Shown: positions 1 through 64,000 of the stretch, in pieces | How positions within the stretch are numbered: the stretch's first letter is position 1 | Layout: each line of letters opens with the position of its first letter | Notes under the pieces: generated by a model | Databases searched by the model: none | What the model was told of the DNA's origin: nothing | The model's input: only the letters and a program-made list of their open reading frames with translations | Position numbers and translations under genes: made by a program | Assembly (NCBI GenBank): GCA_044233865.1 | Contig: JBIIJK010000001.1 | Span: 38,465 to 102,464, forward strand | Source: Limnohabitans sp. | GTDB lineage: Bacteria; Pseudomonadota; Gammaproteobacteria; Burkholderiales; Burkholderiaceae_C | Direction: 5' to 3' | Length of the DNA: 64,000 nucleotides

Positions 1-8541: not shown

Positions 8542-8609
8542 CTCTTTTGTCGGGACTTGAATTTTAACGGCCCGACTGGGCCGTGGGGTGCGTAGTACTG
8601 CTTATGGCT

Positions 8610-9503
8610 TTAGAGCATGGCCTTGAGCAAACGGGCCATTTCGGAAGGGTTGCGGGTAATTTTGAAACCGCATTCTTCCATGATGGCCAATTTGGCATCG
8701 GCTGTGTCGGCGCCGCCAGAGATCAAGGCACCGGCGTGGCCCATGCGCTTGCCTGCAGGTGCAGTGACGCCAGCGATAAAGCCCACGATGGGCTTTTTCA
8801 TGTTGTCTTTGCACCAGCGCGCAGCTTCTGCTTCGTCGGGGCCGCCAATTTCACCGATCATGATCACGGCATCGGTGTCTGGGTCGTCGTTGAAAGCGCG
8901 CATCACGTCGATGTGCTTCAAGCCGTTGATAGGGTCGCCACCAATACCGACTGCAGAAGACTGGCCCAGACCGATTTCGGTGAGTTGCGCCACAGCTTCA
9001 TAAGTCAAGGTACCTGAACGAGACACCACGCCAATGCGGCCTTTGCGGTGAATGTGACCGGGCATGATGCCGATCTTGATTTCGTCGGGGGTGATCAAAC
9101 CCGGGCAGTTGGGGCCGAGCAACAAAGTTTTCTTGCCGCCAGCCGCTTCTTTGGCGCGCATGCGATTGCGAATTTCGAGCATGTCACGGACAGGAATGCC
9201 TTCGGTAATGCAAATGGCCAAGTCGAGGTCGGCTTCTACGGCTTCCCAGATGGCTGCGGCTGCGCCTGCGGGCGGCACATAAATCACAGACACCGTGGCG
9301 CCTGTGGTGGAAGCCGCTTCTTTGACGGAGGCGTAAATTGGAATGTTGAAGATGGACTCGCCCGCTTTTTTGGGGTTCACACCTGCAACGAAACAGTTTT
9401 TACCGTTGGCGTACTCTTGGCATTTTTCAGTATGGAACTGACCGGTCTTGCCGGTGATACCTTGGGTAATGACTTTGGTGTCTTTGTTGATAAAGATAGA
9501 CAT
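8610..9503 (-). CDS. sucD: succinyl-CoA ligase subunit alpha
   Basis: 297 aa. MSIFINKDTKVITQGITGKTGQFHT..., the phosphohistidine loop GHAGA, and its position after sucC. Confidence 0.97.
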   Translation of the reverse strand: MSIFINKDTKVITQGITGKTGQFHTEKCQEYANGKNCFVAGVNPKKAGESIFNIPIYASVKEAASTTGATVSVIYVPPAGAAAAIWEAVEADLDLAICITEGIPVRDMLEIRNRMRAKEAAGGKKTLLLGPNCPGLITPDEIKIGIMPGHIHRKGRIGVVSRSGTLTYEAVAQLTEIGLGQSSAVGIGGDPINGLKHIDVMRAFNDDPDTDAVIMIGEIGGPDEAEAARWCKDNMKKPIVGFIAGVTAPAGKRMGHAGALISGGADTADAKLAIMEECGFKITRNPSEMARLLKAML

Positions 9504-9507
9504 GTAA

Positions 9508-10671
<1,164 letters not shown>

Positions 10672-10841
10672 GAGGTTTCTCTCAGAGGGTGGTTATTTTC
10701 ACCAGCCCGTCAGGGCGATTTGCCCTAAACAAGCACTGGACACTTCAGCCGACGACTGTATCATGTTGCAACGCACCAATCTTGAGCCGAGTCACTTACA
10801 TTGATATGACGGCGTCACGAAATTTCTTGGGAGAGCCCTAA

Positions 10842-11765
10842 ATGGCCAAAATATTCATCGATGGCGAAGCTGGAACCACTGGACTGTTGATCCGTGAACG
10901 TCTGCTGGCCATGCCTGAAGTTCAGCTTTTGAGTATTGCACCTGAAAAACGCAAAGATCCAGAAGCCAAGCGTGAGCTCATGTCCCAGGTCGACTTGGTC
11001 ATTTTGTGTCTGCACGATGAAGCCGCCAAGGACTCGGTGGCCATGATCGATGCTTTGGCCGGTCACAAACCCCGCATCATCGATGCCTCCACAGCGCACC
11101 GTGTGAACGACAGCTGGGTCTTTGGCTTCCCTGAAATGCGCGCAGGCCAGCGCGAGGCTGTGGTCAATGCGCAACGCGTCAGCAACCCTGGTTGCTATGC
11201 CTCGGGCGCCATCGCCATTCTGGCCCCTTTGGTCAGTGCCGGAATTTTGCCTTCAGATTTTCCAGTGTCCTTGCCATCAGTGAGTGGTTACTCCGGAGGC
11301 GGACGCACCATGATTGAAGACTATGAAGCAGGCCGCGCACCCTTGCATGAAGCCTATGCTTTGGGCCTGCAGCACAAGCACGTGCCCGAGATCATGAAGT
11401 ACACCGGCCTCACACGCCGCCCCATTTTCTTGCCAGCGGTTGGCAATTTTCGGCAAGGTATGTTGGTCGAGTTGCCTTTGTTTTTAGACGACTTAACAGG
11501 CAAACCCAAAGTGTCTGATGTGTTTGAAGCCATGCGCGCCCACTACGCAAGCAGCCAAAACGAGGGCGGTTGGGTGAGCGTGGTACCTGCAGAAGAAAGC
11601 GGCAAGTTAGGCGCCACAGGCAACAACGATTCCAACAAACTCGAAATTCGGGTGTTCGGAAACGAGACCCACAGGCAGGCCGTGGTGGTTTCTCGCCTAG
11701 ACAACTTGGGCAAAGGCGCGAGCGGCGCCGCCGTCCAAAACCTGAAGCTGATGCTGGGACTCTGA
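10842..11765 (+). CDS. argC: N-acetyl-gamma-glutamyl-phosphate reductase (short, type 2)
   Basis: 307 aa. [21 protein letters not shown] and the active-site region NPGCYASG. Confidence 0.9.
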
Positions 11766-11797
11766 GGCGCTTGTCCCGAAACTCAGTGCTACGAAAC

Positions 11798-12271
11798 TTA
11801 GCTTTCGAAGTCTTCGTCGGAGGCGCCAGAAAGTTTCACGACCTTGCGGACGACTTCTGAAGAGAAGCCGCGAGTGAGTAAAAAGCGGTAATGCTTGGCG
11901 CGCGCATTGGCGTCGGCAGCAGGCGTGCCAAACTTGCGCTGCCAAACGCCTTGAGCTCGCGCAAATTCAGAGTCTTTTAAATCGTGCATGGCCTGAGCCA
12001 CTGATTCAGGCGCCAAGCCTTTGGCTTGCAACTCTTGCTTGATGCGCCCATTGCCCAGTTTGCTTGCACGGTGATTGACGACGGACTCTAGAACGCGAGC
12101 TTCATTGATGAAGCCCTTGGCGTGCAAATCGTCTAAAACTTTTGCCAACTCACCTGGCACTTCTTCGTGTGGCGACAGTTTGCGAACCAGCTCAGCCCGT
12201 GAGTGTTCGCGCTGCGACAAAAGCCGCAGCGCACGTCCTTTGAGGGACAACTTAAACCCGGGCTGAGCCAT
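11798..12271 (-). CDS. recX: recombination regulator RecX
   Basis: 157 aa helical-repeat protein immediately downstream of recA. ALRLLSQREHSRAELVRKL is typical of RecX. Confidence 0.88.
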   Translation of the reverse strand: MAQPGFKLSLKGRALRLLSQREHSRAELVRKLSPHEEVPGELAKVLDDLHAKGFINEARVLESVVNHRASKLGNGRIKQELQAKGLAPESVAQAMHDLKDSEFARAQGVWQRKFGTPAADANARAKHYRFLLTRGFSSEVVRKVVKLSGASDEDFES

Positions 12272-12316
12272 TGATCAAGGAGCGCAACTGTGGAAAAGAC
12301 TTAGCAACGCATTTCA

Positions 12317-13345
12317 TTAAGCCGCGTTAACCGCTTCGGCCAGTAAAGGGATGCCCAAAGATTCGCGAACTTTGTTTTCAATTTCGGCGGCCAGTTCTGC
12401 GTTTTCGCGCAGAAACTCACGGGCGTTGTCGCGGCCTTGGCCAATTTTTTCGCCGTTGTAGGCATACCAAGCACCCGACTTATCGATGATTTTGGCTTCG
12501 ACGCCCATGTCGATGATCTCGCCATGGCGGCTGATGCCTTCGCCAAACAAAATGTCGAATTCGGCTGTTTTGAAGGGCGGCGCCACTTTGTTTTTAACCA
12601 CCTTGACCTTGGTCTCGTTGCCAATGGCCTCGTCGCCGCGCTTGATGGTGCCGGTACGGCGAATGTCTAAGCGAACAGAGGCGTAGAACTTGAGGGCATT
12701 GCCGCCGGTGGTGGTTTCGGGGGAGCCGAACATGACGCCAATCTTCATGCGGATTTGGTTGATGAAGATCACCATGCAATTGGTTTTCTTGATCGTGGCG
12801 GTGAGCTTGCGCAAAGCTTGGCTCATGAGGCGTGCTTGCAGGCCAGGCAGTGAGTCGCCCATGTCGCCTTCGAGTTCGGCTTTGGGGGTGAGCGCGGCCA
12901 CAGAGTCGATGACGACCAAGTCGACGGCGCCTGAGCGGACCAAGCTGTCGACAATTTCAAGGGCTTGCTCGCCAGTGTCGGGTTGGCTGATGAGCAGGTC
13001 TTGCAAGTTGACGCCCAGTTTTTGGGCATATTGGATGTCCAGGGCGTGCTCGGCATCGACGAAGGCGCATTGGCCGCCCACTTTTTGCATTTCGGCAATC
13101 ACTTGCAAGGTGAGGGTGGTTTTGCCAGAGGACTCTGGGCCGTATATTTCAACGACGCGCCCGCGAGGCAAACCGCCAACGCCCAAGGCGATGTCAAGGC
13201 CCAAAGAGCCGGTAGACACCACTTGGATGTCTTCGATGACTTCGCCTTCGCCCAAACGCATGATAGTGCCTTTGCCGAATTGTTTTTCAATTTGGGCCAA
13301 GGCTGCTTGCAGGGCTTTGGTTCTGTCGCTGTTTTGCTCGCTCAT
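12317..13345 (-). CDS. recA: recombinase RecA
   Basis: Has the Walker A motif [10 protein letters not shown] and matches the RecA core throughout. I prefer the ATG at 13345, preceded by AGGAG, over the listed 13366 start. Confidence 0.98.
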
Positions 13346-13402
13346 GAAAATCTCCTTGAGAATCAACGGGTTAAAAAGTTTGCACTCAGAATGTTGATCA
13401 AA

Positions 13403-13422
13403 GACTGGATGCTTGAACAGTA
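13403..13422. promoter_or_regulatory. candidate LexA (SOS) box upstream of recA
   Basis: gACTGGatgcttgaACAGTA is CTGG-N8-ACAG, one core mismatch from the CTGT-N8-ACAG consensus used in beta/gammaproteobacteria. It lies about 60 nt upstream of the recA ATG. Confidence 0.4.
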
Positions 13423-13485
13423 CTGTAAACGCATTGTCTCAGGCAGTAAATAGATTTTTTAGTCAGTTTGCTTTACTATTAGCAA

Positions 13486-14004
13486 ATGCCAGTCAATGAC
13501 AGTTCAGCGCCGAATTTAGAGCCCAGAGATGCGCTGACGGTCGCTTTGGACGATCGCTGGCGTGAGACCCATTTGGGTCGCCTACTAGGGCATGCAATGC
13601 GCAGATTTGATGCGCGCGTTTTGAGCCTGATGGCCAACAACGACCAAGTGCCATTGGCCCTGTCCAACTTGGCGGCCAGAGATCAAATCAGTGCAGCCCA
13701 CATTCACATCACGCGCCATTTGTCGCTGCAGGGTTCAAGGCTGACAGAACTGGCGCAAGCGGCCGGCATGAGCAAGCAAGCCATGGGCAATTTGGTGAAC
13801 CAATGCGAAGCATGGGGCTTGGTCAAAAGAGAAAGTGACTCAAGAGATGCCAGGGCCAGGCAGGTCGTTTTTACGCCAGCAGGCTTGGCATGGTTGGCCG
13901 CATTTCAAATGGCTGTTGCACAGGCGGAAGAAGAGTTCAAGGCCTCAGTGGGCAACGAAGTTGCAACAGTCGTCGCGCTTGGATTAGAAGCCTATTGCAT
14001 GTGA
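13486..14004 (+). CDS. MarR family transcriptional regulator
   Basis: 172 aa with a winged-helix segment (ITRHLSLQGSRLTELAQAAGMSKQAMGNLVNQCEAWGLVKRE..DSRDARARQVVFT). Confidence 0.85.
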   Translation: MPVNDSSAPNLEPRDALTVALDDRWRETHLGRLLGHAMRRFDARVLSLMANNDQVPLALSNLAARDQISAAHIHITRHLSLQGSRLTELAQAAGMSKQAMGNLVNQCEAWGLVKRESDSRDARARQVVFTPAGLAWLAAFQMAVAQAEEEFKASVGNEVATVVALGLEAYCM

Positions 14005-14150
14005 GGCGTTTGCCAAATGGCAAGGCGCATGAAAGCAAACTTAGCACCTGAAGAAAGAATCGACTGCAAAGACCCAGAGTCGCCTAAAATTTGTGCCAGA
14101 CCCTCACAGGGCCTCGCAAAGCCGTTCAATGGCAAAAGCAGGAGACGAAG

Positions 14151-14825
14151 ATGCGTATTTTGATTGCAGAAGACGATCAGGTATTGGCCGATGGCTTGTT
14201 GAGAACCTTGCGCAGCAGTGGCGCCGCAGTGGACCATGTGGCCAGCGGTTCAGAGGCCGATGCGGCCCTCATGACCAACAGCGAATTTGATTTGCTCATT
14301 TTGGATTTGGGCTTGCCCAAAATGCACGGCTTAGAGGTTTTGAAAAAGTTGCGCTCACGGGGTTCTACGCTACCCGTTTTGATTCTGACCGCAGCCGACA
14401 GCGTGGAAGAGCGAGTCAAAGGCTTGGACTACGGCGCAGACGATTACATGGCCAAGCCCTTTAGCTTGCAAGAACTTGAAGCGCGGGTGCGAGCACTGAC
14501 ACGCCGCGGTATGGGTGGGGCCAGTTCACAAATCAAACATGGGCCATTGATCTATGACCAATCTGGCCGTGTGGCCACAATTGACGGCAAGATGGTCGAG
14601 CTCTCGGCGCGTGAATTGGGCTTGCTTGAAGTCTTGCTGCAGCGCGCGGGACGTTTGGTCAGCAAAGACCAATTGGTCGAGCGATTGTGCGAGTGGGGTG
14701 AAGAGGTGAGCAACAATGCCATTGAGGTGTACATCCATCGCCTGCGCAAAAAAATTGAAAAGGGTCCTATTCGCATTGCAACCGTGCGGGGACTGGGTTA
14801 TTGCCTTGAAAAAATACCAGGATAA
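14151..14825 (+). CDS. OmpR-family response regulator (TctD/QseB-like)
   Basis: MRILIAEDDQVLADGL..., the receiver Asp in LLILDLGLP, and a C-terminal winged helix (VYIHRLRKKI...TVRGLGY). The ATG at 14151 is preceded by AGGAG. Confidence 0.93.
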   Translation: MRILIAEDDQVLADGLLRTLRSSGAAVDHVASGSEADAALMTNSEFDLLILDLGLPKMHGLEVLKKLRSRGSTLPVLILTAADSVEERVKGLDYGADDYMAKPFSLQELEARVRALTRRGMGGASSQIKHGPLIYDQSGRVATIDGKMVELSARELGLLEVLLQRAGRLVSKDQLVERLCEWGEEVSNNAIEVYIHRLRKKIEKGPIRIATVRGLGYCLEKIPG

Positions 14826-14849
14826 CGGTGCCTTGAACACCGTGGGTGA

Positions 14850-16322
14850 ATGAGCCGTAAAAATTGGCAAGTGTCTTTTTTTCGCCGCGAACAGCGCTCG
14901 TTGTTTGGCGAAATTTTGGATTGGATGCTCACCCCACTTCTGCTGTTATGGCCAGTGAGCTTGGCGCTCACTTGGTTGGTGGCGCAGGGGCTTGCCAACA
15001 AACCGTTTGACCGCGCCTTGGTCTACAACGTCCAAGCGCTTGCGCAGTTGGTCAAGCTAAGCCCCGATCAACAACGCATTCAATTTAACTTACCCCAGCC
15101 TGCCAGCGAATTGCTGCGTGCCGATGATGCCGACTTGGTGTATTACCAAGTGATTGGACCCAAAGGCGAGCTGCTTGGAGGCGATCGCGATTTGCCGCAA
15201 CCTCAAGACGAGGAAAAACTGGGCAGCTACGATGTCAAAATCCGCGACGATGAAATGCGCAGCCTAGAGGTTCGGGTGGCCTACACATGGGTTCAGTTAA
15301 CTTCTGAAAAGTCGACCTCAGAATTAGGCTCTGTCCTTGTTCAAGTGGCTGAAACTCGAGAAAAAAGATCAGTCTTGGCCACTGAAATTATCAAAGGCGT
15401 CATGCTGCCTCAGTTTGCAATATTGCCCCTGGCTGTCTTGCTGGTTTGGTTGGCTTTGGTCCGCGGCATCAAGCCACTGTCGGAATTGGAAGAGCGCATA
15501 CGCGCCAGAAAATCCGATGACCTGAGTCCTTTGGATGAAAAAACAGTGCCATTGGAAGTGGCCCCGCTGGTGTCCTCAGTGAATGATTTATTACGTCGAT
15601 TAAAAGAGTCGATAGGCACTCAAAAAAGATTTTTAGCCGACGCGGCCCACCAATTGAAAACACCCCTTGCCGGTTTGCGCATGCAAGCTGACTTGGCGCA
15701 AAGAAAAGAAGCTGGAGAAGAAGAGTTAAAACAGTCGCTGCAACAAATTGGTCGCGCGAGTGTGCAAGCTACGCACACCGTCAATCAACTGTTGTCACTG
15801 GCTCGGGCAGAAGGCGCTGGGTCCATAGACTTGCAATCGTGTGACATGGCGGCCTTGATCAGCGAGGTGCTCAATGACTCATTGCCACACGCCATGGAAA
15901 AGGGTTTGGACCTGGGTTATGACGGCGTCGACACAGCTAAAAAACGGCGCTTTTTGACCTTGCAAGGCAACCCGACGCTGCTCAAAGAGATGATTCGAAA
16001 TTTGGTTGACAACGCCATTCATTACACCCCTAGCACCCCCGAGCGAATAGGCGTCATTACAGTGCGCCTTTTGTTAGACCCCTACAGTCAAGCCTTGGCC
16101 GTACAAGTGGAAGACAACGGTCCTGGCATCAGCGCGGCCGAAAGAGAGCGGGTGTTTGAACCCTTTTATCGAGCCTTAGGAACCAATGTAGATGGCTCTG
16201 GCTTGGGCTTGCCCATTGTGCGAGAAATTGCAAAGCGCCATGGCGCCACTGTGACGGTTGAAATGGCACACCCCGGACAGACGCCCCCTGGCGCTTGTTT
16301 CACCATTCGCTTTTCGCGCTAA
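14850..16322 (+). CDS. sensor histidine kinase (TctE-like N-terminal sensor domain)
   Basis: Two TM segments, an H-box FLADAAHQLKTPL, an N-box NLVDNAIHYT, and a G-box DNGPGI...GSGLGL. Confidence 0.92.
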   Translation: MSRKNWQVSFFRREQRSLFGEILDWMLTPLLLLWPVSLALTWLVAQGLANKPFDRALVYNVQALAQLVKLSPDQQRIQFNLPQPASELLRADDADLVYYQVIGPKGELLGGDRDLPQPQDEEKLGSYDVKIRDDEMRSLEVRVAYTWVQLTSEKSTSELGSVLVQVAETREKRSVLATEIIKGVMLPQFAILPLAVLLVWLALVRGIKPLSELEERIRARKSDDLSPLDEKTVPLEVAPLVSSVNDLLRRLKESIGTQKRFLADAAHQLKTPLAGLRMQADLAQRKEAGEEELKQSLQQIGRASVQATHTVNQLLSLARAEGAGSIDLQSCDMAALISEVLNDSLPHAMEKGLDLGYDGVDTAKKRRFLTLQGNPTLLKEMIRNLVDNAIHYTPSTPERIGVITVRLLLDPYSQALAVQVEDNGPGISAAERERVFEPFYRALGTNVDGSGLGLPIVREIAKRHGATVTVEMAHPGQTPPGACFTIRFSR

Positions 16323-16347
16323 CTTTGAACTAAAAGCAAAAAAGACT

Positions 16348-16998
16348 TTAGCCTTTGAACAAGTTCAACTGAAGCCGTTCACGCTCGATCACCACAGAGA
16401 CAGCCTGGTCAGCCGCAACCCTTTGAACGTGTGCCCACAATAAAGCGTAAGAGCTAGGGTTGATGCCGGCGATAGAACCCCATCGAGTGAGCGTCAGCGC
16501 ATAGGCATCCAAGGGCCCGAGGTGATCGCCCGATAACCATGCAGATGGTGCTTTGGCGCTCACGAAACTTTCCAATTCAGACAGCAAGCCTTTGTAAGTT
16601 TGCGTGTTGAACGCTTTCAAGTTGGCTTGAACGTCTGCTTGATCGCTGAACTTTTGCGGCATGAAGATGTGTGTGAACGTGGGATGAACGGTGTTGTTCA
16701 TCCAGGCCAAAGTTTCAATGGCCTTGGCCCTAGCCATGGGCGATGTTGGCAAAAACTGCGCGGCAGGAAACTTTTGATCGAGGTGCAAAACGATGGCCAA
16801 AATCTGTGTCACCACCTGTCCATCGTCAACCAGCACCGGAACCTGACCGCGAGGATTGATGGCCTGATAGTCGGCTTCGTGTTGCTCACCTTTGTGCAAC
16901 TTGACCATGATGGGCTCGTATTCGGCGCCGGCCCGTTGCAACATGCAATGGGGCACAAATGAACAAGCGCCTGGCGCAAAATAAAGTTTCAAGCTCAT
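16348..16998 (-). CDS. glutathione S-transferase
   Basis: 216 aa. The N-terminal thioredoxin-like part reads KLYFAPGACSFVPH...NPRGQVPVL. Its start overlaps the stop of the upstream small ORF (ATGA). Confidence 0.85.
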   Translation of the reverse strand: MSLKLYFAPGACSFVPHCMLQRAGAEYEPIMVKLHKGEQHEADYQAINPRGQVPVLVDDGQVVTQILAIVLHLDQKFPAAQFLPTSPMARAKAIETLAWMNNTVHPTFTHIFMPQKFSDQADVQANLKAFNTQTYKGLLSELESFVSAKAPSAWLSGDHLGPLDAYALTLTRWGSIAGINPSSYALLWAHVQRVAADQAVSVVIERERLQLNLFKG

Positions 16999-17177
16999 GA
17001 GATTTTCCTCGTGATGATCACGTTGTCGGGCTGGATCTGTTGCAAAGTGCGCGAGGGTTCACGCGCACTTTCAGGCGCGAAACCCCAGGCTTCAAAGAGG
17101 CCATCGCGCCAACCATACAACAGCGCATTTGACAGCATCAAGACCAGAATCAACCATCGCAATTTCAAGTGTTTCAT
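16995..17177 (-). CDS. small membrane protein (60 aa)
   Basis: Has a single TM segment (LRWLILVLMLSNALLYGW). ATGA start/stop overlaps with birA upstream and the GST gene downstream argue for real translation. Confidence 0.5.
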   Translation of the reverse strand: MKHLKLRWLILVLMLSNALLYGWRDGLFEAWGFAPESAREPSRTLQQIQPDNVIITRKIS

Positions 17178-17947
17178 TTTGGCCGAACACTCACTTCTGC
17201 GCTACTGACTTTCACTCGACCTTTGGGCGTGTCAATTTGCATGGCGCCTTGATCGTCCACGCCAGCACACAAACCGACCAGCCCATCGCTGGTTGCGACG
17301 TCCAAACCGCAAAGTGCGTCGCGCGCATTGAAGCGTTCTTGTAAGGGGCTGAAGCCGTTTGCTTCAAAGCTTCTCAAAGCGTCTAGCAAGGGCTTCACAA
17401 CGCGTTCTAAAGCCAAGGGCGCGCTGACGCCTTGCCAAAACTCAGAGAGAGCCGCAGGAGGCGCTCGGAGGTCTTTGTTGGCGGGCCGTTGGATGTTCAA
17501 GCCGATGCCGATCACGGCATAGCTTTGGTCGCCTTGGCTGGCGGCCTCAATCAAGATGCCGCCGAGCTTTCTTTGATGGCACCACAAGTCATTGGGCCAC
17601 TTGAGTTGGATGTCCTCACCCAGCGACTCAGCCAAGCTGAGCCCGACAGCCAGCGAAAGACCGGACCAATTGCTGGGGTGGTAGGGCAAGCCGATGGAAA
17701 AAGTAAGTGCATGCCCAGGCTCGCCAACCCAAGCGCGCCCTTGACGTCCGCGCCCTGCCGATTGGCGCTCTGCGAGCAACAAAATAGGATCGAGGCAGCC
17801 TTGTCGGGCACGCCGCATCAGTTCGCTGTTGGTGGAGTCAATCTCTGGCAGGATCTCGATGCTGAATCCTGGCCATTGCGGTACCACGGACTGCCAGATG
17901 GCTTCCGCGGGCCAGCGTTGATGGGGAGCCCCAGAGTTCAATGTCAC
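17174..17947 (-). CDS. birA: biotin--[acetyl-CoA-carboxylase] ligase
   Basis: 257 aa with the GRGRQGR(AW) biotin-binding motif. There is no N-terminal HTH domain, so it looks like a group I ligase. Confidence 0.9.
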   Translation of the reverse strand: MTLNSGAPHQRWPAEAIWQSVVPQWPGFSIEILPEIDSTNSELMRRARQGCLDPILLLAERQSAGRGRQGRAWVGEPGHALTFSIGLPYHPSNWSGLSLAVGLSLAESLGEDIQLKWPNDLWCHQRKLGGILIEAASQGDQSYAVIGIGLNIQRPANKDLRAPPAALSEFWQGVSAPLALERVVKPLLDALRSFEANGFSPLQERFNARDALCGLDVATSDGLVGLCAGVDDQGAMQIDTPKGRVKVSSAEVSVRPK

Positions 17948-17968
17948 CTCAATTCAGTTCTGTACCGA

Positions 17969-18592
17969 TCAGGCCGCTTTTTTCTTCACGATCTTCAGCT
18001 CTTTTTTGAGCTTCTTGATTTTCTTTTCAATCTTTTTGATTTGGCTGGGAATCTTGGGGGTGGCGGGTCTGCGTTTGGGGGCCAGCAAAGTTTTGCGGCA
18101 ATTGACACTGCCACACCAGCAGGGGTATTCCGCCTTCAGCTTAGGCGTGTAGGGCTCGTCAATGATCAAGCCATAGTCGTAATTGAGCTCTTCCCCGGCC
18201 TTGATGTTGCGCAGGGCCTTGATGTAGATGCGGTCATTTTCTTCATCGGCCTCGCAATTAGGGTTGCAGCTGTGATTGATCCACCTCGAAGAGTTGCCGC
18301 CATGCAAAGCGTCAATGACCCTGTCTTCGTTCACATGGAAATAAAAGGTGTGGTTGGGGTCTGCGGGGTCGTGAGGGTGGCGGTCTTGCGCTTCATCCCA
18401 GCTGATGATCTCACCCACATACTCGTACAAGGTCTCGCCTTCTGCAATGTCTATAAGTGCAAATACACCTTTGCCGTGCACACCAGAGCGACGCACCTGC
18501 ACCCGACGGCCTGCCCCAGGAGGGGTCAATGACTTGACCTTGGCCGCGGGCTTTAAACTTGATTTTGTCGACAGATGAGTTTTTTTGACCAC
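17969..18592 (-). CDS. SET domain protein-lysine methyltransferase with Lys-rich N- and C-terminal tails
   Basis: GTG start. The SET core reads GKGVFA...GETLYEYVGE...RWINHSCNPNC...GEELNYDY, followed by a post-SET-like CWCGSVNCRK. The tail is KKIEKKIKKLKKELKIVKKKAA. Confidence 0.88.
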   Translation of the reverse strand: MVKKTHLSTKSSLKPAAKVKSLTPPGAGRRVQVRRSGVHGKGVFALIDIAEGETLYEYVGEIISWDEAQDRHPHDPADPNHTFYFHVNEDRVIDALHGGNSSRWINHSCNPNCEADEENDRIYIKALRNIKAGEELNYDYGLIIDEPYTPKLKAEYPCWCGSVNCRKTLLAPKRRPATPKIPSQIKKIEKKIKKLKKELKIVKKKAA

Positions 18593-18620
18593 GGCGTGAA
18601 AAATTTGTTATTGTGAAAAC

Positions 18621-18677
18621 ATGTGGGCGCGCGTGTGCGCGTGCCCGTGTGTGTACACGTGCGCATGCGCGCACGCG
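18621..18677. repeat. alternating purine-pyrimidine (CG/TG) tract in the divergent SET/topB promoter region
   Basis: 18627-18644 is 18 nt of perfect RY alternation. 18646-18677 is 32 nt of perfect YR alternation (CGTGTGTGTACACGTGCGCATGCGCGCACGCG). Nested palindromes are GTGTACAC, CACGTG and GCGCATGCGC. Confidence 0.9.
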
Positions 18678-18694
18678 AGACCGGATTGTATGAG

Positions 18695-21664
18695 ATGAAA
18701 ACATTGGTAATTGCAGAGAAGCCTTCAGTGGCTCAAGATATCGTTCGCGCTTTAACGCCGATCGCAGGTAAATTTGAGAAACACGAGGATCACTTTGAGA
18801 GTGAAACCTATGTGGTCACCAGCGCGGTGGGCCACTTGGTGGAAATTCAGGCCCCTGAGAAATTTGACGTGAAACGCGGCAAGTGGAGCTTTGCCCATTT
18901 GCCCGTCATTCCGCCCTACTTCGACTTAAAGCCGGTCGACAAAACCAAAACGCGCCTGAACGCGGTGGTGAAGCAAGCCAAGCGCAAAGACGTGAACGCC
19001 TTGATCAACGCCTGCGATGCGGGGCGTGAGGGCGAGCTCATCTTTCGGTTGATTGAGCAATATGCAGGCACGCAAAAGGCGGGGCAGACCATTCCGTTGG
19101 GCAAGCCTGTGCAACGCCTGTGGCTTCAGAGCATGACGCCGCAAGCCATTCGCGACGGTTTTGACAAGTTGCGCTCTAACCAACAAATGCAAGGCTTGGC
19201 CGATGCGGCGCGCAGCCGTTCTGAAGCTGATTGGCTGGTGGGCATCAATGGCACCCGTGCAATGACCGCATTCAATTCGCGCGATGGCGGCTTCTTTTTA
19301 ACCACGGTCGGCCGCGTACAAACGCCAACCTTGGCAGTGGTCGTGGTGCGCGAAGAGCAAATTCGACAGTTCATCAGCCGCGATTATTGGGAGGTTCATG
19401 CGCAGTTCGATGCTGCCGCGGGCACCTACCCAGGTAAGTGGTTCAACACCGCATGGAAAAAAGATGCCGAGGACGTAGAAAAAAAGGCAGATCGTGTGTG
19501 GACTGCAGCAGAGGCGCAAGCCATTTTGCAGGCCGTTAAAGGCGCCAAAGCCAGCGTCACAGAAGAGGCCAAGCCCACCTCTCAGGCCAGCCCCCAGTTG
19601 TTTGACTTGACCTCTTTGCAGCGCGAAGCCAACGGTAAATTCGGCTTCTCTGCCAAAACCACCTTGTCGCTGGCGCAGTCTTTGTACGAGCGCCACAAGG
19701 CCCTTACCTACCCGCGTACCGATTCGCGTGCATTGCCCGAAGATTATTTGCCGGTGGCCAAGGACACCTTCAACATGTTGGCCGACAGCGGCATGAAGCA
19801 TTTGGCACCGCATGCCCTCACGGCGCTCAACAACGGCTATATCAAGCCCTCTAAGCGTATTTTTGACAATGCCAAGGTCAGCGATCACTTTGCGATCATT
19901 CCTACCTTGCAGGCCCCTTCTGGCTTGTCTGATGCGGAGCAAAAGTTGTATGACCTGGTGGTGCGCCGCTTCATGGCGGTGTTTTTCCCAAGCGCCGAGT
20001 ACATGGTGACCACGCGCATCAGCACGGCGGCAGGACACAGTTTCAAAACCGAAGGCAAGGTCTTGGTCAAGCCCGGTTGGTTGGCCATTTACGGCAAAGA
20101 AGCGGCCGATGAGGTGGACGATGCCAAAGAAGGTGACAAAGGACAAAATTTGGTGGCCGTGGCGCCAGGTGAGCAAGTGGGTGTGGGCTCCGTTGAAAGC
20201 AAGCCCCTCAAAACACGTCCGCCGGCCCGCTATTCAGAAGCCACCTTGCTGGGCGCCATGGAAGGTGCAGGCAAGATGGTTGACGACGACGAGTTGCGCG
20301 AAGCCATGCAAGAAAAAGGTTTGGGTACACCTGCTACACGTGCGGCCATCATTGAGGGATTGATCAATGAAAAATACATTTTGCGCGATGGTCGCGAAAT
20401 GATTCCAACCGCCAAAGCGTTCCAGTTGATGACCTTGTTGCGTGGCCTGGGCGTGGAAGAGTTGTCCAAGCCAGAGCTCACGGGGGAGTGGGAATACAAG
20501 CTGTCGCAAATGGAGCAAGGCAAACTCAGCCGAGAAGACTTCATGCAGCAGATTGCCAACATGACCGAGCACATCGTCAAAAAGGCCAAAGAGTACGACC
20601 GCGACACCATACCCGGTGACTACGCCACCTTGAGCACACCCTGCCCCACTTGCGGCGGTATCGTGAGAGAAAACTATCGTCGGTATGCCTGTGTTGGTAA
20701 AGATGCTGCGTCAGATGACACGGCTGCTGCCGGTTGTGGTTTCTCATTTGGCAAAACACCTGCAGGCCGAACTTTTGAACAAGCTGAAGTTGAGCAATTC
20801 TTGCGCGACAAAAAGATTGGACCTTTAGAAGGCTTCCGCTCCAAGGCGGGCTGGCCATTCACCTCTGAAATTGCACTGAAGTACAACGAAGAAGAGAAAA
20901 ACTGGAAGCTCGAGTTTGACTTTGGCAACGACAAAAACAGCGAAGAGACCGGCGAAATTGTCGACTTCACAGGCAGCGAATCTTTGGGCGCATGTCCCAA
21001 ATGCAGCGGTGCTGTGCATGAGCATGGCAGCAATTACATTTGCGAAAAAGCCGTACCCACAGAAGGTCAACCCACACCCACGTGTAATTTCAAAAGCGGC
21101 AAAATTGTGTTGCAGCAAGTAGTGGAGCGCGAGCAAATTGCCAAATTGCTGAGCGACGGCAAAACCGATTTGCTAGAAAAGTTTGTGAGCAATCGAACGC
21201 GCCGCGCCTTCAAGGCTTTCTTGTCGTGGAATGCCGAAGAAGACAAAGTGGTGTTTGAGTTTGAGCCCCGCAAGAGCAAGTTTCCGCCGCGCAAAACACC
21301 AGCGAAATATGCAGCTGGCGCTAAAACAGCGGCTGGAAAAACGGCGAGTAAGGCCGCAGCTAAAACCACCAAAGCTCCTGCCAAAAAAGCAGCCGCCAAG
21401 AAAACGGCTGCAGCCAAAACACCACGCAAAGCGGCAGTCGGCAACCTTACGCCCAGCGCCGATTTGGCCGCAGTGATTGGTACCGACAAAGTGGCGCGCA
21501 CAGAAGTGGTGAAGAAGTTATGGGACTACATCAAGGCGCAAGGCTTGCAAGACCCTACCAACAAACGCGCCATCAATGCCGATGCCAAACTCAAACCTGT
21601 GTTTGGCAAAGACCAAATCACGATGTTTGAATTGGCGGGGTTAATTGGCAAGCACCTGAGTTGA
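18695..21664 (+). CDS. topB: DNA topoisomerase III with C-terminal zinc ribbons, Ala/Lys-rich tract and SWIB/MDM2 domain
   Basis: Opens with the TOPRIM N-terminus MKTLVIAEKPSVAQDI and has the type IA core. Carries CxxC zinc ribbons (CPTCGG, CPKCSG) and the AK-rich stretch AKYAAGAKTAAGKTASKAAAKTTKAPAKKAAAKKTAAAKTPRKAA. It ends with a SWIB-like segment, LTPSADLAAVIGTDKVARTEVVKKLWDYIKAQGLQDP...MFELAGLIGKHL. The ORF-track start at 18623 reads through the RY tract and is unlikely. Confidence 0.93.
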   Translation: MKTLVIAEKPSVAQDIVRALTPIAGKFEKHEDHFESETYVVTSAVGHLVEIQAPEKFDVKRGKWSFAHLPVIPPYFDLKPVDKTKTRLNAVVKQAKRKDVNALINACDAGREGELIFRLIEQYAGTQKAGQTIPLGKPVQRLWLQSMTPQAIRDGFDKLRSNQQMQGLADAARSRSEADWLVGINGTRAMTAFNSRDGGFFLTTVGRVQTPTLAVVVVREEQIRQFISRDYWEVHAQFDAAAGTYPGKWFNTAWKKDAEDVEKKADRVWTAAEAQAILQAVKGAKASVTEEAKPTSQASPQLFDLTSLQREANGKFGFSAKTTLSLAQSLYERHKALTYPRTDSRALPEDYLPVAKDTFNMLADSGMKHLAPHALTALNNGYIKPSKRIFDNAKVSDHFAIIPTLQAPSGLSDAEQKLYDLVVRRFMAVFFPSAEYMVTTRISTAAGHSFKTEGKVLVKPGWLAIYGKEAADEVDDAKEGDKGQNLVAVAPGEQVGVGSVESKPLKTRPPARYSEATLLGAMEGAGKMVDDDELREAMQEKGLGTPATRAAIIEGLINEKYILRDGREMIPTAKAFQLMTLLRGLGVEELSKPELTGEWEYKLSQMEQGKLSREDFMQQIANMTEHIVKKAKEYDRDTIPGDYATLSTPCPTCGGIVRENYRRYACVGKDAASDDTAAAGCGFSFGKTPAGRTFEQAEVEQFLRDKKIGPLEGFRSKAGWPFTSEIALKYNEEEKNWKLEFDFGNDKNSEETGEIVDFTGSESLGACPKCSGAVHEHGSNYICEKAVPTEGQPTPTCNFKSGKIVLQQVVEREQIAKLLSDGKTDLLEKFVSNRTRRAFKAFLSWNAEEDKVVFEFEPRKSKFPPRKTPAKYAAGAKTAAGKTASKAAAKTTKAPAKKAAAKKTAAAKTPRKAAVGNLTPSADLAAVIGTDKVARTEVVKKLWDYIKAQGLQDPTNKRAINADAKLKPVFGKDQITMFELAGLIGKHLS

Positions 21665-21706
21665 GTCTTTGCATCGAGTGACAACGGCGCAATTTTTTAT
21701 CAGTCG

Positions 21707-21764
21707 AAAAAAAGCCCAGCCAGAAATGGGTGGGCTTTTTGCATTCACGCCTTGAAGCGTGAAT
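21707..21764. terminator. bidirectional terminator region between topB and gapA
   Basis: AAAAAAAGCCCAgccagaaatggTGGGCTTTTT is flanked by an A-run and a T-run. An adjacent 8-bp hairpin, ATTCACGC-cttgaa-GCGTGAAT, follows. Confidence 0.75.
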
Positions 21765-21779
21765 TTGGGGCCAAGCAAA

Positions 21780-22781
<1,002 letters not shown>

Positions 22782-22836
22782 CTATTTCCTTTAATGTTAA
22801 TTTTGAATTTTTTCAAGTGCAGCGCGAAGTGAAGAT

Positions 22837-24879
22837 TTATTTCTTCTGCAAAGCCGCTTGCACGGTCTCGGCCACGTTTTCTGCCGTGAAGCCAAAGTGT
22901 TTGAAGAGCACAGGTGCAGGTGCAGACTCGCCGTATGTGTCGATGCCCACCACGGCAGCAACACCATATTTCCACCAACCATCGGTACTGCCCATCTCAA
23001 CCGCCACACGTGGCAAGCCGGCTGGCAAGACTTCAGATTTGTAACTGCTGGTTTGACGATCGAAGGTGGTGGTGCTGGGCATGGACACCACACGCACGCC
23101 AATTTTCTTCGCGGCCAACAACTCTTGTGCCTTCAAAGCCAATTGCACTTCAGAGCCTGTGGCAATGATCACGGCTTTCGTCTTCTTAATGCCCACGCGT
23201 GAAGGCTCAGCCAATACATAAGCACCGCGGCTAATCTCGCCCAAATCTGACTTGGGAGAGTAAGGCAGGTTTTGTCGAGACAACAGCAGGGCTGTGGGGC
23301 GGTCTTTGTTTTCCAAAGCCACGGCCCATGCCACAGTAGTTTCTGCAGTATCGGCAGGACGCCACACATCAAGGCCGGGAATCAAACGCAAGCTGGCCGC
23401 GTGCTCAACGGACTGGTGTGTCGGGCCGTCTTCACCCAAACCAATAGAGTCGTGCGTGAAAACATGGATCACGCGTTGCTTCATGAGCGCTGCCATGCGG
23501 ATGGCATTGCGCGAGTAATCGCTGAAGGTGAGAAAGGTGCCGCCGTAAGGGATGAAGCCGCCGTGTAAAGTGACACCATTCATGATGGCCGCCATGCCAA
23601 ATTCGCGCACACCATAGTTGATGTGGCGGCCTATTTGGCCTTTGTCGTTCTTCACCACATCGCCTGCCAAGTTGATGCGCAATGCGGGCGTGGAAGACGT
23701 GTTGGTCAGGTTAGACCCTGTGAGGTCAGCAGAGCCGCCCAGCATTTCAGGCAAGGCGGCGGTGAATGCTTCTAATGCCAATTGGCTGGCTTTGCGGCTG
23801 GCCACTGTTTCGGCTTTGGTATGCGCAGCAATGACGGCGTCTACCGCAGTTTGTGCAAAGTTCTTGGGCAACTCGCCTTTCATACGGCGCACAAATTCAT
23901 TGGCCAAGGTGGGGTGAGCTGCTTTGTAGGCGGCAAACGCTTTGTTCCAATCGGCTTCGCGTGCAGCACCACTTTGCTTGGCATCCCAGCTGGCGTAAAC
24001 ATCTTTCGGAATTACGAAGGGCTCGTGCGCCCAACCCAATGCTTCGCGCGTGAGTTTGATTTCTTCGGCGCCCAAAGGTTCGCCGTGTGCTTTGGATGTG
24101 TTGGCGCGGTTGGGGCTGCCTTTGCCGATAGCCGTTTTGCAAACAATGAGTGTGGGTTTGTCTGAGCTGTTCTTGGCATCTGCAATGGCTTTGGACACAG
24201 CCGCAGCATTGTGGCCATCAACAGCATCGATCACGTTCCAACCGTAAGCGGCAAAACGTTGCGGCGTGTTGTCAATGAACCATGGGGCCACTTGGCCGTC
24301 AATTGAAATGCCGTTATCGTCGTACATCGCGATCAGTTTGTTGAGCTTCCAAGCGCCAGCCAATGCGCATGCTTCGTGGCTGATGCCTTCCATCAAGCAA
24401 CCATCGCCCATGAACACGTAAGTATGGTGATCAACGATGCTGTGTCCAACTTGATTGAATTCTGCGGCCAATAATTTTTCAGCCAAGGCCATGCCCACCG
24501 CATTGGTGATGCCTTGTCCCAAAGGACCTGTGGTGGTTTCTACACCGGGGGTGATGCCCACTTCGGGGTGACCGGCGGTTTTGCTGTGCAACTGGCGGAA
24601 GTTTTTCAACTCAGTCATGGGCAATGGATAGCCTGTGAGGTGCAACAATGCATAGATGATCATCGAGCCATGACCATTGGACAAAACAAAGCGATCGCGG
24701 TTGGCCCAATGTGGGTTTTTGGGGTTGTGTTGCAAATGCTCGCCCCACAAAGCCACGGCCATATCGGCCATGCCCATCGGCGCGCCTGGGTGACCCGAAT
24801 TGGCTTGTTGAACAGCGTCCATGGCCAGGGCGCGAATTGCATTGGCCATTTGTTGAGCTGCGGGTTGGGTGATTGCCAT
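22837..24879 (-). CDS. tkt: transketolase
   Basis: [25 protein letters not shown] plus the TPP motif. The ATG at 24879 is preceded by GGAG. The ORF-track start at 24927 adds 16 non-conserved residues. Confidence 0.96.
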
Positions 24880-24990
24880 GGGGGCTCCAAATAAAAGGTC
24901 GGGTGAAATTGACAAAGAAATCGACAACTAAGCCCGATATTTTACTGCCCATGAGCTTGCGCAAGCCGCACAGCATGGCAACATAGCGGG

Positions 24991-25803
24991 ATGCGTTTGA
25001 ACACCATGGATTCAAGTTTAGAAACCGATGCACCCAAGCGTTGGGTGGGCGCCTCGCCTGAGGGCTTGGCCAGCGCCATGGTTTTGGCTGCCGGTCGCGG
25101 TGAGCGCATGCGCCCATTAACCGATACCACGCCCAAACCCATGCTTGAGGTGCACGGAAAACCATTGATGCAATGGCACATGGAGGCTTTGGCTAAGGCT
25201 GGCCACCTTGATCAATTGATCAACACCGCATGGCTAGGACCCCAAATTGAGGCGCACTTTGGTTTGAATCCCAATTTGCCAAATGGCGGCAGGGTGCGTT
25301 TGCGCTATTCGCATGAGGGCAAAGAGTTTGGCTACGCCCTCGAAACGGCTGGGGGTATCGTGCGGGCGTTGCCCTTCTTGGCGCCTGTTTTTTGGGTGGT
25401 GGCTGGCGACATTTACGCGCCCCAATTTGATTTCGCTCCCGCCATTGCAAAAGAGTTTATGCGCAGTGACAAATTGGCCCACTTATGGCTGGTCCCCAAT
25501 CCCGCCCACAATCCAAAGGGAGATTTTGGCTTGTCCTCTGAGGGCTTGGCGTTGAACTTACCCAAATCGGCCACGTTGTTTACCTTCAGCACATTGGCTT
25601 TGTACAAAAAAGAGTTCTTCGCCACGGCTTTGACGGGCTTGCCCGAAGGCAATCCGCAAGGCAAGTCTGCACCTTTGGCCCCCTTGTTGCGCGCCGCCAT
25701 GGACCGCGGTATGGTGAGCGCCAGCCTTTACACAGGCGCTTGGACGGACGTGGGTACCCCTGAGCGTTTAAGGGACTTGAACCAATCACCAGCAACGCCT
25801 TAA
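24991..25803 (+). CDS. murU: nucleotidyltransferase, MurU-like (N-acetylmuramate-1-phosphate uridylyltransferase)
   Basis: LAAGRGERMRPLTDTTPKPMLEV is a sugar-nucleotidyltransferase motif. The true start may be the ATG at 25078 (MVLAAGRGERM). Confidence 0.75.
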   Translation: MRLNTMDSSLETDAPKRWVGASPEGLASAMVLAAGRGERMRPLTDTTPKPMLEVHGKPLMQWHMEALAKAGHLDQLINTAWLGPQIEAHFGLNPNLPNGGRVRLRYSHEGKEFGYALETAGGIVRALPFLAPVFWVVAGDIYAPQFDFAPAIAKEFMRSDKLAHLWLVPNPAHNPKGDFGLSSEGLALNLPKSATLFTFSTLALYKKEFFATALTGLPEGNPQGKSAPLAPLLRAAMDRGMVSASLYTGAWTDVGTPERLRDLNQSPATP

Positions 25804-25837
25804 ACTCTTTGTACACATTCAGAAACCCCCCAACAAC

Positions 25838-27238
25838 ATGACCATTGATTCAAATTTGTACGCCAAGCGCCGTGCTCAATTGGCCGCCAAAATGGCAGCG
25901 CAAGCCCCCAACAGCATTGCCATTATTCCCACAGCGCCAGAACGTCAACGCAATCGCGACAGTGACTTCTTGTTCAGACATGACAGTTATTTTTATTACT
26001 TAACCGGCTTTACCGAACCCAATGCTTGGTTGGTCTTAACTTCAGATGGCCAGGCCACTTTGTTTTGTCAACCCAAAGATTTAGAGCGCGAAATTTGGGA
26101 TGGTGTTCGTGTGGGGCCAGAAGCTGCGCCTTCTCAATTGGGCGTTCACAACGCCTGGTCGGTGTTGGCCCTTGATGCCAAATTGCCTGCCCTGCTTGAA
26201 AACAAGTCGGTCGTTTGGTACCCCTTTGCAACGCACAAAGACTTGTCTGCGCGCATTGAAACAGGCCTCAATGCCGTTCGCTCGCGCGTGCGCTACGGCG
26301 CATTGTGCCCAGAGCAGCAACGCGATGTGTGCGGCATTTTGGATGAAATGCGATTGGTCAAAGACGCACATGAACTGGACATCATGCGTCGCGCATCTCA
26401 AATCAGTGCGGGCGCTCACATTCGTGCAATGAAAAGATCTGCAAGCATGTTGAGAGCAGGGCAAGACGTCCGTGAATACCATTTGGACGCCGAACTGCTT
26501 CATGAATTTCGCCAACACGGCTCCCAATATCCGGCTTATGGCTCTATTGTGGCCGGCGGTGCCAATGCATGTGTGCTGCACTACCGCGCTGATGCTGCGC
26601 CTATTTTGAGTGGCGATTTGGTTTTGATCGATGCCGGCTGTGAACTTGATGGCTATGCCAGCGACATCACACGCACGTTTCCCGCTAACGGCAAATTCAG
26701 CTCGGCACAACGCGAACTTTATGACTTGGTCCTGGCATCGCAAGAGGCTGCGATTGCAGCCACGCATGAAGGCGCACGTTTTGTAGATCCGCACGAAGCA
26801 ACGGTCAAGGTGTTGGCGCAAGGCATGCTCGATGTCGGTCTTTTAGATGCCAACAAAGTGGGCAATGTGCAAGATGTGATTGCCAATCGAAGCTATTTCC
26901 AGTTTTACATGCACCGAACCGGCCATTGGCTTGGCATGGATGTGCATGACTGCGGCAGTTATGTCGAACCATCAGAAGTGGGCACCTTCAGTGAGCGCAA
27001 AGACCCCTTAAGCGGAGAACTCATCAAGGACCGCCCAAGCCGCATTTTGCGACCTGGCATGGTCTTGACCATTGAGCCGGGCATTTATGTCAGACCCGCC
27101 CCAGGGGTGCCCGAGCGTTTCCACAACATTGGTATTCGAATTGAAGACGATGCGGTCGTGACCGCAAATGGTTGCGAGTTGATCACGCGCGGCGTGCCTG
27201 TGAAAGCCGACGAAATTGAAGCAATCATGCGCGATTGA
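25838..27238 (+). CDS. pepP: Xaa-Pro aminopeptidase
   Basis: 466 aa. An N-terminal creatinase-like domain plus an M24 pita-bread domain (HRTGHWLGMDVHD, LTIEPGIY, IRIEDD). Confidence 0.92.
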   Translation: MTIDSNLYAKRRAQLAAKMAAQAPNSIAIIPTAPERQRNRDSDFLFRHDSYFYYLTGFTEPNAWLVLTSDGQATLFCQPKDLEREIWDGVRVGPEAAPSQLGVHNAWSVLALDAKLPALLENKSVVWYPFATHKDLSARIETGLNAVRSRVRYGALCPEQQRDVCGILDEMRLVKDAHELDIMRRASQISAGAHIRAMKRSASMLRAGQDVREYHLDAELLHEFRQHGSQYPAYGSIVAGGANACVLHYRADAAPILSGDLVLIDAGCELDGYASDITRTFPANGKFSSAQRELYDLVLASQEAAIAATHEGARFVDPHEATVKVLAQGMLDVGLLDANKVGNVQDVIANRSYFQFYMHRTGHWLGMDVHDCGSYVEPSEVGTFSERKDPLSGELIKDRPSRILRPGMVLTIEPGIYVRPAPGVPERFHNIGIRIEDDAVVTANGCELITRGVPVKADEIEAIMRD

Positions 27239-27409
27239 TCGCTCACCTTAGCGCACCTCAGTTGTGCGCCAAAGTTAAAACACTGCAGACTTTGCATGCA
27301 GTTTTCCACAAACTGACCCTTGACTTGGGGGGTCTAGAATCAGATGTAGCAGACCGCCATTCCCTTCAATCAGTGAAGCCGGCGTTTATTGCCTAAAAGG
27401 AGACCGAAA

Positions 27410-29710
27410 ATGACCCAAGACAATGCCGAAGAGCGCCGCGCTCAGTTGCGCCGCGCCGCCCTCGAATATCACGAATTCCCCACCCCCGGCAAAATCTCCA
27501 TTGCGGCCACCAAGCAATTGGTCAATCAGCACGACTTGGCTTTGGCCTACTCGCCAGGTGTGGCAGCGCCTTGCGAAGAAATTGTCAAAGACCCCAACGC
27601 AGCATTCAAATACACCAGTCGTGGCAATTTGGTTGGGGTGATCACCAACGGAACCGCCGTACTGGGTTTGGGTGACATTGGCCCCTTGGCCGGTAAACCC
27701 GTCATGGAGGGCAAGGCGGTTCTTTTCAAAAAATTCTCTGGCATTGATGTGTTTGACATCGAAATCAATGAAAAAGACCCGGAGAAGCTGGTCGAGATCA
27801 TTGCCGCGCTAGAGCCCACATTTGGCGGCATCAACTTAGAAGACATCAAGGCGCCAGATTGTTTTTATGTAGAGCGCAAATTGCGCGAACGCATGAAAAT
27901 TCCAGTCTTTCACGATGATCAGCACGGCACGGCCATCACCGTAGGCGCCGCCATTTTGAACGGCTTGAAGGTGGTGGGCAAAGATGTCAGCAAAGTGAAA
28001 TTGGTCACGTCAGGCGCGGGCGCGGCAGCTTTGGCCTGCCTAGGCTTGTTGGTCAAACTGGGCATCCCACGAGAAAATATTTGGGTCACCGACTTAGCAG
28101 GCTTGGTTTACGAAGGCCGCACCGAGTTGATGGACGAAGACAAAATTCAGTTTTCGCAAAAAACATCGCAACGCACATTGGCCGAGGCCATTGAGGGCGC
28201 CGATGTGTTCTTGGGCTTGTCCGCTGGCGGTGTGTTGAAACAAGACATGGTGAAAAAAATGGCGGCCAAGCCTTTGATTTTTGCTTTGGCCAACCCCAAC
28301 CCCGAAATCTTGCCTGAAGAGGTCAAAGCGGTTCGCGATGACGCCATCATGGCCACGGGGCGAACCGACTACCCCAACCAAGTCAACAACGTTTTGTGCT
28401 TCCCCTACATTTTTCGAGGTGCCTTGGACAGTGGTGCCACCACCATCACGCAAGAGATGGAAATTGCCGCGGTGTATGCCATTGCCGAATTGGCGCAGGC
28501 AGAACAAAGTGAAGTAGTGGCCGCCGCTTATTCCGGCGAGCCCTTGGTTTTTGGCCCTGAGTATTTAATTCCCAAGCCATTCGATCCGCGTTTGATGATC
28601 AAAATTGCACCGGCGGTTGCGCAAGCGGCGGCTGACAGCGGCGTGGCGCTGAGGCCGATCGCTGACATGGAAGCCTATCGCGAGCGTCTTCAAAATTTTG
28701 TGTATGCGTCCGGCACCACCATGAAGCCTATCTTCACGGCGGCCAAGCGAGGCTTGAAAAAACGCGTGGCCTACAGCGAGGGCGAAGAAGAGCGCGTTTT
28801 GCGTGCCGCGCAAATTGTGAGCGACGAAGGCTTGGCTCGCCCCACCCTGATTGGCCGCCCAGCGGTCATTGCTGAAAGAGTTGAAAAATTTGGTTTGCGA
28901 TTGAAAGAGGGCCTCGATTACGAGGTTGTCAATGTAGAGGAGGACCACCGCTACCGTGACTTTTGGCAAACCTACCATCGCATGCAAGAGCGCAAGGGCA
29001 TTACGGTTCAAATGGCCAAGATAGAAATGCGTCGACGTTTGTCCTTGATTGGAACGATGTTGTTGCACAAGGGTGATGTCGATGGCCTCATTTGTGGCAC
29101 TTGGGGCACCAATGCCACCCACCTGCCCTACGTGGAACAAGTGATCGGCAAGCGCCCTGGCGTCAATACCTTTGCTTGCATGAACGGATTGTTGCTACCC
29201 ACTCGACAAGTTTTTTTGGTCGATACGCATGTCAATTACGACCCGACGGCAGAGCAGTTGGCAGAAATCACGGTCATGGCCGCCCACGAAATGAAGCGAT
29301 TTGGTATTCGTCCGAAGGTTGCTTTGTTGTCGCACTCAAACTTTGGTACCTCCAATGAGCCGAGCGCTGTGAAAATGCGCGACACCTTGGCCTTGCTGCA
29401 GAAAAACGCACCATGGTTGGAAGTGGACGGCGAAATGCATGGTGACATTGCCTTGGATGGTGACGCACGCGCCCTGCTAATGCCCAATAGCACTTTGCAG
29501 GGCGATGCCAACCTCTTGGTCTGCCCCAATATTGATGCGGCCAATATTTCCTACAACCTCTTGAAAACAGCTGCTGGCGGCAATATTGCCATTGGCCCCG
29601 TTCTTCTGGGCGCAGCCAAACCGGTCCACATCTTGACGCCTAGCGCCACGGTGCGCCGCATCGTGAATATGACAGCCCTGACGGTAGCGGACGCTAACGC
29701 CGTTCGATAG
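27410..29710 (+). CDS. maeB: NADP-dependent malic enzyme (malic enzyme + PTA-like domain)
   Basis: [13 protein letters not shown], the ...[17 protein letters not shown] motif, and a C-terminal phosphate acetyltransferase-like domain. The ATG at 27410 is preceded by AAAGGAG. Confidence 0.95.
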
Positions 29711-29854
29711 CCCCTTCTGGTAATTTCCCTTTATTGGGGAAAGTACTTGCATTTTTTAGCGCATTGCGGCAAAATTGCGGCTTCGAATTTTCGGGTTTAC
29801 CCGAGAGTTTTGAAGGTTTAAAGTGGGTGTGCGGCACCGTGTCACAGGAATGAA

Positions 29855-30259
29855 ATGCGCTCTAAAACGCTTAATTTTTCTGCGCTAGCCGTCTGTTTGG
29901 GCCTCTTGTTTGCGCCTTGCACAATTTTGGTGCAAGCCAAATCGGTTGCCGAATCAGTTGTTGTTGCCCCCATTGCTTTACAGGACTTGCCCAAAGAAGG
30001 CCAAGAGACCTATCTACTCATCCGTCAGGGTGGGCCGTTTCGGTACGAAAAAGATGGTGTTGTTTTTGGCAATCGAGAGCGGCTCTTGCCTCAAGCAAAG
30101 CGTGGTTTTTACCGCGAATACACCGTCAAAACTCCAGGTGAAAAGAGCCGTGGCGCCCGTCGAATTGTGTGTGGAGGGGAAGAACCTCGCGTGCCAAAAC
30201 ATTGTTTTTACACGCAAGACCACTACAGCAGTTTTAGGGAAATTGTGAACGTGCCGTGA
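29855..30259 (+). CDS. secreted guanyl-specific ribonuclease (RNase Sa/barnase/N1 family)
   Basis: Has a signal peptide. GPFRYEKDGVVFGNRERLLP, YREYTVKTPGEKSRGARRIVCG and FYTQDHYSSFREI align with RNase Sa (GPFPYSQDGVVFQNRESVLP, YHEYTVITPGARTRGTRRIICG, YYTGDHYATFSLI). This includes the catalytic Glu and His. Confidence 0.9.
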   Translation: MRSKTLNFSALAVCLGLLFAPCTILVQAKSVAESVVVAPIALQDLPKEGQETYLLIRQGGPFRYEKDGVVFGNRERLLPQAKRGFYREYTVKTPGEKSRGARRIVCGGEEPRVPKHCFYTQDHYSSFREIVNVP

Positions 30260-30390
30260 AAGCGGTCTTTGCGACTGTTTGGCCACTGTTTGAAGTAATT
30301 CTAAAGATGAGTGCTTGCAAGCGAGTACTCGGTATATGTCAATCAAAAGCCCAAAAGGCTGGTTTTAAAAATTAGAGAGTGAGAACGGCG

Positions 30391-31002
30391 ATGGACAAGC
30401 CAATTCGACAGGACCAAGAAACACCTTTGAAGGGTGTGCGGGCAAACATTGTCCAGTCGATTCGTGCATTTCGCGTCAGCGACCTGCAAGAAGCGGCAGA
30501 TGGTTTGGGACAACACTTTTTGTATGCCAATTTGTCGAAGGCACAAAGCAAACAAGATGTGCTCGATTTGATCGCAGCACAGTTCACCTTGCCTTCGCAC
30601 TTTGGCAAGAACTTTGATGCCTTGTATGACAGCATGACCGACCCGCTGCACAAGTCTGGCCCACAGCCTGGCTTTATCGTGGTCTTGGAGCACATTCCTG
30701 CCAATTTAAAGTTTGACAAAGAAGCCCGCGAACAGCTGCTCGATATTTTCCGCGACACGGCCGATTATTGGGGCGACCGCAAAGTGCCTTTCCGTTGCTT
30801 CTATTCTTTCTCTGTGGCACGCGCTGCTACTGCAGGTGCCGAGAAACTGGCGGATGCTGCTCCCGAGTTGGATGCTGATGGTGTTGAAATGCTGGTTGAA
30901 GAAGGCGAAAAAATGCCGACCGATAAGTTGGTCGATGTTTCACCATTGGCGCTTCGCATGAGCAGTCCCTTCAATGCTGGCTATTGGCTCGCAGCTGCCT
31001 AA
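30391..31002 (+). CDS. barstar-like ribonuclease inhibitor with about 60-aa acidic C-terminal extension
   Basis: LPSHFGKNFDALYDSMTD aligns with barstar LPEYYGENLDALWDCLTG. The gene is adjacent to the RNase gene. An alternative GTG start lies at 30379. Confidence 0.8.
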   Translation: MDKPIRQDQETPLKGVRANIVQSIRAFRVSDLQEAADGLGQHFLYANLSKAQSKQDVLDLIAAQFTLPSHFGKNFDALYDSMTDPLHKSGPQPGFIVVLEHIPANLKFDKEAREQLLDIFRDTADYWGDRKVPFRCFYSFSVARAATAGAEKLADAAPELDADGVEMLVEEGEKMPTDKLVDVSPLALRMSSPFNAGYWLAAA

Positions 31003-31758
31003 TCAGTGATTCAAGGCCATGGCCAGCTGAAGATATTCCTCAACTGGAACTTCTTCAGCACGGCGTTGCACATCAAAAGGGCCCGCAAAATTTCGCTCTG
31101 TTAACCAAGCACCTAGGGTGTGCCTTAGCAGTTTGCGCCGTTGGCTGAAAGCCACTTGAACCATCTTTTCCAAAAGCTTCACATCGATGTTGGCTGGCGC
31201 ACTGCGCGGCACCATGCGCACAACTGCGCTGTCAACGCGCGGCGGTGGATCAAAGCTTTCAGGTGGCACAAAGAGCACATTTTCCATTTCATAACGCCAC
31301 TGCAACATGACAGACAAACGGCCATAGTCTGACGTTGCAGGAGAGGCTACCATGCGGTCAACCACTTCCTTTTGCAGCATAAAGTGTTGATCTTCGATGG
31401 CGCTGACATGCGCTAGCAAGTGAAACAAAATAGGCGTAGAAATGTTGTAAGGCAAGTTGCCCACGACCCTCAGTTTGTGACCGGCCGCCAGTGCCGTGAA
31501 GTCAACGCGCAAGACATCCGACTCCACCACGGTGAGTTGTTTGTGAAGTCGAAGGCGCATGGCCAAGTCACGGTCTAACTCAATGACAGTCAGATGCCCC
31601 AAGCGCTCAACCAAGGGTTGCGTGAGGGCCGCCAAGCCAGGGCCAATTTCAACCATGGCTTGCCCAGCTTGTGGGTGTATGGCATTCACGATGGCATCAA
31701 TGATGCCGCCGTCAGATAAAAAGTGTTGGCCGAAACGTTTGCGTGGAATGTGCTTCAT
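31003..31758 (-). CDS. rsmA: 16S rRNA (adenine1518/1519-N6)-dimethyltransferase
   Basis: 251 aa. KRFGQHFL, the SAM motif VEIGPG, and [10 protein letters not shown]. Confidence 0.95.
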
Positions 31759-33086
31759 TGGGGAGGGTCGCGCAATTCAACATAAGCGCGACCGCGTAAT
31801 TCCTCAACCCATGCTGAATAAAGTTCTTCAATTTTCTTTTCGCGCAGTTGTGTGCGAATCATTTCACGTTGTTCACGAACCGACAATGGCACCTCGCGAC
31901 GCTCCATGACCTGAATGAGGTGCGCGCCAAACCGAGAAATCAAGGGATCGGAAATTTGTCCAGGTTGCAGGCGCGCCATGACCTCTTCAAACTCTGGGAC
32001 AAACTGACCAGGGCTTGCCCAGCCTAAATCACCGCCTGCTGAAGCGCTGCCGTCTTGCGAGAACTGCCGAGCCAAATCGGCAAAATCTGTTCCAGTTTGC
32101 ACCCGTTGCTTGTAAGTGACCAAGCGATTGCGCGCGGCGGCTTCGGACAATTCGCTCCCAGTACGCAGCAAAATGTGGCGAGCACGCGTTTGTAAAATCA
32201 AAGTGCTGCTCATCTCACTTTGCTTTTTGTCCAGCACCTTCAAGATATGAAAACCAGCGCCAGAGCGAACGGGGTCTGAGACCTCGCCTTTGTTGAGATT
32301 TTGCGTACTGTCAATAAACAGAGTGGGGTAGCGGTCGGCGGTGCGTAAACCCATTTCGCCACCATTGGCGCCTTTGTCAGGGGCTTGGGAGAAGGCTTTT
32401 GCCAATGCCGCAAAGTTCTCGCCACTTTTGGCGCGTTGCACAATTTGTTGTGCTTTGATTTTTAATTCAGCGGCCTCTTGTTCAGAACTATTCTCTGGCA
32501 CGGCAATCAAAATCATGGCCAGGTTGATATCCACTGGACTGCTGGCCATAGGCTTGCCTGCTTGCTGACTTTGAAGGTACTGCGCGATATCGGTGTCGGA
32601 AATACGGGCTCTGTTGTCAACGTCCCGTTCACGCAAACGGCTGATCATCAATTGGTTTCGCAATTGCTCGCGAAATGCAGAGACGCTTAAGCCCTCCGAA
32701 ACAAGTCGTTTGTACAGCTCTTCTTTGGAGACTTGATTTTGACGTGCAATGTTGAGCTCTGTTTGATCGATCTCTGTGTCATCAATGCGAATACCATTGT
32801 CGCGAGCTTGTTGCAATTGGGTTTTCTCATTGATCAATTGATCAAGGGCCTGCTGCGTCAAAACTTGTGCGCTGGGTACGGCGACACCGGGCTGCAATTG
32901 CTTTTCTAAACGCAGCTTTAGATTTTTAACCTCGTTGTTGGTGATGGGCTCTGAATTCACAACGGCAACAATGTAGTCAACGGGACGTGATTTCAAATTG
33001 CTCTGGGCCTGCGCCAGGCCCGGTCCAATGAGCGCCCCTGCAAAGCTTGCGATCATGCCGATGGTCAATGGAAAAAATTTAGTCAT
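31755..33086 (-). CDS. surA: periplasmic chaperone / peptidyl-prolyl isomerase SurA
   Basis: 443 aa with a signal peptide and parvulin domains (HILL..., GGDLGW). Sits between lptD and rsmA. Confidence 0.9.
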
Positions 33087-35517
33087 ATGTCGTGAATCTG
33101 GTGGTGGGCGCTAAATCTTCGCGGAGGTATTGGTAACGAGGGATATTGTCGCGCAATGTTTTCAAAGGACTAGAGCCAACACGGGCCAATCCCACAAATT
33201 CAAGCTGAAAAAGAATTCGACTGCGTGAGGTGCTTGTCGTGCTTTGAAGGCGCTCATAAACCACGCGACCTAGCCAGCAACCTGAGTCGTATTCAAACCC
33301 TAGCAAGGTGTCGACCATTTTGCGATCCTTCAAGCTGAAGTTCATGCGTCCAACGCTGTACCAGCGATCGGCGCCTAAGCCTTGGCCAGGACCCATGACC
33401 TGTTGGTTGCCCGTGGCCTCGTCATGCTTGGCAAAGGAAAAGTCACGCAAAGGCCATTGCCAGCCCACGTCAATTTGCTCGCTTTGATCGCGCGCCAAGC
33501 GGTAGGCGGTATTCAAAACACGGTACGGTGTCGGATTGAACCGGGTACTTAGCGTGGTCCGAGATGTGCGGTGGGTTTGTGCATCAAATTGCAAGCTTGA
33601 GTCGAAGGTCCAGCGGTTGTCCCAGCGGACACCCGCACCCAGCAAAATATCGCTGTAGCCAGAGGACACAGGCAATTCGCCTGGCAACCTGACCAATTGA
33701 TCAGAGAATCGATAGCGCTGTGCAAATCCAAAGCGCGCCAGCTCTGCGCCCGTGTTGCTGTCAAATAACCGGCTGTTCACGCCCAAAGTCACCAAGTTGT
33801 TGTCTGCTAGGCGGTCTTGCCCCACATACGGATTTTCGGAGTAGATCGTGGTGAGGTTGAAGTCTGTTGCGCCACTGTCGTAACTGGGCAGTTGACTTTG
33901 ATCTTTGTAAGGTGTTCTGACAAAAAAGGCCCGAGGCTCCAGAGTTTGTCTTAAGCCTCGACCCAAAATTGAAGCGTCTCGCTCATAGACAAGGCCCGTG
34001 TCCAAGCTGAAAGTCGGCAGCAAGCGGTTGGCTTCCAATTGACCGTTAGCAAGCGCTGAGTCCAACTGGTAGCGTGTGGCGTGAAGCTGTATTTTTGGAA
34101 TCACAAAGCCCCATGGTTTGAGCCACGGCCGGCTGATTTGGGCGGCTGCAAAGCTGCGCTGACCATTGCGCAAAATAGAACTTGTGCCACCGGGTATTCG
34201 GCTGTAGTCTGCCTCAAAGCGGGTGGTGTCGGCCGTGACGCCCACATCAAAACCGCTGAGATCCCATGTGTTGTAGCGAGCCACTATTTGAGGCGATCGA
34301 TCGTAAGGCGGCGTGATGGGTGAACTGATGTCTTGTAAAGTTTGAAATTTCAAAACCTGGGTCATCATGGAGAGATCACCTTGCGCCCAATGCAGACTAC
34401 CAGAGGCAGGCAGCAGACGTTGTGACAGCGACAAGCCGGCCCGTGGGAAATCCCGCCAGTAGTTGTCGTCGCTGACGCGGTTCAAATTCAAATTCAAACC
34501 TAAGCGGCCTAAGGTGCTGCTGCCGGTTTCAATGCCGCCGGTATGCTGAGTCGAAAGACCCCAGCGAGATTGCTGGCGCAGGGTGTCGTTGGGCATCAGG
34601 TTGAAACGTGTCTGACCTTGGCTGTCAGGCTCTAGGTAGCGAAATTCAGAATCAAAAGCGACGCCGCGCTTGCTCATGAAAGTCGTTGTCAGTGTGGCAT
34701 CGCGATTGGGCGCAATGTTCCAATAATAAGGCGAAGAAATCTCAACACCGCTGACGGTATCGATACCAACCAGTGGCGACAGCAAGCCCGACTGTCTGGT
34801 GCTATTGAGCGGAAAAGTGAGTGAGGGCGCAGCCAAGATCGGCACATCTTTGAAGCGAAGTTGCAAGTCCTTGGCTTGAATGGTGTCGTTTTCTTCATTC
34901 ACTTGAAGGCTGGCCGCTTTGAGCACCCATTCAGGCAGCCAGCTAGGGCCTGGCAAGCGTGCGCAGGTGGTGTAGGTCGCATTGCGAATGATGGCGCGCT
35001 GCTGATCGATGAACTCAATTTCAGAAGCCTTGCCATGGCCGCCACCTTTGAGCAAGGTGTAGTCAGCTTGCGAAAATTTGCCTTGAAAGGCGTCCGCCTG
35101 CAAGATCAAGGAGCTGCCTTGAAATGTATTCCCATCTCGATTGATTTTGACACCGCCGGTGGCTTTCAAGGTGTCTTGAGACTGATCGTATTCAATGCGC
35201 TGGGCCTTCACAGTCAAGCCTTGTTTGCGCAGCAAAGCATCGCCTTCGATGACCATGTCCAGGTCGGGCCGGGCATCAATGCGCTTGCCCGAAATAAACA
35301 AGGGCGATTGCTTGCGCTCGACTTCAGAAATCTTTTCTTCTAGGTGAGTGCTGCTTCGAAGAATGACGCCAGGGATGGCGGCAGGCAGACTGAGCGCTGG
35401 AGGCCCTTTGGCGGGACCCGCAACTTGGCCCCAGACCGGCGCGAGCCCAAGTAACATACCAGCCAAAGGCAGGGCTTGTAGGTGCTTGAGCGTCTGAAAT
35501 GAGGGGCGTGTCTTCAA
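33079..35517 (-). CDS. lptD: LPS assembly outer-membrane protein LptD
   Basis: 812 aa with a signal peptide, an OstA N-terminal domain and a large beta-barrel. Conserved lptD-surA synteny. Confidence 0.93.
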   Translation of the reverse strand: MKTRPSFQTLKHLQALPLAGMLLGLAPVWGQVAGPAKGPPALSLPAAIPGVILRSSTHLEEKISEVERKQSPLFISGKRIDARPDLDMVIEGDALLRKQGLTVKAQRIEYDQSQDTLKATGGVKINRDGNTFQGSSLILQADAFQGKFSQADYTLLKGGGHGKASEIEFIDQQRAIIRNATYTTCARLPGPSWLPEWVLKAASLQVNEENDTIQAKDLQLRFKDVPILAAPSLTFPLNSTRQSGLLSPLVGIDTVSGVEISSPYYWNIAPNRDATLTTTFMSKRGVAFDSEFRYLEPDSQGQTRFNLMPNDTLRQQSRWGLSTQHTGGIETGSSTLGRLGLNLNLNRVSDDNYWRDFPRAGLSLSQRLLPASGSLHWAQGDLSMMTQVLKFQTLQDISSPITPPYDRSPQIVARYNTWDLSGFDVGVTADTTRFEADYSRIPGGTSSILRNGQRSFAAAQISRPWLKPWGFVIPKIQLHATRYQLDSALANGQLEANRLLPTFSLDTGLVYERDASILGRGLRQTLEPRAFFVRTPYKDQSQLPSYDSGATDFNLTTIYSENPYVGQDRLADNNLVTLGVNSRLFDSNTGAELARFGFAQRYRFSDQLVRLPGELPVSSGYSDILLGAGVRWDNRWTFDSSLQFDAQTHRTSRTTLSTRFNPTPYRVLNTAYRLARDQSEQIDVGWQWPLRDFSFAKHDEATGNQQVMGPGQGLGADRWYSVGRMNFSLKDRKMVDTLLGFEYDSGCWLGRVVYERLQSTTSTSRSRILFQLEFVGLARVGSSPLKTLRDNIPRYQYLREDLAPTTRFTTYD

Positions 35518-35566
35518 AGGGCTATCGTCCAGGTTGACGGGTGTTTGTAGAATGGATTATCCATGA

Positions 35567-36724
35567 GTGCCGCCCAACATGACCCAAGAACGCGGCCCGG
35601 TGGCATGGCTTGACTTATACAACTGGAATGAGAACTTGAATTCTGATCAAATTTCGACGTCGAATGTGACTTGGGCCGAACCGCAGCGCCAATTGGCGTG
35701 CATTTCATGGCTAGAAGCTTTGGCGCAAACCCATGGCCTTGTGCTATCCAGTTTAAGAATTGCATCTGCCGATGCCAGCTTCAGGCGTTATTTGCGCGTT
35801 GACACGCAGGCGGGCGCCAGCCTGATTGTGATGGACGCACCGCCCGACAAAGAAAATTGTGAACCCTTTGTCAAAGTTGCCAAACTCATGCAGTCTGCAG
35901 GACTCAAAGCCCCCGAAGTTTTGGCATGGCACGAAGCACAAGGCTTCATGCTGCTCACAGATTTGGGCGACCAGACCATGATGTCCGCCATTGACGTCAA
36001 AAACCCGCAAGCCAATCATGCGCTTTACATGCAGGCTGTCGATGCCTTGATAGCGTGGCAGCTGTCTTCTAAAGCGGGTGTCTTGCCGCCCTACGATGAG
36101 GCTTTGCTGAACCGAGAGCTGAGCTTGTTTCCAGACTGGTACCTTGCGCAGCATCGTCAAATTGATGTTCAAGGCAAAATGAGGAACACGCTAGACAGCA
36201 CCTTCAAAATGCTGGTGGCGCGCAATCTGGCCAGCCCTTCGGTGTTTGTCCATCGTGATTTCATGCCGCGCAATTTGATGATGCCCACGGGCAGTGATGT
36301 CGCTTTAGGCGTGTTGGATTTTCAAGATGCGGTGTATGGCCCTGTCACCTATGACGTGGCCAGTTTGATGCGCGATGCATTTCTGACTTGGGAAGAAGAT
36401 TTTGTGCTCGATGTCACCATTCGCTATTGGGAAAAAGCGCGCAAGGCAGGTCTGCTCGACTTTGAAGATTGGCACCAAGATTTTGGTGTTTTCTACCGCG
36501 CCGTAGAGTGGATGGGCTTGCAGCGCCATCTGAAAGTGGCTGGCATTTTTGCGCGCCTGACTTTGCGCGATGGCAAAGAAAAATACTTGGCCGATGCACC
36601 TCGTTTTATCGCCTACATTCGCTCAACAGCCGCCCGGTACATTGAACTCAGACCCCTGCTACGCTTGATCGAAGAAGTAGAAGGCAAAGACGGTGTGACG
36701 GGTTTTGCGTTTGGCCGTATGTAA
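35567..36724 (+). CDS. amgK: aminoglycoside-phosphotransferase-fold kinase, AmgK-like (MurNAc/GlcNAc anomeric kinase)
   Basis: ASADASFRRYLRV and HRDFMPRNLM (kinase catalytic loop). Divergent from lptD, as in pseudomonads. The start may be slightly downstream of 35567. Confidence 0.75.
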   Translation: MPPNMTQERGPVAWLDLYNWNENLNSDQISTSNVTWAEPQRQLACISWLEALAQTHGLVLSSLRIASADASFRRYLRVDTQAGASLIVMDAPPDKENCEPFVKVAKLMQSAGLKAPEVLAWHEAQGFMLLTDLGDQTMMSAIDVKNPQANHALYMQAVDALIAWQLSSKAGVLPPYDEALLNRELSLFPDWYLAQHRQIDVQGKMRNTLDSTFKMLVARNLASPSVFVHRDFMPRNLMMPTGSDVALGVLDFQDAVYGPVTYDVASLMRDAFLTWEEDFVLDVTIRYWEKARKAGLLDFEDWHQDFGVFYRAVEWMGLQRHLKVAGIFARLTLRDGKEKYLADAPRFIAYIRSTAARYIELRPLLRLIEEVEGKDGVTGFAFGRM

Positions 36725-36741
36725 GTGCTGAAAGTCAAACA

Positions 36742-37512
36742 TTGATGTCAAACCTGCCACGCTTTCATTGCCCAACGGCGCTCATCCCAGGTGACGCCTT
36801 GAATCTGCCATCAGGCACTGCAAGGCATGTGCAAGTTCTGAGGCTTCAGCCCAACGACCAAATCACCCTTTTCAATGGTCAAGGCGGTGAGTTCAAAGCC
36901 GTGGTCACGCACATGGGCCGCAGTGATGTGTCGGTGCGCGTGGGTGAGCAAAACCACATTGAGCGTGAGTTGAACATGGGCGTCCATTTATGGTCTGGCA
37001 TCACGGCCAATGAGCGCATGGACTGGTTGCTTGAAAAAGCCACTGAGTTGGGCGCCGCCACGCTGTTGCCCATCACGGCCGAGCGCAGTGTCTTGAAACT
37101 CAAGGGTGAACGCGCAGATAAAAAATTAGCCCATTGGCAAGCCATTGCGGTGGCCTCAAGTGAGCAGTGTGGTCGTAACCGAGTTTTGCAAGTGGCCACG
37201 CCGGTTAATCTTTCCCAGGCCATTGCGCAGTTATCAGGCGCACCCTCGCAAGCCGCAAGGTGGGTCTTGTCGTTGGCGCCCGGCACTCGATCGCTTCAAG
37301 ACATGATACAAGCGCTCAAAACCGCCAAAGGCCAGGGTGAGGCCAAGCGGGACGAGGTTATTTTGCTTAGCGGGCCAGAAGGGGGTTTGAGTCCCACAGA
37401 GGAAGCGCAGGCCATTGCAGCAGGGTTTGTCCCTGTGAGCTTAGGCCATCGGGTTTTGCGTGCTGAAACAGCGCCTGTCGCCGTTTTGTCTGCACTGAGT
37501 TGTTGGGATTAG
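36742..37512 (+). CDS. rsmE: 16S rRNA (uracil1498-N3)-methyltransferase
   Basis: 256 aa. PRFHCP...HVQVLRL... N-terminus (PUA-like) and a C-terminal SPOUT domain (GPEGGLSPTE). Confidence 0.88.
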   Translation: MMSNLPRFHCPTALIPGDALNLPSGTARHVQVLRLQPNDQITLFNGQGGEFKAVVTHMGRSDVSVRVGEQNHIERELNMGVHLWSGITANERMDWLLEKATELGAATLLPITAERSVLKLKGERADKKLAHWQAIAVASSEQCGRNRVLQVATPVNLSQAIAQLSGAPSQAARWVLSLAPGTRSLQDMIQALKTAKGQGEAKRDEVILLSGPEGGLSPTEEAQAIAAGFVPVSLGHRVLRAETAPVAVLSALSCWD

Positions 37513-37526
37513 ATACACTCCGGTGT

Positions 37527-38699
37527 ATGAACCCCAATCTTTTTTTGTTGGCCTTGTGCCAAGGACTGTTTCTCACCAACAACGTCACCTTCATTGCAAT
37601 CAATGGCCTTGTCGGCCTAAGCCTTGCGCCCGAGGGATGGATGGCCACGCTGCCGGTCATGGGTTATGTGGTGGGCGGCGCGTTGTCGACAGGCCTGGTG
37701 GCCAAGTCCCAATCCAAGTGGGGCCGCAGAGTTTCTTTTCAGCTGGGTTTGTTGGTGGGCTTGTTGTCGGCCATCCTGTGTGCCTATGCGGCGCACACTC
37801 ACAATTTTGAGCTGTTGGTTTTGGCAACGGTGGTGGCCGGTTATTACAGCGCCAATGGCCAACTTTACCGATTTGCCGCCGCCGAATTGGCAGAAGCTTC
37901 CTTTCGAGAAAAGGCGGTTTCATGGGTCATGGCGGGTGGCTTGATTGGTGCCATCGTGGGCCCCAATTTGGCCTCTCAAAGCAAAGGCTGGTTTGAAACG
38001 CCTTTTATGGGCGCCTATGTGGCCCTCACAGCCGTAGCGGTGCTGGGCATGGTGCTGATGCACTTTGTGAAGTTTCCGCCTGTGGTTGAGAAAGTCAAAG
38101 GCAGCTCAGAAGGTCGCCCCTTGAGCGAGATCATGAAACAACCGGTTTTCATTGTGGCTGCAGCTGCAGCCGCGCTCAGTTATGGCGTGATGAATTTGTT
38201 GATGGCTGCAACACCCCTGGCCATGCAGGTGTGCGGCTATCCGTTCAGTGATGCCGCATTGGTTTTGGAGTGGCATGTCATTGGCATGTTTGCGCCTGGT
38301 TTTTTCACAGGTCACCTGATTAAGAAATTTGGCGTCCTGCAAATCATGGCGGTGGGCGTGCTGTTGAACTTTGTCTGCATTGGCATAGCGCTTTCTGGCA
38401 CGGAGCTGCATCAATTTGTGTTGGCTTTGTTTGTCCTGGGTGTCGGTTGGAACTTTGTTTTCACAGGCAGCACCACGCTGGCCATGACAGCTTGGCGACC
38501 TGAAGAGAAAGACCGTGGTCAAGCGGCCATCAACTTCTGTGTCTTTGCCACCATGGCCGTTACCTCTTTTGCCTCTGGCGCACTGGTGACCACACAAGGC
38601 TGGACGTGGTTGAACTATGGCTCAGTGGTGCCTGTAGCACTCACGGCTCTGGCCTTGATGTGGCTGGTCTGGATTCGCAAAAACCAGACCGCTGCGTAA
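37527..38699 (+). CDS. MFS transporter
   Basis: A 12-TM hydrophobic profile. I prefer the ATG at 37527 (MNPNLFLLALCQG) over the listed TTG at 37500. Confidence 0.8.
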   Translation: MNPNLFLLALCQGLFLTNNVTFIAINGLVGLSLAPEGWMATLPVMGYVVGGALSTGLVAKSQSKWGRRVSFQLGLLVGLLSAILCAYAAHTHNFELLVLATVVAGYYSANGQLYRFAAAELAEASFREKAVSWVMAGGLIGAIVGPNLASQSKGWFETPFMGAYVALTAVAVLGMVLMHFVKFPPVVEKVKGSSEGRPLSEIMKQPVFIVAAAAAALSYGVMNLLMAATPLAMQVCGYPFSDAALVLEWHVIGMFAPGFFTGHLIKKFGVLQIMAVGVLLNFVCIGIALSGTELHQFVLALFVLGVGWNFVFTGSTTLAMTAWRPEEKDRGQAAINFCVFATMAVTSFASGALVTTQGWTWLNYGSVVPVALTALALMWLVWIRKNQTAA

Positions 38700-38704
38700 A
38701 AAAA

Positions 38705-40198
38705 TCAGGGCAGCGATGCCATGACTTCAGCTACCGAGGCGGTGAGTTTTTTGGCATAAGGCACATGCAAAAATTCATTGGGGCCGTGCGCATTGCTTTT
38801 CGGGCCCAACACACCACACACCATCATTTGTGCTTTTGGAAAGCCTTGGCTCAACATGCTCATGAGAGGAATGGTGCCGCCCTGACCGATGTAGCCCACC
38901 GATGCACCAAAGTGCGATTGACTGGCACGTTGCAGTGCACTTTCAAACCACGGTGTGCTGCTCGGTGCGTTCCAACCGGTCGCGCCGCCGTTGGATTCAA
39001 AAGTCACTCGCGCTTGGTAAGGCGCGTTGTCTTCTAACATTGCTTTCATTTTGGCAACAGCGGATGCTGCATCGACCAAAGGCGGCAAGCGCAAGCTCAG
39101 TTTGAACGCCGTGTAAGGCCGCAGCACATTGCCTGCGTTTTCTAATGTGGGAAAACCTTCGGCACCGGTGACACTCAGTGTGGGTGTCCATGTGCGATTG
39201 AGCAAAGCCTGCAAAGGGTCGGTGGTGGTGGGCAATGCAAACATGGTGGAGCCGCCGCAATCGTAGTGCGCCCAAGGAAAACGTTTGTAAACCTCTTCAC
39301 CCAAAATGCCCGCGGTGGCTTTGGCTTGTGCCAATCGATCGGCAGGCACTTCGCAGTGAAAGCTGTCAGGCAAAAGTCGACCCGACTTGCTGTCTTCTAA
39401 ACGGTCTAGCACCTGGCGCATGATGCGAAAGCTGGAGGGTACCAAGCCTGATGCATCACCTGAGTGAATGCCTTCCGTCAAAATTTCAACCTTCAAAGTG
39501 CCACTGGCCATGCCGCGCAAACTGGTGGTAAGCCACAGCTGATCGTAGTTGCCTGCGCCACTGTCTAAGCAAATGACCAGGCCCACATCGCCCAGGCGCG
39601 GGCGCAGTGCATCGATGTAGGGCAACAGATCGTAGGAGCCCGACTCTTCACACGTTTCAATCAAGCCCACAATGCGGGGGTGTGGTGTATTTTGATTCTT
39701 CAAGGCCTGAACAGCAGCGATGCTGGCATAAGCGGCATAACCGTCGTCTGCACCGCCGCGGCCATAGAGCTTGCCGTTTTCGTATTTGGGCGTCCAGGGG
39801 CCTAAGTCATTTCGCCAGCCGCTGAACTCGGGTTGTTTGTCTAAGTGGCCATACATCAACACCGTTTGACCAGAGCCTTCAGACGCAGCACGCGTGGCGG
39901 GAACGTCAAAAAACAAAACAGGTGTGCGACCCGGCAAGCGCAAAATTTCCAATGTGAGACCGGCTACTTTTTGCGCTTCAATCCACTCGGCCGTTTGGCG
40001 CAGTACGGTGTCGAGGTAACCATTGGCTTCCCAGTTGCTGTCAAAGGACGGTGACTTGGCGGGAATTTCAATGTAGCTTGTAAGCTCTTTCAAAATGCTG
40101 CTGTCCCACGATTGGGTGACATCTCGCAAAGCTGTTTCAGCGTTCAAAAGGTGCGCAGGAAGTTCTTTGTGAATGGGTGCGTTCATGATGCTCTCCAA
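38705..40198 (-). CDS. M20 family metallopeptidase (dipeptidase-like)
   Basis: 497 aa. YGHLDKQP, GRGGADDGY and the ETCEESGS metal-ligand motifs of M20/CNDP-type dipeptidases. Confidence 0.85.
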   Translation of the reverse strand: MESIMNAPIHKELPAHLLNAETALRDVTQSWDSSILKELTSYIEIPAKSPSFDSNWEANGYLDTVLRQTAEWIEAQKVAGLTLEILRLPGRTPVLFFDVPATRAASEGSGQTVLMYGHLDKQPEFSGWRNDLGPWTPKYENGKLYGRGGADDGYAAYASIAAVQALKNQNTPHPRIVGLIETCEESGSYDLLPYIDALRPRLGDVGLVICLDSGAGNYDQLWLTTSLRGMASGTLKVEILTEGIHSGDASGLVPSSFRIMRQVLDRLEDSKSGRLLPDSFHCEVPADRLAQAKATAGILGEEVYKRFPWAHYDCGGSTMFALPTTTDPLQALLNRTWTPTLSVTGAEGFPTLENAGNVLRPYTAFKLSLRLPPLVDAASAVAKMKAMLEDNAPYQARVTFESNGGATGWNAPSSTPWFESALQRASQSHFGASVGYIGQGGTIPLMSMLSQGFPKAQMMVCGVLGPKSNAHGPNEFLHVPYAKKLTASVAEVMASLP

Positions 40199-40202
40199 AA
40201 AT

Positions 40203-41033
40203 TCAGTTTGATTTCAACCAAGACAAGCCGCGAGAAGTGCCACCCGAGGTGGTGTCTGCAGGAACGTACTCACAACCGATCCAACCTTGCCAGCCCCATT
40301 GTGCAGACAGTCGATCGATCAAGTCAAATAAATAAGGCCAATTCAATTCACCCGTGCCGGGTTCGTGACGAAGTGGCACATCGGCAATTTGAAGGTGACC
40401 TACTTTGCCTGTGGGAAAGTAGCGCTCCAATTTGGTGGTGACATCGCCTTCCACAATTTGGCAGTGGAACAAATCCATTTGCACTTTCAAATTAGGCTCG
40501 TTCACTTGTGCCAATATTTCGTGAGCATGGTCTTGGCGGTTGACAAAAAACCCTGGAATACCGCGCAAGTTAATGGGCTCAAGCAAGACATCGAGGCCTT
40601 GAGCGCGCACTTCTTGGCACGCCCACTTTAAATTGGCTACCAAGGTGGCTTGGGCTTGATCGCGTGAAACACCAGCAGGCAACACTCCCGCCATCGAGTG
40701 AATGCGAGGACAGCCCAAAATTTCTGCATAGCGCATGGCGCGCTTGACGCCCGCTTTGTATTCGGCCTCGCGGCCCGGAGAGCAAGCTGTTCCGCGATCG
40801 CCCTTTTCCCAAGCGCTTAAGGTGCTTGCATCATCAATGCCGCCGGGGGGCATATTGAACAAAACCTGCTGAAGGCCGTTGCCTTTGAGACGAGCGGCCA
40901 ATTCTTCGGCGGCATAAGCGTAAGGAAATAAATACTCAACGGCTTTGAAGCCATCTTTGGCCGCAGCTTCAAAGCGGTCTAAGAAATCCATGTCGGGGTA
41001 CATCATGGAAAGATTGGCAGCGAATTGAGGCAT
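40203..41033 (-). CDS. otnI: 2-oxo-tetronate isomerase / hydroxypyruvate isomerase family (TIM barrel)
   Basis: 276 aa. MPQFAANLSMMY...FLDRFEAAAKDGFKAVE is typical of the Hyi family. Clustered with otnK, otnC and ltnD. Confidence 0.8.
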   Translation of the reverse strand: MPQFAANLSMMYPDMDFLDRFEAAAKDGFKAVEYLFPYAYAAEELAARLKGNGLQQVLFNMPPGGIDDASTLSAWEKGDRGTACSPGREAEYKAGVKRAMRYAEILGCPRIHSMAGVLPAGVSRDQAQATLVANLKWACQEVRAQGLDVLLEPINLRGIPGFFVNRQDHAHEILAQVNEPNLKVQMDLFHCQIVEGDVTTKLERYFPTGKVGHLQIADVPLRHEPGTGELNWPYLFDLIDRLSAQWGWQGWIGCEYVPADTTSGGTSRGLSWLKSN

Positions 41034-41098
41034 GTTCAGCTTTCAAACAGAAAGAGTGGGTGCAATTTAAAAAGGTCGATGTGAGATGGGGCAATGCA

Positions 41099-41800
41099 CT
41101 ACCACGCAGCATGAAAATTCTGACGCAGCTCTTCGATGTGTGCATCCGATAAATTCTCAAGTGCTTGAGAACCTGCCATTTGTACAAGCTTAGCCGTCTC
41201 TTCTAATTCTTCCAGAGCGGCCATAGCGCTGCTCAAATCTTGATGCCAAACGTTGGGCCCAAGTTTGGACAACATCACAGCGCGAATCGGTGTGTCTAAT
41301 TGGGCGTAGTGAAGAATGGCATCTGCCACTGCATCTGCCGCCATGGGGTCGCCAGGCCGGAAATAAGGGATCAAGGGCACGTGCCCCACTTTCATGACAA
41401 AGTAGGGCGTGATGGGCGGCAGAAGCTCGGGACCCTTTGAGCTCAAACTCAAAGAAACACAATGGGTGCTGTGGGTGTGAATCACACATTGAGCTGGCCA
41501 ACTGCCCAGTGCATGGTCGGTGGCCTCGTAAATTTTACGGTGTAGCGCCATCGTTTTGCTGGCGCGTTTGCCACTCAACTGCTGGCCTTGCGCATCTAGC
41601 AAAGCCAAATCGGCAGGTTCTAAAAAGCCCAGACATGCGTCTGTGGGTGTGATCAAGAGGCCGTCTTCTAGTCGCACACTGATATTTCCTGCAGTGGCGT
41701 GCACATAGCCTCTGTCAAACAAGCTTTGACCCACGCGGCAAATTTCTTCGCGGGCCTGCGCTTCTGTGAGATGCAGCGTCTGATTTTGTCTGTTGCTCAT
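41099..41800 (-). CDS. otnC: class II aldolase/adducin-family decarboxylase (3-oxo-tetronate 4-phosphate decarboxylase)
   Basis: ICRVGQSLFDRGYVHATAGNISVRL and HTHS metal ligands. The ATG at 41800 overlaps the otnK stop (ATGA), so the listed 41911 start is unlikely. Confidence 0.8.
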   Translation of the reverse strand: MSNRQNQTLHLTEAQAREEICRVGQSLFDRGYVHATAGNISVRLEDGLLITPTDACLGFLEPADLALLDAQGQQLSGKRASKTMALHRKIYEATDHALGSWPAQCVIHTHSTHCVSLSLSSKGPELLPPITPYFVMKVGHVPLIPYFRPGDPMAADAVADAILHYAQLDTPIRAVMLSKLGPNVWHQDLSSAMAALEELEETAKLVQMAGSQALENLSDAHIEELRQNFHAAW

Positions 41801-43077
41801 GCGCATGTCTCCGACAAAAGCTTCAAGGCCTTGGTAAAAAAATCGGGCGTTCCAAAATTGCCGGACTTTAAAGTGAGGTGCCCTGCCGCATGTTGTGGCG
41901 CATAACACCAAGGCACACCCGGATCAATTTGTGGGCCAATTTGCATTTGCGAAATATTCAAAGCTTGAACGCAAGCCCCCGAAGTTTCTCCGCCCGCAAT
42001 GACCCATTGCTTCACTCCCAATTGCAACAAGCCCACGCTGACTTGCGCCAAGGCAGACTCCATCCATTCACCCGCTTGCTCGCGCCCAAACTTGGCCTGC
42101 ACTTGTTGCAATGTGTCGGCATCGGTGGTGGCATAAATGAGAACAGGTCCTTTGCCAAGCAAGGGCTGAGCCCAAGCCAAAGCTTGCGCCACTTGGGATT
42201 TGATCTGTGCAGGCACATCGTGGGAAGACCAGCTTAAGGGCTTGAACTGCCAGTTAGGCAAGCCCAAACTTTGGTAGTGCGCCACTTGCCCTTGCGTCGC
42301 AATAGAGCAACTGCCAGACACGATGGCCTGATGACCGGTGGCTTTGGGCAGCGCGGCTGCACTGGCCGATGCGTGCAAGTTCCAATTGGCAGGCAAGCCA
42401 ATGGCCACGCCCGAGCCTGCAGTGACCAAGGGCATTTTTTTCAAGGCGGGTCCAAGCGTTTTTAAGTCTTCATTGCTGGTGGCATCGACAATGGCCACGC
42501 CCACGCCATCGGCTTGGAGTTGCTTTATTTTTTCACTGATGGCAGCACTGCCCTTGGCCATCACGGTGTGATCGATCAAGCCAACTTTCCGCTTGGTTTG
42601 CGCTTGCATCACGCGAACCAAATTGGCATCGGTCATGGGGGTGAGCGGATGGTTTTGCATGCCGCTTTCATTCAAGAGCACGGCCCCGGCAAACAAATAG
42701 CCTTTGAATACCGTTCGGCCGTTGTCTGGGAATGCCGGTGTGGCAATGGTGAATTGGCAATCAAGCGCCTCCATCAAGGCCTCTGTCACAGGACCGATGT
42801 TGCCCGCAGGGGTGCTGTCAAAGGTTGAGCAGTATTTGAAATAGATTTGTTCTGCGCCTTGCGCCTGAAGCCATTGAAGGGCTTCGAGAGATTGTGCAAT
42901 GGCTTCCTTGGCGGGTAGGGTGCGAGATTTCAAAGCCACGACCACCGCGTCGACATCAGAAGACAGCGCAGCTTGCGGCACACCAAAAGTTTGCATCACC
43001 CGCATCCCGGAGCGAACCAAATTGTTGGCCAAGTCTGTAGCCCCCGTGAAGTCGTCCGCAATGCAACCCAATTTCAT
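41797..43077 (-). CDS. otnK: four-carbon acid sugar kinase (DUF1537), 3-oxo-tetronate kinase
   Basis: 426 aa. MKLGCIADDFTGATDLANNL is the hallmark N-terminus of the DUF1537 kinase family. Confidence 0.85.
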   Translation of the reverse strand: MKLGCIADDFTGATDLANNLVRSGMRVMQTFGVPQAALSSDVDAVVVALKSRTLPAKEAIAQSLEALQWLQAQGAEQIYFKYCSTFDSTPAGNIGPVTEALMEALDCQFTIATPAFPDNGRTVFKGYLFAGAVLLNESGMQNHPLTPMTDANLVRVMQAQTKRKVGLIDHTVMAKGSAAISEKIKQLQADGVGVAIVDATSNEDLKTLGPALKKMPLVTAGSGVAIGLPANWNLHASASAAALPKATGHQAIVSGSCSIATQGQVAHYQSLGLPNWQFKPLSWSSHDVPAQIKSQVAQALAWAQPLLGKGPVLIYATTDADTLQQVQAKFGREQAGEWMESALAQVSVGLLQLGVKQWVIAGGETSGACVQALNISQMQIGPQIDPGVPWCYAPQHAAGHLTLKSGNFGTPDFFTKALKLLSETCA

Positions 43078-43139
43078 GTTGTCTCGCCTTTGATCGTTCG
43101 CTCAGTTCAAGCTGCAAATATTGGAATTTTGCGAGCCGT

Positions 43140-44048
43140 TTATTTGGCTTTAGGCAAGTCAATGCCTGGGAAAATTTTGATCACAGCGCTGTCATCTTCT
43201 TTGGCAAAACCAGCGGTGCTGGCTTGCATGAACATTTGATGCGCGGTGCTAGAAAGTGGCAGTGGAAATTTGCTGGCGCGCGCCATGTCCAACACCAGAC
43301 CTAAGTCTTTGACAAAGATATCAACAGCAGACAAAGGCGTGTAGTCAGCAGCCAACACATGCGCCATGCGATTTTCAAACATCCAGCTGTTGCCTGCGCT
43401 GTTTGTAATGACTTCGTAAAGTGCATGGGGGTCAACGCCTTCGCGCAAACCCAAGGCCATGGCCTCTGCAGCCGCGGCAATGTGAACGCCTGCCAGCAGC
43501 TGGTTGATGATTTTGACTTTGCTGCCGGCGCCTGCGCTGTCGCCTAATTTGTAAACCTTGGCGGCCATGGCATTGAGAAAAGATTCTGCCTTGGCATAGG
43601 CCGCAGGCGTGCCAGCTGTCATCATGGTCATTTGACCTGAGGCTGCTTTGGCAGCGCCGCCAGAGATAGGCGCATCGATGTAGAGAAGACCTTTGTCGTT
43701 TAACTTTTTCTCAAGGCCGACTGAGAAGGCGGGCTCGACGGTAGAGCACATGACAAAGACGCTGCCAGGCTTAAGGTGGCTGGCGCAGCCAGATGTTGGC
43801 GTGCCATCTCCAAACAACACCGATTCGGTTTGTGCGGCATTGACCACCACAGATACCAAAATGTCAGACGTTGCAGCGATCGCTTCTAGGGAAGCGCAAG
43901 CGACCCCGCCTTCAACAGCAAATTTTTGCGCTACTTCTGCGCGAACATCGAAGACATTCACAACATGACCGGCACGGCGCAATGATTGCGCCATGCCCAT
44001 GCCCATGGCGCCTAAGCCAATGACACCGACAGACAAATTGGCGTTCAT
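43140..44048 (-). CDS. ltnD: beta-hydroxyacid dehydrogenase family, L-threonate dehydrogenase-like
   Basis: VGVIGLGAMGMGMA Rossmann motif and HIBADH-like fold. The ATG at 44048 is preceded by AGGAG. Cluster context with otnK/C/I. Confidence 0.75.
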   Translation of the reverse strand: MNANLSVGVIGLGAMGMGMAQSLRRAGHVVNVFDVRAEVAQKFAVEGGVACASLEAIAATSDILVSVVVNAAQTESVLFGDGTPTSGCASHLKPGSVFVMCSTVEPAFSVGLEKKLNDKGLLYIDAPISGGAAKAASGQMTMMTAGTPAAYAKAESFLNAMAAKVYKLGDSAGAGSKVKIINQLLAGVHIAAAAEAMALGLREGVDPHALYEVITNSAGNSWMFENRMAHVLAADYTPLSAVDIFVKDLGLVLDMARASKFPLPLSSTAHQMFMQASTAGFAKEDDSAVIKIFPGIDLPKAK

Positions 44049-44052
44049 GCGA

Positions 44053-45057
44053 TTATTCTCCTGCAACCGTGAGCATGATTTTGCCGATGTGCTGCGATGA
44101 CTCCATCAATGCGTGAGCCTGCGCTGCATCTTTCAAATCGAAAACTTGGTAAATAACGGGCGCGACGTCGCCAGCCTCTAGCAAGGGCCACACTTGCGCA
44201 TGCAATTCATTGGCAATTTGCGCTTTGTCTTGCGCACTGCGTGGACGCAAAGTGGAGCCTGTGAAAGTGAGGCGCTTGACCATGAGAGAGACCCAGTCGA
44301 CTTCGACTTTGGAGGGCTGTAAAAAAGCAATTTGAAGCAAGCGGCCTTCGATAGCCAGGGCGCGCAAATTGCGCTGCATGTAGCTGCCGCCCACCATGTC
44401 CAAAATGGCATTCACACCGGCTTGATCGGTGAGTTTGAGCACTTCTTCGACAAAGTCTTGGGTCTTGTAATCGATGGCCGCATGTGCGCCCACTTTCAAG
44501 CAGGCGGCCACCTTGTCGGAATTGCCAACGGTGCAAAATACTTTGGCGCCAAAAGCATGGGCCAGTTGAATGGCGGTTAAGCCAATGCCAGAAGACCCGC
44601 CGTGAACCAAAATGCTTTCACCCGACTTCAATTTTCCGCGCTGAAAAACATTGGTCCAAACAGTGAAAAAGTTTTCAGGCAGCGCTGCAGCTTGCAGCAT
44701 AGAGAAACCTTTGGGAATGGGCAGCGCTTGTCCCTCGGGCACAGTGACAAATTCTGCATACGCACCGCCGTTGGTGAGCGCACAAACCTTGTCGCCCAAA
44801 CGCCACTTGCTAACGCCTTCTCCCAGTGCCACCACTTCACCCGAAACTTCTAAGCCCACAATGCTGGACGCGCCAGCAGGTGGCGGATAACGACCGCTGC
44901 GTTGCAAACAGTCAGGGCGATTGACCCCCGCATAGGCGACCTTGACCAAGACCTCACCGACTTTGGGTGTGGGTGTTGCACAGGTGCTGGGCGTTAAAAC
45001 TTCAGGCCCTCCGCCGGTACCGTGGTCAACAAAATGCATGGTGCTTGGAATTGGCAT
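44053..45057 (-). CDS. NAD(P)H:quinone oxidoreductase (MDR superfamily, PIG3-like)
   Basis: 334 aa. Has a GroES-like N-terminal domain (EVLVKVAYAGVNRPD) and the nucleotide motif VHGGSSGIG. Confidence 0.85.
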   Translation of the reverse strand: MPIPSTMHFVDHGTGGGPEVLTPSTCATPTPKVGEVLVKVAYAGVNRPDCLQRSGRYPPPAGASSIVGLEVSGEVVALGEGVSKWRLGDKVCALTNGGAYAEFVTVPEGQALPIPKGFSMLQAAALPENFFTVWTNVFQRGKLKSGESILVHGGSSGIGLTAIQLAHAFGAKVFCTVGNSDKVAACLKVGAHAAIDYKTQDFVEEVLKLTDQAGVNAILDMVGGSYMQRNLRALAIEGRLLQIAFLQPSKVEVDWVSLMVKRLTFTGSTLRPRSAQDKAQIANELHAQVWPLLEAGDVAPVIYQVFDLKDAAQAHALMESSQHIGKIMLTVAGE

Positions 45058-45090
45058 GTAATTCTTTCTGCTGTGAGTGTGGTTGGTGAG

Positions 45091-45672
45091 CTATCGCTGC
45101 AATTTGAAGACAGCGGTACCCGCCATCAGGTTAGGCCATAACCTGACTTCTTGGCCTTCTTGCAAGCCAAAACTGTCGATGATTTTCAATTGATTTTGCA
45201 ATGCCAACTGTTCGAAATCGGCGAAGGTGCCAACACGAATGTTGGGAGTGTCGTACCACTGGAAAGGCAGTCGTTTGGTGACCGGCATACTGCCTGTCAA
45301 AATGCTCAAGCGATTGGGCCAGTGTGCAAAATTAGGGAATGCCAAAATACCGTTGTGTCCCACGCGAACGGTTTCGCGCAACATCACCTCGGCATTGCGC
45401 AAATGTTGAAGCGTGTCAATTTGCAAAACCACATCAAAGGATTGGTCTGCAAACATATTGAGGCCTTCATCCAGATTCAATTGAATGACGTTGACGCCGC
45501 GTTTGACACAAGCTTGAATATTCCGATCGTCAATTTCAACGCCATACCCCGAGCAACCGCGATGCTTTTGCAAGTAATCAAGCAAGGCACCGTCGCCACA
45601 GCCTAAGTCTAAAACGCGCGAGCCTTTGGGTACCAAGCGCGCTATGGCTTGCAGGTTGACATGCTCGCTCAT
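45091..45672 (-). CDS. metW: methionine biosynthesis protein MetW
   Basis: 193 aa. SAM-MTase-like [12 protein letters not shown]. Overlaps and follows metX. Confidence 0.9.
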
Positions 45673-46826
45673 TTGGCACCTCTTGCTGGGTGGTCAATTG
45701 CCATGTTGTCAAAGTAAGAGCGCACCACATTCAGGTAGCGCTCGTCGTTCAACAAGAAGGCGTCATGGCCATGCGGCGCATCAATTTCTGCGTAGCTCAC
45801 ATCGCGTTTGTTGTCGAGCAAGGCGCGAACCATTTCGCGGCTTCGCTTAGGTGAGAAGCGCCAGTCGGTGGTAAAGCTGACCAGTAAAAATTGACAAGTG
45901 GCTTTGGCCAAAGCGCTTGTAAGATTGCCGCCCAGTGTGCGAGCTGGATCAAAATAATCCAAGGCCCGAGTAATCAGAAGGTAGGTGTTGGCATCAAAGT
46001 ACTCACTGAACTTGTCGCCTTGATGGCGCAAGTAACTTTCGATTTGAAACTCGACGTCTTGTGTGGAGTAGCGATAGCCTGTGGCGTTGTGCGTGACGGC
46101 ATCTCGCAGTTCACGGCCAAACTTTTCATTCATGACATCGTCGCTTAAATAAGTGATGTGGCCAATCATTCGCGCAATGCGCAGACCTCGCGCGGGCACG
46201 ACCTTGTGCTTGTAAAAATGGCCACCATGAAAGTCAGGGTCGGTGACGATGGCGCGCCTCGCCACCTCATTGAAAGCGATGTTCTCGGCGGTGAGGTTGG
46301 GCGCACTTGCGACCACCACGGCATGGGCTACGCGTTGTGGATAGCGCAGTGTCCAAGAGAGCGCTTGCATGCCGCCCAAGCTGCCGCCCATGACCGCTGC
46401 CAAAGTTTGAATGCCCAAAGCATCGAGCAGTCTGGCTTGCGCGTCGACCCAGTCTTCTACGGTGACAACCGGAAAATCAGCGCCGTAAATTTCACCTGTG
46501 TCAGGGTGCGCATGCATGGGGCCGGTAGAGCCAAAACATGAGCCCAGGTTGTTCACGCCAATGACAAAGAAACGGTTTGTATCGACAGATTTTCCAGGGC
46601 CAATCATGTTGTCCCACCAGCCTTCACTTTTGTCTTGGCCTTCGTAGACACCCGCGACATGGTGCGACGCATTCAACGCGTGGCAAATGAGAACCGCATT
46701 GGATTTGTCGGCGTTGAGCGTGCCGTAAGTCTCGAAGGCCAACTGATAGGCGCGGATAGAGGCGCCACTTTGCAAAGCAAGTGGTGCTTCAAAAAACATC
46801 GACTGAGACTTAGCGATCAATGGCAT
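45669..46826 (-). CDS. metX: homoserine O-acyltransferase (MetX; O-succinyl- or O-acetyl-)
   Basis: 385 aa alpha/beta hydrolase with nucleophile motif GGSLGGMQA, paired with metW. Confidence 0.93.
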
Positions 46827-46869
46827 GAAGAGGTCAACCCCAAAAACGGTTCAGCGAATTATCGGTGCA

Positions 46870-47511
46870 TTAAAGCTTGGCCGGCGCGTTGTGGTTGGCG
46901 ATGGCTTTTGGGGGTGCTTCAACAGGTGCTTCATTTTTTTCAAGGCTTGCAGGCCCCCCCCACAAGGCCAAGCCACCAAGCACGGCAAAAACCACCGCAG
47001 ATATTCTATGTATCCACTTGAGCGAAACTCTGCGCGTGATGACATCACCCAACCAAACCACAGGTGCATTGGCCAGCATCATGCCCAAGGTGGTGCCTGC
47101 CACCACCCAAAACCAGCTGTTGAATTGAGCGGCCAACATCACGGTGGCCACTTGTGTTTTGTCGCCCATTTCGGCAATGAAGAAGGCCACAACCGTCGTC
47201 GCAAAAATGCCAAATCGCGGACTTTTTTCTTGTTCCTCGTCATCCAGCTTGTCTGGAACCAAAATCCAAACGGCCATGGCTAAAAAGGAGCCGCCTAAAA
47301 CCCAGCGCAAAGCATCTGGCCCAAGCTGAGTGGTCACCCAACTGCCTAGAGCGCCAGCCAAGCCGTGGTTCATGAGCGTGGCGACCAAAATGCCCCACAC
47401 AATGGGCCAAGGTTTGCAAAAGCGAGCCGCTAAAACCAAGGACAAAAGTTGTGTTTTGTCGCCCATTTCGGCCAGGGCAACGATACCGGTAGAGACGAGA
47501 AATGCTTCCAT
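46870..47511 (-). CDS. UPF0016 (TMEM165/GDT1) family cation transporter
   Basis: Carries two E-x-G-D-K-T motifs (AEMGDKTQ twice). I prefer the ATG at 47511 (MEAFLVSTG) because the listed extension to 47583 would cover the amt promoter. Confidence 0.85.
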   Translation of the reverse strand: MEAFLVSTGIVALAEMGDKTQLLSLVLAARFCKPWPIVWGILVATLMNHGLAGALGSWVTTQLGPDALRWVLGGSFLAMAVWILVPDKLDDEEQEKSPRFGIFATTVVAFFIAEMGDKTQVATVMLAAQFNSWFWVVAGTTLGMMLANAPVVWLGDVITRRVSLKWIHRISAVVFAVLGGLALWGGPASLEKNEAPVEAPPKAIANHNAPAKL

Positions 47512-47544
47512 GAGTCCATCATATAGACCGTGCAAGACCAAATT

Positions 47545-47560
47545 TGGCGCGTTTTTTGCT
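47545..47560 (+). promoter_or_regulatory. candidate sigma54 (-24/-12) promoter for amt
   Basis: TGGCGCGTTTTTTGCT matches TGGCACG-N4-TTGCW, with the GG-N10-GC spacing exact. It lies 72 nt upstream of the amt ATG on the same strand. Confidence 0.5.
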
Positions 47561-47631
47561 TGATTTTGGTGCGAGATGACCATGCATGGATTTTTTGCAC
47601 CAAATTAATTCAAAAATAAGTAGAGATCGAT

Positions 47632-48834
47632 ATGGAAGCACTAAAACAGGGCGCGGATGCGCTCTTTATTTTGTTGGGCGGCATCATGGTGCTGGCCATG
47701 CACGCGGGATTTGCCTTTTTGGAGTTGGGCACCGTTCGCAAGAAAAATCAGGTCAATGCCCTGGTCAAAATCTTGGTCGACTTTTCAGTTTCGACGGTGG
47801 TTTATTTTGTCGTCGGTTACAGCGTCGCCTACGGTACTCACTTTTTTGTGGGCGCAGAGCAATTGGCTGCAAAAAATGGCTACGACTTGGTCAAATTCTT
47901 TTTTCTATTGACCTTTGCAGCCGCCATCCCTGCCATTGTTTCTGGGGGCATTGCTGAGCGTGCTAAGTTTTGGCCACAACTGATCGCCACGGCTTGCATT
48001 GTGGGTTTTGTGTATCCATTTTTTGAAGGCATTGTTTGGAACCAGCACTTTGGAGTGCAGGCTTGGATCAAGGCCACCACTGGCGAAGAGTTTCACGATT
48101 TTGCGGGTTCCGTGGTGGTTCATGCCATGGGTGGTTGGATCGCACTGCCTGCCGTGATCTTGTTAGGTGCACGCTACAACCGCTACAAAAAAGATGGCGC
48201 AGTGTCTGCGCATCCGCCTTCTAACATTCCTTTTTTGGCCTTGGGCGCATGGATTTTGATCGTGGGCTGGTTTGGTTTTAACGTCATGAGTGCTCAAACA
48301 CTCGACAAAATTTCTGGTTTGGTGGCGGTCAATTCATTGATGGCCATGGTCGGTGGCACATTGGCCGCTTTGCTATTGGGCAGGAACGATCCAGGCTTTG
48401 TGCACAACGGGCCTTTGGCTGGGCTGGTTGCAGTGTGCGCGGGCTCTGATCTGATGCATCCCTTTGGCGCCCTGGCTGTGGGCGCCGTGGCAGGCGCACT
48501 GTTTGTGGTGATGTTTACCTTGACACAAAACAAATGGAAGATAGATGACGTTCTGGGTGTTTGGCCCTTGCACGGAATTTGCGGCGCTTGGGGCGGCATT
48601 GCAGCTGGTATTTTTGGCCTGCAATCGTTTGGTGGTTTGGGTGGCGTGAGTTTTCAGGCCCAACTTATTGGTACAACGCTCGGCGTGGCTTGGGCCCTGA
48701 TTGGGGGTGTTTTGATTTACGGCATTTTGAAAATGACCATGGGTCTCAAAATGACGCCAGAAGAAGAATACGAGGGCGCGGACCTGACGGTTCACAAAAT
48801 CAGTGCCGCCCCAGACCGCGAAGCCAGCTGGTAA
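47632..48834 (+). CDS. amt: ammonium transporter
   Basis: 400 aa Amt/MEP family protein (FAGSVVVHAMGGW, GVWPLHGICGAWGG). Confidence 0.93.
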   Translation: MEALKQGADALFILLGGIMVLAMHAGFAFLELGTVRKKNQVNALVKILVDFSVSTVVYFVVGYSVAYGTHFFVGAEQLAAKNGYDLVKFFFLLTFAAAIPAIVSGGIAERAKFWPQLIATACIVGFVYPFFEGIVWNQHFGVQAWIKATTGEEFHDFAGSVVVHAMGGWIALPAVILLGARYNRYKKDGAVSAHPPSNIPFLALGAWILIVGWFGFNVMSAQTLDKISGLVAVNSLMAMVGGTLAALLLGRNDPGFVHNGPLAGLVAVCAGSDLMHPFGALAVGAVAGALFVVMFTLTQNKWKIDDVLGVWPLHGICGAWGGIAAGIFGLQSFGGLGGVSFQAQLIGTTLGVAWALIGGVLIYGILKMTMGLKMTPEEEYEGADLTVHKISAAPDREASW

Positions 48835-49060
48835 TTCATGAAAAACACGTCTAATCCCAAGTATTTAAAGGCCTTTCAGAGAATTTACTTGCCAAACACT
48901 TTGTTTTGTGGCCCATAATGGGTTAGCTCACGTCTTAAGGCGTGTGCTTTGTTCGCGGTGTACAGGTGTCAGTTTCGCTTCCTTCCGAGGTTTTTAGGTT
49001 TGTTGATGCGTTTTTGGGGCTCCATCGCTTTTGTTTTTGTGTTTAGAGGAGTCCCTTTCA

Positions 49061-49561
49061 ATGGGCAAAAAACTATACGTCGGCAATCTGCCGTACTCGG
49101 TTCGTGACGGCGATTTAGAGCAGGCCTTCGGCCAGTTCGGTTCAGTAACCAGCGCCAAAGTCATGATGGAACGCGACACAGGTCGCTCAAAAGGCTTCGG
49201 CTTTGTGGAAATGGGTTCTGATGAAGAAGCCCAATCTGCAATCAACGGCATGAACGGTCAGCCTTTGGGCGGTCGCAGTGTTGTTGTCAACGAAGCACGT
49301 CCCATGGAAGAGCGTCCTCCCCGTTCCGGTGGCGGTGGCTTTGGTGGCGGCGGCGGTCGTCGTGAAGGCGGTGGCGGCGGTTATGGCGGCGGCGGCGGCG
49401 GCGGTTACGGCGGTGGCGGCGGCGGTTATGGCGGCGGCGGTGGTGGTCGTCGTGAAGGCGGCGGCGAGTCCGGCTTTCGTAGCCCGTACGGCTCAGGCCC
49501 ACGTGGCGGCGGCGGTGGCAATGGTGGTGGCGGTCGTCGCGAAGGCGGCGGCGGTTATTAA
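49061..49561 (+). CDS. RRM-type RNA-binding protein with Gly/Arg/Tyr-rich C-terminal tail
   Basis: RNP2 KLYVGNLPY and RNP1 KGFGFVEM. The ATG at 49061 is preceded by GAGGAG. The C-terminal roughly 85 aa are almost entirely G with RREGGG and GGYGG repeats. Confidence 0.93.
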   Translation: MGKKLYVGNLPYSVRDGDLEQAFGQFGSVTSAKVMMERDTGRSKGFGFVEMGSDEEAQSAINGMNGQPLGGRSVVVNEARPMEERPPRSGGGGFGGGGGRREGGGGGYGGGGGGGYGGGGGGYGGGGGGRREGGGESGFRSPYGSGPRGGGGGNGGGGRREGGGGY

Positions 49562-49603
49562 TCGCTGGTTACATCTGCACTCACACTTTCGGGTGTGAGA
49601 CAC

Positions 49604-49631
49604 AAAAAAGCCCTGCATGCAGGGCTTTTTT
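49604..49631. terminator. bidirectional rho-independent terminator (RRM gene / lptC)
   Basis: AAAAAAGCCCTGCATGCAGGGCTTTTTT: a perfect palindromic GC stem flanked by an A-run and a T-run, between convergent genes. Confidence 0.85.
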
Positions 49632-49689
49632 CATGTCGGGAGCGCACAGAGTTTTTTCTGAGATGCTCGTTTTAAGAAAGAAATAGTCT

Positions 49690-50301
49690 TTAAGGTTTAG
49701 CAGCTTGGACGAGGCCCCGAACTCTGCCGCTCAATTCATATTCACCTGTTCTGCTGTTCATTTGCATTTTTTCAGCAGTGAACAGATCTTGGCCGCGCCG
49801 AACTTCAACGGGAACTTCACTCACCAAGTGCTCTTCATTGACGAACGCTTTGATTTCTTGGCTGCGCATCTCAGTTGCAGGCCGAGGCCCATTGGGGCTT
49901 GTGCTTGCGGGCTGAGAAATGTGCACGTTGCCAACCAATGTCACTTGCGTACCGTCCCCTTTAGCCAGAGCCTGATCTGCAACAGCAGTGACCTGCTGAC
50001 CCTCCTGGCTGTGTCCGCGCAGTTGCACTTTTTGAATGTCAAGCGTATCGGTGTCAGGAAAATGTTGAGCGTGCTCGCCACTTAACTCTCGCATCAGGCG
50101 GCCCTGGCTGTCAAAAGATTTGACAGAAAAAATCTGCAAAAAATAATCAGGCTCATGGCGAACCAATGGGGCAGCAGTTTCATTGAAGAAATTTGGCAGA
50201 CTTCGGACAAGCCACCAACTTCCCAAGGCAAATACGGCCATGAGAATGGCGGGCAAGTAAAGAGACAAACGATCTAGGACGCGCCGTAATGCATTCATCA
50301 T
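49690..50301 (-). CDS. lptC: LPS export system protein LptC
   Basis: 203 aa with an N-terminal TM anchor and an OstA-like fold. Follows kdsC. Confidence 0.8.
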   Translation of the reverse strand: MMNALRRVLDRLSLYLPAILMAVFALGSWWLVRSLPNFFNETAAPLVRHEPDYFLQIFSVKSFDSQGRLMRELSGEHAQHFPDTDTLDIQKVQLRGHSQEGQQVTAVADQALAKGDGTQVTLVGNVHISQPASTSPNGPRPATEMRSQEIKAFVNEEHLVSEVPVEVRRGQDLFTAEKMQMNSRTGEYELSGRVRGLVQAAKP

Positions 50302-50864
50302 GCGGCCGATGAAGAACCAACACGCGCAAGCAAGGGTGCGTATTGCCCACTTGCAACCACCAGCAAATCACACAACTCTCTGGCAGCGCCAAAGCCGCCT
50401 TGGCGGCTTGTGACAAAGTGTGCAAGGGCCAGTGCTTGTGCATGGGCATTGATGGGGGCACACGAAATGGCAGCGCGTTGCAGCATGGGCAGATCTGGCC
50501 AATCATCGCCCATGGCGGCAGCTTGGTGCCATCCAAAGCCGAGGGTTTTTAAAAAATCTTCAGCAGCAGGCAGTTTGTCTTCCGTGCCAAACTTGGCGTG
50601 CTCAATGCCAAGCGCTTTGAGCCGGAACCTCAGGGGCGCAGAGTCGCGGCCTGTAATGATCACAGGTGTGATGCCGGCTTGCTTTAAAAGTTTTAAACCA
50701 TGGCCATCTAGAGTGCTGAAACGTTTGAGTGTTTCACCCTGCTCAGAAAAGTACAAGCCACCGTCTGTTAAAACACCATCCACATCAAAAAAGGCCACTT
50801 TGATGCCTTGCGCTTGAAGCAGCAGCTCTGGTGGAAAATGGAGCGCAGGTTGAATGATTTGCAT
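50298..50864 (-). CDS. kdsC: 3-deoxy-D-manno-octulosonate 8-phosphate phosphatase
   Basis: HAD motif FFDVDGVLTDG. Position is kdsD-kdsC-lptC. Confidence 0.9.
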   Translation of the reverse strand: MQIIQPALHFPPELLLQAQGIKVAFFDVDGVLTDGGLYFSEQGETLKRFSTLDGHGLKLLKQAGITPVIITGRDSAPLRFRLKALGIEHAKFGTEDKLPAAEDFLKTLGFGWHQAAAMGDDWPDLPMLQRAAISCAPINAHAQALALAHFVTSRQGGFGAARELCDLLVVASGQYAPLLARVGSSSAA

Positions 50865-50891
50865 GGTGTTGGAGCGGCCAGTGAATTGTTC

Positions 50892-51869
50892 TTAGATGAC
50901 TTTAGCGCGCATGAGGTCATTGCTGTTGAGGGCGCCACACAAAGCGCCAGATTCATTCACCACCAAAACGCTGGTAATTTGGAATTGCTCCATGAGCTCG
51001 GCCGCCTCTACAGCCAATGCATCGTGCAGAACAGTTCGTGGATTGACATGCATCACCTCTTTGGCACGCAGTGCTCGCAAGTCAACACCTTTTTCGATGA
51101 GGCGCCTTAAATCACCATCAGTGAACACTCCCAAGATTTTAAGATGTTCGTCCACGATGGCCGATGCACCCAAACCTTTTTGGCTCATTTCACGCATGAG
51201 CTCAGTAAAACTCGCATCAGCTAAGACATGCGGTACTTGATCACCTTTGCGCATGACGTCTTCGACATGCGTCAGCAAGCGACGGCCCAAAGAGCCACCA
51301 GGGTGTGAGCGAGCAAAGTCTTCAGCTTTGAAACCGCGGGCGTCTAGCAGCGCGACAGCCAAAGCATCACCCAAGGCCAATTGCGCCGTGGTGCTGGCAG
51401 TGGGTGCCAAATTCAAAGGACAAGCCTCTTTGTCAACACTGCTGTCTAAAACCACATCGGCGTGTTTGGCCAGCGCCGAGTTCATGCCGCCGGTCATGGC
51501 AATCAGGGGCACGCCTTGTCGTTTCAAGACGGGCAGGATGGAAACAAGCTCATCGCTTTCGCCACTGTTAGAGATGGCCAATACGATGTCGACGGCTTTG
51601 ATCATGCCGAGGTCGCCGTGGCTGGCTTCTCCGGGGTGAACAAACATGGCCGGTGTGCCTGTAGACGCCAAGGTGGCTGCTATTTTGGAGCCAATGTGCC
51701 CGCTCTTGCCCATGCCGGTGACCACCACGCGGCCTTTGACGTTGAGCATCATCTGAACGGCTTGTGAAAAGCGATGGTCCAAACGGGATTTGAGTCCGAT
51801 CAGGGCTTGTGCCTCAATGTCCAATGTCTCGCGTGCGAGTTGGAGGGCTTGGTCTGGGTTGAATGACAT
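50892..51869 (-). CDS. kdsD: arabinose-5-phosphate isomerase
   Basis: 325 aa. SIS domain (GMGKSGHIG) plus tandem CBS domains. Confidence 0.93.
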   Translation of the reverse strand: MSFNPDQALQLARETLDIEAQALIGLKSRLDHRFSQAVQMMLNVKGRVVVTGMGKSGHIGSKIAATLASTGTPAMFVHPGEASHGDLGMIKAVDIVLAISNSGESDELVSILPVLKRQGVPLIAMTGGMNSALAKHADVVLDSSVDKEACPLNLAPTASTTAQLALGDALAVALLDARGFKAEDFARSHPGGSLGRRLLTHVEDVMRKGDQVPHVLADASFTELMREMSQKGLGASAIVDEHLKILGVFTDGDLRRLIEKGVDLRALRAKEVMHVNPRTVLHDALAVEAAELMEQFQITSVLVVNESGALCGALNSNDLMRAKVI

Positions 51870-52005
51870 GGGCTTATTTTAGCGAGTGATGGCCCAAAGC
51901 GTGACTATGATGGTGCTTTCGACCAGTTGTCGTCGTGGAGTGCGTAAGATGAGTCAAGGATTGGGTTCAATGAGGGGTGAGCGGGCAATGGGAGCCACAG
52001 ATGAA

Positions 52006-52557
52006 ATGGCCGTGTCGGTCAACGATTATTTAAGAAACAACATCCGCACCGTGCCCGATTGGCCGGTAGCGGGCGTGCAGTTTCGAGACATCACGCCCTT
52101 GCTTCAAAATCCAAGGGTTTTTCGTGTGCTGATCGATGCCTTTGTCCATCGCTACATGTCACCTGCCATGCGGCCTGATGTAGTGGCCGGCCTAGATGCG
52201 CGTGGCTTTATTTTGGGGGCTGTGGTGGCCTATGAATTGAACGTTGGCTTCGTACCTGTTCGCAAAAAAGGAAAGTTGCCTTTCACCACGGTAGAAGAAA
52301 CCTATGAATTGGAATACGGCACAGCTACCGTTGAATTGCACACCGATGCGGTCAAGCCAGGTCAAAGAGTCTTGTTGATTGATGATTTGATCGCAACAGG
52401 TGGCACCATGATGGCGGGCATGAAGCTCCTCGAAAAACTGGGAGCTGAAGTGATTGAAGGTGCGGCCATTGTGGATTTGCCGGAACTAGGCGGATCAGAA
52501 AAACTGAAAGCCGCAGGATTGCCCTTGTTCACATTGGTGAACTTTGAGGGACACTGA
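52006..52557 (+). CDS. apt: adenine phosphoribosyltransferase
   Basis: PRPP motif [13 protein letters not shown]. The ATG at 52006 gives a standard-length Apt (about 183 aa), while the listed 51886 start adds 40 non-conserved residues. Confidence 0.92.
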
Positions 52558-52611
52558 AATTGAAGCCTAGATGTCAATGCTCACATCGGGCTTGAAGACC
52601 CCAGCCGCTTA

Positions 52612-54399
52612 TCAAGCGTTGAACTGAAGCGCTGCCAAGCCAGCATAAACACCGCCCATTTCAACCAGCGCTGCGTGCTTACCTTGCTCTACCAAGCGGC
52701 CATGCTCCAAGACCAAAATGTTGTCAGCTTTTTGCACAGTGGCAAGTCGGTGTGCAATGACCAAGGTGGTTCGACCGCGCATGGCCGACTCTAAAGCGGC
52801 TTGAACCATCCTCTCACTGTGTGCATCCAAGGCGCTGGTGGCTTCGTCCAACAGCAAGAGCGGTGGATTTTTGAGCATGGCGCGCGCAATGGCAATGCGT
52901 TGACGTTGGCCGCCTGATAAACGCACGCCACGCTCACCCAGAAAGGTGTTGTAGCCATCTGGCAGGTCGACAATGAATTCTTCAGCAAAGGCTGCCACGG
53001 CCGCAGCCTTCACCTCCTCGTCGCTTGCATCTGGTTTGCCGTAGCGGATGTTGTCCATGGCACTGCTTGAAAAAAGAACAGGCTCTTGCGGCACGATGCC
53101 AATGCGTTGTCGAAGATCGTGCAGGCTGAAGCTTTGAATGGCCACACCATCCAACACAATGCGTCCTTGTTGCGGATCGTAATAACGAAGCAACAAACCA
53201 AACAAAGTGGTTTTGCCCGCACCACTCGGGCCAACCAGTGCCACTGTTTGGCCCGCTTCAATGGCCACTGAAAAGTCTTGCAGTGCCAATTGAGAAGGAC
53301 GAGAGGGATAATGAAATTGGAGTGATTCAAATTTCAAAGTGCTGCCAGTCGATGGTGCGATAGAGGTAACGGGCTTTGCAGGTGATTGCACGGGAGATAC
53401 GCTGCTGAGCAACTCTATGAGACGTTCTGTAGCGCCTGCAGCACGCAGCAAATCGCCATAGGTTTCACCCAGCACAGCCACAGCACCTGCAAAAATAATC
53501 ACATACAAAACGGCTTGGCCCAACTGGCCTGCTGAGAGTTCACCTGCTAGAACTGCTTGTGTGCCCTGATACAAACCCCACAGCAAGAAAGCAGCATTGG
53601 CAATGATGATGAAGGCGACCAACACCGAGCGCGCGCGAGTGCGCCGAATGGCTGTTTGAAAACCTTGTTCTGTAGCGCTTGCAAAACGTGCTGCTTCACG
53701 GTTTTCGGCTGTGTAGCTTTGCACCACTGGCATGGCATTCAAGATTTCAGTGGCAATGCTGCTGGCATCTGCCACGCGGTCTTGGCTGGCGCGTGACAAA
53801 CGGCGCACACGGCGGCCATAGAGGGTGGCGGGCCATACAACCAACACCACGGTCACAACCAATTGCAGCATGACAGTGGGGTGAGCCCATACCAACATGG
53901 CCAAAGCACCCACACCCATGACCGCATTGCGCAATCCCATGGACAATGAACTGCCAACAACGGTTTGTACCAAGGTGGTGTCGGCCACCAGGCGGCTGAT
54001 GACTTCGCCAGTGGGGGTGGTTTCAAAAAATGCGGGGCTTTGCTTTAAAACATGGTTGTAAACCGCGTTGCGCAAATCGGTGGTGACGCGCTCGCCTAGC
54101 CAACTGACTGTGAAGAAGCGAGCAGCAGAAAACACACCCAGTGCAACGGCAACGCCAAACAGCATCATGAAATTGCCTTGCAATGCCATGGCCTGTGCGC
54201 CAGGGTCGGGGTGCTGCAAGCCGTTGTCTATCAATTGACGCAATGCAACTGGAAAAATCAAGGTAGAGGCTGCAGCCAAGACCAAGAACACCATCGCTAA
54301 ACCAATTTGCAACTTATAAGGTTTTAAAAAAGGTACCAAGCCACTCAATGACTTTGGATTTTGTGGTGCAGGTCGATCGATGATGGGCGTCTTGGCCAT
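52612..54399 (-). CDS. ABC transporter, fused permease/ATPase (exporter type, MsbA-like fold)
   Basis: 595 aa. Six N-terminal TM helices, Walker A GPSGAGKTT, signature LSGGQRQR and Walker B LLLLDEATSALD. Confidence 0.9.
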   Translation of the reverse strand: MAKTPIIDRPAPQNPKSLSGLVPFLKPYKLQIGLAMVFLVLAAASTLIFPVALRQLIDNGLQHPDPGAQAMALQGNFMMLFGVAVALGVFSAARFFTVSWLGERVTTDLRNAVYNHVLKQSPAFFETTPTGEVISRLVADTTLVQTVVGSSLSMGLRNAVMGVGALAMLVWAHPTVMLQLVVTVVLVVWPATLYGRRVRRLSRASQDRVADASSIATEILNAMPVVQSYTAENREAARFASATEQGFQTAIRRTRARSVLVAFIIIANAAFLLWGLYQGTQAVLAGELSAGQLGQAVLYVIIFAGAVAVLGETYGDLLRAAGATERLIELLSSVSPVQSPAKPVTSIAPSTGSTLKFESLQFHYPSRPSQLALQDFSVAIEAGQTVALVGPSGAGKTTLFGLLLRYYDPQQGRIVLDGVAIQSFSLHDLRQRIGIVPQEPVLFSSSAMDNIRYGKPDASDEEVKAAAVAAFAEEFIVDLPDGYNTFLGERGVRLSGGQRQRIAIARAMLKNPPLLLLDEATSALDAHSERMVQAALESAMRGRTTLVIAHRLATVQKADNILVLEHGRLVEQGKHAALVEMGGVYAGLAALQFNA

Positions 54400-54402
54400 G
54401 TG

Positions 54403-55845
54403 TTATTTACCAATGCAAAAGCTGGAGAAAATAACGCCCAGCAAATCGTCGGCGTTGAACTCGCCTGTAATTTCATTCAAAGCTGTTTGCGACAAGCGCA
54501 ACTCTTCAGCCAACAAGTCCAGCGATTGGGCTTGTGCGCGCAAATGCGCATCGGCCATTTCAATGTGCGACTGAACACGTTTGAGTGCTTGAACGTGCCG
54601 TTCGCGCGCCAAGTACAAACCTTCACTGGCCGGTTGCCAGCCTGCTGTCTGAAGCAACTTGGCTCGAAGTCGATCAATGCCCAGCCCTGTTTTGGCAGAC
54701 AAATGAATGTCATTGGTGGTGTTGTCATGGGCACGAGGTGTTGCAGCATCAGGTGCAAGGTCGAACTTGTTCCAGACGTTTAGCACAGTCACGCCATTCG
54801 GAACTTGCGCGGCAAGACTTTCTTGTATTTTGAGATCGGCCTGCAAATACTCAGGGTCATGACTGCGCGTCAGGTCGTGCAAAAACAAGACAGCATCTGC
54901 CCCAGCAATTTGGGCCCAAGCGCGTTGAATGCCAATTTGCTCGACCTCATCAATGCCTTCACCTTCACGCAGACCTGCGGTGTCAATGATGTGAATGGGC
55001 ACGCCTTCAATTTGAATGGTTTGTTGCACCACATCGCGCGTGGTGCCTGCAATGGGGGTCACGATGGCCAACTCAGCACCCGCCAAGGCATTGAGCAGTG
55101 AGCTTTTTCCTGCATTGGGTTGGCCTGCAATGACCACCTTGATGCCCTCACGCAACAATGCACCTTGCTGGGTTCGCACCAATACTTTTTCAAGTTGCGT
55201 TTGCAGCCGCTCGAGCTGACCCTGCGCATCGGCTTTCTGCAAAAAATCAATTTCTTCTTCTGGAAAATCCAAAGTGGCTTCGACCAACATGCGCAAGTGA
55301 ACCAAGCTGTCGCGCAGCGTGTGAATTTCTTGAGAGAACACACCGGCCAAAGATCTACTGGCACTGCGTGCAGCAGCACTGGTGGATGCATCAATCAAAT
55401 CGGCAATGGCTTCGGCTTGTGCCAAATCAATTTTGTCATTTAGAAATGCGCGTTGTGTGAATTCGCCAGCGTGCGCCAAGCGAAGACCCTGAAGCAGCAC
55501 CTTGCCAGTGTGCGGGTTAATAGACTCCGCCAACTCAATGCAGCGCGCTAAGAGCAATTGCAAGACCACCGGACCCCCGTGTGCTTGCAACTCAAGAACA
55601 TCCTCACCTGTATAGGAGTGAGGGCCAGGAAAGAAGATGGCCAGTCCCTGGTCAATGGGCTCGCCCGTTTCGTCGTTGAAGGGCAAGTAATGTGCTTGAC
55701 GTGCTTGGAGTGGCTTGCCGCAAAAAGCGTCAGCCCACGTTTTCAAGTGCGGCCCTGAAACTCGCACGATGCCCACCGCGCCTCTGCCAGGGGCCGTGGC
55801 AATGGCAATGATGGGATCTTGATGGCGAGACAACATGGCGGTCAT
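54403..55845 (-). CDS. mnmE: tRNA uridine-5-carboxymethylaminomethyl modification GTPase
   Basis: 480 aa. G-domain [12 protein letters not shown] and DTAGLR, with the C-terminal CIGK motif. Confidence 0.95.
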
Positions 55846-55873
55846 AAATTTAAAACATCAATGAGGCAAAGCA

Positions 55874-55897
55874 ACAGGGCCGCATGAGCGGCCCTGT
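55874..55897 (-). terminator. hairpin downstream of yidC (possible terminator/attenuator before mnmE)
   Basis: ACAGGGCCGC-atga-GCGGCCCTGT is a perfect 10-bp stem. On the minus strand it is followed by TTGCTTTGCC. Confidence 0.45.
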
Positions 55898-55948
55898 GTT
55901 GGTCATTTCACTGCAGGCCAATGGGCCCTGCTGTTGAATGAAGGGCGT

Positions 55949-57652
55949 TCAATTGAATTTTGGCAGATTGAACTGCGGCGGTACACCCATTCTGGTGTTG
56001 ATCATCCATTGCTGTGCAATGGACAAAATGTTGTTGGTGATCCAGTAAAGCACCAAGCCCGCTGGGAAAAAGAAGAACATGACGCTGAACACCAAGGGCA
56101 TGATCCACATCAGCTTGGCTTGCATAGGATCTGGGGGCGCAGGGTTGAGCGCGGTTTGCAGCATGGTAGAGAGCGTCATCACCACGGGCAAAATGAAGTA
56201 GGGATCAGGTGCTGATAAGTCTTGAATCCAACCAATCCAGGGCGCATTGCGCATTTCAACGGAGGACAACAACACCCAATAAAGCGCAATGAACACAGGA
56301 ATTTGAACCATGATGGGGAAGCAACCGCCCATGGGGTTGACTTTCTCTTCGCGGTAGATGCGCATCATTTCTTGCTGCATTTGCTGTGGGTTGTCTTTTA
56401 GACGTTCGCGCATTTCCATGATTTTGGGGTTGATGGCTTTCATCTTGGCCATGCTGGAATAGGCCTTGGCATTGAGCCAATAGAACGCCAACTTGAGCAA
56501 GAACACCAGAGCCACAATGGCCCAACCCCAGTTTTGCAAAAAGCCAAACAAGCGATCAAGCAACCAGTAAAGTGGTTTTGCCAAAACGGTTAACCAACCG
56601 TAGTCTTTGACCAACTCCAAGCCGGGTGCTAAAGCCTCGAGTATTTTTTCTTCTTGAGGGCCGACAAAGAGGGTGGCGTCCATGGTTTTACTTTGACCAG
56701 GCGCAAGCTCATTGAAGGGCGTGATCATGCCAACGGCGTACAAATTGGTATCCACTTTTCGGGCAAAGTTTTCACGCGAAGTGTTTTCAGGCAGCAACCA
56801 GGCCGATGCAAAGTAGTGCTGCACCATGGCCACATAGCCCTGTTGGGTTGTTTTCTCAAAATCGGGTTTTCCTTTTTCGATGTCAGAGAACTCAATCTTT
56901 TGGTATTTTTTCGCATCGGTGTAAACAGCGGGCCCCGTGAAGGTCATGTAAAAAGAAGACTCACCTTCAGGCTTGTTGCCATCGCGCACGAGCTGAACAT
57001 ACAGTTGTGGGGCCGCAGGGGCCGCGCCTGTATTGACAACTTTGTGCGAAACCTTCAAAGCATAACTGCCGCGTGTCAAGGTGTATGTTTTGACCAATTT
57101 CAAGCCACCCGTATCGGCAGACTCAAATGTCAAGATCAGTTCATTTTGACCCGCTTTGAGCTCACGCTCGCCAGTGAATTTCATGGGTGTTTTGTGCGAG
57201 GCAAAGGGGCCGCCAATCAAGCCCGTTTGGGCCAAATAGACGCGAGACTTGCTTTGGTCCAACAGAACAAAGGGCTTCTGCTCGTCTGCAATGTCTCCAA
57301 ACTTCAAGAACTCGGAACGCACAAGGGAGCCGCCTTCCGTGTCAAAGCTTAGTTTTAAAACATCGGTGCTGACATCAATGCGCTCGAGCGGGGTGGCAAC
57401 AGGCGCGTTGGCAGAAACTGGAACTTGTGAGGGGTCGGCTGGCGTGTTGGTGGCTGTAATTGGGGTGGATGCAACAGGCAAGTCTTTAACCGCAGAAGGC
57501 GTGGCGGCTGCCGTTGCTTTGTCGGCGGGTGCCGCTGTAGGGGCAGGGAAGAACGTGGCCTTGTTCCCGTTGTAAACCTGCCATTGGTCCCATAAAAGAA
57601 CCATGGAGAAGCCAAAAATGACCCATAAAAAGGTACGGCGAATATCGTTCAT
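55949..57652 (-). CDS. yidC: membrane protein insertase YidC
   Basis: MNDIRRTFLWVIFGFSMVLLWDQW is the canonical N-terminus, followed by a large periplasmic domain and the conserved C-terminal 5-TM core. The ATG at 57652 overlaps the yidD stop (ATGA). Confidence 0.95.
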   Translation of the reverse strand: MNDIRRTFLWVIFGFSMVLLWDQWQVYNGNKATFFPAPTAAPADKATAAATPSAVKDLPVASTPITATNTPADPSQVPVSANAPVATPLERIDVSTDVLKLSFDTEGGSLVRSEFLKFGDIADEQKPFVLLDQSKSRVYLAQTGLIGGPFASHKTPMKFTGERELKAGQNELILTFESADTGGLKLVKTYTLTRGSYALKVSHKVVNTGAAPAAPQLYVQLVRDGNKPEGESSFYMTFTGPAVYTDAKKYQKIEFSDIEKGKPDFEKTTQQGYVAMVQHYFASAWLLPENTSRENFARKVDTNLYAVGMITPFNELAPGQSKTMDATLFVGPQEEKILEALAPGLELVKDYGWLTVLAKPLYWLLDRLFGFLQNWGWAIVALVFLLKLAFYWLNAKAYSSMAKMKAINPKIMEMRERLKDNPQQMQQEMMRIYREEKVNPMGGCFPIMVQIPVFIALYWVLLSSVEMRNAPWIGWIQDLSAPDPYFILPVVMTLSTMLQTALNPAPPDPMQAKLMWIMPLVFSVMFFFFPAGLVLYWITNNILSIAQQWMINTRMGVPPQFNLPKFN

Positions 57653-57933
57653 GAAGACTTCTTCGAAGAGGAGTGAGTTAACGGGTGATGCAATAAACGC
57701 GAAAGCCACTTGGGTGCTTGTTCGGGCACCGGGTCGTGGCCACCGTTGCACCATGGCTGGCAACGGCCTATACGTCTGAGGGTGAGATAACTGCCAACTC
57801 CGGCGCCATGTTGCTTTAACGCATCGATGGCATAAACAGAGCAGGTGGGCTCAAACCGACATGCCGATCCTAACCAAGGGCTGAGGAAAAGGCGATACCC
57901 TTTCACAATGCCGATCAATAGTTTCTGAATCAT
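57649..57933 (-). CDS. yidD: membrane protein insertion efficiency factor YidD
   Basis: 94 aa. YRLFLSPWLGSACRFEPTCSVYAIDAL is the YidD signature. Confidence 0.9.
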   Translation of the reverse strand: MIQKLLIGIVKGYRLFLSPWLGSACRFEPTCSVYAIDALKQHGAGVGSYLTLRRIGRCQPWCNGGHDPVPEQAPKWLSRLLHHPLTHSSSKKSS

Positions 57934-58343
57934 GGCTTGTTGGTTGCGTGTTCAAACAGCTGCTCTAGCTCAAGCCGCACAGCTTGCTTGAGGAGTGTGG
58001 ATGTGGCGCTGATGAATTGTTTCCGATCAAATCCTGAACGCAATCGAACAACGTGGGCTGCACAGGGCAATCGAACTTCAAACTGCGCACTGATGGCGTA
58101 GATTTGTCGCTTGATGGTGTTGCGAGTGACGGCACGTCGGGCCCAACGTTTGGGCACCATGGCGCCAAGCCAAACAGCTTGCGGGTGAAAGAGAGGGGGA
58201 TGCGCATCTTCAACCTGTGGGTTGACTGCAGTTGTGCCAGAGTTAGGCAAACTGAGTCGATGCAATGCGAAATGTGGGGTGCGAGAAACCGTGCCACCTG
58301 CGAGGGCAGCCTGGAATTGAGGGCGGGTTTTTAATCGCTGCAC
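57930..58343 (-). CDS. rnpA: ribonuclease P protein component
   Basis: 137 aa basic protein between rpmH and yidD. Contains the RNR-like motif (AVTRNTIKRQIY). Confidence 0.88.
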   Translation of the reverse strand: MQRLKTRPQFQAALAGGTVSRTPHFALHRLSLPNSGTTAVNPQVEDAHPPLFHPQAVWLGAMVPKRWARRAVTRNTIKRQIYAISAQFEVRLPCAAHVVRLRSGFDRKQFISATSTLLKQAVRLELEQLFEHATNKP

Positions 58344-58394
58344 ACCACTGCCGAGTCATGGGATTGCCCAATCAACAAGGGGCAATAACCAGGC

Positions 58395-58529
58395 TTAAGC
58401 AGCCAAGCGTTTACGGCCTTTGGCGCGGCGTGCATTGATCACAGCGCGGCCACCACGTGTTTTCATGCGAACCAAAAAGCCGTGAGTACGTGCGCGGCGT
58501 GTCTTAGAGGGTTGATAAGTGCGTTTCAT
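58395..58529 (-). CDS. rpmH: 50S ribosomal protein L34
   Basis: Not in the ORF track (44 aa). My minus-strand translation is [44 protein letters not shown]. Confidence 0.95.
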
Positions 58530-58674
58530 TTTGAATCAGATATTTTTGGGGGAAACCGGCGATTATCGCAAACTTTCTGGGGGCTGGCAAACTCTGTTGA
58601 CCTAAAGCCCAGAAAATATCCATGGACCCACCTGAAAATTCTGGTTTATGATGACACAAGCTGTCCGCCGTGCA

Positions 58675-58683
58675 TGTGGATAA
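58675..58683 (-). promoter_or_regulatory. perfect DnaA box (TTATCCACA) upstream of dnaA
   Basis: The plus strand reads TGTGGATAA, 61 nt upstream of the dnaA ORF start. A second 7/9 box, cTgTCCACA, lies at 58725-58733. Confidence 0.7.
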
Positions 58684-58743
58684 ACTCTTGATAAAGTTAC
58701 TTTTGAGTCCAATGAAACAACCATCTGTCCACACCCTAGGCGC

Positions 58744-60150
58744 TTGCCAATGAGCAACGGACAGCATCCTTCAGACGCAGACGAAGCTGGCCAAGCGCTT
58801 TGGCAGGTGTGCCTAGACGAGCTGGCTCAGGAGATCCCTGAGCAGCAATTCAACACTTGGATCAAGCCGCTGACCGCCCAGGTCTCTGATGACCTTTCTA
58901 AGGTCACATTGTTCGTGGCCAACCGATTCAAATTAGATTGGATACGGGCCCAATACAGCGCTAAATTGGCCGACGTCTTGTCTCGATTGCACGGCCAAAA
59001 AATTCTAATAGAGTTAGCACTTGCTACCCGAGAGGTTCAAGGAAAAACAGCATTCTCAATGGCGAAAGCTGCTTTGGAGGCCAGGCCCGAAACAGTCGAT
59101 GCGCCAGATGAAGCGCCCGCCGATGGCCATCGTCATCGTTTGAACACAGCCCTCACTTTTGACACCTTGGTGGAAGGCTCTGCCAACCGCATGGCCCGCG
59201 CTGCAGCCATGCATGTAGCCACCATGCCCGGCCACCTTTACAACCCGCTTTTCATCTACGGTGGCGTGGGTTTGGGTAAGACCCACTTGGTGCATGCGGT
59301 GGGAAACAAGCTGTTGGCTGACAGGCCCGACGCCAAAGTTCTCTACATTCACGCTGAGCAGTTTGTGTCGGATGTGGTTAAAGCCTATCAACGCAAAACA
59401 TTTGACGAGTTCAAGCACCGTTACCACTCGCTCGATTTGCTCCTCATTGACGACGTGCAATTCTTTGCCAACAAAGATCGCACCCAAGAAGAGTTTTTCA
59501 ACGCCTTTGAGGCCTTGCTGGCCAAAAAGTCGCACATTGTGATGACCAGCGACACCTATCCCAAAGGCTTGGCCGACATCCATGAGCGCTTGGTTTCCCG
59601 ATTTGATTCGGGCCTCACGGTGGCCATTGAGCCGCCCGAGCTTGAAATGCGGGTGGCCATTTTGATCAACAAGGCCATCAGTGAAGGCAGTGTCATGCCA
59701 GAAGAAGTGGCCTTCTTTGTGGCCAAGAACGTGCGTTCGAACGTGCGTGAACTTGAAGGTGCATTGCGCAAAATCTTGGCGTATTCGCGTTTTAACCAAA
59801 AGGAAATTTCCATCCAATTGGCACGTGAAGCCCTGCGCGACTTGCTGTCCATTCAAAACCGCCAAATCAGCGTCGAAAACATTCAAAAAACGGTGGCCGA
59901 TTACTACAAAATCAAGGTCGCCGACATGTACTCCAAAAAGCGCCCGGCCAGCATTGCCCGGCCGCGTCAGATTGCCATGTACTTGGCCAAAGAATTGACC
60001 CAAAAAAGCTTGCCCGAAATTGGCGAGTTGTTTGGTGGCAGAGACCACACCACAGTCTTGCATGCTGTGCGAAAAATCAGCGCAGAACGCCAGCAATTGA
60101 CCGAGTTGAACCAGCAATTACACGTTTTGGAACAAACCCTAAAAGGTTAA
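58744..60150 (+). CDS. dnaA: chromosomal replication initiator DnaA
   Basis: 468 aa. Walker [11 protein letters not shown], the AAA+ core, and C-terminal DNA-binding domain ...[11 protein letters not shown]. The start may be the TTG at 58744 or the ATG at 58750. Confidence 0.97.
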
Positions 60151-60308
60151 GCCAGATGGTCTTTCTGGGCGTGTTTTTGGGACGGGGCTGAAGCCCCCCC
60201 AAAGAATGCTGAATTAAGGCGGTCAAAAGCTCAATTTAAGGCAAAAAATCAGCGAAAATCTAGGGGCGCCCGAATTCCAAATCGGGGCCCCCTAAAACAG
60301 AGGAAGAC

Positions 60309-61418
60309 ATGATCGTACTGAAGGCCACCCAAGACAAATTGCTGTCTGTTTTGCAATCCGTTTCTGGCATCGTTGAACGTCGTCACACATTGCCTGTTTT
60401 GGCCAATGTGTTGATCCGCAAAACTGGTAAAGCACTGCAGTTGACCACCAGCGATCTTGAAATCCAAATTCGCACCACCGCCGAAATGGATGGCGATGCC
60501 GGCGACTTCACCACCACAGTGGGCGCGCGCAAACTGATCGACATTTTGCGCACCATGCCATCCGATCAAACCGTCAGTTTGGAGTCCAGCCAAAGCAAAT
60601 TGATTTTGAAGGGCGGCAAATCCAAATTCACCTTGCAGACTTTGCCCGCCGAAGATTTTCCTCTGGTGCAAGAAGCAGCCAGCTTTGGCCCCGTTTTTAG
60701 CGTGCCGCAAAAAACTTTGAAGCAGTTGCTCAGCCAGGTGTCATTTGCCATGGCCGTGCACGACATTCGTTACTACCTCAACGGCATTTTGTTTGTGGCC
60801 GAAGGCAAGCAGTTGTCTTTGGTGTCCACCGACGGTCACCGCTTGGCTTTTGCATCGGCCACCTTGGACACCGATGTGCCCAACAAACAAGAAGTTATTT
60901 TGCCGCGCAAAACCGTGCTCGAAATGCAGCGCTTGTTAAGCGACGCAGAAGGCGCCATCGACATGCAGTTTGCCAACAACCAAGCCAAGTTCAGTTTTGG
61001 TGGCATGGAGTTTGTGACCAAACTCGTTGAAGGCAAGTTCCCCGATTACAACCGCGTCATTCCCAAAGGCCACCGCAACAACCTCACGCTGGGCCGTCAA
61101 GCCTTGTTGTCTTGCTTGCAACGCACCGCCATTCTCACCAGCGACAAATTCAAAGGCGTTCGTTTGAATTTGGACCCCGGCACATTGCGTGTGGCATCCA
61201 CCAATGCCGAGCAAGAAGAAGCGGTTGACGAACTCGACATTGATTACGGTGGCGACAGCATAGAAATTGGCTTCAACGTCACCTACATCATCGATGTGCT
61301 GACCAACATGGGCCAAGACATGGTGCGCATTGATTTGGCCGATGCCAACAGCTCTGCACTCATCACCATCCCAGAAAACGACCAGTTCAAATATGTGGTG
61401 ATGCCCATGCGCATTTAA
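60309..61418 (+). CDS. dnaN: DNA polymerase III beta sliding clamp
   Basis: 369 aa. MIVLKATQDKLLSVLQSVSGIVERRHTLPVLANVLI..., ending ...YVVMPMRI. Confidence 0.97.
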   Translation: MIVLKATQDKLLSVLQSVSGIVERRHTLPVLANVLIRKTGKALQLTTSDLEIQIRTTAEMDGDAGDFTTTVGARKLIDILRTMPSDQTVSLESSQSKLILKGGKSKFTLQTLPAEDFPLVQEAASFGPVFSVPQKTLKQLLSQVSFAMAVHDIRYYLNGILFVAEGKQLSLVSTDGHRLAFASATLDTDVPNKQEVILPRKTVLEMQRLLSDAEGAIDMQFANNQAKFSFGGMEFVTKLVEGKFPDYNRVIPKGHRNNLTLGRQALLSCLQRTAILTSDKFKGVRLNLDPGTLRVASTNAEQEEAVDELDIDYGGDSIEIGFNVTYIIDVLTNMGQDMVRIDLADANSSALITIPENDQFKYVVMPMRI

Positions 61419-61440
61419 GGCTTGAACTGCTTGAAGGTGA

Positions 61441-64000
<2,560 letters not shown>

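Follow-up and report, generated by a model that had tools for sequence, protein, structure and literature searches.

A gene for a SET-domain lysine methyltransferase and topB, encoding DNA topoisomerase III, lie head to head in a conserved arrangement that also includes birA. In the window (the whole 64-kb stretch of DNA analysed) SET and topB are divergent, with start codons 102 bp apart. The order topB<- ->SET->birA was kept in 105/105 related loci from the Comamonadaceae and the Rubrivivax/Leptothrix group. We regard SET-topB as a real, clade-specific and probably co-regulated unit, whose mechanism we infer below. The conserved gene order, its clade limit, the link to birA, the variable SET tails and SWIB domain, and the control region are new here. 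The features in the window are as follows.

17174..17947 (-): birA, biotin-protein ligase lacking an N-terminal HTH (Pfam)
17969..18592 (-): SET lysine methyltransferase, 207 aa (ORF and Pfam SET)
17972-18067 (-): SET C-tail, Lys-rich, predicted helical
18068-18511 (-): SET/post-SET core, ~aa 28-175
18512-18592 (-): SET N-tail, basic, disordered
18585..18614 (+): putative topB promoter, sigma-70-like match
18585-18590 (+): topB -35, TTGACC, overlapping the SET GTG start codon (18590-18592)
18606-18614 (+): topB extended -10, TGtTATTGT, spacer 18 nt
18622..18678 (no strand): alternating purine-pyrimidine (CG/TG/CA) tract, Z-DNA-prone, with perfect runs at 18627-18644 (18 nt) and 18646-18677 (32 nt)
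18685..18690 (-): hexamer ATTGTA, reading TACAAT on the SET strand, putative SET-birA -10
18695..21664 (+): topB, DNA topoisomerase III, 989 aa (NCBIfam PRK14724 and Pfam)
~18701-19069 (+): TopB Toprim domain
~19184-20548 (+): TopB type IA core, active-site motif LTYPRTDSR
~20732-21270 (+): TopB Zn-ribbon/Toprim_Crpt repeats
21275-21439 (+): TopB Ala/Lys/Pro linker, assigned on composition
~21449-21658 (+): TopB SWIB domain

The SET ORF matched the Pfam SET profile with an E-value of 6.7e-25 (88 bits; cut-off 22.4) and its translation contains the motifs RWINHSCNPNC, GEELNYDY and CWCGSVNC. Its best PDB sequence match was the SET domain of MLL1 (2.7e-23), with NHSC, ELxYDY and CxCx4C aligned. 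The AF2 model had a pLDDT of 88.6, with the core above 90, the N-tail at 53-68 and a C-terminal helix at residues 183-206. Foldseek placed MLL1/3/4 SET on top (E 7.6e-14; target TM 0.65-0.77, identity 33-36%), and the nearest structures were eukaryotic H3K4/H3K36 methyltransferases. By sequence and predicted structure, 17969-18592 is an MLL-like SET/post-SET lysine methyltransferase with intact catalytic motifs, and the Phe/Tyr-switch residue is Tyr, which suggests that the enzyme adds one or two methyl groups. MLL/KMT2 (Trithorax/COMPASS) is closest to it in both sequence and structure and has the same three motifs, but the window SET is a stand-alone 207-aa enzyme. Histones and MLL's WRAD partner proteins are not expected in a bacterium, and the substrate specificity of MLL cannot be transferred to this protein. 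Pfam and NCBIfam searches found no Pfam domain besides SET and no ankyrin repeats, the sole NCBIfam match being the model of the Legionella effector AnkI/LegAS4 (43 bits; cut-off 550). Upstream of the core is solely a tail of ~27 aa, which the model predicts to be disordered.

The window SET has Lys-rich tails, KKTHLSTKSSLKPAAKVK at the N-terminus and KKIEKKIKKLKKELKIVKKKAA at the C-terminus, and the original prediction counted the enzyme's own tail among its possible substrates. Across orthologues, the C-tail varies from 3 to ~100 aa and many proteins are practically tail-less. Since the tails are lineage-specific and often missing, self-methylation of a tail cannot be the general function of SET. 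AK-rich basic tails were also found on many unrelated SET homologues, and one SET clade, whose protein has a Lys-rich N-terminal extension, gave a weak Pfam HC2 match; both fit association with the nucleoid or DNA.

The program-listed topB ORF spans 18623-21664 (+), and its 24 extra codons are the translated alternating tract. The true start is almost certainly the ATG at 18695 (MKTLVIAEKP), since the NCBIfam models align from residue 25 of the listed ORF and homologues all begin there. TopB matched Topoisom_bac (3.7e-111), Toprim, two Toprim_Crpt repeats and SWIB (1.4e-26) in Pfam, and over its full length the NCBIfam equivalog PRK14724 'DNA topoisomerase III' (988 positions; 1942 bits, cut-off 1088). 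The nearest PDB match of the SWIB domain was yeast UAF30 (2.5e-14). The SET, SWIB and topoisomerase assignments made beforehand from the sequence were thus upheld by Pfam and NCBIfam profiles, PDB matches and AF2/Foldseek. The linker has 55 aa, with 71% A+K+P and 16 K/R, and a six-frame search of the 64-kb window found no second Ala/Lys/Pro tract of this type. The TopB-SWIB architecture is already catalogued and not new: PRK14724, which with PRK08173 covers Burkholderiales topoisomerase III, takes in the linker and SWIB and shows no protein-level difference from the window TopB, whose SWIB-less relatives are PRK08173. Our literature search found no paper on this architecture, and none joining SWIB with topoisomerase III.

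TopB proteins of the Rubrivivax group lack SWIB, whilst SET is still present at those loci. The three chromatin-type domains originally proposed to belong together are therefore not what is conserved. A Lys/Ala-rich tail was found in nearly all complete in-clade TopB proteins, with or without SWIB, the exceptions being one short ORF of 769 aa (L057) and one protein whose tail has just 23% A+K+P (L078). Judged from these sequences, it is this tail that is the conserved feature of SET's partner.

The 105 loci comprise 82/82 anchored on SET, two divergent ones and 21/21 in-clade loci found via TopB alone. Identity to the window proteins goes down to 47% for SET and 67% for TopB, and the nearest locus, from a Limnohabitans MAG, has 98% SET identity. 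Flanking genes change (gapA kept in 28%, GST in 17%, HK in 63% and recA in 45%), so the adjacency reaches well beyond this genome. A survey of gene neighbourhoods, a check proposed earlier, found the pairing in every sampled locus of one clade but not outside it, with SET upstream of the TopB orthologue in 0/53 evaluable outgroup loci and topB near distant SET genes in 0/11 contexts. The SET-topB adjacency arose once and is confined to one clade. In the outgroups, TopB is commonly preceded by a co-directional ORF of ~150-160 aa, with an Smg-like signature in 14/53 loci (three examples begin MFDVLVYLYETYY), which we read as a putative dprA-smg context. A single outgroup contig (L173) has the order topB-panB-SET, with an AK-tailed topB and with SET overlapping the panB stop codon. 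Its SET is 50% identical to the window SET (tblastn) and groups with Bordetella/Achromobacter SET proteins at 70-80% identity. This order is not conserved in Bordetella, where SET adjoins bestrophin and ribB.

On its other side, SET is linked to birA at least as tightly as to topB. The birA product matched BPL_LplA_LipB (1.9e-15) and BPL_C in Pfam. In the window, birA follows SET on the same strand after a gap of 21 nt, and it comes directly after SET in 77/78 eligible loci, with a median gap of 12 nt between SET stop and birA start that is often -4 or +1 to +3. It is likely the second gene of a SET-birA operon.

The intergenic region appears to hold both promoters. No sigma-70-like match besides the putative topB promoter was found within 17900-18900. 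Its TGnTAnnnT hexamer is at the same position in most loci, with varying inner positions. The ATTGTA hexamer was found in 77/84 loci. Six loci have AGTATA, ATTCTA or ATTTTA, which retain T-A-n-A-n-T on the SET strand, and L083 alone has AGTTTA, which retains TAnnnT only; the left hexamer was not found there. The distance from right to left hexamer is 41-76 nt (median 60), and that from ATTGTA to the topB ATG 3 to 620 nt. Thus, the shared control region originally proposed is borne out by hexamers and spacing kept across loci. The two hexamers may act as facing promoters of topB and SET-birA, and inspection of the locus sequences revealed no recognisable -35 for the putative SET promoter.

Between the facing -10-like hexamers is an alternating tract of 30-60 bp. 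Alternating runs of at least 14 nt occur nowhere else in the 64-kb window. The tract is present in ~80/84 loci with differing sequence, alternation being maintained despite divergence; four loci have lost it and retain both hexamers. The 15.7 kb of SET-topB intergenic sequence held 99 runs of at least 15 nt, compared with 15 such runs in 964 kb of other sequence, a ~400-fold enrichment of long alternating runs. The predicted critical sigma for the B-to-Z transition was about -0.036 in 80/84 loci, less negative than in all 353 background tiles; for the window tract it was -0.035, against a background best of -0.045. Similar long tracts lie upstream of topB in five SET-less outgroup loci, indicating that the tract is tied to topB control. 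In length and composition it is comparable to the Z-DNA inserts of type (CG)n/(TG)n that were engineered into E. coli plasmids and reportedly studied by Rahmouni and Wells and by Peck and Wang. Like them, it is sited where transcription builds up negative supercoils, in the wake of two polymerases moving apart. It differs in being natural, evolutionarily conserved and located at a topoisomerase gene. A published survey of Z-DNA motifs across genomes makes no mention of this tract, and we are aware of no demonstration of Z-DNA control at a natural bacterial promoter.

The tract could instead work as RNA and not as Z-DNA: topB mRNA would carry a stable GU/GC hairpin at its 5' end, affecting stability or translation, and/or the topB and SET-birA leaders would overlap in antisense over 45-60 nt and be processed as an RNA duplex. 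TG exceeds CA on the topB-sense strand (406 vs 161; 62/70 loci, with the reverse in 7), a bias that pure Z-DNA selection does not predict and that suggests an effect acting on RNA or linked to transcription. Since the tract lies between both putative start sites it would be in both leaders. Mean folding energy is -23.0 kcal/mol for the topB-sense strand, which usually forms one long hairpin and is the more stable of the two, and -17.6 kcal/mol for the SET-sense strand; by inspection Acidovorax-type loci have an extra downstream hairpin whose stem sequence varies with pairing kept. However, z-scores against dinucleotide-preserving shuffles were small (-0.75 and -0.56), indicating that composition accounts for the hairpin. 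If a hairpin alone were selected, compensated transversions would be tolerated, whereas strict alternation is kept; no Rfam family was matched, and in the outgroups the tract precedes the likely topB promoter. We consider a role as RNA and not as Z-DNA possible but rather unlikely.

Our best explanation, to which we assign a probability of about 0.38, is a co-regulated three-gene block. topB would be transcribed divergently from the SET-birA operon, both units sharing a compact control region. As the hexamers face each other across the tract, each leader would be transcribed through it, antisense to the other. The tract would couple expression of both units to local negative supercoiling and to each other, via a B-to-Z transition and/or promoter interference. 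SET would be an intracellular MLL-like enzyme methylating Lys-rich nucleoid-associated proteins, with the Lys-rich TopB tail as the leading candidate; methylation of this tail is a plausible prediction. Against this explanation count the equal linkage of SET to birA, the SET homologues outside the clade that lack an adjacent topB, the unconserved SET tails, the four tract-less loci, the tract's strand bias and the missing -35 of the SET promoter.

A close known system is that of Chlamydiae, which have a SET protein (cpnSET/NUE), H1-like Hc1/Hc2, a TopA-SWIB fusion (CT643) and a free SWIB protein. The same three ingredients, SET, a Lys/Ala-rich H1-like segment and SWIB on a type IA topoisomerase, are found here. 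In contrast to Chlamydiae, the topoisomerase is Topo III rather than Topo I (it scores 191.6 with NF004966, the model of the chlamydial fusion, whose cut-off is 868) and carries the H1-like segment within its own chain, and the genes lie side by side with one control region between them. The bacteria concerned are free-living Betaproteobacteria, in one subclade of which SWIB is dispensable. According to a review (PMC3980110), cpnSET is reported to bind and methylate H1-like Hc1, and MC1-alpha to be methylated by Go1-SET. That SET, SWIB and a topoisomerase occur together in Chlamydiae has been noted and read as a chromatin-modifying complex, and reports disagree on Hc1 methylation (PMC6426960).

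The gene order might equally be a relic. One ancestral rearrangement may have set SET and topB head to head with overlapping promoters and frozen them there, with SET acting on unrelated targets such as ribosomal proteins, EF-Tu or other abundant proteins. Adjacency could persist without coupling because the promoters physically overlap, the topB -35 extending into the SET start codon, and a break would damage both genes. The single origin in one clade, the different outgroup context of topB, the 11 further SET contexts without topB and the in-clade dispensability of SET tails and SWIB all agree with this. Retention in every locus at TopB identities of 67-100%, with immediate flanks kept in only 17-63%, argues against it, as do the independent case of L173, where SET follows an AK-tailed topB with one gene in between, and the chlamydial precedent of SET acting on H1-like proteins. 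We hold such frozen linkage to be a serious possibility, if short of an even chance.

Both other assignments of SET seem very improbable. If its working partner were BirA, SET might methylate a biotin carrier protein lysine or BirA itself. The operon is conserved as well as the topB adjacency, the overlap with panB in L173 counts in favour, and in an unrelated clade SET lies two genes upstream of lipB-lipA, where the lipB catalytic domain matches PF21948 (LplA-B_cat), presumably related to the PF03099 domain of BirA. Such a ligase was nonetheless present in just 2 of ~12 independent SET contexts, unrelated housekeeping genes often form operons, and we know of no precedent. Alternatively, SET could be a secreted effector methylating histones of grazers or hosts, like LegAS4/RomA (Legionella), BtSET (Burkholderia) and NUE. 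These Legionella and Burkholderia proteins and the Bordetella LegAS4-like protein share the bacterial SET core, and Bordetella/Achromobacter SET proteins are homologues. The AnkI/LegAS4 match, the eukaryotic closest structures and the resemblance of the Lys-rich tails to nuclear localisation signals favour this, as does the fact that bacterial SET proteins characterised so far are mostly effectors (review PMC3980110). The window SET, however, scores far below the AnkI cut-off, lacks ankyrin repeats and differs from secreted effectors in genomic context. All the free-living planktonic and soil genera concerned retain the gene as part of their core, placed in one operon with the housekeeping gene birA, and many orthologues are tail-less. 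No recognisable secretion-system neighbour was seen in loci with Pfam calls; elsewhere the search covered the window's own genes.

SET and topB thus stand back to back in every sampled member of one freshwater and soil bacterial group. This pairing suggests a candidate target of bacterial SET enzymes that can be tested, and the tract between the genes is a possible natural sensor of supercoiling.

Profile searches bore out the domain content originally predicted for the two divergent genes. The features concerned are:

17969-18592, minus strand: SET protein lysine methyltransferase, MLL-like with post-SET, 207 aa (Pfam PF00856)
18622-18678, no strand: alternating purine-pyrimidine tract, Z-DNA-prone, two perfect runs (18 and 32 nt)
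18695-21664, plus strand: topB, DNA topoisomerase III with an Ala/Lys/Pro linker and SWIB domain (NCBIfam PRK14724, Pfam)

The SET protein scored 88 bits against a cut-off of 22.4 for PF00856, covering profile positions 1-105 of 105, and all the motifs by which it had been recognised were present, with HGKGVFA, NHSC, EELNYDY and CWCGSVNC aligning with MLL1 motifs. Across Comamonadaceae and the Rubrivivax/Leptothrix group (hereafter the clade), its SAM-binding and catalytic motifs and post-SET Cys cluster were invariant. The closest solved relatives by sequence were the SET domains of MLL1-4 (PDB, E 2.7e-23), with which NHSC, the ELxYDY tyrosine and the post-SET CxCx4C match up. An AF2 model built on a diverse alignment reached a mean pLDDT of 88.6 and was used in place of one built on a shallow alignment of close relatives (pLDDT 46). 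Its core, residues ~30-175, was confident and the N-terminal 28 residues were of low confidence. The top 50 Foldseek matches to this model were SET domains exclusively, the best being MLL1 (E 7.6e-14). A profile search seeded with 48 diverse SET sequences found close relatives in Comamonadaceae and nothing more distant. We also considered the secreted effector AnkI/LegAS4 (NF043024) and rejected it: the protein reached 43 bits where the model's cut-off is 550, the alignment was confined to the SET core, and there was no Ank domain.

TopB matched all 988 positions of the PRK14724 'DNA topoisomerase III' model (1942 bits, cut-off 1088) and also passed TIGR01056 (558, cut-off 515.75). Pfam identified Toprim, the type IA core (Topoisom_bac), two Toprim_Crpt repeats and a terminal SWIB domain, confirming the predicted type IA assignment, and the active-site motif LTYPRTDSR is present. 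The SWIB/MDM2 match (PF02201) was equally clear at 92.5 bits against a cut-off of 25, over profile positions 4-74 of 74, with UAF30 and BAF60-type SWIB domains as PDB kin. Translation almost certainly starts at the ATG at 18695; the 24 codons upstream of it in the listed ORF are translated repeat tract. The chlamydial Topo I-SWIB fusion (NF004966) differs, since TopB reached only 191.6 bits against its cut-off of 868 and has the catalytic part of a Topo III where the fusion has that of a Topo I. As the full-length PRK14724 match indicates, the TopB-linker-SWIB architecture is already catalogued; neither the domains nor the fusion is new. The linker itself is 55 aa long, 71% A+K+P with 16 K/R, and nothing comparable is encoded elsewhere in the window, whichever frame is read. 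There were no H1 or HC2 Pfam matches on TopB at E <= 0.01, so the histone-H1-like tail that had been predicted stands as a Lys-rich tail whose likeness to H1/HC2 is compositional only.

To place the pair in context, one genome per GTDB species was scanned, giving 80 SET-anchored loci with SET identity of 60-98%. All came from Comamonadaceae genera (Limnohabitans, Acidovorax, Rhodoferax, Variovorax, Polaromonas, Hydrogenophaga, Comamonas, Ramlibacter and others) or from the Rubrivivax/Leptothrix group (Roseateles, Piscinibacter, Methylibium, Ideonella, Rhizobacter). In 82 of 82 loci (these 80 and two further contigs) topB lay directly upstream of SET on the opposite strand, and birA followed directly, in the orientation of SET, in every case where the contig extended far enough. 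Two more divergent SETs (47% and 56% identity) showed the same topB-SET-birA order. Flank retention was scored by tblastn with the window's own genes, ORF clustering being too noisy in high-GC DNA. Within the available flanks SET was retained in 83/83, topB in 67/67 and birA in 77/78 loci, and flanking genes were kept far less often (gapA 28%, GST 17%, sensor kinase 63%, recA 45%), indicating that topB-SET-birA is the conserved core of a rearranging neighbourhood. The median distance from the SET stop to the birA start was 12 nt, and overlaps of 4 nt were frequent; SET and birA form an operon. On the birA side, the window carries recA-recX, a MarR-type regulator and a two-component system (11798-16322); these genes accompany the triad in 37-63% of related loci, a higher share than any topB-side gene reaches.

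Because a SET-anchored sample is blind to loci lacking SET, we also scanned metagenomes with the TopB N-terminus. The resulting 80 loci fell into two groups. All 21 loci whose TopB core was 67-83% identical to the window's had SET and birA upstream, bringing the pairing to 105 of 105 sampled in-clade loci and extending it well beyond this genome. The other 59 loci, with cores 56-68% identical, lacked both genes upstream. As a general trait the adjacency did not hold: none of the 53 outgroup loci with at least 800 nt of upstream sequence, and hence evaluable, had SET there. Many of the 59 instead carry a co-directional ORF of ~150-160 aa directly upstream of topB. A Smg-like signature was found in this ORF in 14/53 loci, with MFDVLVYLYETYY as its beginning in three examples, and we read the site as a probable dprA-smg position, which we take to resemble the place of topA in E. 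coli. The Comamonadaceae/Rubrivivax ancestor evidently moved topB next to SET-birA. We conclude from this distribution that the SET-topB pairing arose once, in an ancestor shared by Comamonadaceae and the Rubrivivax group.

Elsewhere, SET was found away from topB on Caballeronia/Paraburkholderia plasmids, in Xanthomonas, in six metagenomic contexts and in Bordetella bronchiseptica, and none of the SET paralogues on Burkholderiaceae plasmids and chromids lay near topB. The topB genes of plasmids are distant paralogues, at most 47% identical, and are thus uninformative on the chromosomal orthologue. One Alcaligenaceae-like contig (L173, 375-4377) carries topB, panB and SET in that order on one strand. 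Its TopB has 880 aa and a long AK-rich C-tail, its SET start overlaps the panB stop, and the nearest relatives of its SET are proteins of Orrella, Achromobacter and Bordetella. We rejected this order as a second conserved linkage, as it is absent in Bordetella bronchiseptica (loci L177-L179). In the latter a bestrophin-family channel gene lies beside SET (6983-8510), and a bestrophin-family gene lies two genes from SET on a Caballeronia plasmid (L084, 5153-7468).

We then compared the tails of the two proteins. The Lys-rich SET tails noted originally are present in the window protein and are not conserved among its orthologues: the C-tail ranges in the clade from 'RGR' to ~100 residues, and many orthologues have an N-terminus of 6-13 neutral residues and a C-terminus of 3-7 residues. 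The window's own C-tail (residues 176-207; 17972-18067) is modelled as a long, confident amphipathic helix with I/L/V every 3-4 residues, unlike a disordered Ala/Lys/Pro tail of the H1 type; in other lineages the tail is either genuinely AK-rich or missing. Lys/Ala-rich tails nonetheless recur on many unrelated SET homologues, which together with a weak HC2 match is suggestive of DNA or nucleoid association. That Pfam match is to the SET protein of two further loci, L092 (7001-7675) and L093, which carries a long Lys-rich N-terminal extension. There SET sits between ybeD (DUF493) and lipB-lipA, and the lipB catalytic domain matches PF21948 (LplA-B_cat), which we believe to be related to the PF03099 domain of BirA. 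SET's operon partner in the window is birA.

A Lys/Ala/Pro-rich segment was found in nearly every complete in-clade TopB. It spans 41-69 aa preceding SWIB in Comamonadaceae, and in the Rubrivivax group forms a terminal basic tail of 15-58 aa without SWIB. The exceptions without a typical basic tail were L057, a short 769-aa ORF, and L078, whose tail is only 23% A+K+P. Since SET is kept in both groups and SWIB in one, SWIB lies outside the conserved SET-TopB relationship. The proposed unit of three chromatin domains is thereby reduced to SET with a basic-tailed TopB, and the basic tail could be part of what is conserved. An intact SET enzyme is strictly paired, clade-wide, with a Topo III bearing a Lys-rich tail. 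Another 'eukaryote-like' low-complexity tail occurs within the window: an RRM-type RNA-binding protein (49031-49561, +) has a long Gly/Arg/Tyr-rich (RGG-like) C-terminal tail, which accounts for the unusual base composition at 48-50 kb (GC skew 0.14, AT skew -0.19).

The two genes share a control region, as originally suggested, and it is built as two putative promoter-like elements facing each other across the alternating tract. In the window the element driving topB would be TTGACC-18-TGtTATTGT (9/12 consensus matches), the sole sigma-70-like site found by a promoter scan of the region. It provides an extended -10-like TGnTAnnnT on the SET side of the tract, oriented towards topB, and its -35 overlaps the SET start codon. 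On the topB side of the tract, ATTGTA, which reads TACAAT towards SET, was found in 77/84 loci; for this putative SET promoter the TACAAT-type -10 is conserved and a -35 was not seen. In six loci the variants AGTATA, ATTCTA and ATTTTA keep T-A-n-A-n-T on the SET strand, the positions most conserved in -10 elements, and a fourth variant, AGTTTA, occurs in L083 alone, where the left hexamer was not found. The distance between hexamers was 41-76 nt (median 60), and that from ATTGTA to the topB ATG 3-620 nt. Each leader would be transcribed through the tract, making the topB and SET-birA leaders antisense over ~30-60 nt.

The spacer between hexamer and topB varies in content. Two loci, L010 (6294-6956, -) and L047 (6372-7160, -), have a thioredoxin-like gene inserted here, encoding a TlpA/ResA-type protein with a signal peptide and a WCPFC motif; its stop overlaps the topB ATG, indicating translational coupling. 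Spacers of comparable length occur in L045, L053, L114 and L115. In five loci (L008, L012, L022, L027, L036) a short GC-rich hairpin (e.g. CCCGGAG...CTCCGGG) lies just downstream of ATTGTAG; the stem sequence of this Acidovorax-type topB-leader hairpin varies among loci and the pairing appears to be retained.

The control region was the most unexpected finding, and its tract had not been noted originally. Apart from the tract's own 18 and 32 nt, no alternating run in the 64 kb attains 14 nt. A tract was found in ~80/84 loci, and its perfect runs can reach 47 nt; the sequence differs and the alternation is retained. Z-prone tracts between facing hexamers were seen in the window and in the intergenic regions of loci L001-L083, L095 and L097-L115. 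Runs of at least 15 nt numbered 99 in 15.7 kb of intergenic DNA versus 15 in 964 kb of flanking DNA, a ~400-fold enrichment. The tract was missing in L014, L035, L064 and L083, where the hexamers were reported as kept, apart from the left one of L083. The SET-birA operon is accompanied by a conserved hexamer-tract-hexamer module. Transitions and transversions stood at 122:22 in the tract versus 477:1270 at topB fourfold sites, and 42/44 tract indels were of even length, but this test is to some extent circular, since any alignment of one alternating sequence with another is bound to match in phase; the result is property-level conservation restated, and no more. Alternating tracts, 21-31 nt long and for the most part palindromic, were also seen in five outgroup loci that lack SET (L138, L162, L164, L167, L171). 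They lie ~70-130 nt ahead of topB, immediately past the stop of smg or dprA and before the probable promoter of topB, so the feature appears linked to topB and not to SET.

We estimated the ease of Z-DNA formation roughly, from published dinucleotide B-to-Z energies in a 10-kb domain. The critical sigma had a median of -0.036 over the loci's control regions and was -0.035 for the window tract, compared with a background median of -0.054 and a best value of -0.045 among 353 window tiles; 80/84 loci surpassed every one of these tiles. In E. coli, tracts of such size undergo the flip in vivo if they trail an active promoter, and RNA polymerase can be blocked by Z-DNA. With both polymerases beyond the tract, it would lie behind two diverging units, where the twin-domain model predicts negative supercoils. 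Given these energetics and this position, a supercoiling-sensing element at a topoisomerase gene is a coherent reading, and it gains support from the tracts of the five SET-less outgroup loci. The tract also shows a strand bias: in the topB sense TG outnumbers CA (406 vs 161), with TG in excess in 62 loci and the reverse in 7, and the topB-sense RNA folds more stably than the SET-sense RNA (-23.0 vs -17.6 kcal/mol). This suggests selection at the RNA level, or transcription-associated mutation, in place of a purely DNA-structural role. Folding z-scores against dinucleotide shuffles were however small (-0.75 and -0.56), too small to claim a specific hairpin, and Rfam assigned no family to the control region, giving only sub-threshold matches to TG-repeat miRNA hairpins.

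Taken together, our preferred model combines coupled, supercoiling-responsive control with SET activity on Lys-rich nucleoid proteins, and we hold it tentatively, at a probability of about 0.38. In this model the hexamer-tract-hexamer module would drive and couple both units and respond to supercoiling, and SET would be an intracellular enzyme whose targets are Lys-rich nucleoid proteins, the TopB tail being the foremost candidate. As an analogy, the Ala/Lys/Pro repeats of mycobacterial HBHA carry lysine methylation. Precedents for SET enzymes acting on nucleoid proteins are cpnSET with Hc1 and Go1-SET with MC1-alpha (PMC3980110). About the same weight falls on frozen synteny, with SET and TopB biochemically unlinked: the overlap of the topB -35 with the SET start codon could by itself make the arrangement hard to break and so fix it. 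A more specific form of the combined model, a natural Z-DNA switch together with methylation of the TopB tail, seems to us improbable. Here negative supercoiling, global or behind diverging polymerases, would flip the 30-60 bp tract between the facing promoters to the Z-form and so reset initiation of topB and SET-birA, putting a topoisomerase gene under a DNA structure that senses supercoiling, and co-expressed SET would methylate the Lys-rich tail of TopB, tuning its DNA binding.

That bacterial SET, SWIB and topoisomerase belong together was proposed earlier for Chlamydiae (PMC6426960). New here are the strict physical pairing of SET and topB across a large free-living clade, the dispensability of SWIB and the SET tails as against the TopB basic tail and birA linkage, and the conserved Z-prone control module. 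No description of the pairing, the dispensability or the module was found in the literature covered, which did not extend to the review of prokaryotic SET neighbourhoods (Aravind et al. 2011), where an earlier mention of the pair is possible; nor did we find a paper treating SWIB together with topoisomerase III.

SET 'histone' methyltransferases are also retained by free-living bacteria, and the characterised examples are almost all pathogen effectors. This locus offers a concrete candidate pair, SET and the Lys-rich tail of the neighbouring TopB, and the gene pair is universal in culturable genera (Acidovorax, Variovorax, Comamonas, Hydrogenophaga, Limnohabitans). If SET does modify TopB, the latter would be the first endogenous substrate of a free-living bacterial SET enzyme. 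The control region, which adjoins a gene whose product acts on DNA topology, is a rare non-B-DNA-prone case in which a physical property and not the sequence is conserved, over roughly a hundred species. If functional, it would be a naturally occurring bacterial case in which the homeostasis of supercoiling is tied to Z-DNA and to promoter interference, and the Z switch, if true, would be the first natural Z-DNA-controlled bacterial promoter.

Follow-up and report, generated by a model that had tools for sequence, protein, structure and literature searches.

The window analysed here, a 64-kb stretch of Limnohabitans DNA, carries a pair of divergent genes separated by a 102-bp intergenic gap. 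On the minus strand, positions 17969-18592 encode a SET-domain protein (Pfam SET, E-value 6.7e-25) with a GTG start codon, the start being bounded by an in-frame stop codon read from the sequence at 18608-18610. On the plus strand, positions 18695-21664 encode topoisomerase III (topB), the product of which matches the Pfam families Topoisom_bac, Toprim, Toprim_Crpt and SWIB as well as the full length of the NCBIfam model PRK14724 (1942 bits), the SWIB domain being C-terminal and preceded by a Lys/Ala-rich linker. Over the queried part, TopB is 100% identical to its counterpart in a metagenome-assembled Burkholderiales genome (L001) and 98% identical to that of Limnohabitans sp. Rim11.

The gap between the two genes contains a tract of alternating purines and pyrimidines. 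Reading of the sequence identifies a first perfect run of 18 nt (GCGCGCGTGTGCGCGTGC, 18627-18644) and a second of 32 nt (CGTGTGTGTACACGTGCGCATGCGCGCACGCG, 18646-18677), separated by a lone C at 18645 that breaks the phase, together with a third, short alternating piece, CATGTG, at 18620-18625. Within the second run lies a perfect inverted repeat, CGTGCGC (18658-18664)/GCGCACG (18669-18675), and the run forms a long hairpin when folded as RNA or as DNA. The 3' boundary of the tract is marked on the plus strand by CGCGAGA (18674-18680), found in 12 of 18 clade representatives with near variants in the others. Both the 18- and the 32-nt run consist of at least about 12 bp of alternation made mainly of CG and TG/CA steps, the definition of a Z-forming tract. 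In the window, which has 53% G+C, counts of alternating runs approximately halve with each additional base (14879, 8422, 4150 and so on), and by extrapolating this decay we infer that about 1e-5 runs of 32 nt or more are expected in 64 kb. A first-pass annotation of this DNA had called a minus-strand SET gene and a plus-strand topB on either side of a 102-bp gap, had described the 18- and 32-nt runs with the C at 18645, and had seen no comparable tract elsewhere in the window. The gene calls agree with the open reading frame list and with the Pfam and NCBIfam matches, both runs are present as described, and the longest other runs of the window measure 13 nt (one) and 12 nt (two).

To place the tract in its phylogenetic context, the N-terminal domain of TopB was compared with 185,579 species-representative genomes, yielding 80 loci from several Limnohabitans clades, Acidovorax, Curvibacter and other Comamonadaceae/Burkholderiales assemblies. 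SET is the divergent neighbour of topB in 76 of these 80 loci, the contig being too short upstream of topB in the remaining four; a search with the SET protein returned solely near Limnohabitans relatives among its best 120 matches. Every sufficiently long locus displays the same succession of elements: an extended -10 is followed by a discriminator of about 6 nt and then by a GC-rich tract of CG/TG/CA steps, after which a CGCGAGA-like boundary precedes an ATTGTA box, with 44-77 nt from the -10 to the box. Among the 46 distinct versions of this module, the alternating fraction of the core ranges from 0.66 to 1.00, with a mean of 0.85, and the longest perfect run extends from 7 nt (L065) to 46-47 nt (Acidovorax temperans), Acidovorax versions reaching 33-47 nt. 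The sequence and length of the tract differ genus by genus, the alternating CG/TG/CA steps being kept in all relatives that carry the SET/topB pair. The ATTGTA box (18685-18690 on the plus strand, TACAAT on the minus strand) is invariant in every locus holding the region, at a fixed distance from the end of the tract and at 3-101 nt from the topB ATG. In locus L079, a gene is inserted between the box and topB, the box remaining beside SET along with the promoter and a perfect tract of 39 nt. No Rfam 15 family was matched at its gathering score; the best matches, TG-rich microRNA hairpins scoring at most 29 bits where 60-245 are required, were dismissed as chance. Our literature search found no prior description of the element.

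Where transcription of topB begins determines whether the tract is part of its message. A promoter scan detected, directly upstream of the tract (18585-18614), a sigma-70-like site that reads TTGACC-18-TATTGT and carries a TG extension. This putative promoter comprises a -35-like hexamer, TTGACC (18585-18590, plus strand), replaced by TTGGCC in the LimC clade and unconserved in Acidovorax, and an extended -10, TGTTATTGT (TGnTAnnnT, 18606-18614, plus strand). The TGnTAnnnT pattern was retrieved in 76 of 76 readable related loci, in every genus, with a nucleotide diversity of 0.00-0.04 at the extended -10 of the clades compared; among relatives, the hexamer varies at its positions 3-5 (TATGGT, TATTGT, TAACTT, TAAGTT, TAAGGT), as is expected for a candidate -10 element. 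The discriminator GAAAAC and the predicted start A18621 (18615-18621, plus strand) were assigned by spacing, the start being a pyrimidine-purine step 6-7 nt past the -10. Such a step (CA or TG in Limnohabitans and Acidovorax) occupies the predicted start in most versions, the Curvibacter locus L080 being the exception. The first-pass annotation had found no -35 or -10 hexamers and had placed both promoters in or against the tract; the sigma-70-like site upstream of it, with its extended -10 invariant in 76 loci, overturns this for topB. The tract itself opens 6-7 nt past the TGnTAnnnT pattern in every genus. Because the predicted topB promoter lies upstream of the tract, the tract is most likely transcribed from +1, and would supply roughly the initial 57 nt of the topB message. 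Two sigma-54 promoter candidates, TGGCCACGG and TGGCAAAAAC, were compared with the consensus by eye and rejected, having no -12 GC. As side observations, A18621 is the first base of the interval named in the first-pass annotation, and the GTG start codon of SET at 18592 falls in the -35 region of the predicted topB promoter, overlapping the -35-like hexamer.

The position of the SET start codon inside the topB promoter implies that the SET promoter must be located to the right, and a face-to-face arrangement can be envisaged in which the ATTGTA box, read as TACAAT, is the -10 of a leftward SET promoter and the tract a spacer between the two. The mRNAs would then start at the edges of the tract with complementary 5' leaders, leading to transcriptional interference or providing a double-stranded RNA target. 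The presence of the box in every locus holding the region, its fixed distance to the tract when that to the topB ATG is so variable, and its retention next to the tract in L079 despite the inserted gene all agree with this arrangement, as does a TTGCCC-16-TACAAT site that the scan reports in A. temperans only. Nevertheless, we consider it distinctly unlikely: a conserved -35 for the leftward promoter was sought and not found, no TG extension is conserved upstream of TACAAT in any clade, the minus-strand scan is negative in the window and in L030, and all six bases of the box are invariant, unlike the topB -10 with its variable positions 3-5.

The constraint on the tract was then quantified within clades. 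In LimB, the clade of the window (21 species-level genomes), the tract core has a nucleotide diversity of 0.005, versus 0.341 at fourfold topB sites, a 68-fold difference; in LimC (28 genomes), the corresponding values are 0.049 and 0.283. Low diversity forms an island bounded by the -35 region on one side and the first topB codons on the other, with the tract and the box inside it; the adjacent N-terminal coding region of SET is hypervariable (diversity 0.2-0.5). A wider sample was obtained from a metagenome scan anchored on the promoter and the first bases only, which retrieved 156 leaders, 57 of them distinct. Leaders identical to that of the window account for 51 of the 156, and for 51 of the 62 LimB contigs. 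Sequence comparison shows that within clades the exact sequence of the tract is constrained, beyond its alternation. The initial reading of this DNA had suggested aligning the upstream regions of topB in relatives, to see if it is alternation or exact sequence that is conserved. An alternating tract is present in all sampled relatives with the SET/topB pair; alternation is what is kept between genera, and the exact sequence is kept within clades.

The changes that do occur are of a particular kind. Measured from the clade consensus, substitutions are mainly transitions, the transition:transversion counts being 17:5 in LimC, 14:4 in LimC2 and 12:6 in LimD, versus about 1:1 at topB third positions (198:188 and 208:164). 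All eight distinct indels within the alternating core are of 2 nt, and all seven outside it are of 1 nt. The 3' half of the tract accepts purine transitions. The 2-nt slippage events and the variation of tract length among genera are what would be expected of a sequence without function, be it a dinucleotide microsatellite, neutral or hypermutable, or a dispersed repeat of a generic kind. We judge this explanation very improbable. Diversity is 5.7 to 68 times below that of fourfold sites and 51 of 62 LimB contigs have an identical leader, and these conservation data rule out a neutral microsatellite; outside this position, neither the 64-kb window nor 563 kb of related loci contains a second copy such as a REP/BIME-like dispersed repeat would have. 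Runs of at least 15 nt are rare elsewhere in these 563 kb, and the one recurrent case is coding: located about 3.65 kb past the topB start in LimC loci, it lies within a 631-aa open reading frame and was set aside as unrelated. The tract does not behave as a phase-variable contingency locus either, LimB having three 2-nt events only and the tract lying downstream of the -10. Taken together, these comparisons argue that the tract is clearly a selected and functional element.

Near-absolute conservation within clades followed by turnover between clades is also compatible with an operator, in which a sequence-specific DNA-binding or nucleoid protein, possibly tied to the SET/TopB-SWIB pair, would cover the intergenic region. 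The tract contains nested palindromes, and all of the 17 clade representatives contain the hexamer GTGCGC, when the mean is 10 for shuffled sequences, in which 17 is never attained by any hexamer. This sharing is, however, inflated by common ancestry, the conserved stretch is a low-complexity sequence of about 57 nt, and no spacing of motifs is common to the genera, so we regard an operator as improbable.

Our tentative proposal, the likeliest of the readings considered here although we hold it with less than even confidence, is that the tract provides the topB mRNA with a structured 5' leader, which would act like known 5'-terminal stem-loops. Such structures stabilise bacterial mRNAs, including the gyrase mRNA of M. 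smegmatis (review PMC7509114). According to this model, the extended -10 promoter at 18606-18614, overlapping the SET start codon, would start transcription at approximately A18621, and the (CG/TG/CA)n sequence would fold into one or several very stable stem-loops at the extreme 5' end of the message. The folded leader, made of hairpin H1 (18625-18646) and downstream helices, would amount to about -42 kcal/mol altogether, and the AU-richer segment from ATTGTA to the ATG would be left single-stranded. The stem-loop would shield the mRNA from 5'-end-dependent decay, and the hairpin may also slow or pause early elongation, the level of topB message being set by this protection or pausing. Alternation would be the building principle of the hairpin: (YG)n is self-complementary in each even register, and a (YG)n hairpin should tolerate exchanges between C and U through G.U pairs and survive 2-nt slippage. 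The data directly show the conservation, the placement relative to the conserved promoter motif, the capacity to fold and the strand-asymmetric substitutions; the start site, the folding in the cell and the effect on stability and expression are the parts of this model that we infer.

Several features of the sequence bear on RNA pairing. Hairpin H1, GGGCGCGCG-TGTG-CGCGTGCCC (18625-18646, plus strand), has a predicted energy of -17.6 kcal/mol (RNAfold) and is closed by GGG/CCC blocks, which are conserved in Limnohabitans-type leaders and in the Curvibacter locus despite breaking the alternation. Homologous hairpins are found in the LimB, LimC and LimD clades, with 8 of 18 loop positions variable versus 12 of 74 stem positions, and with transitions and transversions numbering 11 and 1 in stems, 7 and 5 in loops. 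The pair is kept by 10 of the 12 stem changes in the sense RNA, mostly C to U or U to C opposite G, versus 5 of 12 in the antisense RNA, these being small counts uncorrected for phylogeny. On the topB sense strand, TG steps exceed CA steps in 43 of the 46 versions (301 versus 171 in total, uncorrected for phylogeny), and in 43 of 46 folding is stronger for the sense than for the antisense RNA. The GGG/CCC closure, the excess of TG over CA and the substitution bias in H1 thus appear to favour pairing of the sense-strand RNA. The predicted 5' end would also agree with a terminal stem-loop: at most 4 nt are unpaired in 41 of 47 distinct leaders, with a median of 1 as counted from the predicted start, the L068-type Acidovorax leaders having 8-10 unpaired nt. 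Extrusion of the tract as a DNA cruciform, for which a near-perfect dyad folding on both strands would be required, was also considered. The perfect 7-bp inverted repeat spans 18658-18675 and the DNA fold reaches -26 kcal/mol; however, 7 of the 12 stem variants in H1 break the minus-strand pair, and an excess of TG over CA entails G.T on one strand, with A.C on its complement.

The thermodynamic evidence is less specific. Positions 18615-18700 have a minimum free energy of -44.1 kcal/mol as RNA (z = -3.6) and of -26.4 kcal/mol as DNA. When the core alone is compared with dinucleotide-preserving shuffles, the mean z is -1.0 for the sense and -1.4 for the antisense strand, and one Acidovorax sub-clade, which also leaves 8-10 nt unpaired at the 5' end, has z > 0. 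The folding strength of the leader is mostly a product of its composition, and a hairpin stability beyond composition was discarded as an argument, being weak (mean z about -1). The exact fold is likewise loosely specified. RNAalifold applied to 17 LimC versions proposes a single long hairpin; a two-hairpin model (H1 + H2) fits equally, with about 98% of the positions paired, and partners slid by 2 nt in either direction still pair at 73-91%. Two-sided compensatory changes were found in no pair of the one-hairpin and two-hairpin folds. As rival folds and slid registers pair too, covariation cannot prove any fold. Further observations count against the structured leader: the near-total invariance of LimB exceeds what is usual for a stem-loop, and neither the 2-nt indels nor the fact that unpaired alternating segments also show transitions only is required by a hairpin.

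Other RNA-level functions were evaluated at the same site. No terminator-like site indicative of an intrinsic terminator or attenuator was found in 18400-18900, the hairpin being followed by GAGACCGGAUUGUA. A CsrA-like GGA hairpin at ACGGATTGT was rejected, GGA being unconserved (GAA in several Acidovorax). In the window, an open reading frame opens with an ATG at 18621, the predicted +1, and ends in a TGA at 18696-18698 that overlaps the topB ATG. An upstream open reading frame or translational coupling was discarded as a conserved feature, the frame of the 5'-terminal ATG closing after 5 codons in LimC; open frames across the tract are automatic, because stop codons are all pyrimidine-purine-purine, a succession impossible in an alternating sequence.

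Transitions and 2-nt indels preserve both the alternation and the (YG)n pairing, and therefore do not separate a structured leader from a property of the duplex itself. In the main alternative of the latter type, already put forward in the first-pass annotation, the tract is a torsion-responsive Z-DNA element: negative supercoiling between the divergent SET and topB genes would flip it to the left-handed form, absorbing about 9 turns and creating a B-Z junction at the topB start, and the output of topB and SET would follow the local topology. We regard this as rather unlikely, if physically plausible. The B-Z transition was estimated with a two-state model in a 10-kb domain, a crude calculation that leaves out competing melting and cruciform extrusion; its energies reportedly originate from Ho et al. 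1986. With this rough two-state estimate, the threshold sigma* is about -0.035 for 18628-18677 (50 bp, 37.6 kcal/mol), the lowest of the window, followed by -0.042 for the next best site and compared with a median of -0.055 for 100-nt tiles; the estimates for orthologous tracts lie between -0.034 and -0.042. The first reading had suggested checking whether the tract is an outlier in Z-DNA propensity. In the window, it is a strong local outlier in run length, and its threshold, estimated as the lowest, would make this DNA a credible Z-former under transcription-driven supercoiling.

Comparative data speak on both sides of Z-DNA formation. Alternation is the property common to the genera, the perfect runs are long in Acidovorax, where specific hairpins are weak, and both the transition excess over topB third positions and the exclusive occurrence of 2-nt indels in the tract are expected if alternation is what is selected. 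By contrast, transitions too are purged within clades, as the 68-fold lower diversity of LimB illustrates, Z-Z junctions have to be paid for at the conserved GGG/CCC phase breaks, runs are as short as 7-12 nt in some lineages (L065, L059), and the strand asymmetry is not predicted by a strand-symmetric property of the duplex. Growing E. coli is usually credited with an unconstrained superhelicity below the threshold of the tract, so that reaching it would require transient supercoiling driven by transcription. A 2026 review describes direct in vivo support for regulatory Z-DNA in bacteria as limited, the evidence for native regulation being mostly computational or derived from engineered plasmids (PMC13463272), which also weighs against Z-DNA here, and a survey across the tree of life reports a Z-DNA enrichment of just ~1.5-fold in bacteria, weakest near gene starts (preprint 10.64898/2025.12.30.697008). 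A structured leader and Z-DNA could coexist in the same bases. The broader version, in which a family-wide, selected Z-DNA switch at the start of topB-SWIB, and possibly of the SET methyltransferase gene, would couple the output of chromatin-like DNA-topology proteins to local torsion, seems unlikely to us.

The strand asymmetry can also be approached from the side of RNA polymerase. The consensus elemental pause motif is -10G, -1Y, +1G (PMC10268239), and the non-template strand of a (YG)n leader matches it every second base, so that the tract might constitute a promoter-proximal pause array in which the polymerase dwells, possibly helped by the nascent hairpin, making topB output sensitive to elongation conditions. 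There are 16 matches per 60 nt on the topB sense strand versus 6 on the opposite strand, for a background of 0.038 per nt, and the densest 50-nt stretch of the window is found here (17 matches, the 99.9th percentile being 8). Matches are more numerous on the sense than on the antisense strand in 15 of 18 clade representatives, and pausing would account for the choice of G rather than A at purine positions of the H1 region. These counts are not independent evidence, since they follow arithmetically from the alternation and the excess of TG over CA, and the purine transitions tolerated in the 3' half of the tract also argue against a pause array, which we therefore consider a doubtful explanation.

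Whichever mechanism applies, the tract is of broader relevance. It is a slippage-prone sequence that is near-invariant across species with about 30% synonymous divergence, at the start of a topoisomerase gene, and it flags the conserved SET/TopB-SWIB pair as a putative co-regulated unit. Native regulatory Z-DNA in bacteria is still debated, and the topB tract offers a concrete test case under strong selection. Natural variants, the perfectly alternating tracts of Acidovorax and the phase-broken, strongly paired ones of Limnohabitans, pull the RNA hairpin and Z-DNA apart. A Z-DNA switch, if true, would give bacteria their first example of a native regulator of this type that is conserved, perhaps alongside an RNA hairpin of the same bases. 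If the tract is merely a structured leader, it would still represent an undescribed conserved cis-element controlling topoisomerase III in Comamonadaceae.

Several known systems share part of these characteristics. As cited in PMC13463272, Rahmouni and Wells (1989) reported that (CG)n/(TG)n sequences in engineered E. coli plasmids flip under transcription-driven supercoiling. The topB tract resembles such flipons in its sequence type, in its length within the flipping range, in its position between divergent genes and in its estimated threshold, the lowest of the window. Unlike the plasmid flipons, it is natural and chromosomal, bears the marks of selection at the sequence level, has conserved phase breaks and strand asymmetry, and is known here from its sequence. 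As in elemental or hairpin-stabilised pauses, the motif occurs on the topB sense strand, where it is seven times denser than in the background and lies downstream of a putative nascent hairpin, but as overlapping weak matches read from the sequence in place of a single defined site. The promoters of gyrA/gyrB and topA are sensitive to supercoiling through their -10, discriminator and spacer. There, as at topB, a topoisomerase gene has an unusual control-region feature beside the -10 and the start; at topB, by contrast, the discriminator is AT-rich and the unusual part is the transcribed region. Finally, the candidate leader differs from the 5'-terminal stabilisers of the E. coli ompA and M. 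smegmatis gyrase mRNAs in being far longer (~50-60 nt) and strictly alternating, in having a predicted start, and in leaving 8-10 nt unpaired in one Acidovorax sub-clade. It nonetheless resembles them in placing a stable predicted hairpin a few nt from the predicted 5' end with the start-codon region unpaired, and, like the hairpin of the M. smegmatis gyrase mRNA, it precedes a topoisomerase gene.

The ATTGTA box (18685-18690; TACAAT on the minus strand), which lies between the 57-bp alternating purine/pyrimidine tract and topB, was invariant in all loci holding this region. In all of them, its spacing was fixed with respect to the end of the tract and variable with respect to the topB ATG. 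The box could constitute the −10 element of the SET promoter, but no conserved −35 element was found for it in that role. In one locus, L079, from a Burkholderiaceae metagenome assembly, the ATTGTA box and topB are separated by an inserted ORF (2446-2996) that encodes a twin-arginine-like signal together with a thioredoxin-type WCPFC motif and ends in a stop codon overlapping the start of topB. The SET side of this ORF retains the promoter and a perfectly alternating tract of 39 nt.

Only 3-8 nt separate the topB start codon from the preceding ATTGTA box in most lineages (18691-18697 in the window, and in loci of LimC, another Limnohabitans clade), and in these lineages the codon has no recognisable Shine-Dalgarno sequence at normal spacing, as in GGATTGTAATGACATG. 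Because the start codon is so close to the box and lacks such a sequence, topB may use an unusual mode of translation initiation. In the Acidovorax loci L068, L069, L072, L074, and L075, inspection by eye identified a short hairpin after the box, within the ~25 nt 3' of ATTGTAGAAGCG, with arms CCGGC/GCCGG, CCGGA/TCCGG, GCCCGC/GCGGGC, and CCGGGGC/GCCCCGG, which vary among species yet remain complementary. By the same visual comparison, these arm changes in the longer Acidovorax topB leader look like real covariation.

Since all three stop codons are of the pyrimidine-purine-purine type, none can occur within alternating purine/pyrimidine sequence, and the tract is therefore open in all frames. 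Owing to this stop-free tract, topB gains a spurious N-terminal extension of 24 codons (ORF from the GTG at 18623 to 21664), and, likewise, a 25-codon ORF runs from an ATG at the predicted +1 to a TGA that overlaps the topB ATG (18621-18698).

On the opposite side, SET codons 1 to 15-25 (18520-18592 in the window) are hypervariable in the loci of LimC and of LimB, the window's own clade, with a diversity of 0.2-0.5 and indels, and are rich in Lys, Pro, and Ala. These codons directly adjoin the almost invariant island formed by the promoter and the tract. Contig CALPYQ020000144.1 (L010), labelled as Singulisphaera sp. in a planctomycete assembly, encodes a TopB 97% identical to that of the window and bears a leader identical to the LimB sequence; this contig is probably mis-binned.

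The SET-domain methyltransferase gene (17969-18592, minus strand) is followed downstream by a biotin protein ligase-like gene (17174-17947, minus strand), and a glyceraldehyde-3-phosphate dehydrogenase gene (21780-22778, minus strand) is convergent with topB; neither neighbour is obviously related in function to the tract element. The topoisomerase III encoded by topB (18695-21664, plus strand) carries a Lys/Ala-rich, histone-H1-like linker and a C-terminal SWIB domain, and a Lys-rich C-terminal tail is present in the SET protein, too. The divergent pair is kept in 76 of the 80 loci, from Limnohabitans, Acidovorax, and Curvibacter. These features point to a conserved, chromatin-like module formed by SET and the SWIB-topoisomerase III, two kinds of protein treated jointly in papers on the Chlamydiae.
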